64,000 nucleotides of DNA from Candidatus Heimdallarchaeum endolithica. GTDB lineage: Archaea; Asgardarchaeota; Heimdallarchaeia; Heimdallarchaeales; Heimdallarchaeaceae. The notes beneath the pieces are model-generated. The model worked only from the letters and a program-made list of their open reading frames with translations. It had not been told where the DNA came from and did no database searches. Within the stretch, counting starts at the first letter, position 1. Every line of letters starts with the position of its first letter. The position numbers were made by a program, and so were the translations under genes. This document shows, one piece after another, positions 1 through 64,000 of this stretch. The stretch covers positions 2,912,001-2,976,000 of the forward strand of contig CP084167.1 in assembly GCA_021513715.1 (NCBI GenBank). Direction: 5' to 3'.

Positions 1-83
1 TAAACTAATTGTTTTAATAATTTAGCGCTTTAGGATTAAATTAAAAAAAATGCAATAATAGAATAAAAAATAGAAAAAAAAGA

Positions 84-3014
84 TTAATTTTCCTTACGGA
101 ACAATTGTTGCTTAACTGGTTCTGCATTAATTGTTAGAGAAGATACAATTATACCTAGTGTTAGAATGAATAAGGCAGCAAAAGCTCCTCCGGTTCTATA
201 AGAATCTGCTCTTCCTATTATTGAGAGGAAATCATTCTCGATATGTTTGGCAAGGTTTTCTGTAGAATAGAGCATATCTTCAAGCCAGAATAAGTTTGCC
301 ATATCTGCAGTAAGTTTAGGATAAGTTTGATGCCATGTTCTATACTTATACTGAACATCTTCAGTGTTTTCTACTGCATCCTCATCTAAAAATGGATAAT
401 ATTCTACGTATTGACCTGCATAGGTATTATATTGTACTCTATCTCTTCGTTCGAGAATTGTACCAGTTGTTGGGTCAGTGAAAATTTGTTGGAAGTGGAA
501 TTCATCACGTATAGAACCAGGAAATGTGTGAGTAATATAAATATCATCATTCTTCCAATCTGTACCATAAATTTCGTTCCATCTTCCTACATGAACAAAA
601 CTTTCATTTAGATAATCTGCATACTCTTGCCAATATAAGTCATATTGATCTACTTGTAGATAAGGTTGTTGTGTGTCTGCATAGTAAATGTATGCATCTC
701 TTCCATACATGATTGTTTTATCTCTAGCAGAATCAAAGATAAAGGGACGGAAGAAGTATTCAACCCATCTTTGTGTAAATCCTCTTACTGTATTTGGAGG
801 TAAAGCATTTAATGCATAAGTCTCACTGAATGGATCAAATTCCACTGTTTTCATTGGCCAATTATTTAATTGGACGAAAGAAGCTTTATCCCAAACTTCA
901 ACAAATGTTCTTAATTCATCTCTATGTAGCACATCACTAAATGAACCTGAAGAGTAAGTTACATGTATTAAACCTTTAGAACCATCAGCTAAGTAAATGT
1001 TATTGCCAGAAGCGTAAACATCAAATGCTTCTCCATCGCTGTCGTAAGTTGCTAAACTGGATAAGGAATTGACGTTAGAAGCATCTACTACAATTAACCC
1101 ATTTTCTCCTGCAGTTAGGTATAATAAATCATTGTCTTCGTATATATTAAAGAAACCATCAGAAGTACCAAAGTCATATGTTTCAATTTGTGTTAAAGTG
1201 TTTCCACTAATTGAATAGACTACAAGTCCTAAAGTAGCATCAAGAACATATAATGTTGAACCATCCAACAGTAATTGTGTTGCTCCAGGAAGAGAGACGT
1301 TTACTAATGAATCTAATGTTGAAGCATCAAAAACTTCTATTCCTCGACCTTGTTCAACAGCATAAACTTTTGTTCCATCAGTATTAATTGCAATAACAGG
1401 CGAATCAGTTTCTTTAAGGGTATTCAAGGAAATATCTCCACCATTTGTTGTTAGTTTAGCTAATCCATATTGTCCCATAGCAACGAATAATGAGGATTTT
1501 GTAGGATTATATTCAAGATCTAAAGCGTTTACATTTCCTCCGTTAGTCCAAACATTAATTTGTTCTATCTCTGAAAGATCAGCTAAATTTAATGAAACTA
1601 ATCCTTTTTCACCAGCTGCTACATATCCAAAATCGCCATATAAACTAGTTTCAAAAGCAATATCCTTGAAAGAGTAACCTTGTAATCTGTATCCTCCAAT
1701 TCCTAAAAATAAGGGGCTGGAAGTATTTACTATTCTGAAACCTCTGTTTCCTTCGATCACATAAGCGAAATCTCCATTCATCTCAACCTTGTAACTTTGT
1801 GATTTTTCAAAGGTGGGGATATTGCCAATTGCAATTATTTCATCTACTCTTGTAATATTTTCTCTGCCTGTTTTTACAGCGTATAATAAGTCTGTAGAAG
1901 GATCAAAGGTTTCGAATGATTGATTAACCAAGAAAGGATATTTTCTTCCTCCAAGGAGAGGATCTTCAATCCCTGTAACCCACTCTGTTGCTGTTCTTTC
2001 GCAAATATAAGATATTTTTCTGTCGTATAACCAAGTTAATGCAGGAGTACCTGTAAGATATCTAATGTATGAAGCGAAAGATTGAGCTTGTTTTAGTTCT
2101 TCTGGTGTATCAATATCATAAATTTCTGCTAACTTTTGTGTAACGTTAACAGTGAGAATTGAGGAGTCATAGCTTAAACCTTGAACTAAATCAAGGAAGT
2201 ATTTCATAGACCCAGCTTCTCCAGTGAATAGAGAATAGTCATGACCATCTGCAGTTAATGCATTAAAGAGAATTTTGTAGGCTGTCTCACTATCAAAATT
2301 AAGATCTGTGTGATCAGGACGTGAATTAATCCACATGTGAGGGCTATACTTAATGCTGTAAATTAGGTCATTATCTTGTGCATAATCTTTATTTAGTACA
2401 ATTTTAGCAATTTCGCTGTTATTGTATCCTAATTCTTCTAATTCACTTCGAATCATAAAACTTGCAACATAAGCTTGTAAACCATACTCTGAACCATTAC
2501 CGAAATTCTTTACATAATATGGCCAGAGGTAGTTATAATTAACAATTTTCTCATTACCTGTTAATGTTGAAAGCGTTTTGTTTAAAGTGTATTGCTTCCG
2601 TTCAGTGTAAACAACATAATCATTTTCTTCACTATAATCAACTATAAATTTCTTCATTTCTAAGTCAAATACTAGTTTTCCTGGAATTCCTATGTAAGTA
2701 ACTGGCGTATTTTTGTACAGGTATGCATTTCTGTCACTTATGTTGTAAAATTCTATATAGGTATGAGCGTAATAATTACTATCATCAGAGTATTTACCAA
2801 CATACATCCAATCAGAGTAATTGTCGCTTCCTCCTTCGTAAGGATCAAGGTCGTCTTCTGTAATCATACCATAGTTACTTAGTTTCTCTTCTATTTGATT
2901 ATTGATTCTGATAGTTTGAATTGGTAACATTACGCCAACTGCGATAGCTGATCCAGAAGTTAAAATTAAAATAAATATTCCTAACATTATACGGAATTTT
3001 TTCTGCATAGTCAT
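84..3014 (-). CDS. CD36/scavenger receptor class B-like two-TM membrane protein with inserted LVIVD-repeat beta-propeller
   Basis: N- and C-terminal TM helices. CD36-like motifs: YIEFYNISD (cf. yFFNvTN), ERTATEWVTGIEDPLL (cf. RTv.ElL.GY.DPll), FTDPTTGTILERRDRVQYN (cf. vEP.TG..l....RlQ.N), LFWLE. Central repeats such as AYVIEGNRGFRIVN, LYLTAGENGLIVVD, IYLADGSKGLIHV. Confidence 0.7.
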   Translation of the reverse strand: MTMQKKFRIMLGIFILILTSGSAIAVGVMLPIQTIRINNQIEEKLSNYGMITEDDLDPYEGGSDNYSDWMYVGKYSDDSNYYAHTYIEFYNISDRNAYLYKNTPVTYIGIPGKLVFDLEMKKFIVDYSEENDYVVYTERKQYTLNKTLSTLTGNEKIVNYNYLWPYYVKNFGNGSEYGLQAYVASFMIRSELEELGYNNSEIAKIVLNKDYAQDNDLIYSIKYSPHMWINSRPDHTDLNFDSETAYKILFNALTADGHDYSLFTGEAGSMKYFLDLVQGLSYDSSILTVNVTQKLAEIYDIDTPEELKQAQSFASYIRYLTGTPALTWLYDRKISYICERTATEWVTGIEDPLLGGRKYPFLVNQSFETFDPSTDLLYAVKTGRENITRVDEIIAIGNIPTFEKSQSYKVEMNGDFAYVIEGNRGFRIVNTSSPLFLGIGGYRLQGYSFKDIAFETSLYGDFGYVAAGEKGLVSLNLADLSEIEQINVWTNGGNVNALDLEYNPTKSSLFVAMGQYGLAKLTTNGGDISLNTLKETDSPVIAINTDGTKVYAVEQGRGIEVFDASTLDSLVNVSLPGATQLLLDGSTLYVLDATLGLVVYSISGNTLTQIETYDFGTSDGFFNIYEDNDLLYLTAGENGLIVVDASNVNSLSSLATYDSDGEAFDVYASGNNIYLADGSKGLIHVTYSSGSFSDVLHRDELRTFVEVWDKASFVQLNNWPMKTVEFDPFSETYALNALPPNTVRGFTQRWVEYFFRPFIFDSARDKTIMYGRDAYIYYADTQQPYLQVDQYDLYWQEYADYLNESFVHVGRWNEIYGTDWKNDDIYITHTFPGSIRDEFHFQQIFTDPTTGTILERRDRVQYNTYAGQYVEYYPFLDEDAVENTEDVQYKYRTWHQTYPKLTADMANLFWLEDMLYSTENLAKHIENDFLSIIGRADSYRTGGAFAALFILTLGIIVSSLTINAEPVKQQLFRKEN

Positions 3015-3252
3015 TTTCCTCGCAACAATATCTGTTTATGCTTCCGTCTCTTATGTCTATTTAAATGTAATGACATATTCACTAGACATATTGGACTAGA
3101 GACATTATCAGTGCAACGGAGAAATAAACAATTATATATTTTGTGTATGTGTTTTTTTTTAAGGAATCATATATTTAAAAGAATTTACAATATAATATGC
3201 GAAAAAATTTAAATTTTTAAGAAAGAGAAAAGAAAGAGAAATTAAGCAAATA

Positions 3253-4518
3253 TTATTCTTCTTTTACTTCGTCTTCATTTTCTATTGTAACATTCTCTTC
3301 TATTAGATAATGTTCCTTCTCAAACAGAGTGTCATATGACGATAAAAAGGAGGTACTAACAAGTTCTCCATTAGAATCATACTCTTTTATAATTGCTTTG
3401 TTTAATATTTTGAATGAATCAAGAATTTCTTGGGGAATAGTAATGAAAGAAAATATTCCTCTAATGACTGTTCCCCTTCTTCTATTGCTATTTATAGCAA
3501 AAAAAACATCTTTATTTGAGTATTTTTGTCTAAAAATCTTGTAGTTTGATACAGATAAACCATCGTTAGTTGTTTGGATACAGATAAAACCTCTTAAAGG
3601 TGGTTTATCAATTGGAATGTTTGTTGCTAAATTCTCAACTTTTAATAGATTTGAAAAATCATTAATTTGTTCGTAGATGTCGTAGGAGACTAGAGAACAA
3701 AGACCTTTTGCATCTTGAAAAACATGTTGAAAATCTGATAAGTCGTAGGTATAAAAGTCATTCTTTGAGATAGAAGATATCATAATATCAACTATTACAT
3801 TCATTACTCTATCTCTAAGTTTTGTTTTCAATTCAAGATAACCACTAGACGGATTATTTTCAACTAATTTATTATGGTCTAATAAGATGAAAGGAATTAA
3901 GACATTTTCTAAATTTATCAAATAAGAAATAAAACCTAATAAAGAAATTTTCTCGCTTAAATTTTGCCCTTCTATTGGTTTTTCAAGGACAACTATTGGA
4001 GTTTTCCCTTTTTCTTTAATAATAGGTAGGAGTTCCATTAACATTCCTAATAGAAAACTATCATTTCCAGTGAAAATAAAAACAATTGAAGCATCTTCTA
4101 CAGTATTTACGATCTTCTGTGAAATACTAGATTGATTTTCATCAAACCACTTTTTACCCAAAAGAAAAGTAGAATTTATAATATCTCTGTTAGGTAAACG
4201 GATAAAATGATTCTTGTTTTCATATTTATTCAATGTTTCTTCATTAGCAAATAATAAGGAATTGCTTTTTTTTATTCTCTTAACAAGAAAAGAATAGAAT
4301 TCACAACCTTCTCCCAAAAACAAAAATGCATAATTTTTTAGTTTCTCTTCCCCTTCAAAAAATAGAGTATCAGATAGTTCAGAACCAAAAAAAGGATTTT
4401 CATCATTTTTGTTATCTACAATAATTCTTTGAAATTCAAATTTGTACAATGGGTTGAACTTTTGTTTTCTTGTCCCTAAACTTGATTTTTTTCTTTTGAA
4501 TATTTTTTTCAAACTCAT
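3253..4518 (-). CDS. Highly divergent tubulin/FtsZ-fold protein lacking the GGGTG motif
   Basis: FtsZ/CetZ-like motif order: FLFLGEG, ASIVFIFTGNDS (position of GGGTG), IVVLEKPIEGQ, FILLDHNKL, YDLSDF (T7-like loop). Basic N-terminus. Confidence 0.5.
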   Translation of the reverse strand: MSLKKIFKRKKSSLGTRKQKFNPLYKFEFQRIIVDNKNDENPFFGSELSDTLFFEGEEKLKNYAFLFLGEGCEFYSFLVKRIKKSNSLLFANEETLNKYENKNHFIRLPNRDIINSTFLLGKKWFDENQSSISQKIVNTVEDASIVFIFTGNDSFLLGMLMELLPIIKEKGKTPIVVLEKPIEGQNLSEKISLLGFISYLINLENVLIPFILLDHNKLVENNPSSGYLELKTKLRDRVMNVIVDIMISSISKNDFYTYDLSDFQHVFQDAKGLCSLVSYDIYEQINDFSNLLKVENLATNIPIDKPPLRGFICIQTTNDGLSVSNYKIFRQKYSNKDVFFAINSNRRRGTVIRGIFSFITIPQEILDSFKILNKAIIKEYDSNGELVSTSFLSSYDTLFEKEHYLIEENVTIENEDEVKEE

Positions 4519-4587
4519 TTTGCAACACTTAACGAAACTTCATTTTATATTTTATTTATTGCTTTTTATTTCTATCGAAATGCAATG

Positions 4588-6000
4588 TTAATGTTTTCCT
4601 GCAAGTACTTCATTTGTATTAAATACTTGAATTGTGTTAGTTTTTCTTGGAATACCTAAATAACTTCCCCCTACTAATACAACTATATCATCATCCTTCA
4701 AATGTCCTTCGTTAATTAGACTTGAAATACAAGTGTAAACAAGTTGGTCGTAATCAGTTTCATATGTATGAAAAATAGGTTTCACTCCCCAATAAAGTTG
4801 CACTCTCCTCAATGTCCTTTTTTCTGGTGTAGAGGCAAATATAGGTAAACGCAATCTATATTTTGAAACCATCTGAGAACTATACCCTGTGCGTGTAAGT
4901 GCAATTATAGCTTTTGCAGAGAGGTTTTGAGCAATATCAACAGCAGCTTTTCCAATTGACTCTTCTATATTTTTTGCTTTACATTTTGGAATAAAAATAA
5001 GTTCGCTTTTTTCTGCTTCTCGAATTATTTGGTCCATTACTCTAATTACATTAACAGGATGGATACCTGTGGCTGTTTCTGCAGACAACATTACAGCGTC
5101 AGCTCCATCAAAAACAGCGTGAGCAACGTCACTAGCTTCAGCACGAGTTGGAATAGGTTCAATTGTCATTGATTCCAACATCTGTGTAGCAACAATTACA
5201 GGTTTACCAAGTTGCATTCCCATTTGAATGTATTGCTTTTGTAAAACAGGTACTTTTTCAGGACCAATTTCAATTCCTAAATCACCTCTAGCAACCATTA
5301 GTCCATCACAATTTTCCATGATGGATTTAATGTTTTTTACAGCATCAATATGCTCAATCTTTGCAATTATTGGGATATATTGTGATGTTGATGACTTTAT
5401 TATCTCCTTTATCTTTTTGATGTCTTCAACATCTCTTACGAAACTTATGAATAGATAATCTGCTTCTAGTTCACAAGCCTTTTCAATGTCTATTATGTCT
5501 TTTTTAGTTGGAACATGTAAAGTTAAATTTGAATCTGGAACGTTGACTCCTTTCCTTGTTGATATTATCCCTCCATCTCTAACAACACATTTAATTAAAT
5601 TTCCATCTATCTCCAAAACTTCTAGTTTTACTAATCCATCATTAATAAAAATAGGTGAACCTATTTTTACTTCTTTGTATAGATCTTTATAATTAACTGA
5701 AAAGTAGTTTTTTGTACTAATTATCGATTCGTCGTTTGTTATTGTCACCTTTTCACCAATTTCTAGTGAAACTGACTCTTTGAACTTTCCAATACGTATC
5801 TTAGGACCTGCTATGTCAATAGCTATTGCAATATTAGGGCAATTTTCTCTAATTCTGTTAAAAACTGTTTCATGCTCTTGATGTGTTCCATGGGAAAAGT
5901 TCAATCTAGCAATATTCATTCCTGTTTTTTCCATTTTTTTCAGCATTTCCACAGAATCAGATGATGGACCAATAGTACAAACAATTTTAGTCATTCTCAA
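4588..6000 (-). CDS. pyk: Pyruvate kinase
   Basis: TKIVCTIGP, ARLNFSHG, IIAKIE, MVARGDLG, ATQMLESM, DAVMLSAETA motifs. Confidence 0.97.
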   Translation of the reverse strand: MRMTKIVCTIGPSSDSVEMLKKMEKTGMNIARLNFSHGTHQEHETVFNRIRENCPNIAIAIDIAGPKIRIGKFKESVSLEIGEKVTITNDESIISTKNYFSVNYKDLYKEVKIGSPIFINDGLVKLEVLEIDGNLIKCVVRDGGIISTRKGVNVPDSNLTLHVPTKKDIIDIEKACELEADYLFISFVRDVEDIKKIKEIIKSSTSQYIPIIAKIEHIDAVKNIKSIMENCDGLMVARGDLGIEIGPEKVPVLQKQYIQMGMQLGKPVIVATQMLESMTIEPIPTRAEASDVAHAVFDGADAVMLSAETATGIHPVNVIRVMDQIIREAEKSELIFIPKCKAKNIEESIGKAAVDIAQNLSAKAIIALTRTGYSSQMVSKYRLRLPIFASTPEKRTLRRVQLYWGVKPIFHTYETDYDQLVYTCISSLINEGHLKDDDIVVLVGGSYLGIPRKTNTIQVFNTNEVLAGKH

Positions 6001-6198
6001 TGTTAATCGTCTAAGTATTCGTTTTTCTACTTAAAAGATTATGTGTTTTTGGAATTGAAGAAAACTCTTTCAATTTTAATCAATAGTTCTACATTATGTT
6101 TTTTTAGCTAAAGAACAAATAAGTTTTACAGGAATTCCTTATTAGTTATTGTTCTTCTTGCGAAAGTTTAAAAATGTGAATTTACTCTTTTCATTGAA

Positions 6199-7509
6199 AT
6201 GGAAGAAAGTTCAAAAGTTCCTGTTAGTGGGATAAAGGCAAGTTTAGTATATCCTGAATCTAAAATAAAACCAGTTTTTAATTTTGAAAATATGATAGTT
6301 GAACACTATAAACGATTTCCACGAACTGCAGCATTGATTGAAAATCCAAAATATGCAAAAGCCCTAATGAACCCTCTGAAATCTTTCTATCTTGTCCCTA
6401 TTGCTATTTTCAAGGTCAAATTTAATACTATTCTCTCAATGAAATTTTGGAATTACATGTCTTTGTGGTTATACATCCTTATTGCTTCTATTCCAAATTC
6501 TATCTCTATGTATTTAACATTCAAAAGCAATAAAATTTTAGGTGATATTACTTTTTCAGTTATCATACCTATATTAGTTTCCTCTCTAGTTGCCCTTTGG
6601 TACCTTAAATTTACACATGATGGTTTCTTTGGACTAATTATAGAGAAGAAAGTTGAGTGGTTGGAAAAACCTGTAAAAGAATACTATGATAAATATTATG
6701 ATAAAAAATTTAGTTTAAACGTTGTTTTAGTCACTTTGAGCGTCTTGACCTCATTAGGTGTTGGAATTCCTGTATTAATTTATGCTTCTAGCCAAGGTTT
6801 ACAATCTGCAATTATATTTGGAATTATTGGAATGATTTGCAATCTGCTAGTCTTTTATGTTTTCTATTTGTCTTTACAATATACTATATTAAACACTAAA
6901 ATTTATTCAAAGGTATTAAACACTATAAAAAATAGAATAAATCTCTATCTCAACGAGTATGGAACTTTGCTGAACAGTGAAAATTATGAGATCATTTGGG
7001 CTTTAGGAGACACTCCTGGAAGATCAATACGACAACTTGAGAATATACCTATAGCTGGAGTAATCTCTGCATTAATAGTAACAATTGCCATGTTAATAGG
7101 GACTATTAACCAAGCAGTTCTTGGACTAGTAAAAGGAGTTATGCCAACAGTGAATATAATTAATTCACAAATGAGTCTCAATGCAATAATTGCAACAATC
7201 TCTCTAGTTATTGCAATTGTGATGGTGTTAATCGTTATTCTTCCATTGTACATCTTTAGTAGTAAAATGAAGAAATTTAAAGTTAAAGCGCTGATAGAAC
7301 TGGACAATTACATTTTTGCGAATGTGATGGAATTTGAACAACGTTATTCTGAGCTTGCAAAACAAGAAACAGTAACTATATTTGCTCTCAGAGAGTATAT
7401 CTCTGGTATGAGAACTATTCCAATTTCTGCGGCGAAGATTATTAAAAGTTTAACAGCTGTTGCAGTATGGTTCGTAAATGTAAGAAAAATAATAAAAGCA
7501 TTTGGTTGA
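6199..7509 (+). CDS. Multi-pass membrane protein of unknown function
   Basis: About 6 hydrophobic helices; ends 10 bp before the tubulin-like gene. Confidence 0.7.
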   Translation: MEESSKVPVSGIKASLVYPESKIKPVFNFENMIVEHYKRFPRTAALIENPKYAKALMNPLKSFYLVPIAIFKVKFNTILSMKFWNYMSLWLYILIASIPNSISMYLTFKSNKILGDITFSVIIPILVSSLVALWYLKFTHDGFFGLIIEKKVEWLEKPVKEYYDKYYDKKFSLNVVLVTLSVLTSLGVGIPVLIYASSQGLQSAIIFGIIGMICNLLVFYVFYLSLQYTILNTKIYSKVLNTIKNRINLYLNEYGTLLNSENYEIIWALGDTPGRSIRQLENIPIAGVISALIVTIAMLIGTINQAVLGLVKGVMPTVNIINSQMSLNAIIATISLVIAIVMVLIVILPLYIFSSKMKKFKVKALIELDNYIFANVMEFEQRYSELAKQETVTIFALREYISGMRTIPISAAKIIKSLTAVAVWFVNVRKIIKAFG

Positions 7510-7519
7510 GTGAGGAAAA

Positions 7520-8659
7520 ATGTCGTTCTTAAAGAAACTTAGAAAAAAATCAATAGATATTGCAGTAATCGCTGTTGGTGATGCAGCCTGTACAATAGGA
7601 GCTAAATTTATTCAAAATTTAAAAGAAAATAAGATTAACGTGAAGTCTTTAGCAATAAATACAAAAAACAATTTTGAGTCCAAAATTTCTGACCCTTATA
7701 GTGACAAGTTTTGGTTTGCTGAACAATATTCTTCTACAAATCGTGATTTAGAATTGGCAAAAAAACTTTTTGAAGAAAGAAAAGAAGCTCTAACTGATAA
7801 ATTAAAAAATGTTGTTTTTTATCGCATAGATGACAAAAAACGAGAAGAAAAACTTGCTTTACATCTTATAATAGCTAGTGGAGGAGGAACTGGTTCAGCA
7901 GGTTCAATGATAGTAAGTAAAATAATTAAAGATATAACAGGTGAATCTCCGACAATAATCTTCATTGTTCCTGAAAAACATGAACCTTCAGTTGTTCAAT
8001 ATAATACAGCTACAGCTTTGTTCTATCTGGGATTTGATAGTCTAGGACCTAATTGTCCTACTATCCTATTTGATAATGAGAAACTAATCTCAGTTGATAA
8101 AACATTAAATATTAAGGATGCACTAGAATACTGTAATAACTATTTGGCTAATACACTCTCTACTACTATTTTAGCAGCTCTACAAGAATCTTCTCATGAA
8201 GAATTTAATGCGGGTTTAAATGATTTTTTCAAATCTTTTAGCTCTGAAGCAAAAGGAATAGGGGTCATTATTTCTGTAGATAAAACTTTTGAATCTTTAG
8301 AAAAAGCTCAAAATATTAGGTTTTCTGATATATTCTTTAAAGAATTAGAACTAACATCCAGTTTGACTGCGGATATCACAAAGGCAAGACTGGGTTTTCT
8401 ATCCATTATTGCTCCTCATTCCTATCAAACAACGTTTGAAACAAAAAAAATTGTAAAAAGATTTGAAAAAGGATCAATTAAGGTTTCATTAACATCATTA
8501 GAAGAGCCTATTCTTTTAATACGTGGAGTAATAACAGGGTTGCACCCTGATTTTATTGAGAGATTTTGGGATATTTTTGAACGTGCTAGGGATTCCAGAA
8601 AAGAGGTATTAATTCAAGAAGAGCAAATAAGAAACATGAAATTAGTTTTTTCCAACTAA
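7520..8659 (+). CDS. Divergent tubulin/FtsZ/CetZ-family GTPase
   Basis: IAVIAVGDAA (T1), LAINT, ASGGGTGSAG (tubulin signature), VPEKHE, YNTATAL, LFDNEKL. Confidence 0.8.
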   Translation: MSFLKKLRKKSIDIAVIAVGDAACTIGAKFIQNLKENKINVKSLAINTKNNFESKISDPYSDKFWFAEQYSSTNRDLELAKKLFEERKEALTDKLKNVVFYRIDDKKREEKLALHLIIASGGGTGSAGSMIVSKIIKDITGESPTIIFIVPEKHEPSVVQYNTATALFYLGFDSLGPNCPTILFDNEKLISVDKTLNIKDALEYCNNYLANTLSTTILAALQESSHEEFNAGLNDFFKSFSSEAKGIGVIISVDKTFESLEKAQNIRFSDIFFKELELTSSLTADITKARLGFLSIIAPHSYQTTFETKKIVKRFEKGSIKVSLTSLEEPILLIRGVITGLHPDFIERFWDIFERARDSRKEVLIQEEQIRNMKLVFSN

Positions 8660-8706
8660 TTTTTTAGTTGTGACCGTAATAAACCTTATTAATTAAATAT
8701 ATTTTT

Positions 8707-10000
8707 TTGATTAATGACTATTTAAATCCAAAAAAAGTAGGTAAAAAACTCCAAAGGAGAATTAAAGGAAAAGTAGTTTGGGACAAAGTTTCTAGATACT
8801 TGTATTCTACTGATGCTAGTATCTATAAACTTATGCCCTTAATTGTTGCTCAACCTACATGTACAGAAGGTGTCCAAGAAATAGTAAAATTTTGTAATAA
8901 ATACAAACTCTCTATTCACCCTCGAGGTGCAGGGACTGGGTTGGGAGGACAAGCTTTGGGAGAAGGTGTGGTAATAGATTTTGCTAGATTTATGCGAAAT
9001 ATTATAGAAATTAATCCTGAAGAAGACTATGTTTGGACTGAGGTAGGAATAAAGGGAGCTCCCTTACAAAAAAGTTTAGGAGAATATAATAAATACATAC
9101 CTCCAGATCCAAGTAGTCAGGATTATGCTACTTTAGGTGGAATGATTTCAAACAATGCTTCTGGTTCTCATTCTGTTAAATATGGTGATTACGATAAATG
9201 GGTTGAAGAATTAGAGGTTGTTCTTGCAGATGGGAACGTAATTTATACAAAAGAGTACGATATTGAGAGTGAAGAGTTTAATAAAGTATTAGAAAAGGGA
9301 ACATTAGAATCAAGCATATACAAAAACTTGTTAGAACTTTGGAAAAAGAATGAAGAAAAAATAAAGAATGCATATCCACCTGTACTGCATAACGTAACAG
9401 GATATGAGCTTAGAAAATTTATTTATGATGGAAAAATAAATCTTATAAGGTTGTTTGTAGGTTCTGAAGGTACATTCGGAGTTATAACAAAAGCAAAAAT
9501 GAGAATAGAGACCAAACCAAAATACAAAGTTCTTTCAACAGTCTATTTTAGTGATTTAGTAAAAGCAGGAAAAGCAATTCAATATATCTTGGAGCAAGAA
9601 CCAGCAGCCATTGAATTATTAGGTGAAAAACTACTAAGTATGGCAAGAGAAAGATACCCTTCTCTAAATAAGAAACTACTTAAAGAATTAGATACAATGC
9701 TGTTAGTCGAATTTGAAGAGGATGACCTTGAAGAATGCAAAAAGCAAACTGAAATTACAAAAAAGAAAGTCACTCAAACTGAGAAACTAGCTTTTGAATT
9801 TCTCTCTGCAGAAGATCCAGAAGAACAAGCAAATTTATGGGCGGCTAGAAAGTCAGCAGTACCACTTTTGTATAAAATTAAAGGCGATAGAAAAATAATT
9901 GCACTTATTGAAGACGTAGTTGTTCCTCCAGAGCATCTAGCAAAGTATGTCATAGAACTAGAAACTGTATGTAAAGATCTGGTGGTTGAATTTATAGCCT
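8707..10000 (+). pseudogene. Truncated FAD-linked oxidase (GlcD/D-lactate dehydrogenase-like), cut by a structured-RNA cassette
   Basis: YSTDASIY, PRGAGTGLGG, TLGGMISNNASG, GSEGTFG, EDVVVP. Similarity stops at EFIAY, just before the expected GHAGDGNLH; the ORF runs on into the cassette to a stop at 10059. Confidence 0.8.
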
Positions 10001-10219
10001 ATGAGTTGAAATTTTACTTAATTTCTTCAGGACTCTCCCCAACCAACCAACAAACTTAGCGAAAGTTGTGAAGACTGGCTTAAGAGAACATGAAAGACAC
10101 AGTCTTAATTAAGTTCTCTAAGGGGTTCATCTCCTTATCCCGGGCACTCATAACTCCCAAAGGGAAGACCGGGTGTCGTAGGAATGAAACCTACGTCTTT
10201 AAGCATATAGCTCAAGACA
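10001..10219 (-). ncRNA. Putative structured ncRNA cassette, copy A (omega/reRNA-like)
   Basis: Reverse complement aligns with 55621-55828. Multiple hairpins; TTTATATA box ~21 nt upstream of the first hairpin; conserved end ...CAACTCAT. Confidence 0.65.
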
Positions 10220-10348
10220 CTAGACAAATGAGAATTAAATATATAAAGATAGCTGAAAAGTTGTTATACTCCCCAATATTTTGTATTTTTTATTTATGCA
10301 AATGTGTTTCAGGTTGTTATTGGTCTAATAACTCCACAAACTAAAAAT

Positions 10349-10680
10349 TTAGTTTTTTACGTAAAAAAGTATCGTATGTTCGATTTGCATTTTACATGTC
10401 GGGCAATCTGTAACAGCAACATCAATATCTTCCTTCTTTACTGCATTAAAAAGCCAATGCCCAATTTTCATTGAAGTTTCATAATTTTCTTTTTTCATAC
10501 CCCAACTCCCAGAAACACCACAACATGTATTAGTCCCCTTTTCAACTTCAAGTTCTGGTATTTTATTGAGTAGATCAAAGGAAACAGTTGTAATATCTCT
10601 TTGTGCTTTCAAGTGACATGACGTATGATAGAGTACTTTTGTTTTTTCTGGATTAAACTCTACATTTGCTTTGTTTTCTT
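10349..10680 (-). pseudogene. C-terminal CCG-domain fragment of an Fe-S oxidoreductase (GlpC/GlcF-like)
   Basis: YHTSCHL, TCCGVSGSWG and TDCPTCKMQI motifs. No proper N-terminus; inverted relative to the truncated FAD oxidase. Confidence 0.7.
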
Positions 10681-10774
10681 TTAATAATTTATCAACAAAT
10701 TTAATCTTCTTTTTTTATTTTTTTTTCAAATAGCAAAGAATTTATAGTTCTATCTGAGCATATAGTTGTTTAAC

Positions 10775-11719
10775 ATGAGTGAAACAGAACCTTGTCCTTA
10801 TTGTTTTAGAGAAATTAAGAAAGGGGTAAATTTTTGTAAATATTGTGGCTCCGCAATAAAACATTGTCCAAGTTGTAATTCTCCAAATAAAGCTGAAAGT
10901 CTTTTTTGTAGTTCTTGTGGAAAGGATATTAGGGAAATCACTGTACAAAGTAGAAATCTAGAACCTCCAATCTCTCCTTCACATGTTAGCCAAACTGGAA
11001 GTGAAAAAATAATTATTTGGCCTCCTCCAGGTCAATTTTTTCCAACACAACCAAAATATAGACCTTATCAAACACCTGAAGAGCAATTGTTTGGGACAAG
11101 AGATAATCAAGAGCAATTTAAACCTAAGATTGTTTATCCATATTCAAAAGTAGGAATACTAGGATTCTTAAGAGGACCAATTTCAACATCAAAAGTTTTT
11201 ACTTCTGTAGTTGAAGCATTTGCCTATGGTCTAGCTCTTATAGCCACTGGAGTACTGATTATAAGTATAGGTTTTCTCCTTTTCAAAACTTTAATTTTGC
11301 CAATAATAGGTTTATTATGGGGAGGAACATTAATTCTTTCAGCTCCATTTTTTGGTATGTATTTTGTTTCTTCAAAGTGGTTATATAAGGCATTTAAAAT
11401 TAAAAAACCTGTAAGTGATATGACTATATTGTGGAACTATCTCTTTAGTATAATTTTCTTTTCGTTTATTTCGCTAATTTTAATACCTTTGCTAGCAATG
11501 AATACTTTGTTTGCCACAATTTTTGGAATTATTGCCATGATCTTAATCTTTGCTGTATTGATCGTGATTCCGTTGAAAGCTTTTCTCATAGATTTAGCAT
11601 ACGTTAAAGCAGCTGTAGTGGAAAGAGATAGCCAAAAAGAAAAAGAAGAAACTTTAGAAGAAAATGAACCTCAAAAAGAAAAAGAAGATATTGAGGAAAC
11701 AAGAAAAGAAAATAGATGA
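10775..11719 (+). CDS. Double zinc-ribbon membrane protein
   Basis: Four CxxC pairs at the N-terminus, Pro/Gln-rich linker, ~4 TM helices, charged tail. Confidence 0.75.
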   Translation: MSETEPCPYCFREIKKGVNFCKYCGSAIKHCPSCNSPNKAESLFCSSCGKDIREITVQSRNLEPPISPSHVSQTGSEKIIIWPPPGQFFPTQPKYRPYQTPEEQLFGTRDNQEQFKPKIVYPYSKVGILGFLRGPISTSKVFTSVVEAFAYGLALIATGVLIISIGFLLFKTLILPIIGLLWGGTLILSAPFFGMYFVSSKWLYKAFKIKKPVSDMTILWNYLFSIIFFSFISLILIPLLAMNTLFATIFGIIAMILIFAVLIVIPLKAFLIDLAYVKAAVVERDSQKEKEETLEENEPQKEKEDIEETRKENR

Positions 11720-11727
11720 AAGGAAAG

Positions 11728-12309
11728 CTAAACTAATCTTTGAACCAATCTTACTGTTTTATTATCTTCTGCAATATCAACTATCCCATTATTTCTTAAA
11801 TCGTAAAGAGCTTTCATAACTGCAGCAGGAGTTATCCCTGTTGTTTTTACTATTTCCTCTCTTGTCCATTCTTCTTTGTCTGTACCTTGCAATAGCAATA
11901 TAATTTTAGTGTGGGGATTCGCTGCAAAAACATTTTCAAAAAGAATGGAATAAATAGCAAGCAACTCTTCAATATCCATTTCTTTTGCTTTTTCAGCAGC
12001 TATCTCTTCATACATTGTTCTAAATTTTGACATAGATTCTTCGAGATTGTTTAATTTTTCTTCATATTCTTTATTTTTTTGCTCTAACTCGTTGACTTTC
12101 TCAAGTTTTTCTTTTGTTTCAGTAGATAATTTTTCAATTTCAGCTTCCTTATCTTTTAATTTTTTAATATATTTCTCTTGTTCTTTTTCTAAATTTTCTG
12201 TATATTCAATTAAACCAAGTAGAAGGACAGGTAATTGCTCGAAATTGTCTTTAATTGAAAAATAAAGGTCTTTAAATTCCTTCAAAGTGTTTGAATCTGA
12301 GTTTGACAT
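11728..12309 (-). CDS. Coiled-coil protein with C-terminal winged-helix domain
   Basis: E/K heptad region, then TREEIVKTTGITPAAVMKALYDLRNNGIV (wHTH pattern). Confidence 0.65.
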   Translation of the reverse strand: MSNSDSNTLKEFKDLYFSIKDNFEQLPVLLLGLIEYTENLEKEQEKYIKKLKDKEAEIEKLSTETKEKLEKVNELEQKNKEYEEKLNNLEESMSKFRTMYEEIAAEKAKEMDIEELLAIYSILFENVFAANPHTKIILLLQGTDKEEWTREEIVKTTGITPAAVMKALYDLRNNGIVDIAEDNKTVRLVQRLV

Positions 12310-12371
12310 AATACTTTAACTATAATATTTATATTATTTATTTGTTTTGTAAAATTGTTGACTAATCATTA

Positions 12372-12809
12372 TTAAAGATTTGATGAGAGGATTTCTATTT
12401 TATCTCCCACAGATACAGTTCCTGGTTGAATAACTTTAGCAAAGATTCCTTCTTCAACCATAGCTCTTTTTTCATAATATTCTTCATGACTGAATTGTTC
12501 TTTTGGTTTTCCTATCTGAACGATTTCTAAAATAGTTTCATTTATTTTTATTTTAGTTCCTATTGGTCTGTTATGGAGTTCAATTCCATCTATTGTTAAA
12601 TTCTCAAAAAGATCTCCATAATTTAATTTATCTGGGTTTTTCATAAGTTTATGGATGCTTTTTATACTTAATAAAGAAACTTGTTTATCCCAATTTCCTG
12701 AGTGAGAATCTCCCTTTAAACCCAAATTAGTAATTTCTGCTGTATGAACATTCTTTTTTGGTAATTCTCTTTTAGGACTAATGTTTACAGCTAAAACTGT
12801 ACCATTCAT
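12372..12809 (-). CDS. MOSC domain protein
   Basis: GTVLAVNIS, GLKGDSH, QVSLLS, ENLT, GIFAKVIQPGTV. Start set at ATG 12809. Confidence 0.85.
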   Translation of the reverse strand: MNGTVLAVNISPKRELPKKNVHTAEITNLGLKGDSHSGNWDKQVSLLSIKSIHKLMKNPDKLNYGDLFENLTIDGIELHNRPIGTKIKINETILEIVQIGKPKEQFSHEEYYEKRAMVEEGIFAKVIQPGTVSVGDKIEILSSNL

Positions 12810-12882
12810 AAAAAAAAGAAAAAATATTTTAAGATAAATTTTTCGTAATTTCCAAAAAAAAAAAGAAATATTTCGAAAACTA

Positions 12883-13122
12883 TTATCCTCCACCAATAGG
12901 AGGAAATAATGAAATAGTGCAATTTTCTTCTACTAGTTGGTTTTTTGAAACTTTTTTCCCGTTTAAGAGAATAAGATGAATCTCTTCAAGTTTAAAATTT
13001 AATTTATCTATTACTTCTTCAACAGTTGTATTCTTATTAACTTCCAATTCTAAGGGATTTAAATCATTGACATTCGGATATTTTTTTCTTAAATGAGCAA
13101 ATACTTTAATATAAATTTTCAA
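12883..13122 (-). CDS. MoaD/ThiS-family (SAMP-like) sulfur carrier
   Basis: Ubiquitin-like size; C-terminal FPPIGGG. Confidence 0.9.
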   Translation of the reverse strand: MKIYIKVFAHLRKKYPNVNDLNPLELEVNKNTTVEEVIDKLNFKLEEIHLILLNGKKVSKNQLVEENCTISLFPPIGGG

Positions 13123-13166
13123 CTATTAATTCACCTTGTAAAATAAATAATAAAAAAATAAAAGAG

Positions 13167-15002
13167 TTATATTTCAAGTTCTAATTCTTTAATTTTTTCT
13201 GGTGTAGGCACACCGTCTTCCCATCCTCGTAACTTATAATATTCTTGTTTCATTGGTTCTAATTCAACTATTTGTCCTTCTGATGCACCTTCTGGCATTT
13301 TTTCTTCAAGTAGTCGCTTGGGTAATGTATCATCTTTCCCTGTTATTCCGAGCTTATTTAATATCATCCTTTCTAAATTAGTTATTCTCTCACCAGTTTT
13401 GAGAAGTTCATCTGCTGTTATATCCCATCCTGTTATTGGGCCAATCATTTCTACGTACTCGTCTAGACCAAGAGCAAAAGTTAAGAATAAACAATTAACA
13501 CATGAGTTTACTATACTGGTAAAGTCTTGGAATGTTTTGGTTAGTTCAGCTTTTCCTTCAATTGTGAATCTATCTACATCACCTAAAACTTCTGCTGCAA
13601 TAGTATATCCTGTAACATGGCATCCTCCTCGATTAGCTGTAGCATAGTTTAATCCAATACCTTTTGCTCCTCGTGGATCATATGCTGGCATTTCTAAACC
13701 TTTCACTGACATTGATATTTCTGGAGCTCCATAATGTTCACACATCTTGCGTGATCCTTCTCCAATCCAATAACCCAAACCTTGTCTAAAAGCAGCCATC
13801 CATGTAAGTTCTACAATAGCATCAGGGTTACCAAATTCAACTTTTAATCCTTGTAAATCTTCTTCTGGTATTAGTCCTTTTTCATTTAGTTCCATAGCTG
13901 CAGCAATAGTTGAACCAATAGATATGGGGTCCATACCAAAAATGTCACAATAGTGATTAGCTCGAATAACAGCCCCCATATTATTGACGTTTGTTGAACC
14001 TCCTAATGCCCAAATTGCTTCATATTCAGGACCTTCAGTAAAGGAAATCTTGTAAGGACCAAGTTCAACCTTTGTCTTCCTTCCACAAGCAACAACACAG
14101 CCCCAACATGGGTGTTTAGAAATCAAGTATTTCTCTGTTAAAGTTTCTCCTGAAATATTTTCTGCCTCTTTATCTACTCCTGTTTGCCAATTTTTAGTCG
14201 GGAAAAGACCATTTTGATTGATTATGTTAACCAATACTGCAGTTCCATAAGTAGGTAAACCTTCTCCTGTAACTCCATTTTCTTTTAGTTTTTCAACATG
14301 TTCTTTGACTTTTGTTTCAAATTCTTCTTGTTTAGCAATTTGTGGTTTAGCGTTTCCGTCAACAATAATAGCTTTAAGATTCTTTGATCCCATTATCGCT
14401 CCTAAACCTGTTCTACCTGCTGCTCGATGTATTTCATTCATAATTACTGCACAAGGAACAAGATTTTCTCCAGCTGGGCCAATACAACTAACTCCAGCTC
14501 TCTTCCTTTCATGCTTTTCTTGTAACCACTTTGTAGTGTCCATAGTATTTTTTCCCCATATTTCACTAGCATCGTGTAGTTCAGGTTTTCCATCTATTAT
14601 GGACAAATAAACAGGAGTGTCACTCTTTCCTTCAAATACAATCCCATCATATCCTGCAAATTTGAGTTTTGCACCCCAAGTACCACCTGTGTTTCCAGAA
14701 CCAATAGATCCTGTGAGAGGTGATTTCAAAGCCATTACGTGATGTCTACCGCTATTTGGAGAACGTGTTCCTGTAACAGGTCCTGTAGAAAAGAATAAAA
14801 TGTTATCTGGTGATAAAGCATCCATTTCTTTTATATTTACACCTTTTTTTTCTAATTCTTTCGCATAATTCCAAAGATAATAAACAGCTAAACCTTTTCC
14901 TCCAATAAATTTACGTAGTAAATCCTCTGGAAAATCAAAATCAGACATTTCTTTTGAACTTAAATTAACTTTTAACCATTTTCCCATATATCCATAATTC
15001 AT
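13167..15002 (-). CDS. aor: Tungsten-dependent aldehyde:ferredoxin oxidoreductase
   Basis: IGGKGL, KSPLTG, AAGRTGLGAIMGSKNLKA, CWGCVVAC, EYE, DPR, RGGCH. GAGGTGA RBS precedes ATG 15002. Confidence 0.93.
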   Translation of the reverse strand: MNYGYMGKWLKVNLSSKEMSDFDFPEDLLRKFIGGKGLAVYYLWNYAKELEKKGVNIKEMDALSPDNILFFSTGPVTGTRSPNSGRHHVMALKSPLTGSIGSGNTGGTWGAKLKFAGYDGIVFEGKSDTPVYLSIIDGKPELHDASEIWGKNTMDTTKWLQEKHERKRAGVSCIGPAGENLVPCAVIMNEIHRAAGRTGLGAIMGSKNLKAIIVDGNAKPQIAKQEEFETKVKEHVEKLKENGVTGEGLPTYGTAVLVNIINQNGLFPTKNWQTGVDKEAENISGETLTEKYLISKHPCWGCVVACGRKTKVELGPYKISFTEGPEYEAIWALGGSTNVNNMGAVIRANHYCDIFGMDPISIGSTIAAAMELNEKGLIPEEDLQGLKVEFGNPDAIVELTWMAAFRQGLGYWIGEGSRKMCEHYGAPEISMSVKGLEMPAYDPRGAKGIGLNYATANRGGCHVTGYTIAAEVLGDVDRFTIEGKAELTKTFQDFTSIVNSCVNCLFLTFALGLDEYVEMIGPITGWDITADELLKTGERITNLERMILNKLGITGKDDTLPKRLLEEKMPEGASEGQIVELEPMKQEYYKLRGWEDGVPTPEKIKELELEI

Positions 15003-15100
15003 CTTGTTCACCTCATGTGAACTACTCAAGTAAACTCTTTCACATATAAAAAATTTTTTGAAATTTACGAACTTTTTTAAATAGGACTGTTAAAAAATAT

Positions 15101-16429
15101 ATGATATACTTGTCTGATTTCCCAAAAATAATACAAATTGAACCAACAAATTCATGCAATTTCTCTTGCTCTATGTGCTTGTTATCTTTATGGAAAAATA
15201 AGAAAAGAAATTCTATTTCCCTATCACTTTTTGAGAAAATTGCAAAGGAAACATTTCCTCATATCTCTCGATTAGTGTTGTATGGAATGGGAGAACCTCT
15301 AACACATAAGAAATTTCTTGATTTACTGAGAATAGCAAGAAAATATTTGCAAGCTGAAGGAAAAATTGCATTTACTACAAATGGTTCATTGTTTAATGAA
15401 AATATGATCAATGAAGTTCTTGAAAACAATCTTGTAGATGAAATTGTATTCTCGTGTGATACTTTTGAAGGACAAGAGTCATTAGGTCATTCTATGGCTG
15501 TAACAACAGTAAGAAGAAATCTAGATTATCTCCTGAAACATAAAAAACGTTGTAGTATCAAAGTAGGAATCGAAATTGTTGTAATGAAGAAAAATTACAA
15601 ATCCCTTGAAAAATCAATACAAATGTTCTGCAATAAGAAAGTGGATTTTATTACAATTAGTCATATATACCCATATAAAGAACATGTTCAAGATGAAATG
15701 ATGTATACAATGCTTACAAATGAAGCATTAACTATTTTTGAAGAGTCAGGAGAAAAATGGGACGAACTTATACTAGGTGTAACACGAGAAAAATTTGCTG
15801 AATCTATGCAGTTACAATATAGAGAGTTATACAAATACAAAGACAAGTTGGTGAAAAAGGAGAGACCATATTCAGAAAGATACAATGAATTATTGTCTAA
15901 AGCAAAAAAGAAAAATGTTCTTTTAAACACTTCATTATATTTGAAAGAAAAAGAAAAATTAGAACTTTTAAGAGAACTTGAGACAATTTTCAAAAAAATA
16001 GTTCAAATATCAAAAAAATCAGGAGTAAAAGTTATTCTTCCTGATATTATTCCTTCTTTTAAAAACAGAGAATGCCCTTATCAATCAAATAATGCTGTGA
16101 TTATAAGGTCAGATGGGGAAGTTGTTCCTTGTTTTAAATATCTTTATGACCATCCTTCATATTTGGATTATCACAGTAGAGAGTCTTCATTTTATTCTTT
16201 TGGAAATGTGAAAAATAATTCTTTTTCAGAGATTTGGAATGGAACTGATTTTACTTCTTTTAGAAGTAAACTTAGAAATATGAATAAAAATGTCCCATAC
16301 TGTGGGAACTGTAGTTTTTCAACTAATAATTGTTTTTATGTTACAGAAGGACAAAGTGATTGTTGGGGAAATGAACCTTTTTGTTCAGAATGTCCCTATA
16401 GTTTGAATCTTACAAAATGTTTGCTTTAG
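15101..16429 (+). CDS. Radical SAM/SPASM protein, probable tungsten-oxidoreductase maturase
   Basis: CNFSCSMC motif, GEPL, C-terminal SPASM cysteines (CGNC...C...DCWGNEPFCSECP); divergent from aor. Confidence 0.8.
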   Translation: MIYLSDFPKIIQIEPTNSCNFSCSMCLLSLWKNKKRNSISLSLFEKIAKETFPHISRLVLYGMGEPLTHKKFLDLLRIARKYLQAEGKIAFTTNGSLFNENMINEVLENNLVDEIVFSCDTFEGQESLGHSMAVTTVRRNLDYLLKHKKRCSIKVGIEIVVMKKNYKSLEKSIQMFCNKKVDFITISHIYPYKEHVQDEMMYTMLTNEALTIFEESGEKWDELILGVTREKFAESMQLQYRELYKYKDKLVKKERPYSERYNELLSKAKKKNVLLNTSLYLKEKEKLELLRELETIFKKIVQISKKSGVKVILPDIIPSFKNRECPYQSNNAVIIRSDGEVVPCFKYLYDHPSYLDYHSRESSFYSFGNVKNNSFSEIWNGTDFTSFRSKLRNMNKNVPYCGNCSFSTNNCFYVTEGQSDCWGNEPFCSECPYSLNLTKCLL

Positions 16430-16554
16430 CGTTTGTTGCAATAATAAAATGTTAAGAAAACAAAATAAACTTTTACTTTTAATTATTTTTTTTCTTGATT
16501 TTAAGTTGAAAAAACTAGTATATTTAAGTTTTTCATTCTACAAAGAATTTTTAA

Positions 16555-17277
16555 ATGATAACTTTTTCAAAATTTTCAATGGAAGCAATAATTCTTTGTG
16601 GGGGACTAGGAACAAGAATTAGAACTATTACCCAAGATTCTATTCCTAAAGCAATGGTGAAAATTAAAGGTAAAACGATTTTAGAATGGGAGATAGAGTG
16701 GTTAAACAAGCATGGAATTGTTCATGTTATTCTAGCAGTAAGACATTTAGCAGATTACATACAAAAAAAACTTGGGGATAGTTATCAGACTGAAATAGAT
16801 AAAGTAAAAATTACTTATAGTAGAGAACCAAAAAAACTTGGTTCAGGTGGAGCTGTTCGATTTGCTGAAAGACATGTTTCAGATGAACATGTTATTATTA
16901 TGAATGGAGATGTTTTAACAAACTATAATCTTAAAGAGATGATCAGCGCACATTTAAAAAAGAATTTAACAGGTACAATAGGCGTTTCAATGATGCGTAG
17001 CCCCTATGGGATAGTAGAATTTGATGATAATTTAATGATATCAGAATTTAAAGAAAAGCCTTTACTTAATCATTGGATTCACTCCGGTATTGATATTTTC
17101 CAAAAAAAGGTTTTACTTTCTTTTCCTGAAAAAGGTCAGATGGAAGACAGTATCTTTGTAGAACTTGCAAAGAAAAAAGAACTTTCTGTGTTTAAAATAG
17201 AACCTAAATATTATTGGAGAAGTATTGATACTACTAAAGACTTTCAAGAAGCAGAAAAAGATTGGCCAGGAGTATAG
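16555..17277 (+). CDS. Sugar-phosphate nucleotidyltransferase family protein
   Basis: AIILCGGLGTR, PKAM, LGSGG, NGD, FKEKP. Likely true start ATG 16579. Confidence 0.88.
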   Translation: MITFSKFSMEAIILCGGLGTRIRTITQDSIPKAMVKIKGKTILEWEIEWLNKHGIVHVILAVRHLADYIQKKLGDSYQTEIDKVKITYSREPKKLGSGGAVRFAERHVSDEHVIIMNGDVLTNYNLKEMISAHLKKNLTGTIGVSMMRSPYGIVEFDDNLMISEFKEKPLLNHWIHSGIDIFQKKVLLSFPEKGQMEDSIFVELAKKKELSVFKIEPKYYWRSIDTTKDFQEAEKDWPGV

Positions 17278-17280
17278 ATT

Positions 17281-18069
17281 TCACAAAGTTGGATTCCACT
17301 CAAACCTTCTTTGAATATAAACTTGTTCAAATCCTATACTACGATATAAATGCTCCGCTTTACTGTTTAAAACAGTTTGAAGACAGAATTCTGTTTTTTT
17401 ATCCTTGAACATTTTTTCAGAAATAAAGTTTGATAGCATAGCTTTAGCATATCCTCTCCTTTGAAAACGTCTTTTAGTACCAACTCCATAAACACCAATG
17501 AGTTGTTCTGTTTTCATACTACAGAAACATGAAACATCTTTTCCTGAAACATTTCCTACATAGAAATGAATATTATTTTTCATTTGGAGGAGAACCATTT
17601 CTGAGATATATTTTTTTAAATTTCTTGGATATTGAAATGCATCAAAGAAAACATTTAGCCATCTTACGTAATCTTTTTCTGTCAATTCATTAATTTGTAA
17701 GGCTCTATTTCTAAAATATCTAATCTTATCAAAGTTTGAAAGAAACATAACATTTACATCAGTTAACGATCTAAGAAATCTTTTTGTTCTTAGAACTTTT
17801 GAGTTGTAATTGTAATTTGAATCATGTGGGATCTTGACAATAAAGTACTTTTTTCCTTCATCAAAAAAAGAAAAACATTGTTCAAGGAAAAGGTTAAATT
17901 CAGAAGAACCTATTTGTGTTGGAGTTACATAACTATATGTGTCTATCGTATTATTCTTCAAGAAGTAGCCGTGATCATTGCGTAAAACATTAGAATCAGG
18001 CATATAAGTGTAAAACAAGAACTCGTTTAAATCATATTTTTTCCTTTGATTAATTTTTGAATTTGACAT
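17281..18069 (-). CDS. GNAT-family N-acetyltransferase
   Basis: VGTKRRFQRRGYA acetyl-CoA motif; LYRSIGF. Confidence 0.8.
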   Translation of the reverse strand: MSNSKINQRKKYDLNEFLFYTYMPDSNVLRNDHGYFLKNNTIDTYSYVTPTQIGSSEFNLFLEQCFSFFDEGKKYFIVKIPHDSNYNYNSKVLRTKRFLRSLTDVNVMFLSNFDKIRYFRNRALQINELTEKDYVRWLNVFFDAFQYPRNLKKYISEMVLLQMKNNIHFYVGNVSGKDVSCFCSMKTEQLIGVYGVGTKRRFQRRGYAKAMLSNFISEKMFKDKKTEFCLQTVLNSKAEHLYRSIGFEQVYIQRRFEWNPTL

Positions 18070-18150
18070 TAGGTTCAACAACAACTACTAATATAAGGGC
18101 TTATTATAGTTTACTTTCTTTTATTAAAGCAATAGCATTTTTAATATATT

Positions 18151-18260
18151 TAGTACTTCCGCAATAAGTTGACCGATTTCTATAGGTTAAAATTATAGGC
18201 GTTCATACTATCATTGGCGTGTTCTCAATTCATACTTTTTGAGATAATTCGGAAGTACTA
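18151..18260. mobile_element. 110-bp MITE derived from an ISH3-family IS (copy 1)
   Basis: TIRs TAGTACTTCCG...CGGAAGTACTA; 6-bp direct repeat TATATT on both sides; near-identical to 26718-26827. Confidence 0.9.
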
Positions 18261-18312
18261 TATATTAGCAAAAGATTTTAAAGCACTCTTTTTTTTGCAA
18301 ATATGAAATATA

Positions 18313-18591
18313 ATGAGTACAAAAACAGAAAAAAGTTTTGCTAAAGAAGTAGGAAGAGCAGTTGTTGGAGCTCTAGTTTTAATAATTTTACTGGTTATAT
18401 GGCTTCTTTGGGATAAGATTTATCATATCTTCTATAATGACTTATTTCCAAATGCACCTAAAGGAACACTTCTGATTTATTGGTTGTTATTTCTGTTTCC
18501 AATAGCTTTTGGAGGAATATCATTGCTTGTTGCAGGGGGATATCAAGCCTATAAGATAGCTGCTCCTGAGAAAGAAGAAGAGGAAGAATAA
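18313..18591 (+). CDS. Small two-TM membrane protein
   Basis: Two hydrophobic helices and an acidic tail. Confidence 0.65.
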   Translation: MSTKTEKSFAKEVGRAVVGALVLIILLVIWLLWDKIYHIFYNDLFPNAPKGTLLIYWLLFLFPIAFGGISLLVAGGYQAYKIAAPEKEEEEE

Positions 18592-18664
18592 TCTAAACAA
18601 AATATTTTTTTAGTTTTTTCACTATATTCCACTAAAGAGGTTGTCTCTATACTTTGGTGAAGAA

Positions 18665-19696
18665 ATGTTCGAAATTGATTTAAACATTCAAAAAGTTATA
18701 ATTGAAGTACTTAAAATCAATCTTGCATTACAAGACGGTGAAAAATTCCTAATTGCTACAGACTATCCATCTACCTTAGATTTGAAATACAAGGAGCCAG
18801 AAATTCTCCAAAGGATGTTTGCAAGGAATTTTCTAGCTCGGTTTATAGAAAAAATTGCAAAGGATAAATTTCCTGGTGTAAAAACAGATTTTATTACATA
18901 TCCATGTCCTTGGATACATTATCCTGAAAATCTAGAAGAGTTTCGTAATATTGTCAATGATTACGATGTGTGTTATGTTCTATCCGAATTTTCAATTTGG
19001 ACTATTTTTAGTTCTCCGGAAGCAAGATTGTTGAAACAGACTAGAGTCGCATTTTCACCAGGATGCGATGAAACTATTTTTCGTCCTTATGGGCCTTTGG
19101 ATATAAACAGTAGTAAACTTGAAAGAGATGTAATGAAAACATATGCAAAAATCAATAAAGGAAAGCATGTAAAAATTTGGAATCACATGGGAACAAATTT
19201 GGAAATAGAATTAACAGGAAATAACTATAATTATATGTATGAATCTGGAATTGTTAATTATCCTGGAAAAAAATCCAATCTTCCTGCAGGAGAAGTGCTT
19301 ATTCTAAATCCAAAAATAAGAGGGGTTTATGTAGTTCCTGCAGGCTGGATTGAGGGACTTAAATCAAATCTTGTTATTGAAATCAAAAATAGTGAGGTAA
19401 CAAAAATTTGCCAACAAGGAGACGACACTTGGCTAAAAAGTAACTACTTTTTGGTAAAATACCCAAATGAAATTACATTTATCTCTGTTGGGCATAATTA
19501 TCAAGCAAACAACCCTTTCCTAATAATTGAAATGATAAAGATGTGTGGATTAGTATCAATAAAAATTAACAATAGGGGATTAAGGGAACTAGATAGCTTA
19601 AATACTAAAGTCTTCTCTGGGCATTTTCCATCTCCAAATGTATACCTCGAAGTAGATGGAGAAGAGATATTTCGTAATGGACAATTTATGCTTTAA
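18665..19696 (+). CDS. Divergent M29/leucyl aminopeptidase-like protein
   Basis: GEKFLIATD, GTNLEIEL, NLPAGEV, EVDGEEIFRNG. GGTGA RBS before ATG 18665. Confidence 0.65.
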   Translation: MFEIDLNIQKVIIEVLKINLALQDGEKFLIATDYPSTLDLKYKEPEILQRMFARNFLARFIEKIAKDKFPGVKTDFITYPCPWIHYPENLEEFRNIVNDYDVCYVLSEFSIWTIFSSPEARLLKQTRVAFSPGCDETIFRPYGPLDINSSKLERDVMKTYAKINKGKHVKIWNHMGTNLEIELTGNNYNYMYESGIVNYPGKKSNLPAGEVLILNPKIRGVYVVPAGWIEGLKSNLVIEIKNSEVTKICQQGDDTWLKSNYFLVKYPNEITFISVGHNYQANNPFLIIEMIKMCGLVSIKINNRGLRELDSLNTKVFSGHFPSPNVYLEVDGEEIFRNGQFML

Positions 19697-19783
19697 AGGC
19701 TTTTAAAAAGTAAAAATTGCTTTTAAACAATTTGAAAGAAAATTGGAAAAATAAACAAAATAAATTAATCAAAAATTTTAAAT

Positions 19784-20017
19784 TTATTGCTCAACACATA
19801 TCATTGTCATCGTTGAACGAACGTTATCTAATGCGCGAAGATTTTCAGTAACAATCTTTTTCAAAGATTCTGTGTCTTCTGCTTCGATTTTTGCAATTAG
19901 ATCATATACTCCGTATACTACGTGAGCTTCTTTCACATTAGGAAGTTCCAATAACTGTTCCATTACGTTATTTTCCTCCCCTATTTCGCTATTTATTAAA
20001 ATAAAAGCTGTTGCCAT
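19784..20017 (-). CDS. Stand-alone Lrp/AsnC ligand-binding (RAM) domain protein
   Basis: AFILIN...VYGVYDLIAKIEA...VRSTMT. Confidence 0.9.
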   Translation of the reverse strand: MATAFILINSEIGEENNVMEQLLELPNVKEAHVVYGVYDLIAKIEAEDTESLKKIVTENLRALDNVRSTMTMICVEQ

Positions 20018-20230
20018 TCTTTCATCACCAATATTAGTTCTATGTGTAAGTATATTTTAATATTAATAAACTTTATTCCTAAAATATACTTTCTACTCAT
20101 TTATTGGTAATAAGATACGGGTATTTTATACATATCCTATGTTATTAATCAACTAGTAATCTCATTGATTAAAAAATGTTTTTTTTCAAATCAAACTGTG
20201 ATGTGAGAAAATTTGATTTATTGAGAAAAT

Positions 20231-21460
20231 TAGTACTTCCGCAATAAGACCTAAACCACCTCATCTTCATAGAAACTCGAATGTAAGAACCATAAGGTGA
20301 AATAGAGCGTAACAGGTTTTGAGCGTTTAAAAAAAGGTTTGTTAGACGGGGGAGTGAAAAAAGAAGGAATAACAGAAGCACGAAAATAGACATATAAAAT
20401 GAGGACGAGAAGGGAAAACAAAGGTACAAGAACCTGACGGAGGGATGATTGGTGGTTGTAGAAAAACTAATACTCTTGAGAAGGCGGTAAGAAGTCTCTA
20501 TACTCCACCTATGACAATACTCGTAGATATGCTGGTCAGAGGTGATCATCCAACTGATACAAACAAACCAATCTTTTTGCTTTGGGAGCCAATAAGCATG
20601 TAACATGACTTCCGTAGTTAGTTTCACCTTGTCCACTTCTCATCGTGTAAGGAACAGAAATTATTTTACCTGTTTTAGGAAAAGTTACCAGATAAGACTT
20701 AATCTTCTTGTTTTTCTTTCCGCGCTCCAATGACAAAAGGAATAGTGTAGGCCTGTAATAGTTTCACTACTTCAACAGAATAGAAACCTCTATCTGCATA
20801 CAACACCTTTATGCTCTTGTTTTTAAGGCTAAACTTGTCGAAAAAGTATCCCAAGAGCCCCTTTCTAGAATTAAATGTTGAAACTGGAAATGCACCCAAA
20901 GGAAGAAAACCATAGGGGATTTGACTGTTGACACCGTGATATATCGATAAAACCATTCATTTTTTTTATACTGGTGGATATACTCATCTCTTTTTTTCCC
21001 ATAATATCGTATGCCCATTGTGTCTACTGCCAATATCAATGGACTCTTTATTATCTTCTTGCTTTTTAGTAGTTCTGCACACTGCTGAAATAAGGGTTGA
21101 AAAACCTTGAAATATTTCTATTCAGTTTGTTCAGGTGGTGACGAATTGTATCTCCGTCTTTGGTCGAAAACTGTTCAGCTGACTGTTCAATAGATGTTTG
21201 GTCAACAGAACAACAGCCTCCAGAACGGTCTTTTTAACTTCCGCTTTTATTTCTACTTTTTTCTTCTGTCCTTTATGAGGGCAATCCATCTTTTTAATCA
21301 AGTGACAAACTTTTATACTTGTTTTACTATATTTTCTTGTGGGTTGAAAGTGTTTTTCAAAAAAACTTTTGATTGATTTTAATAGGTTGAAGTTACAAGT
21401 TTTCATACTATTATTGTCGGGCTTTTAACCCATAACTTTTGCGATAATTCGGAAGTACTA
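20231..21460 (-). mobile_element. Degenerate ISH3-family insertion sequence (frameshifted transposase)
   Basis: TIRs TAGTACTTCCG/CGGAAGTACTA; 6-bp TSD GAAAAT. DDE fragments LAVDT, LYADRGFYS and YxxRWSIETSYR spread over several frames. Confidence 0.9.
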
Positions 21461-21504
21461 GAAAATAAAGAAAAGAATTTAAGTTGGAGTGCAAGGAAAA
21501 GAAT

Positions 21505-21942
21505 ATGGAAAATATATCAAGGTTAAATGAAAATTGTTTTGCATGTGGAAAAAACAACCCTATTGGACCCAAATTAGAGTTTAGTATTAAATCTGAAAAT
21601 CAAGTAGAAACAAGTTTTACTCCGCCACAAGAATGGAGTGGTTGGGGGGAAATAGTTCACGGAGGATTACAAACTGTGATTCTAGATGAAATTTCGGCTT
21701 GGACGATTATTCTTCTCACTAAAAGATTTAGTTTGACGATAAAAGCAAGTGTTGAATTTTTAAGACCTTTATATGTTAATGAAAGCCTAACGGCTACAGC
21801 AAAAATTGAAAAAATTGAAGAAGGTATTATCTATGTATCTAGTGTAATTTTAAATGAGAAAAAGAAAATATGTACAAAAGGTAGATTTATTTTTAAAGAA
21901 GTTTCAGAAGAAAAACTTGCAAGTGTTGCAGTTAAAAGATAA
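21505..21942 (+). CDS. PaaI-family (hotdog) thioesterase
   Basis: CFACGKNNPIG; GIVHGG-like EIVHGGLQTVILDE. Confidence 0.9.
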   Translation: MENISRLNENCFACGKNNPIGPKLEFSIKSENQVETSFTPPQEWSGWGEIVHGGLQTVILDEISAWTIILLTKRFSLTIKASVEFLRPLYVNESLTATAKIEKIEEGIIYVSSVILNEKKKICTKGRFIFKEVSEEKLASVAVKR

Positions 21943-22080
21943 AAGATTCTCCTATATTCTTCTTATTTTTTCGTTTTTTGTAAAATTTTTTTACAATTAC
22001 AGATACTTATGAAAAATATTTATAAAAGGAATATCTTTGAATATTATTGATATGGGGTTTAGAATACATGGGGAAAATAA

Positions 22081-23511
22081 ATGAAAAACGAACAACATAA
22101 GCTACTACATAAATTTGAAGAAATGGAAATAGAACAAAAAATTGTTGAAATTGTTGAAAGTTCTATAGATAGACAAAAAGATAAATTAACAGATTTTGAA
22201 TTCTACAGTATTTTATACATTAAAGCCAGAGCTAATTTTATTCTTAGGAATTTTGAAGAAGCGAAAAAGATTATCTCTCAAATAGAAAAATGGGCATTAG
22301 ATCATAATATTGAATTACTTGTAAAAAGTAAAGTGTTAGAAGCTAATTGCTGTACTATTACAGGACAGTTGGTTGAAGCACAGAAAAATTTCGAAGAAAT
22401 TTTCACGAAATATCCTGAAATAAAGGAATTTCCTTTTTATACAAATATTATTATTAATTATGGGCACACTTTTTTCTATCAAGGTAAAATAATTGATGCA
22501 AATAGTCAATATATAAAGGCTTTAACTGTAGCAAAAGAACGAAATCTTCGCCAGGATAAAATAAAAAATAGCCTTGCTCTAACATACATTCAATTGGGTA
22601 ATTATGCAAAGGCTATAAAATTATTAGAAGAAGTCATCAAAGAAAAAGAAAGAATGAATGATTTTCAAGGATGGACAATTGCCAAAGTTAACTTAGGTTC
22701 AATATGTAGCTACTATGGTGATTTTCAAAGAGCTAATGAAAATATAGATGTTGCAATAAAATTTGCAGAAGAAAAATTGTTCATGAGAGAGCTAGCAGGA
22801 GCTCATTCAGCTAAAGGTTTGGTTTTGCTTAAAGAAAAGAAGGTGTTAAAAGCCCAACAACATTTAGAAAAAGCAAAATCCATACTTGAACAGATTAATG
22901 TTAAAGATATTCTTCCTGAAGTGTTAGTAAGGCTAGGCTTCATATTTTTTCTACTTGGTGAATATGAAAGAGTTGAAACTATTATAGATACTATTGAGAA
23001 AATTGCTGAAGAACAAAAAAGTACTCTATTCTTAGTTTGGAGTATTTGCTTAGAAACAATGGTGAAATTCGAAAAAGATCAAGATAAAAGTGCCTTAAAG
23101 CAGATTGACAAAGTTCTTGATATTTCATTAGAGTTTAACATTATTCCTGCTTTTATCCAAGCATCAATCTTAGCTCTCTATATCTATGCAGCAATTGAGG
23201 ATATTGAACAAGTAAATAAAATATCAATTCGTACTTTAAAAGTTGTTAAGGAGAAAGAGATAAAAATAGTACAAATCCAACTTTATATTATTTTAAGTTT
23301 TATAAATTTAATTTTAAATGATTATAATACACTTATGAACTACTATAATAATTTATTAAAATTAAACGAAGAAAACCTATACCCTGATGATATTAAAAAA
23401 TTAAATTGTTTTGTTGAACATAGAAGAAAGACAGGTAATTCTGTTGGTATAGATAATGAAATTCGCAATGTGCTTATTGATTTTCTTCAAAGAATAAGTC
23501 CTTGGTTTTGA
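22081..23511 (+). CDS. Tetratricopeptide repeat protein
   Basis: Repeated helical NLG/SLA..Y...G.Y..A patterns. Confidence 0.8.
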   Translation: MKNEQHKLLHKFEEMEIEQKIVEIVESSIDRQKDKLTDFEFYSILYIKARANFILRNFEEAKKIISQIEKWALDHNIELLVKSKVLEANCCTITGQLVEAQKNFEEIFTKYPEIKEFPFYTNIIINYGHTFFYQGKIIDANSQYIKALTVAKERNLRQDKIKNSLALTYIQLGNYAKAIKLLEEVIKEKERMNDFQGWTIAKVNLGSICSYYGDFQRANENIDVAIKFAEEKLFMRELAGAHSAKGLVLLKEKKVLKAQQHLEKAKSILEQINVKDILPEVLVRLGFIFFLLGEYERVETIIDTIEKIAEEQKSTLFLVWSICLETMVKFEKDQDKSALKQIDKVLDISLEFNIIPAFIQASILALYIYAAIEDIEQVNKISIRTLKVVKEKEIKIVQIQLYIILSFINLILNDYNTLMNYYNNLLKLNEENLYPDDIKKLNCFVEHRRKTGNSVGIDNEIRNVLIDFLQRISPWF

Positions 23512-23682
23512 CCTATTCTACTTTTTCTTTTTTTTTCATTCCGTCCATTCTATGCCTAAAACGTAGTTTATTACGATTAAGTTTTTTATCAGCAACATTT
23601 ATATCAAATAAAGATAATCTTATATTGTTACACTGTTGAGTATAATTTTTATCCTCATTTTGTAATTTAAAGGTGATAAAAT

Positions 23683-24102
23683 ATGTTTGATACTGTTGGT
23701 GAATGGTTAGATAAGATGGAATTAAAATATCAGAAAAATGAAGAAAAGAGAACTTTTGTTCTTCCCTATGACATTAACAATGTGAAATTTATGGTGATTA
23801 TCCTAGTCTTTCCTGAAAAATGGATAAAAATAGGTGCACTAATATTGAGAGCAGAAAAAGTTACAGAAGAAATGTATTTAGCTCTACTTCAAGAAAATTG
23901 GAACTTGTTCGAAGTTACATATTCTGTTGACGAGCAAGGTAACATTTTTTCAGAAAATGATATACCCCACACCTCTAATTATGAAAACTTTGTATCTGAA
24001 TTTCAAGCTGTAATTTTTGGTGTGATAAACTTCTTTGAGAAAATAGCTCCAAAATTCCAAGCTAAGGCAGTAGATACCTATAATTCTGAAGCATGGGTTT
24101 AG
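23683..24102 (+). CDS. YbjN-like domain protein
   Basis: Size and pattern (WL..M.L.Y; LLQENW; YSVDEQGNI). GGTGA RBS. Confidence 0.6.
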   Translation: MFDTVGEWLDKMELKYQKNEEKRTFVLPYDINNVKFMVIILVFPEKWIKIGALILRAEKVTEEMYLALLQENWNLFEVTYSVDEQGNIFSENDIPHTSNYENFVSEFQAVIFGVINFFEKIAPKFQAKAVDTYNSEAWV

Positions 24103-24134
24103 TTCTTATTTTGCTTCTTTCTTTTTTTATCTAT

Positions 24135-25370
24135 TTATTTTGGTTTTCTTATAGTTAGATAACCGAGTGAGCTGAGAAATCTTCCTATTGTAATTACAAT
24201 TAGAAGATATGTAATAGCTTTCCATTTTCCTAGTGATGTGAACATTATTTCTGCAATTAAACCAAAAATCAAAGAACCAAAGAACATAGATATTCCAAGA
24301 AAAAGGTTATATATTCCAGTATAAGTTCCTTTTTCTTCAGTAGTAGCACAATCAAGAATAAAACTATTTTGTCCTACAATAAAGATAGCGTTACTCATTC
24401 CTGAAACAGCTGAACCAATAGCTATAACCCACCAATAAGACCACCAGAGGACGGTAAAAGCAAGATTTAGAGGAATGTAAAACATGAAAACTCTACCAAA
24501 GAAGAGTAAAGTTTTTCTGGGAATTATGTTTATTATTTTGTTTACAATAAGTAATGTCAAAATTTGCGCTATACTAAAGGCTGCCCAAATAAATGTATTT
24601 TCTTGTGCGGTGGCATATTCTGCTCTAACAAAACCAAAAATAGGCCACCCAGCAGACATAAAGAAAAACATAATTGAGTTTATAAAAACGAATCTTCTAA
24701 ATTCTCTATTTTTCTTAATTGGAGCTAGTGAAAAAACAGTTTTTTCTTGAAGTTTTTTTACTGGAGGATCAAAAATGAATAGAGTTACACAAACGCTTAA
24801 TATAAATAGTAAAGCAGTAACACGTAAAATAATAGAATATTGTTTAAATGTAGTATCTCCTAAACTTCCTATTTGCCCAACAACCAAGAGAGAAGAAAGT
24901 GTGGCTATCGCTCCAACTATAGTAATCATACTGATTAGCCCTGCTCTATTATCTCTATTTGTCAAATCACCTTGTAAGGCAGTAAAAGCAGGATAGTAAA
25001 TGGCATATCCAAATGAAAAAATAATTACAGCAATTAGAAGAACCCAACCTTTTGAAATTAAAGGAAAGAAAAAAAGAGCTAGTCCAGAAAATAGAAAACC
25101 AAAAATTAGCATTACCCTTCTACCGATTCTGTCAGATATTCTTCCAAAAGTTGATTGAAAAATTTGCTGAATAAGGTTTCTGCTTGAAGTAATCAAAGAT
25201 ATAGTAGCTGGAGAAGAACCAATTATAACAGCAAAGAGTTCAATAAAAAGCCTAGCAATAAAACTAGCAGCTGTTCCAAAGCCTGTAATAAGGTAAAGAA
25301 CTGTTTTACTGAGATTTGAAGAAGAATAGAATGTTCTGTATCTAGCATAAATTTTTTTGAAATCAGCCAT
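24135..25370 (-). CDS. MFS transporter
   Basis: GRISDRIGRR motif A; about 12 TM helices. Confidence 0.9.
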   Translation of the reverse strand: MADFKKIYARYRTFYSSSNLSKTVLYLITGFGTAASFIARLFIELFAVIIGSSPATISLITSSRNLIQQIFQSTFGRISDRIGRRVMLIFGFLFSGLALFFFPLISKGWVLLIAVIIFSFGYAIYYPAFTALQGDLTNRDNRAGLISMITIVGAIATLSSLLVVGQIGSLGDTTFKQYSIILRVTALLFILSVCVTLFIFDPPVKKLQEKTVFSLAPIKKNREFRRFVFINSIMFFFMSAGWPIFGFVRAEYATAQENTFIWAAFSIAQILTLLIVNKIINIIPRKTLLFFGRVFMFYIPLNLAFTVLWWSYWWVIAIGSAVSGMSNAIFIVGQNSFILDCATTEEKGTYTGIYNLFLGISMFFGSLIFGLIAEIMFTSLGKWKAITYLLIVITIGRFLSSLGYLTIRKPK

Positions 25371-25477
25371 TATTCCATAAATAAGAAAATTGTTTTTAAA
25401 TTTAAGTTTTCACAACTTATTAATCAACGATTTGAAAGTTCTTGTTGTTAAACCTATAAGTATTTATTCAATTCTTT

Positions 25478-26626
25478 CTATTTATCCTTTTTCTTTTCAA
25501 CATAGGAATAGAAGATTGTATCTATTTTATTTAGTATTGTTAGAATTTTTTCTAAGTTAATTTTCATTAAGGAATTGTCAGACATATTTAATTCAGTTTC
25601 AAAAACTAATACTTGAATAGGATTCCGTAGTCCATCAATAAGAATTTCTAAATAATCATAACTATTCTCTAGAAAAGAAAACATTTTGTTAGTTTTATCT
25701 TTTTCAACTTTTATTTCCTTATTTCTAGATTTTAACTTAATCTTAATATTGAATATTCTAAAGGTGAAATATGAAATTATTATAGCTGCAAATCCCAAAA
25801 AAATTTTTAAGAATAGAATTAAGTGGTTTTCTTCAGTCTCGAAATAGTTTCTTAGAATATCGTAATAGGCTGAATCTTTATCTTGTTTAAGTTCAGAGAG
25901 ATACTGATCTATTGTTCCAAGTAAATAATACTTATTTAAATTATCTTTTCCTGAAGAAAATCTCAAACTAAGAGGGTTAAAAATTATATCTAACTCTCGA
26001 ATTTTTGAATTTCTCAATTTATCATCATAAAATAAATTATTTACAACTCCTGCATCTAACTTGTTCTTATCTTCTAAATCTGCAACTAAGTCATCATAGT
26101 CTTGATACTCTATAAAAGAACTTTCTATTTTGTATTCATTGAGCAAGTCCTTAATTCCATTTTTACTTTTATAGAGAGGATCATCAACTACAACTCCTAT
26201 TCTTTTATGATGAAGATCAAAAATTGAGTTTATTTCAGAACTAGTTGTTACTACTACTCCCATAGTTGATATAACAGTTTCATTGTTAAATTCTAGATTA
26301 TTATCTGTATCAAAAGAGTAGTCTACTGCTGGAATAATATCAATCTCATTACAAATTGTTTTATTATATATATCTGAAAAATTTCCAAAATAATAATTGA
26401 TTTTCCAATTTACTTTTAAACCAATATATTCGATCAGATCAATAAAAATCCCTTTTATTGAATCATCTTCTTTAAATGAAAAGGGAGGATAATTGTAAAT
26501 ACCTATAGAGACTTCTGTTTGATTGACATCAAAGTTGATTGAGGATACATTATTGTAACCTATAGGATATATAAAGAGACAAACAATAAGAAAAAAAATA
26601 AAAGGTTTCTTTTTGGATAGATTCAT
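25478..26626 (-). CDS. Sensor protein: extracellular PBP (SBP_bac_3-like) domain, TM, truncated HisKA-like tail
   Basis: YPPFSF...GIFIDL; TM helix; DGLRNPIQV resembles the HisKA H-box but lacks His; no HATPase domain. Confidence 0.7.
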   Translation of the reverse strand: MNLSKKKPFIFFLIVCLFIYPIGYNNVSSINFDVNQTEVSIGIYNYPPFSFKEDDSIKGIFIDLIEYIGLKVNWKINYYFGNFSDIYNKTICNEIDIIPAVDYSFDTDNNLEFNNETVISTMGVVVTTSSEINSIFDLHHKRIGVVVDDPLYKSKNGIKDLLNEYKIESSFIEYQDYDDLVADLEDKNKLDAGVVNNLFYDDKLRNSKIRELDIIFNPLSLRFSSGKDNLNKYYLLGTIDQYLSELKQDKDSAYYDILRNYFETEENHLILFLKIFLGFAAIIISYFTFRIFNIKIKLKSRNKEIKVEKDKTNKMFSFLENSYDYLEILIDGLRNPIQVLVFETELNMSDNSLMKINLEKILTILNKIDTIFYSYVEKKKDK

Positions 26627-26717
26627 TCCTAAAACACGATTAGAATATATTATTATGTTATAATATAGTTGTTCATCTTAATAAAAATTATGCTGTGTCA
26701 ATTTTTGAACTTTAAAA

Positions 26718-26827
26718 TAGTACTTCCGCAATAAGTTGACCGATTTCTATAGGTTAAAATTATAGGCGTTCATACTATCATTGGCGTGTTCTCAATTCAT
26801 ACTTTTTGAGATAATTCGGAAATACTA
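26718..26827. mobile_element. 110-bp MITE derived from an ISH3-family IS (copy 2)
   Basis: Near-identical to 18151-18260, with one change in the right TIR (CGGAAATACTA); no clean TSD. Confidence 0.9.
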
Positions 26828-27145
26828 TATAAAAAAGTTCTTTACTAAAATGATTTAAAGTATTTGTGAAATTAAATTAAGGCAAAAAATATTTGGAAAT
26901 CGAAATATATGAAATTGATTCCTTTACTAAAGAAATATAAATTTATTACTAATACATTATATTAGTTACTGCTGTAATAGTTACTGCTCTAACAACGAAC
27001 TCGGTTAATAACTTTATTTTTCATAATTTGCAATTAAACTTTTTATGTAATCCTATTTTATGCCAACTATATTATCACTTAAAAACAAAATTTGTCATAT
27101 GATAATATTTATTTTTTTAGTATTAATAGTATTAATCGATAATAA

Positions 27146-27484
27146 ATGAAAATTTTAATCGTAGACGATGATGAAAATATTCGATTTATTTTTTCTAAAG
27201 TGTTACAAGATTATTGTATTAAAACAGCAACTAATGGTTTAGAAGCTTTTGAAATTTCGATATCTTGGAATCCTGATTTAATATTAATGGATATTCGTAT
27301 GCCTAAAATGAGTGGTATTGAAGCAGCAATAAAAATTAAAAATATTAACAAAAATCAGAAAATCATTGGAATTTCAGCTTATAGTGAAATAGAAACTGAA
27401 CATTTGGAAAACAATCCATTTACTACTTTTCTAAGAAAACCAATATCAATTAATCAATTACGTGAAGAAGTGAAAAAGTATTAA
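27146..27484 (+). CDS. Single-domain response regulator (receiver)
   Basis: ILIVDDD, DLILMDIRMP, SAY, KP motifs. Confidence 0.92.
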   Translation: MKILIVDDDENIRFIFSKVLQDYCIKTATNGLEAFEISISWNPDLILMDIRMPKMSGIEAAIKIKNINKNQKIIGISAYSEIETEHLENNPFTTFLRKPISINQLREEVKKY

Positions 27485-28138
27485 CAACATAATAAATTTG
27501 TGTAGTTAAATTTTTATCTAAATTTCTTAACAAACTTGGTTCTTTATTGAAAGAATAGTAATTAATCTTTATAAGATGCGAGTAGCTCAGTATTACTATT
27601 CCTTTAAACTATAAAATATGTTGATACGAAGTGTATCTTAATCTTTAATAATGATAAAGAGAAAAGTATAAAATTAACAAAGAGGGAAACAATTGGAATT
27701 GCTAGGTATAAACTTTTTACCTTCAATCGAAATATCCTTGAAAAGAAAAGAAAGAATCAAAGAAAGTAAAAGTCAACTAGTTTTAGGATATCATGAAGAG
27801 CTTTTTTTACATTTTTGTCAAATTAAAAAATTGGTGTTTAAATAGTGAAAAGACATTATTAATGTAGAGAGTGAAAAAAAAGATAGATGTTAAGAAAAAT
27901 ACTTACTCTCTAAGCTGGCACAACGTGTCAGGATAAAAAAAACATGCGCATAAAGAAAGAAATCAAAGAAAAGTTGAATACGACTTAACTTTCCCGTGTG
28001 AGAGGATTTATTCATCCAGTTTCCACGGTGGAGGAGTGCTCAACCTTCTCCTCTGGCTCAATGAGTGTTTAGATCTCCCTCCTAGACAGATCTTTCCGAG
28101 AGCAAGATTGGCGTACAAAAATATTGTACAAAAATTAA

Positions 28139-28330
28139 GTTGATGAAGAAAAAATAGCTCTTAAACTTAAAGAAATACTTAGTTGGATTGAACCTTATGG
28201 AAAAATATGTTTCTTGCTCTCTGATAGAAATTCTATGTTTGCATATAGATCCGTTCCTGCTCTATACTATAACCAAGTAGAAAACCTCTTTTCTCTAGTA
28301 TTTCTGTTTCTCTTGACATGTATAAACTAA
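28139..28330 (+). pseudogene. Possible relic of a class II glutamine amidotransferase (YafJ-like)
   Basis: Start-less frame translates ...YGKICFLLSDRNSMFAYRS, resembling NFLLSDG..LFAY. Confidence 0.35.
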
Positions 28331-28562
28331 ATTTACATACTAAAAATCTGAAAAACTTAATTCTCATTTCTTTATCACCAAAGGAGGGAAAAAATTGGTC
28401 TTTGATGGAAAGAGGAAAAGTCTATTGTTTTTGTGGTGGTGAAGATATAAGAAACAAAGAAAAAATCTATTGGAGATAGTATGTTTTTTATATCAACCTT
28501 AAAAAATAAACTGGCTTTTAATAAAAACCATATTGTAGAAAAAAAAAGAAATGAATTTGAGG

Positions 28563-29687
28563 TTACCAGATATAGAATAATGCTGTATTACCATCAAATT
28601 CTTGAGGTGCATCTCCACCATGGTTTTTTGGGTAGTTTGCAAAAGCGTAATCAAAGACGTCTTCCATTGGAGTTGCTGTGTCTCCATTATAGTGTCCTAT
28701 TAGACTAAATTCAAGGAAATAGTATGTCCACATTCCATTTTGGTGCTCTGAGTCATCATATCCGTATCCTCTTTGTGTGCAAGTAGTAGTAAGATAAACA
28801 TGTTCACTATTTGGCATGTTCATCAAATCATCTCCAAACCCTCCAGAGTAGCAATGGTCTAAGAAAACGAAAATTCTATCTGCAACAGCATTGTCTAAAA
28901 TTGCTGCTAGTTCTGTGTCATATAGACTTCCATCTTCTCCATTTTCACCCGCATTTTCGTCCCACATGCAGAGGAATGAAGAACCTCTTCCATCCCCAGA
29001 TCCATGCCCACTACTGATAAATGCAATTACATCATCACTATCTGCTGATGCAACCATGTCTTGTAAGGCTTGCTTTACATTGTACTCTGTAGCTAACCCA
29101 TCATATTTTGGATAGTTATTTGAATGCCCATCACCGAGAACAACAATGTGTTCGTATCCAATTCCATGTAAATAGTTATACCAATCTGTTGCATCCTCAT
29201 CACAGTAAGAAAGATCACTTATTGCTTTATAGTCACTAATACCAACTAAAACTGCCCAGTGTTCTACTCCAGTAGGTGGAGGTGGAGGTGCATTATTTGC
29301 AACTGTTACAGAGATGGTGTCAGAACCAGTTTTTCCACCACTATCAGTGGCAATAGCTTCAATTGTGTGAGAGGCATCAGTATAAGTTGTTGTGTCCCAG
29401 TCATATTGATTTGCATGTACAATGAATACATCATCTATATAGATGTCTGCAATGAGATCCCCATCTTCCTTATCTGTGGCTGTGACTAAAATAGTAACAA
29501 CTCCACTAACTGTATCTCCATTAGATGGAGAATCAATGGACACTGTAGGAGCTTTATTTCGACCTGGTGGAGCAGGAGGTTTTGCTCTCACATTAGCCTG
29601 AGTTTGTAATGGTATCATAGTAGTAAAAAAAGCTACGATCACCAAAACTGTAAATACTGTTATCTTTTTTTTCATTTTTTTCACCAA
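28563..29687 (-). CDS. Secreted caspase-family (clan CD) cysteine protease with Ig-like domain
   Basis: Signal peptide; Big-like domain (PTVSIDSPSNG); AVLVGISDY; His-Cys dyad SSGHG / DHCYSGG. Confidence 0.85.
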   Translation of the reverse strand: MVKKMKKKITVFTVLVIVAFFTTMIPLQTQANVRAKPPAPPGRNKAPTVSIDSPSNGDTVSGVVTILVTATDKEDGDLIADIYIDDVFIVHANQYDWDTTTYTDASHTIEAIATDSGGKTGSDTISVTVANNAPPPPPTGVEHWAVLVGISDYKAISDLSYCDEDATDWYNYLHGIGYEHIVVLGDGHSNNYPKYDGLATEYNVKQALQDMVASADSDDVIAFISSGHGSGDGRGSSFLCMWDENAGENGEDGSLYDTELAAILDNAVADRIFVFLDHCYSGGFGDDLMNMPNSEHVYLTTTCTQRGYGYDDSEHQNGMWTYYFLEFSLIGHYNGDTATPMEDVFDYAFANYPKNHGGDAPQEFDGNTALFYIW

Positions 29688-29886
29688 ATAAACTTGGTTG
29701 ATTGAAATTATTTAAACTATTATTTAAATACTATGTTAAAATTATTTCAAATCTTTATTAACTAGTAATGCATAAAAGTAAAAAAGATGGTTTACAAGGT
29801 AAAAGAACTGTTATGATAAAAGATCATTTGAATCCAAATTTGAAGCAACGAAAATAATATTTTATTTTTTTTTTAAAAAAAAAGAG

Positions 29887-30906
29887 TTATGGGGCTTGAA
29901 TTAGACCATAACCAAATTCTGGATCCCAACCAGGTTCTCCAAGATCTAATGCATTGTTGATTAACCAATCTTTAACTGTTGCAGGATCTCTTTGTCCACC
30001 CATTGCTAAATAGAGAGCAACTAAACCACTTACATGTGGGCAAGCCATGGATGTACCAGAGAGCGTATCATAACCTCCGTTTTTGTAGGTGGAATAAATA
30101 CTGACTCCAGGAGCAGCAAAATCTAGAAATGGACCAGAGTTTGAGAAACTGGCAATTGTATCGTCTTTGTCTGTTGCTCCAACAGCTATAACTTCATCGT
30201 ATGCTGCTGGCCAACTGTATTCATCAGTTGTTCCATCACCATCACCCTCATTTCCTGCAGCTGCTACAATAGTAATTCCTGAATTATAGGCATCTATAAT
30301 TGCATTGTGAACATCTTCACCAGGGTCTCCAGAAGCACCAAGTGACATGCTAATAACATCAGCATCGTCTTCTGTACCAACAACACCATCAGGTCCTTCC
30401 ATTGCAAGATATATTCCTGTGATTAAATCATCCCAATCTCCACGACCGCCAGCTCCTAGAACCTTTATGGCATAGATTTGGACATTAGCATACATACCTA
30501 CTACTCCATTGTTGTCTCGAATAGCTCCTATTGTTCCAGCTACGTGAGTTCCATGACCATTTTTATCATCAGGATCTCCTCCTCCTGTAGCGTCAACAGC
30601 CCAAGCAATATTTGGCATTAAGTCTGGATGATCTAAATCGATACCCGAATCCAGAATAGCTACTTGAACTGCAGTTGTATATTGGTCACCATAATAAGCA
30701 CCATTAAAAACTCGTTCGATACCCCACGGAGTCTCTGGATCATCATCTTGCCAATCATAAGTTGTATCATCTCCTCCTCCAAATAGCCAATCAGGAGGAC
30801 CAGCAAGTGCGAAGGATTGTTTAGCGTAACTTGAAATGGGTACAGCGATTAGACCTAGTATTAGGGTTGCTAGTAATATACTTTTTATGCTTTTCATTTT
30901 TATCAC
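29887..30906 (-). CDS. Secreted subtilisin-like S8 serine protease
   Basis: VAILDSG, HGTHVAG, AAGN, GTSMACPHV catalytic motifs; signal peptide. Confidence 0.95.
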   Translation of the reverse strand: MIKMKSIKSILLATLILGLIAVPISSYAKQSFALAGPPDWLFGGGDDTTYDWQDDDPETPWGIERVFNGAYYGDQYTTAVQVAILDSGIDLDHPDLMPNIAWAVDATGGGDPDDKNGHGTHVAGTIGAIRDNNGVVGMYANVQIYAIKVLGAGGRGDWDDLITGIYLAMEGPDGVVGTEDDADVISMSLGASGDPGEDVHNAIIDAYNSGITIVAAAGNEGDGDGTTDEYSWPAAYDEVIAVGATDKDDTIASFSNSGPFLDFAAPGVSIYSTYKNGGYDTLSGTSMACPHVSGLVALYLAMGGQRDPATVKDWLINNALDLGEPGWDPEFGYGLIQAP

Positions 30907-31151
30907 TTTTTTATATGGTTGTGTTCAACCAAAAGAAAGTTCATATTATCTTATAAAAATATTGTGTCAAATTTTTATTATGGCGTGCAAATATGAAAAT
31001 ACGGCGCACTTACTTGCCTTAGTTTAACAAATTGTTTGCCTTACAAGTTTCTGAAAAAAGGAGTTTAATTACGGGGTGACAGTTGTTTTTTGATAACTGC
31101 AAAAAAGTTGGTTGAGACAAAGGGATAAAAATATAAATATTAATTTGAAAT

Positions 31152-31652
31152 ATGTCTCTGAGTAACATGCAATTGAAAAAGAAATTGTTATTATTAATTA
31201 TTGGTTTCGTAATATTTAGTTCTTTAGTGAGAGCGCTTCCTCAAGATGATTCAGTTTCAACTAACTCTACAGATAATTTGTTGAGACTATCACTTTATGA
31301 TGCTTCTTATAACGATTTTGATGATGATGGAAGAATGGATGATGTTGAATGTTTTCTTGATATCATGATTTCAGATGACTTGAACAGGAAAAATTTTATC
31401 TGTGATATATCAATTTATCTGCCTAATGGAGATAGTTATGAATATAGTATTTTAGTATCTATGAAATATGATAGCATAACACTCAGAATCGTTTTCATGA
31501 ATCATGCATATGTTTCTGGAGATTATAGAATCAAAGTGGAAATAAATTTATTTACATCTGGTTTCTACTATGATGAAACAGAGATAGTTTTTGATCCACC
31601 AAGTGAAGAAATTCCTGATGATGAACCATTTATAACTTACTCCACAGTATAA
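31152..31652 (+). CDS. Secreted acidic hypothetical protein
   Basis: Signal peptide; DFDDDGRMDD Ca-loop-like motif; beta-rich. Confidence 0.6.
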   Translation: MSLSNMQLKKKLLLLIIGFVIFSSLVRALPQDDSVSTNSTDNLLRLSLYDASYNDFDDDGRMDDVECFLDIMISDDLNRKNFICDISIYLPNGDSYEYSILVSMKYDSITLRIVFMNHAYVSGDYRIKVEINLFTSGFYYDETEIVFDPPSEEIPDDEPFITYSTV

Positions 31653-31703
31653 TTATAATTTAAAGAATATATTTTAAAAAATTCTGAAAGCAGTTGCTAG
31701 AGG

Positions 31704-32828
31704 GTGCCTATTGGATTGATTACAAAAACAGACTACCAATTACTAATCTTATTGCAATCTAAGCCTACAATTAGCTATTCTGATATTGCACGCATTTTTA
31801 ATATAAGTTCAGCAACTGCAAAAAGAAAAATTGTTGAATTAAGAAATAAAGGGTTATATTCTGGTAAGTATGCACAATTTTATCCTACAGCTTTAGGGCT
31901 GAATAAATTTATAGTGGTTTCTTTTGTTAAGAGTATTAAGCAAATTTTAATGCTTGAAAAAGCTCTACGAGAACACCCTTATACAATTCACAGATCAAGG
32001 ATTTATTCGCCTAAACTAGGTATCTACTCTGAATTTAATTTTCCAATGGAGAATACAAGTTTTTTAGAAGAGTTTTTTGACAATCTAAAAAATGAAAAGG
32101 TGATTGACTCTTTCACCATTTTTGAATCAACCCATATTGAGAAAACGTTACCATTAAATCTCAATAAAGTTAGTTTAGATACTCTTAGTTGGGAATATGA
32201 TTGGAATACCTTAAAAGAATCCTTAGACAAAACAGAAAAAGCTGTTATTCCTGTTCCTCCCCGAAATATGCTTAAATCTATGAAAGAACTTGATTTTAAG
32301 ATCTTAAGCATTCTTACCGTTAATGCAGATTATTCTCAGAGAGAGATAAGTCGGATGTTAAAAAGAGATAGAACTGAAGTTTGGAGGAGATTCAAGTTTC
32401 TTGAAGAGAATATTATATCTGGATATCGTTCCAAAATTAATCGTCAAAAATTTAACATCACAAGCAATAAAATCATTTTCTTAAGGTTTGAAGATGAGTT
32501 GGAACTCTGGCAATATTTTTCTCTTCTTTCTGACGAACAACTGCGCCCTCCTTTTCGATATAGAATAGAAATATTAAAAGAAAAAAATTCTACAAAAAAA
32601 ATCTTTCAAATTTATATTTCACTTCCTCAAAATCATGAAGCACAGCTATTCTACTTTATTGCAGATAATACGGATTTTGAGAGTTATAATATTGATACAG
32701 TAGGTGCGCATGGTGTAAGATATTCCTTTTATGAACCTAATTTTGATTATAATAGTTGGAAATGGAAAATAAACAGGAAATATGTTGTGACTGACACTAT
32801 TAGAAATGTTATATCTAAAAAAATCTGA
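31704..32828 (+). CDS. Tandem Lrp/AsnC-type winged-helix transcriptional regulator
   Basis: Two HTH motifs (SYSDIARIFNISSATAKRKI; SQREISRMLKRDRTEVWRRF). Confidence 0.75.
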   Translation: MPIGLITKTDYQLLILLQSKPTISYSDIARIFNISSATAKRKIVELRNKGLYSGKYAQFYPTALGLNKFIVVSFVKSIKQILMLEKALREHPYTIHRSRIYSPKLGIYSEFNFPMENTSFLEEFFDNLKNEKVIDSFTIFESTHIEKTLPLNLNKVSLDTLSWEYDWNTLKESLDKTEKAVIPVPPRNMLKSMKELDFKILSILTVNADYSQREISRMLKRDRTEVWRRFKFLEENIISGYRSKINRQKFNITSNKIIFLRFEDELELWQYFSLLSDEQLRPPFRYRIEILKEKNSTKKIFQIYISLPQNHEAQLFYFIADNTDFESYNIDTVGAHGVRYSFYEPNFDYNSWKWKINRKYVVTDTIRNVISKKI

Positions 32829-32957
32829 TTTAATTTCTGAATTATCAACTAAAGCTAAAACATTGAAAAATATTTCTAATTTTTCTATTTATGTTATAAA
32901 GTCTTAAAGAAATATATTTAAAGAAATTAGATTGTCTTTGAATAAGAGGAAAGAAAA

Positions 32958-34268
32958 ATGAATATAATGAATGACATTAATGATTCTGACTCTATAGTAG
33001 CTGATGCAATTTTAAAAGAACTAAAGCGCCAAGAGGAAGGAATTGAACTTATTCCTTCTGAGAATTATACATCACGAGCTGTGTTGCAAGCAGTTGGAAG
33101 CGTATTTACTAATAAATACTCTGAAGGTTACCCTAAAAAGAGATACTATGGTGGAAATGAAATTGTGGATGAAGTTGAGCAGATAGCCATTGACAGAGCA
33201 AAAGAGCTATTTGGTTGTGAGCATGTTAATGTACAACCTTATTCTGGTTCTCCGGCAAATCAAGCAGTATTTTTTGCTCTTTTAGAGTTGGGTGATAAGT
33301 TTTTAGGCTTAAATCTCACATCTGGAGGACACCTTACTCACGGAAGCCATGTGAATTTCTCTGGTAAAAACTATACTTGCGTGAGCTATGATGTCGATAA
33401 AGAAACAGAAATGTTAGATATGGACTCAATTAGAAAATTAGCAATAGAAGAGAAACCCAAAATGATCATTTCTGGATTAACTGCTTATCCACGAGAAATT
33501 GATTTTAAAGCTTTTCAGGAGATTGCTGAAGAAGTAGACGCTTATCACTTTGCAGATATCTCTCATATTGCAGGATTAGTAGCTGGAGGGGTTCATCCAA
33601 GTCCTGTTCCACATGCTGATGTAGTAACAACAACAACTCATAAAAGCTTAAGAGGTCCTAGAGGAGCTATTATAATGACAAAAATTGAAGATAGGTTACA
33701 TGACAAATATCACCCAAATACGAAGAAAAACCTTGCTCAACTGATCGATTCTGCTGTTTTTCCTGGTCTCCAAGGAGGTCCTCATGACAATACAACAGCA
33801 GCAAAAGCAGTAGCTTTAGGAGAAGCACTCAAACCAGAGTTTAAGGATTATGCTCTGCAAATTGTTAAAAATGCTAAAGCTTTAGCTGATGAGCTAATGT
33901 CACTTGGAATTAAGTTAGTTACAAATGGAACAGACAATCATTTGATTTTAATTGATCTCCGTCCAGAAGGATTAACTGGTAAAGGTAAACTTATTCAAAA
34001 CGCACTTGATGCAGCAGGTATAACAGTGAACAAGAACACAGTCCCCTATGAACCTTCTACACCATTCAATCCATCAGGAATAAGATTAGGAACTCCAGCA
34101 ATAACAACAAGAGGAATGAAAGAATCAGAGATGAAAGTTATTGCAGAAGGTTTAGCTAAAGTCATAAAAGCTAAAGGAGACCCAGAGGTTAGTGCTAAAG
34201 TGAAACAAGATATTTTAGAACTTACCAAACAGTTTCCATTATATCCTGGATTGAATATTCTAAAGTAA
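32958..34268 (+). CDS. glyA: Serine hydroxymethyltransferase
   Basis: LIPSEN, NKYSEGYP, GGHLTHG, TTTHKSLRGPRG, FPGLQGGP. Confidence 0.97.
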   Translation: MNIMNDINDSDSIVADAILKELKRQEEGIELIPSENYTSRAVLQAVGSVFTNKYSEGYPKKRYYGGNEIVDEVEQIAIDRAKELFGCEHVNVQPYSGSPANQAVFFALLELGDKFLGLNLTSGGHLTHGSHVNFSGKNYTCVSYDVDKETEMLDMDSIRKLAIEEKPKMIISGLTAYPREIDFKAFQEIAEEVDAYHFADISHIAGLVAGGVHPSPVPHADVVTTTTHKSLRGPRGAIIMTKIEDRLHDKYHPNTKKNLAQLIDSAVFPGLQGGPHDNTTAAKAVALGEALKPEFKDYALQIVKNAKALADELMSLGIKLVTNGTDNHLILIDLRPEGLTGKGKLIQNALDAAGITVNKNTVPYEPSTPFNPSGIRLGTPAITTRGMKESEMKVIAEGLAKVIKAKGDPEVSAKVKQDILELTKQFPLYPGLNILK

Positions 34269-34313
34269 ATATCCATTCTTTTCTTTTCTTTTCATTTTTT
34301 AGAAATATAAGAA

Positions 34314-34487
34314 TTAAGTTCTTTTTCCAGAAAGATTTAATTTATAGGTTCGAACTGTTTTGGGTTGAATAATTTTGCCAGTTGGAGTTATAAAAGATAA
34401 TGCATCGAAGGGACATTGAACAATACAAGCTCCACATCTTATACAATCTCTTGAGTTAATTATTTCTATTTTTTTTGGTTTAAGCAT
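34314..34487 (-). pseudogene. 4Fe-4S ferredoxin fragment
   Basis: One CxxCxxCxxxCP motif (CIRCGACIVQCP); the N-terminal half appears missing. Confidence 0.55.
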
Positions 34488-34531
34488 ATAGAAATAAGAT
34501 AAAAATAAAAATGGAGCATAACTAACATTTA

Positions 34532-34996
34532 CTAGTACTCTGGAGTGGCATCTTCCCAAAGAAAGTCCCACATTTCAGAGGTGTACAAAGTTTTTTTCTC
34601 AATTATAACCCGCATAAGTCTTTTCAGAAGAGCATGATGTCTGATTTCATCTTGAAAAATTGCTCTAATTACAAATCTCTCTTTTTCACTTTCAAGTTTC
34701 TCAAGTAGTTCTTTGTAAGTTTCAATGGCAGATGATTCAAGATCGATGTGTTCCTGAATTACTTTACCAATAATATCAGATTGTTTCTCTCCAATAAAAG
34801 GAGATGTTTCACTAACTAATGTAATTAAAGCATTTAGCATACTTTTATGTTTCTGAGAATCTATTGCAATTGATAAAATAAGTTCTTTTACTAAACTATT
34901 TTCTATTTCTTCTACAGATTCCTTTGCTTTTTTTATTATTTGTTCCTCGAGATCTATTTGTTTTTTATAAAAGTCTAGTTTTTCATCTTGATTCAT
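34532..34996 (-). CDS. Ferritin-like (rubrerythrin-type) domain protein
   Basis: Duplicated helical motif E...DSQKH / E...DEIRH. Confidence 0.75.
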   Translation of the reverse strand: MNQDEKLDFYKKQIDLEEQIIKKAKESVEEIENSLVKELILSIAIDSQKHKSMLNALITLVSETSPFIGEKQSDIIGKVIQEHIDLESSAIETYKELLEKLESEKERFVIRAIFQDEIRHHALLKRLMRVIIEKKTLYTSEMWDFLWEDATPEY

Positions 34997-35139
34997 TATT
35001 ATCAATTGTACATAAAAGTTATTTTTATACAAGAACTTTTTTATCGGAAATCCTTGATTTTGTTATAGACAATAGAATAACACTTCAAGCGAATAGTTTT
35101 TAAATTAACATCAAACTCGAGAAATAAGTGAGATAGATA

Positions 35140-35418
35140 ATGTCCTCAGAAAAAAGAGTAGTTAGAAAGAAGAAGAAATTTGGTCTAGTCCTTGAGTTTG
35201 TACCAGTAGTTAGAGATCTATTTCCTGATGACGAAGTAAAAGAAAAAATACAAGGAGAAATAAAAAGAGCAAATGGGCTTACTCCTCAATTTCTTGCAGA
35301 AAAATATAATGTACGAATTAGTACAATCAAAAAAATGCTCAAAAAAGCAGAAGAAAATGGTATTGTGGAATGTGTTGCAAGCAATAAACGTACAAAAGTT
35401 TATCAAGCAAAGCAATAG
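35140..35418 (+). CDS. rps25e: 30S ribosomal protein S25e
   Basis: Small basic wHTH: TPQFLAEKYNVRISTIKKML...KVY. Confidence 0.8.
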   Translation: MSSEKRVVRKKKKFGLVLEFVPVVRDLFPDDEVKEKIQGEIKRANGLTPQFLAEKYNVRISTIKKMLKKAEENGIVECVASNKRTKVYQAKQ

Positions 35419-35485
35419 TAATAAGTCTATTTTTAACTATTTTTATCATTTAATGCTATTTTTTAGAATTTTAAAAAATAATTTA

Positions 35486-36460
35486 TTAATAAAATTCAAG
35501 ACTAGCTGGTGATGTGTCAGATATCCCTTGCTCTGTGACATAAAAGAGAATTTCTCGATCTGGAAAACGAGAACTATCGAATAATCTAGCTATTCTTGCA
35601 CTTCCTCTACTTTTTCTAAGAAAAATCCTTTGTTGTGGGCGATGAGCCCAAGCAAAACCTAAAGCAGGTTCTTCTCCGCTACCATAGAGAAATTGATCAA
35701 TTGCTGCAATAATTTGATTAGTAACAACAATAGCAACGTCATGATCTACAGCTATTTCTACAAGTTTTTCAGCTAAATTCATGATTTTTTGTTGTCTTTC
35801 CACTAGCCTATTTTTCCCAATGAACTCTGCGCGAAAATGTGCTGCTAGAGAGTCTATGATTACCAGTTTAATATTTTCTTCTGGTATAATTTTTTCTAGT
35901 TGATTAATGTACGCAAGCATTATATCGGTGTTAGACGTAGGTGCTACTAGTATGTTGTCTAAAACTTTTTTTGTATTCTTTATCCTGAAAGAAGCAATTT
36001 CTTCTATTCTTTGAGGAGAAAAAGTTCTCTCTGTATCTATAAAGAATGCTTTTCCCTCCAGTCCACCAAGATCTTTGGGTAGCTGTACATTAATACATAA
36101 TTGAAAGCAAAGTTGAGTTTTACCACTGCTGAAAGAACCAACTAATTCTGTTATTTCTCCTGTCCAAATACCACCATTAAGCATACTGTCAAATTCTTCT
36201 GAACCTGTAGTAATTCGTCCTCTCCTACGTTCAATTTCCAAAAACTCTGCTGCAGTATAAGGATGAATACCTAACTGTTCTTGTGCTTTTTGTATAATTA
36301 AAGCTGCGAGTTCTTCTTCTATTTCTAAATCTTCAGCAAGTTCTTTTTCACTCATAAGAGATAATTGTCCCAAAGAATAATCTTTTTGTTCCAATTTTTT
36401 TAATAGTTCTTTCTCAATTCCTTCAAGTTGAATCATAGTTGTCTGTTCAACAATGAACAT
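35486..36460 (-). CDS. RadA/Rad51-family recombinase paralog
   Basis: ITTGS, GSFSSGKTQ (variant Walker A), FIDTERTF, IIDSL, VTNQ, RIARLFDS; N-terminal helical domain. Confidence 0.88.
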   Translation of the reverse strand: MFIVEQTTMIQLEGIEKELLKKLEQKDYSLGQLSLMSEKELAEDLEIEEELAALIIQKAQEQLGIHPYTAAEFLEIERRRGRITTGSEEFDSMLNGGIWTGEITELVGSFSSGKTQLCFQLCINVQLPKDLGGLEGKAFFIDTERTFSPQRIEEIASFRIKNTKKVLDNILVAPTSNTDIMLAYINQLEKIIPEENIKLVIIDSLAAHFRAEFIGKNRLVERQQKIMNLAEKLVEIAVDHDVAIVVTNQIIAAIDQFLYGSGEEPALGFAWAHRPQQRIFLRKSRGSARIARLFDSSRFPDREILFYVTEQGISDTSPASLEFY

Positions 36461-36568
36461 TTAAATATATAAAACTATTACCAAAAAAAAGGAAAAAGTA
36501 TAATAGAACTGATACTACACAAGTGTGTTATCAATTCTAAATTCCTCTATTGTCTTTTTGATAATGAC

Positions 36569-37822
36569 TTAATCGTTTTTTTCATTTAGCTTATATTTAT
36601 CAACATCATTAATCAGAAGCGAAATAACAAAACCAATAGCAAACAATGATGCAATAATTATATAATTAACAAATAGGGAGGGAATAAACATTACACAAAG
36701 TATCAATGCAATTCCACTTATTTGTCCAGCCCACATCATCCATCCATTTGAAACTTCCTCTGGAAGTGGATAAGTAATCTCAGCAGCAAAAGTCAAAGCT
36801 ACAGGTAAAGCAGCAACAAGAAAGAAACCTAAAATTGTTGCTTCTATCAACCTTTCTACATAACTGTCAAAGAAGTACATGAATAAAATAAGTATGGTAC
36901 CAACAAACATTGCAATAATCAAAAAGATTTTTCTCTTGTGAAATTTGTCTGAAAGTGTACTTAATATTACAGCTCCAATAATCCCTCCAATAATCATTGC
37001 TCCTCCAATATTTCCTGCAGCAGAAATGTTTGTAGGGTCATTGAATAGTATGTCAATCTCAGTACTGATTGCATTGAATATTCCTAAGCCTATTAAAACT
37101 AAACCAAAAAGCATTATTAGATCTCTGTTCTTGAAACTCTCTTTTTTGGAAACTGTGATTTTCTCATCTTTAATACTATATAGATTAGGAGGGAGATTAG
37201 GTTTTTCTCTTATAGTAACAAAATATAAAACAGCTAAAACCAATGAAAGAACACCATAAGTAAGTAAGAGCCCTTCTAGTGAAATAGTAGTATATAGAAC
37301 AGGGGTTAACATAAAAGCCAATATTGCACCAAGCAACAGTGTCATTGTGTTTAGTCCTGTAGCTAAAGTCTTTTCTTCCTCAGGAAACCAGTTGACTGAT
37401 AACTTAGTAAAAGAATTCAAAACAAAAGGTTGTCCAATAGCAATAAGAGTTTGAGTAATCATAATCCAAATAAAATTAGTTACAAAAAAACCTCTTAAAA
37501 AAGCAAATAACCCAGTAAGTGCTACACCTATACCTGTTCCAAATCTGAGTCCTAACTTTTCTATGCTACTAGTGGCAACAAAATTAAAAGGAATGTAGGC
37601 AATCATGAACACCATAGATAACATGAGAATCCAATTAGTACTGACTTCATAAATAGTAGCTACTTCAAATGTAATAGGTGTAAAAGTAAGCCAAAGTATT
37701 TGAGTATCTAAAGTCATCAGAGAAAAGACAACAAGTATGATCCACCTATAAGCAGATTTACCTAAAGTAGGGGAATGGCCATCTTGGTGGTCAATTTCAG
37801 AATCATGATGAATATTATCCAT
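36569..37822 (-). CDS. MFS transporter (FLVCR/SLC49-like)
   Basis: YRWIIL, GQPF, WFPEEE, AEITYP motifs; about 12 TM helices. Confidence 0.85.
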   Translation of the reverse strand: MDNIHHDSEIDHQDGHSPTLGKSAYRWIILVVFSLMTLDTQILWLTFTPITFEVATIYEVSTNWILMLSMVFMIAYIPFNFVATSSIEKLGLRFGTGIGVALTGLFAFLRGFFVTNFIWIMITQTLIAIGQPFVLNSFTKLSVNWFPEEEKTLATGLNTMTLLLGAILAFMLTPVLYTTISLEGLLLTYGVLSLVLAVLYFVTIREKPNLPPNLYSIKDEKITVSKKESFKNRDLIMLFGLVLIGLGIFNAISTEIDILFNDPTNISAAGNIGGAMIIGGIIGAVILSTLSDKFHKRKIFLIIAMFVGTILILFMYFFDSYVERLIEATILGFFLVAALPVALTFAAEITYPLPEEVSNGWMMWAGQISGIALILCVMFIPSLFVNYIIIASLFAIGFVISLLINDVDKYKLNEKND

Positions 37823-38037
37823 TTGATGGAAAAAAATGTACTTGTATAAATAATTAATTGTAAAAGGTTATTGTAATTTTTTATAATTAGCACTTCACAA
37901 TGTTTCAATTTAAGATTTAGTTATTTTAAACAATTCTCCCACCATTTCAAAATAATGACTTTCTGCTAAAAAATAATAATTCTACTCAAAGAAAGGAAAA
38001 TATCAATTTTAAAAAATATTCTTAAATAAATATATTA

Positions 38038-39047
38038 TGTATACTCAACTCACATTGGTAACAAATAAATAGAAGTGGGTTACGTGGGTAAGTGATATAT
38101 TATGAACAAAAACGAACGTAACCTGGAGAAACTAAGAAAGATTGTGGTTAAAAAAGCTTTGGAAGGAGAGAAGATAAAAGAGGTAGCTCACAAGTATATG
38201 GTGAGTAGGAAGTTTGTGTATAAGTGGTTGAAGAGGTTCAGAGAGAACCCTGAAGGAGTATGGTGGAAAGATAGATCTTCCAGACCAAAAACTATACACA
38301 GGAAAGTAGATGAGGAGTTAAAAGAGAGGATAAGGGAGTTAAGAATAAAACAAGGAATGAATGTGGAGAAGATAGCTTATTTGTTGAAGAGAGAAGGAAA
38401 AGCACTCTCTCAGACGACAGTGACGAAAGTAATAAAAGAGTTAGGTCTTCCTTTATGGGTTAATAGAAAAAAGAGGAAAAGACCTCGATACAAGAGTTTT
38501 GAACGTCAAAAACCTAACGAACTCTGGCAAATAGATGTGAAAGGACCATTCTGGGTAGAAGAACAGGGACAACATCTCCACCTCATAACCTTGATAGACG
38601 ACCACTCACGATTCTGTCTGGGAGCTGAATTCCACCCTTTTGCACCAAAAAAAGAGCAGATAATAAGTTTGCTAGAGGAAGCAATAAAAGAGTACGGTTA
38701 CCCCGAGTCTATACTTACTGACAATGGAGCACTCTTCTCTTCCGTTAGAGGAGGAACAAGTACCTTCTCCCGTTGGTGTCAAACAGAAGGAATAAAGCAC
38801 ATCAGAGCTAGAGTTTTTCACCCTGAAACATGTGGAAAAGTAGAAAGACTACATGGGACAATCATCCGTGAGATGGAAAGATTAGGTCTAAAATACTGCA
38901 ACCCCGACCTCTCCTACTATCGCTCTTACTACAATTTTAGTCGTCCTCACCAATCTCTTAACTTCCTCACCCCAGGAGAAAGATTTATGAATCACCCCTA
39001 TGTTTCTCTAGTACCCAAAAGTGTAACCCAAGTCTATTGAGTAAACA
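38038..39047 (+). mobile_element. IS481-family insertion sequence
   Basis: Imperfect 26-bp TIRs TGT...ACA; flanked by 16-bp direct repeat TTAAATAAATATATTA. Confidence 0.92.
38102..39040 (+). CDS. IS481-family DDE transposase
   Basis: HTH, WQID, IDDHSR, TDNG, GKVER, YNFSRPHQSL. Confidence 0.93.
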   Translation: MNKNERNLEKLRKIVVKKALEGEKIKEVAHKYMVSRKFVYKWLKRFRENPEGVWWKDRSSRPKTIHRKVDEELKERIRELRIKQGMNVEKIAYLLKREGKALSQTTVTKVIKELGLPLWVNRKKRKRPRYKSFERQKPNELWQIDVKGPFWVEEQGQHLHLITLIDDHSRFCLGAEFHPFAPKKEQIISLLEEAIKEYGYPESILTDNGALFSSVRGGTSTFSRWCQTEGIKHIRARVFHPETCGKVERLHGTIIREMERLGLKYCNPDLSYYRSYYNFSRPHQSLNFLTPGERFMNHPYVSLVPKSVTQVY

Positions 39048-39067
39048 TTAAATAAATATATTAAAAA

Positions 39068-39322
39068 ATGTTTATATATAAAGAATGTAATACGCTTCTG
39101 AGAAAAATGAGTTACGATATAAAAAAAGATTACGTAACGCCAAAAAAAATCGAAAATGAACTAAAAGCGATACTTTACGATATGCAAAGTAAAAATACTG
39201 CTGTTATAGAAGATGCTTGTTATAAATGGGTTAAAATAGAAGAAAAATTTGCTAATTATATTTCTGAAGAAAAAAGAAAAGAATTAGCAAAAAGAATAAG
39301 AAAACTTAAACATTATAGCTAA
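39068..39322 (+). CDS. Small hypothetical protein
   Basis: Helical, charged ORF; no recognisable motif. Confidence 0.4.
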   Translation: MFIYKECNTLLRKMSYDIKKDYVTPKKIENELKAILYDMQSKNTAVIEDACYKWVKIEEKFANYISEEKRKELAKRIRKLKHYS

Positions 39323-39602
39323 AAAATACTTCATAATTGATACAAAAATAGATTTAAATTGGAAGATTAATTTTATAGTTTTATTCTTTTTACAGACTTA
39401 AAACTATTTTTTTATCAAAAGTTGACTGACAGTAAATTTTATATATCAGTCTAAGTCGAATTTTTACGGAAATTGTTTCTCATGCTAAAAAAGACAAATA
39501 AAAAAGATAGTTAAAATCACTTGGTAAATAGGAAGCAACAAATAACGATTGAATATAAAAAACCAAGATTAATGAGAAATAAAATAAAAAAAGGTGAATG
39601 AA

Positions 39603-41219
39603 ATGTACGGACAACCAATATATATTTTGAAAGAAGGAACAGAAAGAACAACAGGAAAAGATGCACAAAGAAATAATATTTCAGCTGCTAAAGCAGTAGC
39701 AGAAGCAGTAAGAACAGCTCTTGGACCAAAAGGAATGGACAAAATGCTTGTAGATGGATTTAGTGATGCAACTGTAACAAACGATGGAGTAACCATTCTT
39801 AAAGAGATCGAAGTTCAGCATCCTGCTGCAAAATTTGTTATCGATCTAGCTAAGACTCAAGACCAAGAGACTGGAGACGGTACCACTTCTGTTGTAGTTA
39901 TTGCTGGAGAGCTTCTTAAACAAGCTGAAGAGCTTTTAGATATTAATATTCATCCAAGTTTAATTATTGAAGGTTACAAACTTGCAATGGAAGAAGTAAG
40001 GAACATTCTTGAAAAAATAGCTATTCCTGTTCCATTTGATGATGCTGAAATGATGAAGAATATTTCTATGACTTCCATGAGCAGTAAAATTATCGCTAGT
40101 GAGAAAGAATTTATGTCTGATATTGTTGTTGAAGCCGTTAGATCAGTTACAGAGGATCGTGATGGTAAAAAAATTGCAGATATTGATAATATATTGATAC
40201 AAAAGAAACGTGGAGGAAGCATAAGAGATACAGAACTAATCAAAGGATTATTGATTGACAAAGAATTTGTTCATCCAGATATGCCCAAAAAGGTAACTGA
40301 TGCGAAGATTCTTCTTTTAGACAAAGGACTAGAGCTTTCAAAGACAGAAATTGATGCTAAATTACAAATTAGCACTCCTGATCAAGTACAAGCATTTCTA
40401 GACAATGAACATCAAATGCTCAAAGAAATGGCAGAAAAGATAATCGCTTCTGGAGCTAATGTTGTACTCTGTCAGAAAGGAATTGATGATATTATTCAGC
40501 ATTATCTTGCAAAAGCTGGTATATCTGCAGTTCGACGAATTAAGAAATCTGACATGAAGAAACTAGCACGAGCTACTGGAGCTAAGATTACAACCAGCCT
40601 AGAAGATTTATCCAATTATCTTGGAACTGCTGGTTTAGTCGAAGAAGTTGCTATTGGAGACGACCATATGATTAAAATTACAGACTGCAAAGATCCAAAA
40701 GCTGTTTCGATTCTCATTCGTGGTGGAACAGAAATGGTTGTTAATGAGGCTGAACGAGCTATTCATGATGCTTTATGCGTAGTCCGACAGATCATTCACG
40801 ATGAAAAAGCTGTTGCTGGTGGTGGAGCTCCTGAAATTGAAATTGCTTATCGGTTAGCTGAATTTGCTAAAGGACAACCAAGTAAAATACAAAAGGCTGT
40901 TGAACAATTTGCTAAAGCTATGGAAATTATCCCTAGAACCCTCGCTGAAAATGCAGGATTAGACCCAATTGATATTCTCAGCGATTTGTATAGTAAACAT
41001 TCTAAGAATGGTACAACTTTTGGTGTTGATCCCTTCAGTGGCTCTGTTGCTGATATGAAAAAACTTAATGTTGTTGAACCTATTTCAGTTAAGCAACAAG
41101 CTATTAATAGTGCTTCTGAAGCTGCAATGATGATACTCAGAATTGATGATGTCATTGCTGCAAAAGAACTCAGTGGCGGTCCAAATCCACCTGGTCCAGG
41201 TGGAGAAGACTTCGATTAG
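39603..41219 (+). CDS. Thermosome (group II chaperonin) subunit
   Basis: [37 protein letters not shown] before ATG 39603. Confidence 0.97.
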
Positions 41220-41314
41220 TTCTTCTTTCTTTTTCTTTATCATTCTACTTTTGTTTTGTATGCTTTTTATCTTATTATAGAAAACTTCTTTAGCTTTTTC
41301 CATAACTCTAAAAT

Positions 41315-42121
41315 ATGAAAATTAAACGTGCTATAATTGGTGGTTCAGGTGTCTATGAAATATTTGAAGAATCTGAACCTCTTAACGTAAATGCTTTTGG
41401 TCGTAAAGTTACACTCTATAAACTCGAAAGAAATGGAAAAGAAGTCTTTTTTCTACCTCGACATGGTAAAGATCATAGTGTTCCTCCTCACAAAATTGAC
41501 TATTTAGGAAATATTTATGCACTTTATTCTCTTGGAGTTACAGAGATAATAGCTACTAATGCTGTTGGTTCTATTATTCCTGAAGTTAAACCTGGTGAAT
41601 TCGTTCTTCCTGATCAATTTATTGATAACACTCGTAATCGTGTTCTTACATTTTTTAGTGGAGAAAAAATTAATGGTTGGGAACCTAAGATAAAGTTAAG
41701 TGATGGAACTATTCGAGAAGGGGTTGTTCATTTAGATTATACTGAACCTTATTGTCCCCGCCTCAGAAATCTTTTAGGAGAGATAACAGAAAAATTTGGA
41801 GAAAAGGTTCATTATTCAGGTGTTTACGTTTGTTCAGAAGGACCACGTTTTGAAACACCAGCAGAAGTTGAAATGTATCGCCGTTTTGGGGGTACAATTG
41901 CTGGAATGACAACAGTTCCTGAAGTTGTTCTTGCTCGGGAAGCGAACATGTGTTATGCTACAATATGTTTAGTAACTAATTATGGTGCAGGTATGCAGAA
42001 AAAGGTGACACATGAAGAGGTTATTGAGTTGTTTAATGAAAAAACACAAGTTGTAAGAAAAATTATTGAAAATGCTGTTTTTTCTGATGTTGAAAGCCTA
42101 ACTTGCAACTGCAGAGTTTAA
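41315..42121 (+). CDS. MTAP-family purine nucleoside phosphorylase (probably methylthioinosine/6-oxopurine specific)
   Basis: IIGGSG, RHG, GPRFETPAE, GMT; VTNYG has Asn in place of the MTAP Asp. Confidence 0.88.
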   Translation: MKIKRAIIGGSGVYEIFEESEPLNVNAFGRKVTLYKLERNGKEVFFLPRHGKDHSVPPHKIDYLGNIYALYSLGVTEIIATNAVGSIIPEVKPGEFVLPDQFIDNTRNRVLTFFSGEKINGWEPKIKLSDGTIREGVVHLDYTEPYCPRLRNLLGEITEKFGEKVHYSGVYVCSEGPRFETPAEVEMYRRFGGTIAGMTTVPEVVLAREANMCYATICLVTNYGAGMQKKVTHEEVIELFNEKTQVVRKIIENAVFSDVESLTCNCRV

Positions 42122-42149
42122 CTTTCTTTGTTTTCTTTTATTTTTAAAT

Positions 42150-42926
42150 CTAAAAAAACCTACTAAATTTTTCAAGTTTTTCTGAATAATATCCATTTCT
42201 AGATTGTTCAATAGCCTCTTTGTAATATTTCAGTGCTGTGTTTTTATTTCCAACTAACAGATGTGATTGAATTAAGTCTATTCTCAAAGTAAATAATATC
42301 TTTTCTGATTTTCCACTCTTATAATAATTATATGCTTGTTCAAGATACTTTAAAGCATCACCATACTTTTCTAAAGATATTAAAAATTCTCCCAGCTCTA
42401 AAGAAGTTACAGCTGTTTTTTCTTTAGCATTAATAGATTGAAAAAGTTTTAATGCATCAGAAAAATTCTCTATTATTTCTTCTTTTTTTTCAACAAACTT
42501 TCTTGGGTTTTTTACTCTTGCAAGAGCTAAAGCTCTTAAAGTATCAGCTTGTTTTTCTACATTGTTGTCTAATTCAAAAGAATTTATTGCTCTAGCTAAA
42601 TATTCTTTAGCTTTTGTAATATTATTTTTATTATCTCTGAATATTAAACCTAGTAAATATTCACAAGTTCCTTTTTTGGAAGTGCTCTTATCTTCAAATT
42701 TGAAAATAGCTTCTTCGTAAGCTTTAATTCCTTTATCTAATTGTCCCAATTTAATATATGCATTTGCAATATAAATTAAACATTCTCCTTCTAACTCTTT
42801 ATCGTTTAAGGCAGCAAATAGTTGTTCTGCATATGTTAAGCTTCTGATGCAAGCAATATATTTTCTCTTTTTATACTCTTGCTTGCCTAGTTTAAGAAAT
42901 TTTATTGCTTCATCTTTTTCTTTCAT
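42150..42926 (-). CDS. TPR-like helical repeat protein (paralog of 49078-49917)
   Basis: About 40-aa helical repeats with A...F..A patterns. Confidence 0.75.
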   Translation of the reverse strand: MKEKDEAIKFLKLGKQEYKKRKYIACIRSLTYAEQLFAALNDKELEGECLIYIANAYIKLGQLDKGIKAYEEAIFKFEDKSTSKKGTCEYLLGLIFRDNKNNITKAKEYLARAINSFELDNNVEKQADTLRALALARVKNPRKFVEKKEEIIENFSDALKLFQSINAKEKTAVTSLELGEFLISLEKYGDALKYLEQAYNYYKSGKSEKILFTLRIDLIQSHLLVGNKNTALKYYKEAIEQSRNGYYSEKLEKFSRFF

Positions 42927-43077
42927 AATTTGTATTCACCGAGCTGACATATGACATAGTCAATTTTGTCGGTCAAATAATAAATGTATCTTAATAGTTT
43001 TTCAATATATGTAAAATGTCTTCTTATATAATCAAAAAATAAGAAAAAATGTTTAACAGTAAAATTATAGAATAATT

Positions 43078-44804
43078 TTAGACTTCTGAAAAAAATAGTT
43101 TTTCTTGTTCATAGTTAGTGGAAACCTTGTTCCAATCCATGTCTTGTGAAATAATTCTCTTCCCTGCATCTTCTAAAGTGGTTACATTTCTTGAGTTGAT
43201 AATGCTTAGTAATTCTCTAGCTTTTCTTGATATTGTCCTTCGTTTGTATATTTGCTCTTCTTTTGAACTTAATTGATGTGATTTTTGATATTTATCAGCT
43301 AAGATCCCTACAACTATTTTTCCATCTGTAACAAATTCTAATAATCTTGGTATAGTACTATTAATGTCCAAGTAAAATGCTTCTTCAGGAATAATTGATT
43401 GAATAGATTGATCTTTGATTTTCTCAAGGAATAGATAATTGAATTTTGTAAGAGTAATTATTGGATCCAATAGTTCTGTTGGATAACTAACATTTTCTTC
43501 AGAAATGAATGTGTAGGATTTTCTTCTTTTTCTTGAGATTGAATAAGCGCTGTAATTACAAAATTATCCTCTCGATAAGAGTCATAGACTTCTATTCCTG
43601 GTTCTATACCTGATACGCTGTTATATAGCATCTCTTCAAGAAACAAATTCTTCCATTTTTCAAAATCTTTACTTATAATTGCAGATTTTACAAATAAAGC
43701 TTTTATTTTAGCAAAAAATCCTTTGGATTGTTTTTTAGGTGTTACTTTTGTTTCAAGAGGGTCTAATATAGAATCTTTATTTTTGTACAATGAAAGAAGT
43801 GTAGAAATTTTATTCTTAATCATTACTTCTAATTTTGTTAAATTTATATCATCAATAGTACTACTTATTCCTATCCATCCATATGAATCTTCCTTGTTTG
43901 AACTAACAATTATGAAATTTAGAGGTGATGATTGTTGGAGTTTACATTCCATTCTACAATATTTAAGCATATGAGGGTGATCTTCTGATACTTTAAGTTC
44001 TGCTGCACTCTCTATGAACGCTTTTTTTATCTCTTCTACTTTTTCCTTATCATTAATGTTAGAATTAAAGAATTTCTTTTTCTTTCCATCAACCGTGAGT
44101 TCATAATAGTGAAAAATATCTGTTTCATTTACATAAGGAACTGGTACAGTTTCATTTCTTTGTCCTATTAACTCATTCTCTGCTTTCAAAACAATCAAAT
44201 AGCTCACGTAATCTATGTCTTCTTTATCTAGTAGTTTTAAACTCTCTGGGACTTGAGAAAGAGTTTTAGAAAATATGGATTGATAGAGAGCTGTCTCTAT
44301 TAATGTTGCCCACCAGAAAATGGGAATTACAGGATTCTTCGAACTTAGAAACTCGAATAAATAGCGAATAAAGTAACTAGCAAGCCTGAAAGAAGCTATC
44401 TTTTTGGGTATTCCTTTATCCAATTGAAAATAATATCTCTTTCTTAAAATGGACGATATGTGATAAACAAAAGCCACTAAATGAGTAAAATCTATCCAGT
44501 TTTCAATATTGTGATAAGGTAAACATAACCAATATTCAATTATCTCTTTTCTCCTATTTTCATCATCCAGCTCTTGTTTAACTTCTGAAGACATAATAAT
44601 ATAATCTGAAGTATAAAGAGCAGAACTTATGAGTTCTTTAACTAACGTATACTTCTTTTGATATTCATTGATTATGGATTTAAAAAGAGGTAGAGAGTCA
44701 TACCTGTTAAAATGAGAATCAATTTTGTGTGTCCGTACAATGTTTTGAAATTCATTTTCAAAAAATTGAAGTATAGCTTTATGCATATCAGAAACATCTT
44801 TCAA
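43078..44804 (-). pseudogene. Large hypothetical protein split by a probable frameshift near 43510
   Basis: ORFs 43458-44804 and 43078-43470 overlap; the downstream frame is open back to ~43510 (FISEENVSYPTELLDPIIT). Confidence 0.55.
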
Positions 44805-44866
44805 ATTAGATATAAATGTTTTTCAAAAAAAGATTTAATAAACCAAAAATAATTTTAAATTTAATA

Positions 44867-44940
44867 AAAGCGTTGAGATGATGATGGTTTTACCGTATGA
44901 GGAAAACCAATGAATTAAACTGGCACGCTGATCACGCTTT
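44867..44940 (+). ncRNA. Box C/D sRNA (2'-O-methylation guide)
   Basis: C box ATGATGA 44878-44884; D' ATGA 44897-44900; D CTGA 44928-44931; terminal stem AAAGCGT/ACGCTTT; upstream TTTAATAA box; downstream T-run. Confidence 0.75.
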
Positions 44941-44976
44941 TCTTTTTTAAATAAAAAGGAAAAAAAATAAAAAAAG

Positions 44977-46338
44977 TCAGAGAACAAGTTTGGCTGCTTT
45001 ATTTTGTTTTTTCCAATATTGTTTATAAAGAAACCCTGAATTCTTTATAGGGTTGGTTTTGCTAATTTTTTCTATCCAAGATTTTGTTTTTTCTTCACTT
45101 AATGTGAAAGCTTTTTTTGTGATTTTTCTCAACTCTTCTTGGTCTCTTTTTGATATTTTTCTTGTAATTTTATTCACTTTTTCATATGTTTCGTGAATAA
45201 ATTGTTTTTCTAATTCATCACGTTCATGTTTGTATATATTCATTCGATTAGTATAGTCCATTAAAACTAGTCTATGTAATTTTTCATGCAACCACCAGAG
45301 GTTATCAGGATCATAGGTAGGACTAATAGCTTTTTTCTCATTTTCTTTTCCAATACCTGGAAGAAAAATAGGCTTGAAGATACTTGTACATGGAGCTGAA
45401 GTCCCAGTAACCCAATGAATTTGTAGATTCTCTTTTAGATGTGAAACCATAGATCCTGTACTTTGACTAGGTGTTGTAATTGATGTTGCATGTAAACATG
45501 GACTTTTCATTGAACTCTTGTGTGGTGACCATTTTTCTTCTTTTTTTGGAGGAATATTATGATCTCGTAGGACACTCATTACTATCTCTGGAGTGATTTC
45601 TCCCATGTGTTGCTCAAGAAGACACTGTGTTCTTTTTTTCCTTTTTTTACCCATCGCTCCAATCTGATTAATGTTTAGTTTTTGAATAAAACACTTAGCA
45701 AAATCAAAATCGTCCTCTGATTTACAATAGCCCTTTTTTATAGCATAATCAATCAATTCAGGATGGATAAGGTCATAGTCTTTTCTTATTGTAATGCTAT
45801 TTGAAATTGTCCTAACTCCTTTAACTTTTTCAGCAATCCAAAATTTATCAGCTGTTTCCAGAACCCATGCTTCTTTTTTGTCTGCTATGATGAAAGAATT
45901 GTGATAAAAAAGTTTCTTATCAGTATAACCTCCTGGTCCTCCTTGACCATATTTTTCTAAAAATTCAGTGATTAAAGTCAAAGCTTCAGAAGCAGTTTTT
46001 GTTCGCTCTAAAGCCAAACGCATCAAATCCATTCCTAACAGACCTATTTTTCTATAAGGCATTTTTGTCCAAACAGCTTCATTGCCTATAGTTAGTCCAA
46101 ATTCATTACTTCCCATTTCACAACCCCACATCCAGAAAGGTTTGAGAAGTAATACTTCATATGTTTCTTTTACCTGAGGAATGGTAATGTAAGTTGTTCT
46201 GACAGTTTCTTCCTCATTTTTCTTTCTACTATAGTACTCTATAGCATGAACTTCATTTGGTTCTCTATCGGAATTTTTTCCAAATATAACGCTCCCATCT
46301 TTTGTTGCATTTCCAACAGCTACTATTGTGTCACACAT
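44977..46338 (-). CDS. C69-family (secernin-like) dipeptidase
   Basis: N-terminal MCDT nucleophile, GKNSDR, WGCEMG, GNEA, GMDLMRLALER, HNSF. Confidence 0.9.
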   Translation of the reverse strand: MCDTIVAVGNATKDGSVIFGKNSDREPNEVHAIEYYSRKKNEEETVRTTYITIPQVKETYEVLLLKPFWMWGCEMGSNEFGLTIGNEAVWTKMPYRKIGLLGMDLMRLALERTKTASEALTLITEFLEKYGQGGPGGYTDKKLFYHNSFIIADKKEAWVLETADKFWIAEKVKGVRTISNSITIRKDYDLIHPELIDYAIKKGYCKSEDDFDFAKCFIQKLNINQIGAMGKKRKKRTQCLLEQHMGEITPEIVMSVLRDHNIPPKKEEKWSPHKSSMKSPCLHATSITTPSQSTGSMVSHLKENLQIHWVTGTSAPCTSIFKPIFLPGIGKENEKKAISPTYDPDNLWWLHEKLHRLVLMDYTNRMNIYKHERDELEKQFIHETYEKVNKITRKISKRDQEELRKITKKAFTLSEEKTKSWIEKISKTNPIKNSGFLYKQYWKKQNKAAKLVL

Positions 46339-46380
46339 TATTAGAAATAAGTATTGAAAAAATAAAAAGATTGTGAAAAC

Positions 46381-47721
46381 TTATTTATATCTGTCAATAA
46401 GAGAAGCAATAAGTTCCATTCCTTTAATCCAATCATCTACAAATATATTCTCATTTGGAGCATGAGCTTTAGAGTCTGAATGTCCAGTTCCTATTGATAC
46501 ACAGGGGATATCTTTAAACAAATACATTGGGCCAGATCCTCCAACAATTGGCCAACAGATTGGATCATGATTATAAACGGTTTTTATTACAGAAATCACT
46601 TTTTGAGCAAATTCGTTTTCAATAGGAGTGACAGCTGCAGGATATCCATCCCATGAACTAATTTCAATGTGCGAAAAGTTTTGTTCATCTAAATAAGTTC
46701 TGATTTTTGTAACTAGATCCTCTGGATTTTGCCCTGGAACCAATCTGCAATCTACTTTGGCAAATGCTTCATTTGGAGTAACAGTTTTGCTTCCTTGTCC
46801 TTGATACCCACTCCATATTCCACAGATGTTAAGTGTAGGTTCAAGAAAGTATTTTTTCTTTAGTTCCATTCCTGATAGATTCAATCTGAATTTTTCAATA
46901 CCAAATGATTCTTTTAGATATTTTTCTTTGATTTTGAAGTCTTTTATTGCTTCCATTTCCTTCTCTGAGGGCGGTATTATATCCTCATAAAAACCAGGAA
47001 CAAGTATTCTATCGTTTCTATCTTTAAGAGAACTTAAAGCCCAAACAAGTTCATAAGCAGCATTATCAACAAACTGCGTGTATCCTGAATGAATATCTCT
47101 CCCTATAGTTTTTGTATGGAAATGTAAGTATAAAATACCTTTAACTCCTAAATTCACTTGTTGGATTCCATCTTTGTCTTTTCCTCCAAATTCCCAAATA
47201 ATACCATTTGTATTTAAAGCAAATTCTTTGTTTTTTTCCACAAAATAGCCAAGATTGGGACTTCCTACTTCTTCTTCCCCCTCTATTATAAATTTAATAT
47301 TGACTGGTAATTCTCCAAAAATCTCTTTATAAGCTTTTATTGCTTGTAATCTGCAGATTATTTCTCCTTTATTATCTGCAACTCCTCTTGCAAAAATCTT
47401 TCCTTCTCTGATGTTAGGTTCAAATGGCGGACTATCCCACAATTCTATTGGGTCTTCTGGTTGTACATCGTAGTGATCATAAAATGTAATTGTTTCTTCT
47501 GCTCCTGAATTTAGTTCAGCACAAAAAACAGGATTCCCTGGTGTTTCTGCAATAAAACATTCAAAACCTGCTTCTTTGAAGTTCTTTTTTAAAAAATCAA
47601 TTGCTTCTTGTGCACCTAAATTTTTTGCTGCAACTGTTGGGATTCTTAAAAATTCAAATAATATTTCAAGAGACTTTTCTTTATTTTGATAAATAAGATT
47701 AGATACTTCATGCAAAGACAT
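46381..47721 (-). CDS. M20/M25/M40 metallopeptidase
   Basis: HYDVQP, RGVADNKG, EGEEEVGS, HAPNE. Confidence 0.92.
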   Translation of the reverse strand: MSLHEVSNLIYQNKEKSLEILFEFLRIPTVAAKNLGAQEAIDFLKKNFKEAGFECFIAETPGNPVFCAELNSGAEETITFYDHYDVQPEDPIELWDSPPFEPNIREGKIFARGVADNKGEIICRLQAIKAYKEIFGELPVNIKFIIEGEEEVGSPNLGYFVEKNKEFALNTNGIIWEFGGKDKDGIQQVNLGVKGILYLHFHTKTIGRDIHSGYTQFVDNAAYELVWALSSLKDRNDRILVPGFYEDIIPPSEKEMEAIKDFKIKEKYLKESFGIEKFRLNLSGMELKKKYFLEPTLNICGIWSGYQGQGSKTVTPNEAFAKVDCRLVPGQNPEDLVTKIRTYLDEQNFSHIEISSWDGYPAAVTPIENEFAQKVISVIKTVYNHDPICWPIVGGSGPMYLFKDIPCVSIGTGHSDSKAHAPNENIFVDDWIKGMELIASLIDRYK

Positions 47722-47857
47722 GATGTAAAATTAATTCTTTTATTTATAAACTCTTTCGTTAAAATTTAACTTTAAACAGTTTTTGTAAAAAATGAAAAAG
47801 TAGAATAAAAACGGCTTTTAGGCAAATATTTAAGAGAGTGAGAAAAAGAAAAAACTT

Positions 47858-49045
47858 ATGCAAGAGAAAAAGTACAAATTTGATACTCTATCTGTTCATG
47901 CTGGAGAAAAAGTAGAAAAAACTGGAACGATTGCACCTCCAATTTACCAATCAGTTGCTTATCCTTATTATTCTGCAGAATATGCTGCAAAGCTGTTTAG
48001 ATATGAAATAGAAGGTTATATGTATGGACGAATGGATAATCCTACAAATGCAATGTTTGAAGAAAGAATCGCAGCGTTAGAAAAGGGTGAAAAAGCTATT
48101 GGAACATCATCTGGAATGTCTGCAGAGTTTTTAACTTGTATTCATTTGCTAGAACAAGGGGATAATTTTGTTACTGCAGGAAAAATATACGGGGGAACTA
48201 ATCAACTCTTTTCTGTGACTCTACCAAAGATGGGATTTAAACCTAAATTTGTATATGAACCTGAAAAATTGGAAAACTGGGAAAATGAAATTGATGATAA
48301 TACAAAATTTCTTTATTTAGAAACACCTTCAAATCCTAATCTATTTATTGGAGATATAACAAGAGTTGCAAAACTTGCTCACGAACATGAAATCCCTTTA
48401 ATTGTTGATAACACAGTAGCCTCTCCTGCTTTGCAACAACCTTTGAATCTTGGAGCAGATATAGTTGTACATTCAGCAACTAAATATCTTAGTGGTAATT
48501 CTACATGTATTTCAGGAGTTATAGTTGGGAAATCAGATTTTATTAATGGAATAAGAGAAAAAGAATATAGAAATATTGGACCATCAATTAGTCCATTCAA
48601 CAGTTGGCTATTATTATTAGGGATGGAAACATTAAGCCTAAGAATGGAAAAACATAGTAAAAATGCTTTAGCTATTGCTGAATTTTTGCAAGAACATTCA
48701 AAAATTGTATCTGTTAATTATCCTGGTTTGAAAAGTCACCCTCAGCATGAACTTGCAAAAAAACAGATGAAAGGCTATAGTGGACTATTGTCTTTTGTAA
48801 CTAAAGGAGAGCTTGAAGATGCAAAAAATGTTCTAAATAGTTTTCAACTAATTATTCACACAGGTCATCTAGGAACTACAAAAACACTAGCAACACACCC
48901 AGCTTTTACTACACACCAGCAGTTATCTCAGCAAGAAAGAGAGGAAATAGGAATACCAGATACTATGATCAGAATGTCTGTAGGAATAGAAGATATCGAG
49001 GATTTAATAGAAGATTTAGATCAAGCTTTAACAAAGATTAAATGA
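47858..49045 (+). CDS. PLP-dependent Cys/Met metabolism enzyme (O-acylhomoserine sulfhydrylase / methionine gamma-lyase family)
   Basis: PPIYQS, YGRMDNPT, SGMSA, ETPSNP, DNT, HSATKY, RMSVGIE. Confidence 0.92.
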   Translation: MQEKKYKFDTLSVHAGEKVEKTGTIAPPIYQSVAYPYYSAEYAAKLFRYEIEGYMYGRMDNPTNAMFEERIAALEKGEKAIGTSSGMSAEFLTCIHLLEQGDNFVTAGKIYGGTNQLFSVTLPKMGFKPKFVYEPEKLENWENEIDDNTKFLYLETPSNPNLFIGDITRVAKLAHEHEIPLIVDNTVASPALQQPLNLGADIVVHSATKYLSGNSTCISGVIVGKSDFINGIREKEYRNIGPSISPFNSWLLLLGMETLSLRMEKHSKNALAIAEFLQEHSKIVSVNYPGLKSHPQHELAKKQMKGYSGLLSFVTKGELEDAKNVLNSFQLIIHTGHLGTTKTLATHPAFTTHQQLSQQEREEIGIPDTMIRMSVGIEDIEDLIEDLDQALTKIK

Positions 49046-49077
49046 ACAATAGTCTTGCAAGTATGGTGAAAAATTAT

Positions 49078-49917
49078 TTAGAATAAGTGCTTTAATTGTT
49101 CAATTTTTTCTGGAGAATAATTATTCCTTTTCATTATTTCTACAGCTTTATCATAATATTCTTGTGCTTTTTTCTTCTTCTCTAATTTTAAATATATCTT
49201 AGCTATTTGCATAACTATTGTTACCAAAAAATCATCTTGTTTTTTGTGTTCAAAATAAGACATAGCTGATAAGAAATAGCTCAGTGCATCTTTTTCATCT
49301 TCTGTCGAGAGAGAAAGTAATGCTAGATCTATTTCTGCTAACGCTTTTTTCTCTTCAGCTTTTGCTCTCTTAAATAAGTGTATTGCTTTCTGGTAAGCTA
49401 ATTTAGCGTTTTGGACAGAATCAGGGTTTTTAACATCTTTTAGAAGAGTGTTTCCTATCTCTTTCCAAGAATCACCTAAATGTTCTATTTTTCCTATATT
49501 TTCAAAAAGTTCCTTTGAAATATCTAAAAACTTTTTACTTTTTTCAATATTTTTACATTCTCTATGAAGAGAACCCATTTTTAATGCGCATTCAGCAGCT
49601 TTTTCAACATCTTGAATTTCAGTAAATTTAATGAAAGCCTCATTGAGCGACTTTAATGCATACTTTTTCTGATTCAAATTTAAATATGCATGACCCAAAA
49701 TAAACATACTTTCTGCAGCTAATTCTTTTGAATTTAAAGTAGAAAAAAGACTTTCAGCAAACTGTAGGTCTCTTACACATTTTTCGTAATTTCCTCTTTC
49801 AAAATTGATTTTACCTTGATTAAAATACATGTTAGCTTGAGCTTTATGTGGATTAGCTGCTTCAACCATATGTGTACTATTTGATAATCCTTTTTTTAAA
49901 TTCATGGATAGTACCAA
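49078..49917 (-). CDS. TPR-like helical repeat protein (paralog of 42150-42926)
   Basis: Helical repeats; N-terminal segment aligns with 42150-42926. Confidence 0.75.
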   Translation of the reverse strand: MVLSMNLKKGLSNSTHMVEAANPHKAQANMYFNQGKINFERGNYEKCVRDLQFAESLFSTLNSKELAAESMFILGHAYLNLNQKKYALKSLNEAFIKFTEIQDVEKAAECALKMGSLHRECKNIEKSKKFLDISKELFENIGKIEHLGDSWKEIGNTLLKDVKNPDSVQNAKLAYQKAIHLFKRAKAEEKKALAEIDLALLSLSTEDEKDALSYFLSAMSYFEHKKQDDFLVTIVMQIAKIYLKLEKKKKAQEYYDKAVEIMKRNNYSPEKIEQLKHLF

Positions 49918-50263
49918 CTAGAAAACTAAAAAGAATTTTTGATAGTATAGTTTTTTTTTGAGAAAGAATTAATTAAATTCAGTTAAAAAAGAAAAAAATA
50001 AAAATTTTAAACTGGATTATTCTTGTTTAATTTTTTAAAAGTTTATATTTTATTATTTTGCATTCTAAACACTTATTTTCCAAAAAGATCTTCATGTTCT
50101 AATTATTTCTAGAAATTTATGAAAGAAAAGAAAAAAGAAAAAAGTTAAGAGTGGAAATGGATAACTTTTGCAAGCTAAAGAAAAAGAAATAATTAAATTA
50201 GAAAAGCTTTATAAAGGCTATAAAGAAATCGACATGAATTTAAAAAAAAGGTGTTTAAAACCA

Positions 50264-50839
50264 ATGACAAAATTAGACTTTGGTATAGTAATACAAAATG
50301 TAGTAGCAAGTATAAACCTGTACTGCACTATTGATTTAGTGAATGCTTATCAGATGCTTATTGATGACGATCAACTTTTTGTTTCTTATAATCCTGAAAC
50401 TTTTCCTGGTTTGATTCTAAAAATTAAAAAACCAAAAATTTCTTCTCTAGTTTTTTCTAGCGGCAAACTTGTTTTAACTGGCGCTAAATCCACTGATATG
50501 GTAAACAAAGGAGTTCAACAGATGATTAAAATACTAAGAACTGTAGGTACTGAAATTACTGAAGAGCCTGAAATTATTGTTCAAAACATTGTTGCTAGCG
50601 GACATTTTAACAACCGTTCTATTAACTTAGAACTTGCTTCTTTATGGTTAGATCATTCAATGTATGAGCCTGAACAATTTCCTGGTTTGATTTATCGTTT
50701 AGCTGAACCAAAAACAGTCTTACTTCTTTTCCAGAGTGGTAATCTTGTTTGTACAGGGGCTAAAACTGAAGAACAAGTACGACAAGCTGTTGAAAACACT
50801 TATAACCACTTAGATGAAATTAATGCCTTTGAGTTTTAG
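50264..50839 (+). CDS. tbp: TATA-box binding protein
   Basis: Two repeats: QNVVAS...YNPETFPGL...FSSGKLVLTGAK and QNIVAS...YEPEQFPGL...TGAK. Start set at ATG 50264 after AGGTG. Confidence 0.97.
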   Translation: MTKLDFGIVIQNVVASINLYCTIDLVNAYQMLIDDDQLFVSYNPETFPGLILKIKKPKISSLVFSSGKLVLTGAKSTDMVNKGVQQMIKILRTVGTEITEEPEIIVQNIVASGHFNNRSINLELASLWLDHSMYEPEQFPGLIYRLAEPKTVLLLFQSGNLVCTGAKTEEQVRQAVENTYNHLDEINAFEF

Positions 50840-50920
50840 TTCTATTTTTTACTTCCTTTTTTTAATTAGCTTCTAAGCAACAAAAACCTTTATCGCTAAA
50901 TCTACAATTTCTTTTTTTCT

Positions 50921-52507
50921 CTATTTTTCTGTAATTGTTAGATAATTCTTCTGTACGTTTTCACTCACTAATACAATTTCTACTTTTTTGAATTTTTGTG
51001 GAGACTTTATCAGCTCATATATTAGTAAAATATCAAATTCTTCAAAGTGTTTCTGACTTAATACTGAATTAGGTAGAATATGCCCAATTATCTGATATCC
51101 ATCAAAAATTCTCTTTTTTTTGTTTAAGGATTTCTCATTTACTGTTGATCCTGATAATAAAAGAGAACACATTTCGTCTTTATACGTAACTACGTTTACT
51201 AATACAATTTCAATATTTTCAATTATTTCATCATTTTTCTTTTCATGTGTTATTGATCTAATAGCGGGAGTAATTTTGATAATATCTTTTAGATTTTCAA
51301 TAATCTTCTTCTTAATGTCAGTTCTTTTAAAGCCAAATATTGCGTCAGAGTCAGTAATTGCAGATCTATATTTGTAAAATCCTGGTTTTCCAAGTAATGT
51401 GTCAGAGTCTGTTTTAATCTTTAAATTTTTTAGTTTAACAATGTCACTTGAAGATGAAGCGAGATCATAAACCATAGAGATATTTACAGCATTAGCTAAC
51501 AAATAAGCATAATTTTTTCTTATTCGCTGTTGTTCATCATCTGTTAACTTTTTAGTGTTCTTCAAAGCTTCTGGAAAAATAGATAGAGCTTTAGAATACC
51601 CTTTATAATCACTTAATCCATTTGCGATAGCTGCATAAAGAATAGCTTTTTTAGTTGTTTTATGCTTTTTTACAAAATCTAAGAGTAAGGGGAGAATTCG
51701 CTCTACTTGTTCATCAGAAATCTTACTCATCATTGTAAGAATAGATAGTCTTTTTGCTATTTCATTGGGATTATTAACTTCAGAGAGTGTACGTAGGACT
51801 AGATTAACTCCATCTACAACCATCGATTTATACTTTGGAGCAACGATTAATCCTTGATTTTCACTGAAGAGGTGAAGAAAAAAGTCTGAAGCCATATGTA
51901 GTTTTGAGGAAGGATAAGAATTATTATCAACCAATTCTATTACTCTCTTACAAGAATCTGCAGCTTCATTGATTTTTTTGCTAAACATATGCATTAAGCC
52001 AATATTAACTTCTGTATATACCAAATTCTCGATAATATTGTTCTTTTCTGCGATTTGCTTTGACTTAATGAGATACTCAAGAGCTTTATCTTTTTCTAAA
52101 GTTCTATAAATAGTGAACAAAAGATTTAGCGCTTTAATTATCAATTCAGGATCGTTTATTTTGAATGCCATGTTTTTTGCTTTTTCTGCAGCTTTCTTTG
52201 CGCCTTCATATTCATTGTTTAAAATAAAAGAATTAGCTAGGTTAAGGTAAAATTTAATGTAGTTTTCTTTTGAAGATAGAGGAATCAATGGTTTGATTCT
52301 CTTGAGAAGAATCAGTGCTTGTGGACGTCTTTCTTGTAATAGTAATTCATAAGTTTCAGATAAAAGAAAATCAACAAAACTGTTGACGTCCATCTCTTTT
52401 TTTATTTCAAGGCTTGTTAAGAATTGTTTTCTCTTTTTGTCATCTACTACTATTTCTTTTAGTTCATCAACACTTAAAGAACCAACTTGCTTAATTATAT
52501 CGCCCAT
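50921..52507 (-). CDS. TPR-containing hypothetical protein
   Basis: N-terminal TPR-like helices; alpha/beta C-terminus. Confidence 0.65.
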   Translation of the reverse strand: MGDIIKQVGSLSVDELKEIVVDDKKRKQFLTSLEIKKEMDVNSFVDFLLSETYELLLQERRPQALILLKRIKPLIPLSSKENYIKFYLNLANSFILNNEYEGAKKAAEKAKNMAFKINDPELIIKALNLLFTIYRTLEKDKALEYLIKSKQIAEKNNIIENLVYTEVNIGLMHMFSKKINEAADSCKRVIELVDNNSYPSSKLHMASDFFLHLFSENQGLIVAPKYKSMVVDGVNLVLRTLSEVNNPNEIAKRLSILTMMSKISDEQVERILPLLLDFVKKHKTTKKAILYAAIANGLSDYKGYSKALSIFPEALKNTKKLTDDEQQRIRKNYAYLLANAVNISMVYDLASSSSDIVKLKNLKIKTDSDTLLGKPGFYKYRSAITDSDAIFGFKRTDIKKKIIENLKDIIKITPAIRSITHEKKNDEIIENIEIVLVNVVTYKDEMCSLLLSGSTVNEKSLNKKKRIFDGYQIIGHILPNSVLSQKHFEEFDILLIYELIKSPQKFKKVEIVLVSENVQKNYLTITEK

Positions 52508-52523
52508 ATTTTACCCCTACTAT

Positions 52524-54026
52524 TTATTTAGTGTTCATTATTTTTCGTAGTTCGTTCTCAATCCCTTCAACTGAAAGCAATGTTTGTTCTCCTGTTTCCA
52601 AGTTTCGTATTGTTACTTTATTTTGTTCCAGTTCTCTTTTTCCTACTATTATCATGTATTTAATTTTTCTAGTTGCAGCGTCTTCTAACTGATTAGTTAG
52701 TTTCCACCCAAAAGGATTAAACAAAATCTTAAACTCTTTTCTTAATCTTGTAGCTATATCTGTTGCTTCTTTTATAACTTTCTTATTTACAGGAGCAACA
52801 TAAAAATCTACTTTCTGAAAATATGGGGGTAATCTTCCTAAATCCTCTAAAATAGCCATTAATACAGTTTCTCCCATGCCTATTCCTGTTGCAGGTATCT
52901 TTTCTCCACCAAAACTTGAAACTAGTTGATCATATCTTCCTCCACCAGCTATAGCTCTTACTACTGAACCTGTACGATCAAAGAATTCGTAGACAATTCC
53001 TGTATAATAATCTAAACCTCGAGCTATTGAAGCATTGTATTCACAATTATTAATAACTCCAAAATAGTCTAAATAAGTAGCTAATTCTCTCAATTTATCA
53101 AGGGCTAAAGTAGCTTTTTCTCCTAAATCCAATTTTGATATTTTTTCAAGAAAAAGAGAGGGTTCTCCTTTAATTTTGGAAAAAAAGTATACTTTCTCTG
53201 CTTTATCCTTATCTAAACCTATTTTTATGAGAGTATCAATGATTTTTTGTTTTTCTATTTCAGGAACAAGTTCATAATAATAATCTATATACTCCTTATC
53301 TTTATTAGATAAGTTAGGGAATTCTTTTTCTTGTTTCTGTTTTTTTAATCTAACAAAAGTAGCTATTTCTTTAGCTTTAGAAACAGTAATCCTCTTTTCT
53401 AAAAGGTCTTCAACAATAAAATCTTGGATATATTTTTCTTTTGAATCTAAAACTTTGATTACATCAAGGTAATTTTCGATTCCCAAGTATTCAATATAAT
53501 TTTGAACTAACTCTCTACTGTTTATTACACAAATAAATTCTCCATCTTTTAATCCACTAGTTTTAATAATATTACATGTTAGTGCAATAATTTCTGCATC
53601 AGCTGCAGGATGATTAACACCAATGATATCTGCATTAAATTGAAAAAATTCTCTTACTCTTCCTTTTTGAGGAGTTTCATTCCTAAAAATTCTAGGTATT
53701 GAAAACCATCGAATAGGTTTAGGATAACGTTGTTGCTCATTTACAATCATTCTGGCTAAAGTAGGTGTTTGCTCTGGACGAAGAACGAGTTTTCTATCAT
53801 CTTTACCTTTAACAATAAAGGTTTCTTCCAGAATCTCCTCACCCGATTTAATTTCAATTAATTTTGCATACTCTAACGAAGGACCTTCATACTCCTCATA
53901 ACCAAAGCTCTCTGAGACATTTCTCATGATTCCTAAAATGTAATTTACCTTAGAAAAATCTGAAGGATAGTAATCTCGAAAACCTTTAATCCCTTTTAGT
54001 ATCTCCTTAAGTACTCCGTCATCCAT
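52524..54026 (-). CDS. hisS: Histidine--tRNA ligase
   Basis: KGFRDY, LRPEQT, RNETPQKGRVREFFQ, RGLDYYTG, GGGRYD. Confidence 0.96.
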   Translation of the reverse strand: MDDGVLKEILKGIKGFRDYYPSDFSKVNYILGIMRNVSESFGYEEYEGPSLEYAKLIEIKSGEEILEETFIVKGKDDRKLVLRPEQTPTLARMIVNEQQRYPKPIRWFSIPRIFRNETPQKGRVREFFQFNADIIGVNHPAADAEIIALTCNIIKTSGLKDGEFICVINSRELVQNYIEYLGIENYLDVIKVLDSKEKYIQDFIVEDLLEKRITVSKAKEIATFVRLKKQKQEKEFPNLSNKDKEYIDYYYELVPEIEKQKIIDTLIKIGLDKDKAEKVYFFSKIKGEPSLFLEKISKLDLGEKATLALDKLRELATYLDYFGVINNCEYNASIARGLDYYTGIVYEFFDRTGSVVRAIAGGGRYDQLVSSFGGEKIPATGIGMGETVLMAILEDLGRLPPYFQKVDFYVAPVNKKVIKEATDIATRLRKEFKILFNPFGWKLTNQLEDAATRKIKYMIIVGKRELEQNKVTIRNLETGEQTLLSVEGIENELRKIMNTK

Positions 54027-54139
54027 TTAATTTCAAAGACAATTTCCAGAGGAGTTTAAATAATTTAGCTTCTGTAAGATATTCCTTGATGATTTTCAAT
54101 AAAAAGGAGATTGAAAGAACAGATGTTGATTAAAGTGGT

Positions 54140-55114
54140 CTATTCATCTTGAAAATCTCTTATTAGGGAAATTTCAAAGAGAGGAGTGGATTTTACTGAC
54201 CAGAAGACTTGCTTATCAATTATATTGTTTAAAAGATATCTTGAAATTTCAGTTTCAGTTAAACTTCTTTCTGTTTTATTGATGCCCTGTAGATCTTTAA
54301 CAAATTCTAACAAGAGTTTTGTTAATAGATTTGTAGATCTTATTTGTTCCATTCTGGTAGTGACAAGCCAACATGAAACAGAATCATCAGCAGCCATTAT
54401 AAACTGGCGATCTCTATATTTCAAAATCTCAATTATTGGAAATTGACTGGAAGAAAATTTACATTGGATAACAGGTGATAAAACATCAGAATTTAAATGA
54501 GATTGGGGAGTAGTTAGTCTCATCTCATAAACTCCATTACTAGTTTTTATGTACGAAATAAACATTTCCACTGTGATTTTGTCTACTATTAACTGCTGAA
54601 TAATACTTGAAGCTAACCAATTAACTGTTTGATCAAAATTTTTTCCAGAACTAAATGAGGTACTTAAATAATTAATGTTTCTTTTTCTTATTCCATTAGA
54701 AAATCTCTTTATTATAGACTTAACTTCAGAACTAGAAAATTTTTCATCTCTCATGTTGAATAAAACTAAAACGGGATTCTCCTCCTTTAGCCAATTTAAA
54801 GAACGAGATAACCATTTTTTTGATTCAGTTAATTGTTCTCTTTTGGTAATATCAGTAACATAAATAAGAGCGTCAGAGCGAGAAATAAAACTTTTCCACA
54901 GAGTTTTCCTAAAAGAAGGGAGACCTCCTAAATCAGTAATACCTAATATTATTCCGTCAGCATTGTACAACTCGTGGTTTACTCCCATAGTAGAAAAAAC
55001 TTGGGAGGGGGAATAACCTAATAGACGATTGATGAAGTAAGTTTTGCCAGAATCTTCTAGTCCAGCAACTGTAACAGAAATATCACGTTTTAAATAAGAA
55101 TAATCAGGTGACAC
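54140..55114 (-). CDS. Arf/Sar-like small GTPase fused to a C-terminal domain
   Basis: GLEDSGKT (G1), STMG (G2), DLGG (G3), W..F...ALIYVTD, NMRD (variant G4), TS...GKNF...VNWL. Confidence 0.8.
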   Translation of the reverse strand: MSPDYSYLKRDISVTVAGLEDSGKTYFINRLLGYSPSQVFSTMGVNHELYNADGIILGITDLGGLPSFRKTLWKSFISRSDALIYVTDITKREQLTESKKWLSRSLNWLKEENPVLVLFNMRDEKFSSSEVKSIIKRFSNGIRKRNINYLSTSFSSGKNFDQTVNWLASSIIQQLIVDKITVEMFISYIKTSNGVYEMRLTTPQSHLNSDVLSPVIQCKFSSSQFPIIEILKYRDRQFIMAADDSVSCWLVTTRMEQIRSTNLLTKLLLEFVKDLQGINKTERSLTETEISRYLLNNIIDKQVFWSVKSTPLFEISLIRDFQDE

Positions 55115-55620
55115 ATCTAATCCCCATCTATTTGAACCCCGAAACGATCTTCAAGTAAATGGATAAGATAAATCGAATATTAAGAAGACAATCTTCTTGT
55201 TTAATATTCAAATTTATTTTATTTGTTTATTTATTTATTTTACATGAAGATTTTATTAAGCTAATAATAGCAATAGAGATATATAATAATATCGTTTCTA
55301 CTTGGAATAAGATAAATAAAAAAAAAGAATTCTGAAGTGAAAGTTGTGAAATTAAAAATAAAAAATCACAAAAAAAGGACTGTTTTATACAAAAAAGAAA
55401 AAAAGAGTATAAGAACATTAGGATAAACTTTAAGGAATGTTACTTAAAAAGAGTAGATGAGACACATGAAATAATTTTTTACGTAAATTTTGAGACAATG
55501 GTATGTTAGATAGACAGAAGGAATGAAAAGAATTCAATGAAAAAGAAAGCACAGACTCAAAACAATAAACATGACACAATTTTTTTGTAGCCGTTATATA
55601 TTCAATTCTCATTTATTATT

Positions 55621-55828
55621 TGTCTTGAGCTATATGCTTTAAGACGTAGGTTTCATTCTTACGACACCCGGGCTTCCCATTGGGAACTATGAGTGCCGGG
55701 ATCAGGAGATGAACCCTTTAGAGAACCATAGTAGACTGTGTCTCTTGTTCTCTTAAACCAGTCTTAACAAATAGTGTTTTATCTGGTTGGGTAGAGTCCT
55801 GAAGAAATTAAGTAAAATCTCAACTCAT
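55621..55828 (+). ncRNA. Putative structured ncRNA cassette, copy B (omega/reRNA-like)
   Basis: Homologous to 10001-10219 (reverse strand); GTTATATA box at ~55593-55600; conserved stems; ends ...CAACTCAT. Confidence 0.65.
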
Positions 55829-55929
55829 AAATAGAAAGTAATGCTTATAAATGCGTCTGGTTTTCGTTGTTATAGTTAGTATAAGGAAATTATTGTTCAA
55901 AGTGAACAAAAGGAAAAAGGTGAAATTAT

Positions 55930-56937
55930 TTGAGTTTAAAGGGATATATACTCAGACGAACAATCTACATAGTTCCAATTATGCTTGCAATCACACTAAT
56001 GAACTTTACACTGATTAACGTCAGTCCTGGAGATCCTGTTTTAGTAAGATTAGGATTGATTAAATGTGAAACACCGGAGTGCTATAACGCGGCGTACAAC
56101 AAAGAAGCAATAGAAATGGGACTGCTAGATAATAATTTATACACTGTTCCTTGGTTTGAAAGATATATAGATTTCGTAAATGATCTATTGCATTTCGACC
56201 TAGGAAAAAGCTGGTCTTATACCCAAGCAGGAGAAGGAATACCAATATCAAAAATAATTGGAGACCATGCAGTATATACGGTGGTACTAAACTTACTATC
56301 GTTTGTTTTATCACTGCTATTGTCGACAGCAATAGGGGTAGTATCAGCAACAAGACAAAATAGCTTCTGGGATAGAACATTAACAGTAGCAATGCTATTA
56401 GGATATTCTATGCCATTGTTCTGGCTAGCAAAATTGTTAATGCTAGTATCTTATTATTTATTTAACTTCACAGGAGTAGCAAATAAGTCAGCATTTAATA
56501 AACCGCTAATACTGAACCCGATGTTCTATAAATTTCTAATATTGCCAACACTGTCACTCACACTGGGAGGACTGGTGTTCATGGCAAGGCTAATAAGATC
56601 TCAACTGTTGGAAATATTAAGACAAGATTATATTACAACAGCAAAATCTAAAGGACTTGATAGAAGGGCAGTAATATACAAACATGCGTTCAGAAACGGG
56701 TTACTACCAATAGTAACAATTATAGGAAATTCACTACCAGGATTACTATCAGGGTCAGTAATGGTAGAGTCAGTGTTCGGATGGCCAGGACTAGGAACAA
56801 TATTCCTAGAAGCAGCATTCATGAGAGATTATCCGATGATGATGGCAACTAATACTATATTCCCATTCCTGTTCCTAATAGCAAGATTGCTGACAGATAT
56901 AACTTACGTCTTTATAGACCCGAGAATAAAATATTAA
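55930..56937 (+). CDS. dppB: Peptide/nickel ABC transporter permease (DppB/OppB family)
   Basis: PGDP, DLGKS, PLFWL, QDYITTAKSKGL (EAA loop), ESVFGWPGLG, DPR. Confidence 0.9.
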   Translation: MSLKGYILRRTIYIVPIMLAITLMNFTLINVSPGDPVLVRLGLIKCETPECYNAAYNKEAIEMGLLDNNLYTVPWFERYIDFVNDLLHFDLGKSWSYTQAGEGIPISKIIGDHAVYTVVLNLLSFVLSLLLSTAIGVVSATRQNSFWDRTLTVAMLLGYSMPLFWLAKLLMLVSYYLFNFTGVANKSAFNKPLILNPMFYKFLILPTLSLTLGGLVFMARLIRSQLLEILRQDYITTAKSKGLDRRAVIYKHAFRNGLLPIVTIIGNSLPGLLSGSVMVESVFGWPGLGTIFLEAAFMRDYPMMMATNTIFPFLFLIARLLTDITYVFIDPRIKY

Positions 56938-56959
56938 AAAAAGAGGAGAGTAAAGAAAA

Positions 56960-58027
56960 ATGGCAACAGTTGATAAAGATAAAAAAGCAGTAGAAGAGGA
57001 AGGACCAATCCTAGATGAAACAACTCTAAAAGAAATAGAAAGTATGAAAGGAGCAGGACAATGGTCTATTGTATGGAGAAGATTGAAAAAGGATACAATG
57101 GGAATGGTAGGATTATACATCGTAACATTCCTAATATTGATGGCAATAGTGTCATGGTTCTTATTAATGTACGATAAGTGGTTGTTCAACAATGTAGCAC
57201 TAACAAGAGATCCAGATAATCCATACTCACTAGCAAACCTGTACGTGGACTTCTGGTTACCAGGAATGAAACAATCAATAATACTGTTCCAACACCCAGA
57301 ATGGCAGTTCGCAGACCAAGTAAAATTGCCTCCAAGCCTACAACACCCATTCGGAACAGATAAAAACGGAAGAGATATGTTCTCAAGAGTGTTCTTCGGA
57401 GCAACAATATCAATGGCGCTAGGGTTCATTGGTCAAATGACAACAGTAATAATAGGAACAATACTAGGATCACTATCTGGATATTATGGTGGATTATTCG
57501 ATGATTTACTACAAAGAATAGTAGAATTACTATACTCAATGCCAGGATTTATATTACTAGTGTTCGTAATAGTGCTATTCGAAAATACAAATATACCAGG
57601 AGGAAGATACGCAGTAGTAGTAATATTCTTCTCACTAATAAGCTGGGGAGGAACAGCACTAATAGTAAGATCAAACTTCTTCTCGCTAAAACAACAAGAC
57701 TTCGTAGAGGCAGAAAAAGCACTAGGAGCAGCAGACATGAGAATAATATTCAGACATATATTGCCAAACTCACTAGCACCACTGATAATTATAATAACGC
57801 TAGGAATAGCAGGAACAATATTCACATTCGCAGCACTAGCATTCTACGGATTCGGAGACCCAAACGTAGTAAGCTGGGGCGATGATTTGAATAGATGGCA
57901 AAATGATCTCATGACATATCCGTGGATGCCCATGTTTCCTGCACTCATGATCTTTTTCACTGTTTTGGGTTTCAATCTTTTGGGTGATGCTCTTCGTGAT
58001 GCTCTTGATCCTCGTTTGAAGGATTAG
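56960..58027 (+). CDS. dppC: Peptide/nickel ABC transporter permease (DppC/OppC family)
   Basis: HPFGTD..GRD, FVEAEKALGA, RHILPN, GDALRDALDPR. Confidence 0.92.
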   Translation: MATVDKDKKAVEEEGPILDETTLKEIESMKGAGQWSIVWRRLKKDTMGMVGLYIVTFLILMAIVSWFLLMYDKWLFNNVALTRDPDNPYSLANLYVDFWLPGMKQSIILFQHPEWQFADQVKLPPSLQHPFGTDKNGRDMFSRVFFGATISMALGFIGQMTTVIIGTILGSLSGYYGGLFDDLLQRIVELLYSMPGFILLVFVIVLFENTNIPGGRYAVVVIFFSLISWGGTALIVRSNFFSLKQQDFVEAEKALGAADMRIIFRHILPNSLAPLIIIITLGIAGTIFTFAALAFYGFGDPNVVSWGDDLNRWQNDLMTYPWMPMFPALMIFFTVLGFNLLGDALRDALDPRLKD

Positions 58028-58144
58028 TTTTTTTCTTTTTTCTTTTAATTCTTTCTTTACCTAGTTTGATTTTTTTGATTTATTTTTCTAATAAATCATT
58101 TTGCCATCTTTCTTGAAAAATCATCGCCTCAGCTTTCTTATTTC

Positions 58145-58177
58145 TTTTCACTCCCTTGTGGAGTGAAAATTTTTTTA
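58145..58177 (+). terminator. Hairpin plus T-tract downstream of dppC
   Basis: TTTTCACTCC-cttgt-GGAGTGAAAA perfect 10-bp stem followed by a T-run. Confidence 0.5.
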
Positions 58178-58813
58178 TCTTTCACTTTTTTTCTTTCTTT
58201 TTCCTTTTTCTTTTTTTTACTTACTTTTTTTTTGATTTTTCGTCTTTTGTTTTTTCTTTTTGTTGTCCATCAGAATATAACAGATTTGTTTTTTTCTTTA
58301 AAAACGATTCTTTTTACATAAAAGCTGACTCAGTTAAATACCAGATATGTTAAGTTCATTTTCCTTCTTATTTGAATATGCTATTTGATTTAGATCTCGA
58401 ATATATAATGAAGTTAACTTATATAGACTCTGAAAAAGGAGAAACAGTCATTACTCTTTAAGAATAGTTTATTTTTATATTTATTCAATAATCACTATAT
58501 GGATATACAATTGCTTATAGTCTTAAAAGACACATAAAAGCAATCGAAGATATAAAAGAATTTCTGAAATTAAAGACTAAAATGGAAAAGGCAGTAGAAG
58601 ACTTTGATGAACTGATGGGTTTATTAAAATATTACGGAATTTGAAATCTTAATAATTTATAAAGCGAGTTTATTACCTATCTTTGTACACCTTGGATTAA
58701 TCATGGTTCAATGCATCAAGCATAGTAAACTTTGTCTAGTACTGTAATTCTTCCTAACCTCTGACCTATAGACGAACAATGTGTTTCCTATTTTATTTTT
58801 CACACTATCAAAT

Positions 58814-60847
58814 TTACCTATTTCTATCTAACAACAAAAATTCGAATTCTTCGATAAATTCTCCAAATCCAATTATTCTTAAAGCTTCTCTCGCATTTCT
58901 AATCTCTATCTTATCGTCAGTTGATATGACGTGTTCCATTATTTTTTCACATGCTCTTACATTACCTATTTTACCTAATGCTTTTCCTGCTCTTTTACGG
59001 ATTTCTGAATCCTCATCATATAGCACTATATCAACAAATTTGTCTATTGCAATTGAATCATATATTTGAACCAATAAATTTAAAGCTCTTGCGCGCATTT
59101 CTGGATCCTTATCGTAGAGTGTTAATTCTGCTAATCGTTCAGCTGTACTATCTTCACATCGTACGCCGAAATCTGATGAATCACTTTCCCCTTCTTTTCC
59201 ATATTTTTCTTCTATGTCTGGATAGATGGTTGTAATATCAAATATAGGATTAGATATTTCCCCTAAAACAGCAGTAGCTTTACTTCTAACTTCCGGATCC
59301 TTGTCATATAACCCTAATTCAATTAATTTTTCAGCAGCACTTGTATCACCTATTTTTATCAGTGCAGTGATAGCATTATTATATACATTAAAATTTTTTT
59401 CATATAATGTTGTATGAACTAAAGCGTCTACAGCTCGAGGGTCACCTATTTTACCCAAAGCTTCAGCAACATAAAGACGAACATGATCAAACTCATCTTT
59501 TAATAAAGGAATTAAAGGCTTGACAGCCCGAGAATCACCTAGGTTACCTAACAATTCAGCAGCAAGAGAACGAACACCAGGAGATTGGTCTTTCAAGCCT
59601 TCTATTAGGGGTTCAACTAATCTTTTATCACCATATTCAGTCAATATGTCCAGTAAATGATAAAACAGTTCAAAATTATTTTTGTATAGGTAAGTATGAA
59701 CTAAGGGTTTGACAACCCGGGGGTCATCTATTTTACACAACGATTCTGCAGCGATCGCTCGAATCTCACAATTATTGCTGTCATAAAAGTCCTCATTTTC
59801 TAGTATTTCTATTAAGGGAGGGACAGCTCGAGGATCCCCAAGTTCACCTAACAGGAAGACAGCATTGTTGCGCTTAAAAGCAGTCTCCTGTTCGTCTAGA
59901 GCTGTTTCGATTAAGTTGTCAACTGCCCTTTGGTCACCTATTTTGCCCAACGATATGTTTGCAAGACGACGCATATCCTTGTCAGAATCTTCTATGAGCT
60001 CCACTAGTGAGGCAATAGCAGTAGGGCCACCTATCTTAGCCAAAGCATCGGTAACACAACGACGAACATCCCAATCCTTATCTTCTAGGATCTTCACTAG
60101 TGAGGGATTAGCATGAGAGTCTCCTATCTTAGCAAAAACTTCAGCAGCACTACTGCGAACATCCCAATCCTTATCTTTTAGGAGCTCCAATAGTGGAGTA
60201 ATAGCACGAGGGTCACCTATCTTACCCAATGCTTCAGCAACATAACAACGAACAACCCAATGTTTATCTTTTAGGTATTTGATTAATAGCTCAACAGAAC
60301 CAGAATCGACAATTTCTAGAAAATATTTTGTAGAAGTATTAAAAACAAATTTATCTTTATGTTTTAGAGCTTCTATTAGAATGGGTATGGCACGAGAGTC
60401 ACCCATTTTTCCCAGTGAATTTACAATTTGACGAAGAACAATCTCACTATCTTCACCTTTGAAGGTGAAAATTAAAGGTTCAACAGCTTGTTGGTCACCT
60501 ATTATACCTAATATCTCAACAATGGCTGCACGAACATCGGGATCTTGGTCATGCAAAGCTTTAACTAAAGAAAGAATTAATTCTTCATCTGCACTTGTAG
60601 ACAAGACCTTGGACGTTATTTTAATAACTTTCTCTTTTTTATAATCTTTAGCAAAATAATCAGATCTTCGATTATCTACTATTTCAGATAATAATTCCAG
60701 AAAACTACTGTAATAAGGCCAAATATACAATTGCTTATTGATTTTATTTAATATACAAGACCAATCAATAGTTGAAAAATATTTTTCGAGCTTAGAAAGT
60801 TTACCCAAGCTATTTAACCTTTCCAGATAAAAGAAATCATCAGACAC
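58814..60847 (-). CDS. HEAT-repeat (PBS lyase-like) protein
   Basis: Many ~31-aa repeats VR..AAEALGKIGD.RA..PL...L.D. Confidence 0.9.
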   Translation of the reverse strand: MSDDFFYLERLNSLGKLSKLEKYFSTIDWSCILNKINKQLYIWPYYSSFLELLSEIVDNRRSDYFAKDYKKEKVIKITSKVLSTSADEELILSLVKALHDQDPDVRAAIVEILGIIGDQQAVEPLIFTFKGEDSEIVLRQIVNSLGKMGDSRAIPILIEALKHKDKFVFNTSTKYFLEIVDSGSVELLIKYLKDKHWVVRCYVAEALGKIGDPRAITPLLELLKDKDWDVRSSAAEVFAKIGDSHANPSLVKILEDKDWDVRRCVTDALAKIGGPTAIASLVELIEDSDKDMRRLANISLGKIGDQRAVDNLIETALDEQETAFKRNNAVFLLGELGDPRAVPPLIEILENEDFYDSNNCEIRAIAAESLCKIDDPRVVKPLVHTYLYKNNFELFYHLLDILTEYGDKRLVEPLIEGLKDQSPGVRSLAAELLGNLGDSRAVKPLIPLLKDEFDHVRLYVAEALGKIGDPRAVDALVHTTLYEKNFNVYNNAITALIKIGDTSAAEKLIELGLYDKDPEVRSKATAVLGEISNPIFDITTIYPDIEEKYGKEGESDSSDFGVRCEDSTAERLAELTLYDKDPEMRARALNLLVQIYDSIAIDKFVDIVLYDEDSEIRKRAGKALGKIGNVRACEKIMEHVISTDDKIEIRNAREALRIIGFGEFIEEFEFLLLDRNR

Positions 60848-61389
60848 GTTTATCTAGAGAAAATAAGTTTTATAATTTTTAACTATTTCCAAATAAATTG
60901 CAGTAAAAAAATAATACCGAAGAATAAGAAAAAATCACTCTTTTTTTTATCACTTGTAATTTTATTTATAACACTGTTACTTGTTTTACACTTTTTTGAG
61001 AATAAAATGGTATATGCAAATGTTTTTCGTTATAAAAGGGGAATAGTTTTTTTTGTTTATCTGTAGTTTCCTTTCAAAGTAATCAGGATGCTGCGGTGAA
61101 AACACCTTACCATTCCTCCTCAATTACCTGAATTCCTTGTTGTAGTCTCTTTTTTCCTTCTTTCTTTCCTTTCCCCTTTAAAAAAGACTCTCATCCATTT
61201 TTTTCTTACTTACTTTTTTCTTTTTCATAATTCTTGTTTATTGAGTGTTCTATTCCAAACAATTTCTTTCTTTTTTGAACTGATGTTATCGTATATAAAG
61301 ACCTCATCTATATGAAAAAGCTTATACGGAAGGCAGAAAAGCAGCATAATTATTATAAATGTCTGTGAGAAAATAATTAAGCTCAACTA

Positions 61390-62049
61390 GTGGAAAATGT
61401 AACAAGGGAGATAAAAATCATGCCTAAATTACTGGGAAAATTATTAATACTAATATTACTGCTTCCAATACTTATTTTTCATTGTGTGTTATCAATTAAA
61501 GGGTCTCAACCTGTTCTTTTTTCTAGAATTTCTGAGATTACTGAAATCACAATTTCCGAATCTACTGATAACCCTTTATTTGAAAATTATACTGCTTTTA
61601 AAATCGAAGCTGAAGTCGAGATCTTAAATAGAGCTGATGAAAATCAAACTGTTATTTCTCCTGATCTTAAACTTATGATTAATGCAACCTTGTTTAATCA
61701 ATCATTGAAATTGGTAGTGGAAGCAATGGGTTCTTGTATGGTTACTTACGATACCTATTCTCCTGGTATCACTATTGAAAATCACTTTCTTAAATTCTAT
61801 ATTAATCAAACGGATTTAACTTATCTCCCTGATGGTAATTATACTCTCTGGAGACCTATTAATGAGGGAGAAGAATTACCTACGATTATTATAATTAAAT
61901 CTGGTATAATGAATATTACTTACAGTAGTTTTGGCAATCAAGAGACTGAAGCGGTGAACTTTTCCCTTCTGTCCCCCTTAATGTTATTCTTTCCACTCTT
62001 TTCATATATGATTGTTTTTTATAGATGTAAAAAGTCAGAGAGTGCTTAA
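61390..62049 (+). CDS. Secreted / C-terminally anchored hypothetical protein
   Basis: Signal-like N-terminus, beta-rich core, C-terminal TM plus basic tail. Confidence 0.6.
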   Translation: MENVTREIKIMPKLLGKLLILILLLPILIFHCVLSIKGSQPVLFSRISEITEITISESTDNPLFENYTAFKIEAEVEILNRADENQTVISPDLKLMINATLFNQSLKLVVEAMGSCMVTYDTYSPGITIENHFLKFYINQTDLTYLPDGNYTLWRPINEGEELPTIIIIKSGIMNITYSSFGNQETEAVNFSLLSPLMLFFPLFSYMIVFYRCKKSESA

Positions 62050-62130
62050 AAGTTTCTTAGAAAAAAATCTACCATTTTTTGTTAAATTTTTTCCTTTCTC
62101 TTTTCTTTCACTTCTTTTTTCTATCTTTTG

Positions 62131-62364
62131 TTAATACCTTAATCTTTCCCTAGATTTTAAATAAATTTCCATTAATTTTGGTTTTTTTGACGCTCTATCC
62201 ATTAATTCTTCTATTTCTTTTTTTGGTTGTCCTTTTTCTGCTTTAATTCTTGATGTGGTAATGATCACATAAATTAACATCGCAGTAATAGCTAAAAAAC
62301 CTCCAAAAACAATTATACCGAAGGCTACTATAACTGCATTCATCGAATAATAATAGTATTGCAC
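62131..62364 (-). CDS. Small single-TM protein (tandem copy 2)
   Basis: Paralog of 62613-62828 (IYVIITTSRIKA.KGQPKKEIEELMDRA). Confidence 0.6.
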   Translation of the reverse strand: MQYYYYSMNAVIVAFGIIVFGGFLAITAMLIYVIITTSRIKAEKGQPKKEIEELMDRASKKPKLMEIYLKSRERLRY

Positions 62365-62414
62365 AGTTAAATATTTTTGGAAACACGTTGTAATTAATTA
62401 TCTCTTAATTTTTT

Positions 62415-62610
62415 GTTCATATACCTTCATTAGTTCCTTAAAGCTTCTTCTTTTGTAACATCTTTTGGATTTAAGGTAAGTGTTCCATCGTTTATCGCTT
62501 TTTCTGTTATTTTTCTAGTTGTTCTTCTTTTTCTCCCTCCTCTTTCAATGTTTTTGGTAATTTTGTTAATTAACCTTTCTTGAAGTTCTTCTACTTTTTT
62601 TACTGACTTT
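62415..62610 (-). pseudogene. Duplicated, decayed 3' end of the Fe-ADH gene
   Basis: Aligns with ~62920-63120 (AINDG.LTLNPKDVTKEEALR) with indels. Confidence 0.8.
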
Positions 62611-62612
62611 TG

Positions 62613-62828
62613 TTAAAACCATAATCTTCCCTTATACTGTAAATAATTTTCCATTAATTTTGTATTTTTTGCTGCTCTATCCATTAGTTCTTCTATTTCT
62701 TTTTTTGGTTGTCCTTTTATTGCTTTGATTCTAGATGTAGTTATGATTACATAAATTAATATAGATGAAATAGCGACAAAGCCTACAAAAACAATTACTC
62801 CAAATGCTACTATTACTGAGCTCATCAT
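62613..62828 (-). CDS. Small single-TM protein (tandem copy 1)
   Basis: Paralog of 62131-62364. Confidence 0.6.
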   Translation of the reverse strand: MMSSVIVAFGVIVFVGFVAISSILIYVIITTSRIKAIKGQPKKEIEELMDRAAKNTKLMENYLQYKGRLWF

Positions 62829-62915
62829 ATAATAATAGTAATCTAAGCTTAAATACCTTTTTAAAAAAGGTATTAATTATTTATCTATTAATTATTTTAC
62901 TTATTAATTAATATT

Positions 62916-64000
62916 CTATTTATATGCCTTCATTATTATCCTTAAAGCTTCTTCTTTTGTTACATCTTTTGGATTTAAAGTAAGTGAACCGTCATTTATT
63001 GCTTTTTCTGCTATCTTTTCTAGTTGTTCTTCTTTCACTCCTGCTTCTTTCAATGTTTTTGGCAATTTTGTTAATTTATTTAATTTCTCTTGAAGTTCTT
63101 CTATTTTTTCTATGAACTTTCTCGCTCTTTCTTTTTCGTTAGTTTTTACGTATATTTCTTCTCCCGCTAAGGGTAAAAGTAGTTCTTTTAGCTCTTCTTT
63201 AATCTCTTCGTAGTTGAATTTAAGCACATGTGGTAGAAATATGTTCATTGCTACTCCATGGGGAATTTTTGCTACTGCTCCTGCAGCGTGTCCTAAACTA
63301 TGTACTAGACCAACCATGGAATTAGAAAAAGCTACTCCTGCCATTGTTGCTGCGATTGCCATTTCTAATCTTTTTTCTTTATCCTTTCCATTTTTCACTA
63401 GTTCAACGATGTTTTTACTAATTAATTCTATAGCTTTCCATGCATAGACGTCGCTAAAGAGGTTTTTTTGTAAACAAGTATATGCTTCTATAGCGTGAGT
63501 TAGTGCGTCCATAGCTGTTAAAGCGGTTAAATAAGCTGGTAGGGTAATAGTCATTCGTGGATCTATTACTGCTACATCAGGCATAAGATATCGTGAAGTA
63601 AATAACAGTTTAGTTGCAGACTTGTCATCTTTTATCACTGCAACTGCGGTTACTTCTGAACCTGTACCAGCAGTAGTGGGAATAACAAAAAGAGGTCTGA
63701 GCGGGCGTTTTAATCTTTCTGCTCCAGCAAATTCTTTTAGATCTTTTCCTTTTTCTGAAACTAAAATATTTACTCCTTTTGCTGTATCTATTACTGATCC
63801 TCCGCCTATTGCTATTATTCCATCACATTTTTTTTCATTATAGATTTCTGCTATTTTATTTACTTCCTCGGTTGAAGAATCTTGAGGTATGTCATCTATT
63901 ATAGCAGAGAATATTACATCTGCTCCTCCACATGCTTTAATTACTTTATCTACCAATCCTGCTTTGTTTACTCCTCTATCAGTGAGAATGATAGGTCTTT
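62916..64000 (-). CDS. Iron-containing alcohol dehydrogenase (5' end outside window)
   Basis: GGGSVIDTAK, PTTAGTGSE, DALTHAIE, HSLGH, PHG; frame stays open to the window edge. Confidence 0.93.
   Translation of the reverse strand, partial: RPIILTDRGVNKAGLVDKVIKACGGADVIFSAIIDDIPQDSSTEEVNKIAEIYNEKKCDGIIAIGGGSVIDTAKGVNILVSEKGKDLKEFAGAERLKRPLRPLFVIPTTAGTGSEVTAVAVIKDDKSATKLLFTSRYLMPDVAVIDPRMTITLPAYLTALTAMDALTHAIEAYTCLQKNLFSDVYAWKAIELISKNIVELVKNGKDKEKRLEMAIAATMAGVAFSNSMVGLVHSLGHAAGAVAKIPHGVAMNIFLPHVLKFNYEEIKEELKELLLPLAGEEIYVKTNEKERARKFIEKIEELQEKLNKLTKLPKTLKEAGVKEEQLEKIAEKAINDGSLTLNPKDVTKEEALRIIMKAYK

Follow-up and report, generated by a model that had tools for sequence, protein, structure and literature searches.

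A probable CD36-family membrane protein of the Heimdallarchaeaceae with a nested LVIVD beta-propeller

The class B scavenger receptors, whose origin is traced to the last eukaryotic common ancestor, are regarded as an invention of eukaryotes and have been associated with phagosomes, lysosomes and the uptake of lipids; operationally, they are defined by a CD36 ectodomain placed between two transmembrane (TM) helices, with a ligand-sensing apex and a tunnel (PMC10715195). A survey of these receptors across Eukarya published in 2023 makes no mention of archaea (PMC10715195), and our literature search, in which supplementary tables were left out, found no paper describing CD36 proteins in archaea. 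A gene of Candidatus Heimdallarchaeum endolithica, located in a stretch of 64,000 nucleotides that was analysed as a whole (the window), encodes a membrane protein with CD36-like motifs and a beta-propeller, and thus raises the question of whether a member of this family is present in an archaeon and, if so, what it may do there.

Translation of the window revealed an open reading frame (ORF) of 976 amino acids (aa) without stops at positions 84-3014 of the minus strand, in a region of ∼32% GC. A hydrophobic helix was read from the sequence at approximately aa 9-32, preceded by K5, K6 and R8, and a second one at approximately aa 942-963, followed by a 13-aa tail with K/R residues. AlphaFold2 (AF2) placed helices at aa 2-49 and 919-961 that overlap with both hydrophobic stretches, in agreement with the two terminal TM helices of the original prediction. 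As K/R residues flank both TM helices on the side of the chain terminus, the short tails should be cytoplasmic, leaving ∼900 residues outside the cell. Both the sequence and the AF2 model therefore met the topology demanded of a CD36/SR-B protein, that is, a large ectodomain with one TM helix at each end and short tails. The four CD36-like motifs that had been claimed were all located and occurred in the order proposed, namely EFYNISD at aa 88-94, ERTATEWVTGIEDPLL at aa 339-354, DPTTGTILERRDRVQYN at aa 847-863 and LFWLED at aa 908-913, and the interruption of the ectodomain by ∼300 aa of LVIVD repeats was found at aa 404-702, with a match to Pfam PF08309 above the cut-off. The features assigned to the gene, from its start to its stop codon and followed by the region upstream, are as follows.

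84..3014, minus strand: whole gene, encoding a 976-aa bitopic-hairpin membrane protein whose two TM helices enclose a CD36-like ectodomain with an inserted propeller; stop codon at 84-86.
2919..3014, minus strand: aa 1-32, short basic cytoplasmic tail and N-terminal TM helix (signal anchor), from the sequence and AF2 helix 2-49.
2526..2846, minus strand: aa 57-163, N-terminal beta part of the CD36-like domain (YSDW, FYNISD, DYVVYTERKQY, NYNYLWPYY), matching Pfam CD36 positions 81-133 and residues 46-171 of canonical Asgard CD36; AF2 strands at aa 81-160 with pLDDT 75-92.
2022..2525, minus strand: aa 164-331, region made up of helices only and enlarged to ∼170 aa, located where CD36 has its apex helical bundle; AF2 helices at aa 164-331 with pLDDT ∼90.
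1806..2021, minus strand: aa 332-403, the segment from RTATEWVTGIEDPLL to KTGRENITRVDEIIAIGNIP, matching Pfam CD36 positions 122-237; W345 is invariant across the propeller and canonical families.
909..1805, minus strand: aa 404-702, seven-bladed LVIVD beta-propeller, from Pfam, AF2 and fold searches, with the insertion point taken from canonical alignments and hhalign.
261..908, minus strand: aa 703-918, C-terminal half of the CD36-like domain (VW, FRPF, PG..H, DPTTG..RDRVQYN, LFWLED), supported by hhalign (E 1.6e-5, 210 columns) and by Pfam stretch 361-395 in orthologues; AF2 poor at aa 703-802 and moderate at aa 803-918.
87..260, minus strand: aa 919-976, juxtamembrane helix, C-terminal TM helix (∼942-963) and short basic tail, from the sequence and AF2 helix 919-961; aligned by hhalign with the C-terminal TM helix of canonical proteins.
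3015..3252, minus strand: AT-rich intergenic spacer of 238 bp upstream of the gene, read directly.

Translation may start at M3 and not at the first ATG, at 3014, since the sequences of the orthologues and of the Atlas record set in with the third codon (MQKK...; window 3008-3014). GAGG immediately precedes the start codons of the gene, and from a direct reading of the 238-bp spacer the gene probably has its own promoter there.

The Pfam CD36 family (PF01130) comprises CD36, SR-BI, LIMP-2/SCARB2, insect SNMP and Dictyostelium LmpA-C, with structures 4F7B, 4Q4F and 5LGD available. In a direct comparison, the PF01130 profile matched the window protein (P0001) with 21.1 bits (E 1.3e-4), which is below the curated cut-off of the family (gathering score, 26.5 bits). 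Matches at E ≤ 0.1 were obtained in 10 of 19 orthologues, the best of which, P0019, reached 28.1 bits (E 9.6e-7) over three stretches and was the only one of the 19 above the cut-off. The matched segments, aa 115-165 of the window family with profile positions 81-133, aa 283-402 with positions 122-237 and, as seen in orthologues, the DPxTG..RVQYN region with positions 361-395, were collinear and present on both sides of the propeller. Another CD36 criterion, that of collinear conserved motifs across the domain, was met by these three segments together with the invariant residues described below. Ectodomain disulfides are a feature of the animal CD36 members and not of the Pfam family as such. 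They constitute an expectation that the window protein did not fulfil, as C338 is the only cysteine in the 976 aa and hence in the ectodomain, so that the disulfides of animal members must be absent from this archaeal protein.

A six-frame search with PF01130 identified matches far above the cut-off in 28-34 of 400 Asgard genomes, with scores of up to 238 bits (E 4e-71). These canonical forms, which score 180-240 bits, are found in three sister families of the window's order, in one further family of the class and in a large family of another class; the NCBI labels of their hosts are Heimdallarchaeota, Lokiarchaeota/Promethearchaeota and Hermodarchaeota, and every one of the proteins is named ‘hypothetical protein’. 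They are 600-1370 aa long (e.g. 917 aa in genome G041, 607 aa in G010 and 780-860 aa in the Loki/Promethearchaeota proteins), possess two terminal TM helices and carry a helical insert of ∼240-870 aa at Pfam positions ∼145-150, which correspond to the apex. A profile built from 17 of them matched human LIMP-2 (4Q4F, 4F7B and 5UPH) with E ∼4e-74 (3.8e-74 for 4Q4F) and CD36 (5LGD) with E 5.5e-68. Judged by these sequence comparisons, the canonical Asgard proteins are bona fide members of the CD36 family. In two genomes of the Heimdall order, the canonical gene is preceded, immediately upstream, by a small ORF of 185-197 aa (L055:6767-7360 and L056:6636-7193) that matches no Pfam family and may be a conserved partner of it.

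The alignment of the window family was then compared with that of the canonical proteins using hhalign. The whole family matched with E 1.6e-5 and a probability of 79% over 210 columns, pairing aa 705-961 of P0001 with residues 692-913 of the G041 protein, C-terminal TM helix included. The C-terminal half alone gave E 2e-4 (47%, 164 columns), and the N-terminal half E 1e-3 (21%, 131 columns), with aa ∼57-195 aligned to residues 46-171 in the expected register. As a negative control, the two unrelated halves of the family were aligned with each other, yielding E 0.27, a probability of 0.2% and 16 columns. Profile-profile homology to undoubted CD36 members, here the 17 Asgard proteins, was thereby obtained. 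Furthermore, a blind joint MAFFT alignment of 31 propeller-family members and 14 canonical proteins revealed residues invariant across both families (N91, G112, N159, N161, P165, E176, W345, W708, Y794, G833, H840, G851 and W910).

Searches of single sequences by profiles were negative. Neither phmmer with the window protein nor hmmsearch with the family profiles A1, A2 and A3 against PDB sequences detected CD36 or LIMP-2, the output being empty or limited to chance Kelch/SH2 matches with E > 0.1. When 1.84 billion proteins were searched exhaustively with the HMM of the N half, only the family itself (7 clusters) was returned, and the C-half profile, in a search set to longer lengths, likewise recovered only the family. 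Conversely, the canonical Asgard profile found no match in the window's own genome. A word-index search for shorter, propeller-less homologues gave nothing useful, and an ESM Atlas search with aa 45-404 no usable lead. As HMM-to-sequence searches thus fail in both directions, the homology rests on sub-threshold Pfam matches and profile-profile scores. By the Pfam E-values and by comparison of hhalign with its control, the resemblance of the motifs to CD36 is above chance, and we regard the window family as very probably homologous to the CD36 family. The kinship to CD36 that had been proposed for the non-propeller ectodomain was therefore upheld, through collinear, albeit weak, PF01130 matches and the hhalign alignment to Asgard CD36 proteins. 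The Pfam check suggested at the same time succeeded fully for LVIVD, which scored above its cut-off, and only in part for CD36, for which the window protein itself remained sub-threshold and P0019 passed.

AF2 prediction with an alignment of 19 family sequences yielded a well-folded propeller, and the CD36-like parts remained below pLDDT 50. When canonical sequences were added to give a joint alignment, pLDDT rose to 85-94 for aa 70-370 and was ∼90 for the propeller, with an overall mean of 74; the model consisted of strands, then helices, then strands, and aa 703-802 stayed below 50. As the confident model depended on canonical CD36 sequences in the alignment, it partly imports the answer. 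Foldseek (against PDB) and VIA-align (wide) searches with this better model, propeller included, listed only propellers, and since these filled the lists, the absence of LIMP-2 from them says nothing. An asymmetric beta-barrel with an internal tunnel in the window ectodomain is accordingly an inference, made without fold comparison to LIMP-2 or CD36.

Membership of the propeller in PF08309 was supported by both the Pfam match above the cut-off and the beta-propeller fold. The alignments place its insertion point in a hairpin that reads VEWKGQSVIT|GVWKED in a canonical Asgard protein, the bar marking the site, which falls after the apex region in the sequence. By this alignment evidence the propeller has genuinely been inserted into the CD36 domain, within one of its hairpins. 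According to the Pfam description of PF08309, LVIVD repeats typically occur in cell-surface proteins of archaea and bacteria, and the nearest matches to the propeller, P0021-P0023, bear other surface-protein domains. The window module resembles these proteins in being a seven-bladed propeller that scores above the Pfam cut-off; it differs from them in that their propellers are free-standing or in tandem, whereas that of the window protein is nested in the hairpin of another domain.

In the family profile search, the propeller form was present as a single copy in 30 of the 31 genomes of the window's taxonomic family (f1, Heimdallarchaeaceae) and in none of the 52 other genomes of the class. The canonical form showed the opposite pattern, being absent from all 31 f1 genomes in the six-frame PF01130 search and present in sister families. 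This complementary distribution suggests orthology, and the simplest reading is that the propeller form represents the canonical gene's orthologue in the Heimdallarchaeaceae and diverged strongly once the propeller had been gained, although the orthology is inferred from the distribution only, without a tree. The named relatives of the window protein are from Heimdallarchaeota metagenome-assembled genomes, among them an orthologue with 90% identity in Candidatus Heimdallarchaeum aukensis, which places the protein in the Heimdallarchaeaceae and agrees with the archaeal origin originally predicted. One family member lies on a 3.4-kb contig (JBHLQZ010000231.1, L019) labelled Candidatus Thorarchaeota; as all other members are from Heimdallarchaeota, an error of binning or labelling is the probable cause.

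The gene order pyruvate kinase, 421-aa gene, CD36-like gene was kept in 18-22 of the 27 family loci. In the window, the 421-aa ORF (3253-4518, minus strand) lies directly upstream of the CD36-like gene on the same strand and has no Pfam match; the two genes adjoin in 22 of the 27 loci. This neighbourhood was not shared by the canonical CD36 loci examined. Further away, a 436-aa polytopic membrane protein (6199-7509, plus strand) is tightly coupled to a tubulin/FtsZ-family gene (7520-8659, plus strand), both of which are conserved in 17 of the 27 loci; an ESM Atlas search with the 436-aa protein gave no usable lead.

Taken side by side, the window family and the canonical Asgard CD36 proteins share topology, motif register (hhalign E 1.6e-5 and 1e-3) and phylum, and both have an enlarged helical apex, the 240-870-aa insert of the canonical proteins occupying the same site as aa 164-331 of the window protein. 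The canonical proteins differ in lacking the propeller, in their gene neighbourhood and in their 180-240 bits to Pfam, compared with which the window family is far more diverged. The eukaryotic CD36 family likewise has two terminal TM helices, short cytoplasmic tails and one large ectodomain, and its motifs, FxNxT/S, RTxxEhhWGxxDP, TGxxxI, (D/E)PxTG..R.QxN and hhW.E, follow the same order as those of the window protein, whose helices sit at the position of the ligand-binding apex. However, the similarity is at the limit of detection (21 bits to Pfam), the apex is a three-helix bundle in eukaryotes versus ∼170 aa in the window protein, and the latter carries a 300-aa beta-propeller outside the apex region in sequence, whereas all major length variation of eukaryotic SR-Bs is at the apex (PMC10715195).

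With good confidence, we interpret the gene as a Heimdallarchaeaceae-specific, fast-evolved Asgard membrane protein of the CD36/SR-B type that would combine ligand capture at the apex, transfer through a tunnel and docking by the propeller. This interpretation starts from the topology, domain order, homology and propeller, which the analyses establish as far as sequence data allow; ligand type and transport, like barrel and tunnel, are inferred. In the architecture derived from sequence and model, the two TM helices with their cytoplasmic tails hold the large extracellular CD36-like domain. If CD36, SR-BI, LIMP-2 and insect SNMP1 are taken as analogues, hydrophobic ligands (for example lipids, isoprenoids, quinones or lipid-bearing particles) would be captured by the membrane-distal helical apex of ∼170 aa and could then travel through the barrel tunnel to reach the outer leaflet of the membrane. 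A macromolecular partner, for instance a glycan, the S-layer or a partner cell, may dock on the propeller as a second binding surface. Homology makes a surface receptor capturing hydrophobic ligands, with docking by the propeller, the most likely role, and lipid binding, uptake and surface sensing are all inferred from that homology. Lipid transfer proper is possible but somewhat doubtful; no contextual evidence for lipid handling was found, as no pointers to lipid metabolism were seen near the gene at this locus, where pyruvate kinase and the 421-aa gene are the conserved neighbours.

A true CD36 homologue could also have ceased to move lipids and serve as an adhesin or envelope-organising receptor, with propeller and enlarged apex binding the S-layer, glycans or syntrophic partner cells. 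The surface-protein character of LVIVD repeats and the other surface domains of P0021-P0023 are compatible with such a role, as are the at least ten N-x-S/T sequons in the 976-aa protein, which fit a surface glycoprotein, and the extreme divergence of the CD36-like parts, which suggests relaxed or altered constraint. However, DPxTG..R.QxN, FW.E and RT..EW are invariant or nearly so across 30 genomes, and this near-invariance of core barrel motifs argues that the CD36 core, and not only a stalk, is under selection, so that we consider an adhesin without lipid movement rather unlikely, though not to be set aside.

Transfer from a eukaryote to an archaeon, instead of descent from an archaeal ancestor, could account for the Asgard CD36 genes, that of the window included, and would be consistent with the patchy occurrence of the canonical form in Asgard archaea, where families f5 and f7 lack it, and with its strong similarity to animal LIMP-2. 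This is decidedly unlikely in our view, given that the canonical form spans two classes and multiple families (five to at least seven) and that all copies are on archaeal contigs and have archaeal-specific apex inserts. Convergent or chance resemblance in a Heimdallarchaeaceae-specific two-TM surface protein without CD36 kinship, for which the lack of significant HMM-to-sequence matches to solved CD36/LIMP-2 or canonical Asgard proteins, hhalign probabilities of only 21-79% and the lack of a confident AF2 fold of the CD36-like parts with the family alone could be cited, is highly improbable in the face of three Pfam and two hhalign segments that are collinear and in the right order, P0019 above the curated cut-off, an identical topology, residues invariant across both families in the blind alignment and a complementary phyletic distribution.

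Genuine CD36-domain proteins are thus present in several Asgard lineages, though the family is treated as eukaryote-only, and the Heimdallarchaeaceae, archaea closely related to eukaryotes, have retained it solely in a strongly remodelled form, in which a beta-propeller is nested; the propeller-bearing variant, its link to the CD36 family and its distribution are new here. The site of domain insertion in the CD36 fold is not described in the eukaryote survey (PMC10715195). It is conceivable, although unlikely on present evidence, that the CD36/SR-B scaffold is of archaeal origin and was passed to eukaryotes from a Heimdall-related ancestor, having already been, before eukaryogenesis, a modular receptor able to add a second recognition domain. 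If true, the gene would qualify as a candidate for a proto-receptor that captured lipids, particles or partner cells, as SR-Bs do in eukaryotic phagosomes and lysosomes. Research on eukaryogenesis gains a near-universal, single-copy membrane protein that can be tested for a part in lipid handling or cell-cell contact.

Follow-up and report, generated by a model that had tools for sequence, protein, structure and literature searches.

A protein-free mobile mini-element of Candidatus Heimdallarchaeum endolithica with inverted ends, an AT core and a putative TnpB omegaRNA scaffold

Elements that bear an omegaRNA, encode no protein and are served in trans have been described (PMC10055086); PMC10691335 mentions solo tnpB elements that are moved in trans as well as Asgard tnpB loci flanked by repeats. 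Here we analysed a stretch of 64,000 nucleotides of the Candidatus Heimdallarchaeum endolithica genome (the window), for which a preliminary description had reported a stand-alone structured RNA cassette in two diverged copies. These two homologous stretches are present and align, and their RNA parts are 89% identical. The region 10001-10378, however, is not an isolated RNA cassette: it is a non-autonomous, protein-free mobile mini-element of 378 bp (copy A). Its features are listed in Table 1.

Table 1. Features of the mini-elements and of the broken gene around copy A
Feature	Position in window	Strand	Remarks
Whole mini-element copy A, CAT to CAT	10001..10378	minus	378 bp; aligned across 18 copies with unrelated flanks
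Whole mini-element copy B, diverged subfamily	55465..55828	plus	364 bp; RNA 55621-55828, TATA about 55594-55600
Left end: junction CAT and subterminal repeat with TTTTACGTAA core	10353..10378	minus	
Right end: inverted repeat within terminal hairpin, followed by ACTCAT (junction and pseudoknot 3' strand)	10001..10025	minus	
Putative omegaRNA scaffold, 219 nt	10001..10219	minus	Two 5' hairpins, pseudoknot-loop stem, K-turn-like multibranch domain, terminal hairpin
Predicted archaeal TATA box	10240..10247	minus	28 nt before first helix; same spacing in 17/18 copies by pattern, copy B by eye
5' hairpin	10196..10219	minus	Homologous to last tnpB codons (V-L-S-Q-W-L) of related elements
Pseudoknot 5' strand ATGAGT	10146..10151	minus	Pairs with 10006-10001; compensatory changes across families
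Right flank, putative guide	9981..10000	minus	Antisense to broken FAD-oxidase gene
FAD-oxidase/GlpC-like gene, 5' half	8707..10000	plus	Cut at right end of element; frame of 997 aa in sister species
FAD-oxidase/GlpC-like gene, inverted 3' fragment (CCG domain)	10379..10701	minus	Joined to left end of element
Second gene-less mini family copy, CATG...GATG ends	27792-28145	plus	Putative omegaRNA of the 445-aa T2 TnpB

Instead of two copies, a genome-wide search revealed 18 full copies (364-382 bp) and seven fragments, and there were 11 matches in the sister species (H. aukensis, the one other genome of the genus). The closest copy pairs are 99.7% identical. Homology had been thought to start at the promoter; it runs about 130 nt further, to a left end at 10378. 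All 18 copies start and end with CAT, and TTTTACGTAA is present in inverted orientation 8-9 bases inside each end. The upstream box TTTTTTACGTAAA that had been noticed in both copies is indeed there and corresponds to the left subterminal inverted repeat. When junction bases were tallied over 65 elements of all related families, with AT itself being part of the search pattern, the base preceding the left AT was C in 61 (63 after two mis-parsed rows) and the base following the right AT was G in 42 and A in 17. A second mini family ends with GAT (CATG...GATG), which leaves AT as the only sequence that the two junctions have in common. There is co-variation between the first base on the inner side of the left end and the base that opens the right flank (20/29; permutation p 0.0065, uncorrected for kinship). 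The RNA part diverges by 5.7% across copies versus 14% for the left arm, a comparison in which conservation of the right end is inflated because DNA repeat and RNA both impose constraints there. An antisense ORF of 84 aa (10090-10344) gave no Pfam hit and was taken as chance. Together, these results show that the mini-element is multicopy, has recently spread, and has fixed ends with AT at both junctions.

The target is C-AT-(G). Three orthologous empty sites in the sister species, that of copy B included, keep one CAT, and there the sister genome aligns without gaps once the element and one CAT are removed. In-silico removal of the element restored an ORF in eight further copies, and most of the tested insertion sites are empty in the sister species. 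A four-base duplication was considered and is ruled out by copy B, which has G on the left and A on the right at an unrearranged site, and by the GAT end of the second family. The flanks of copy A are hybrid: what is a single 997-aa frame in the sister species is cut here, with 326 bp inverted and about 1.3 kb lost, as would be expected from recombination between two inverted copies. A Tubulin/FtsZ-family GTPase gene lies upstream of the broken oxidase gene (7520-8659, plus strand).

The elements also insert into one another and seed rearrangements. One copy splits the only Y1 tnpA of the genome at codon 2-3; this tnpA belongs to an otherwise complete IS605 element with its own tnpB (L009, about 2900-4950). 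Three further observations were made at related loci. Several fragments (L013, L014, L047, L049 and L043/L172) begin exactly at element-internal CATG/ATG sites; a T2 element (see below) is joined to a mini-element fragment at the pseudoknot loop; and in a metagenome allele of site A (L145, about 3000-3400) the 3' part lies inverted, with the internal ATGAGT and the terminal ACTCAT as limits of the inversion, which reflects either real recombination or an assembly artefact.

All the stems named previously are present in the RNA part, and the internal ATGAGT is complementary to the terminal ACTCAT as had been proposed. A TATA-like box does precede the 5' hairpin, starting 28 nt and not about 21 nt before it. 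The distance from TATA box to first helix is 26-28 nt in three independent mini-element lineages, which is the usual archaeal spacing. The z-score for single-sequence folding is only about -2. In a consensus structure based on 14 copies, 96.9% of cells are paired versus 34-51% in slid controls, and six pairs show double changes (0 of 500 shuffles, with relatedness of the 14 copies uncorrected). The pseudoknot has undergone two compensatory changes (ATGAGT/ACTCAT to ATGATT/AATCAT and to ATAAGT/ACTTAT), and the variable flank follows directly on these pseudoknot-forming last bases of the scaffold. A TGA/GAG loop is found in 18 of 19 tabulated RNAs but has an extra G on the non-bulged strand; we call it K-turn-like. 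No Rfam family matched the RNA at the gathering threshold.

To place the RNA we used a covariance model, R1, built solely from 14 mini-element RNAs. R1 matched the 3' non-coding region directly behind a clade of Heimdallarchaeaceae TnpBs, mostly up to the terminal CAT, with 40-52 bits (E 1e-9 to 1e-13) in other genera, 28-34 bits (E 1e-6 to 1e-7) for the T1 elements of the genus itself, and E about 1e-4 for T1b with filters off. It did not match at T2 TnpB, IS605 TnpB or Thorarchaeal loci, and over 83 genomes of the class it matched only in Heimdallarchaeaceae. Overlap with a tnpB 3' end had been suggested as a check; the homologous RNA indeed lies at the tnpB 3' end and stops at the right end of the element. 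At the level of sequence, these matches show homology between the inner 219 nt and the predicted RNA behind a TnpB clade having a rearranged and invariant RuvC triad. The RNA is therefore, judged by homology, a TnpB omegaRNA scaffold behind a predicted TATA box, with a putative guide provided by the right flank of each copy.

Three kinds of TnpB-only elements in the genome share the end type of the mini-element. T1 is about 1.85 kb long, encodes a protein of 483 aa and has eight full-length frames (one at genome 1755894-1757345); T1b has two (one at genome 709208-710725), and the T2 protein measures 445 aa. D241, E399 and D433 of T1 are invariant in 51 homologs, and the glutamate lies seven residues before the zinc finger, the placement of the rearranged RuvC-II of PMC10530073 and PMC10711439. 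The predicted T1 model matches Cas12f and TnpB structures. The common end type is shared by two TnpB clades that are about 25% identical, which points to a protein that reads the DNA ends. None of the ten full-length clade tnpB genes carries the RNA subtype of the mini-element, and a tnpB with exactly this subtype was found neither in the genome nor elsewhere; nine metagenome matches likewise yielded no parent tnpB with the mini-element RNA. These ten genes could still serve in trans. The mini-element RNA scores higher against a TnpB subclade that is absent here (42% protein identity to T1) and its cognate tnpB was not found, so that loading of T1 or T1b with it is an assumption. Gene-less derivatives are not confined to one family. 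In independent minis of four other genomes, the left end and TATA/promoter run directly into the last tnpB codons. The second mini family, present here in seven copies, has a TATA box of its own together with the RNA of T2 TnpB. Promoter and full RNA are retained in all amplified mini families seen.

Two groups of tnpB loci are organized differently. At 31 Thorarchaeia loci (L081-L135) a clade tnpB is divergent beside an ORF of >1250 aa with a PD-(D/E)xK-like motif, for which no Pfam or atlas match was obtained; this pair is possibly a domesticated system. In a sister subclade (L298-L312) inverted ends are lacking and there is a structured leader of 300-450 nt. Its members lie behind a HerA/CedD-like ATPase gene that is either complete or reduced to 3' remnants, an arrangement present several times per genome, and the stop codon of the ATPase gene overlaps a TCAT junction.

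We consider it probable that the mini-element is a non-autonomous, omegaRNA-only derivative of a Heimdallarchaeaceae TnpB-only mobile element and that its RNA is a selfish retention or homing device. A transposase or recombinase encoded elsewhere would recognise the subterminal repeats and move the element at the AT core. The promoter of the element would drive an RNA running through the right end into the flank, giving each copy its own guide. A clade TnpB from other elements would bind this scaffold, read a CAT-like motif and cut alleles that never had the element or no longer have it, and repair from the element-bearing chromosome would restore it, by analogy with the system of PMC10055086. 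None of the 24 guides has a CAT-flanked match with two or fewer mismatches elsewhere in the genome, and neither a target for the guide of copy A nor the scaffold itself was found in viral contigs. Since no guide has another genomic target, selfish homing or retention is favoured over host regulation. Thus, of the protein-free guide cassette with an effector elsewhere that was originally envisaged, the promoter-bearing TnpB-type scaffold stands, given the R1 matches behind tnpB and the TATA spacing; a stand-alone host cassette with a programmed guide is not supported, as the element is mobile, breaks genes and takes arbitrary flanks as guides.

We then considered which enzyme could move the element. 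Membership of IS200/IS605 had been suspected, but the ends are inverted repeats and those of the resident IS605 are different; the only Y1 tnpA is the one broken by a mini-element copy. No IS110 catalytic domain and no IS630 domain were found in the genome. Its three cas1 genes are all in CRISPR operons, and the sole tyrosine recombinase/integrase match is at a prophage edge. The resident IS481-, IS4/5- and IS6-like elements were rejected as mobilisers on account of their different ends, and the IS607 elements of relatives are unrelated, having other TnpBs and other ends. No transposase lies beside the clade tnpB at more than 80 clade loci, or at 13 T2 loci. There are two short stand-alone serine recombinases with intact catalytic motifs (L021:1201-1950 and L020:1213-2046; genome 405348-406097 and 316728-317561), around which we found no such repeats and no convincing junction-like site. 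One of them is conserved at about 75% across Heimdallarchaeaceae, being present in 28 of the 30 other genomes of this family, and a search with it as query did not find it elsewhere in the class; its range matches that of the elements, which amounts to one shared lineage and not to independent evidence. A serine recombinase would suit the two-base core, the scarless site and the variable outer bases of the left end. The strong conservation may reflect a housekeeping role, possibly in chromosome resolution, and the mobiliser may instead be a DDE enzyme whose insertions duplicate the 2-bp AT. We put forward only tentatively, as a rather doubtful proposal, that these TnpB-only and RNA-only elements form a distinct class with inverted ends and AT core that nowhere has a dedicated transposase and owes its movement to an enzyme fixed in the host, such as the conserved short serine recombinase; a direct link between this recombinase and the element ends was not found.

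The RNA might also be an orphan scaffold, unloaded since loss of its cognate tnpB, with the element spreading as a plain MITE and the structure being merely inherited. The failure to find the cognate gene and the greater distance of the T1 RNAs of the same genome agree with this. We nevertheless think it unlikely, because conservation of the RNA exceeds that of the left arm 2.5-fold, pairing is kept in diverged copies of two species, and promoter and full RNA have been retained in each amplified mini family. The same retention, i.e. that no RNA-less mini family was amplified, would be expected if the RNA were needed for movement, either in a bridge-RNA-like manner or in a TnpB-assisted step in which a TnpB-RNA complex aids another enzyme. 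This would also fit the fact that the genome, although closed and containing recent copies by the dozen, has no cognate transposase. It would likewise fit the loop ATGAGT, which mirrors the terminus, and the L145 allele of site A, whose inversion is bounded by these motifs. Such a role is very unlikely, however, as the targets share only C-AT-(G) and not 11-14 nt, the IS110 catalytic domain is absent, and the same end type occurs in both TnpB clades. Finally, domesticated guide cassettes for host regulation or defence would explain the own promoter, the conserved fold and the fixation of clade members next to host-like genes in Thorarchaeia, but are hardly credible for copies that break genes, whose tested sites are mostly empty in the sister species and whose guides lack genomic matches.

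If the RNA is indeed a selfish retention or homing device, the archaea most closely related to eukaryotes would possess a natural RNA-guided system in two parts, in which a self-promoted scaffold is separated from the nuclease gene. This separation appears to have occurred at least three times; the predicted motif, CAT, is short, and the arrangement resembles that of TIR-bounded, RuvC-rearranged Fanzors. The system opens two questions to experiment: can TnpB use non-cognate scaffolds in trans, and by which enzyme are AT-core elements moved? It also accounts for gene breakage and inversions in Heimdallarchaeum genomes.

How, then, does the mini-element compare with known systems? Like the PATE-like or minimal IS200/IS605 elements (Geobacillus ISGst; PMC10055086), it is protein-less with a right-end omegaRNA and a flank guide, and would need TnpB and transposase in trans; it has no protein gene, is mobile and makes no target duplication beyond the motif, the features by which a PATE is recognised. 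It differs in having inverted repeats round an AT core instead of asymmetric Y1 hairpins, and a dedicated TATA box before the RNA. With IS607 (serine TnpA plus TnpB; CboIStron, bioRxiv 10.1101/2023.11.20.567912) it shares a two-base core at both junctions and a scarless empty site, although a 2-bp duplication looks the same, as well as a preference upstream of the core and subterminal repeat units that lie at some distance from the junction. Its core is AT and not GG, its ends are symmetric, no IS607-type TnpA is present in the genome or beside any clade tnpB examined, and a parent with an HTH-resolvase TnpA and the same ends was not found. Inverted ends, a RuvC-II-rearranged nuclease and an RNA overlapping the right repeat are shared with DDE-associated TnpB/Fanzor in TIR transposons (IS630 DDE-6; PMC10691335, PMC10711439), from which it departs by AT instead of TA, variable outermost left-end bases, the missing DPG motif and the absence of IS630 domains from the genome. 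Unlike IS110/IS1111 with their bridge RNA, there is neither an IS110 recombinase nor an RNA-specified target of 11-14 nt. The aCas1-associated Asgard TnpBs (PMC10691335), as far as a comparison by description only allows, are likewise repeat-flanked with an ACTCA-containing downstream motif, but no cas1 lies beside any locus seen here. An inverted-repeat/AT-core family was not described in the literature searched, and the main text of PMC8813620 does not mention tnpB. In summary, the mini-element would work like an omegaRNA PATE, its core resembles that of IS607 and its inverted ends those of DDE elements, and it lacks a defining feature of each of IS200/IS605, IS607, IS630 and IS110; omegaRNA-only (PATE-like) elements were known already, and what is new to the literature searched is the inverted-repeat/AT-core architecture.
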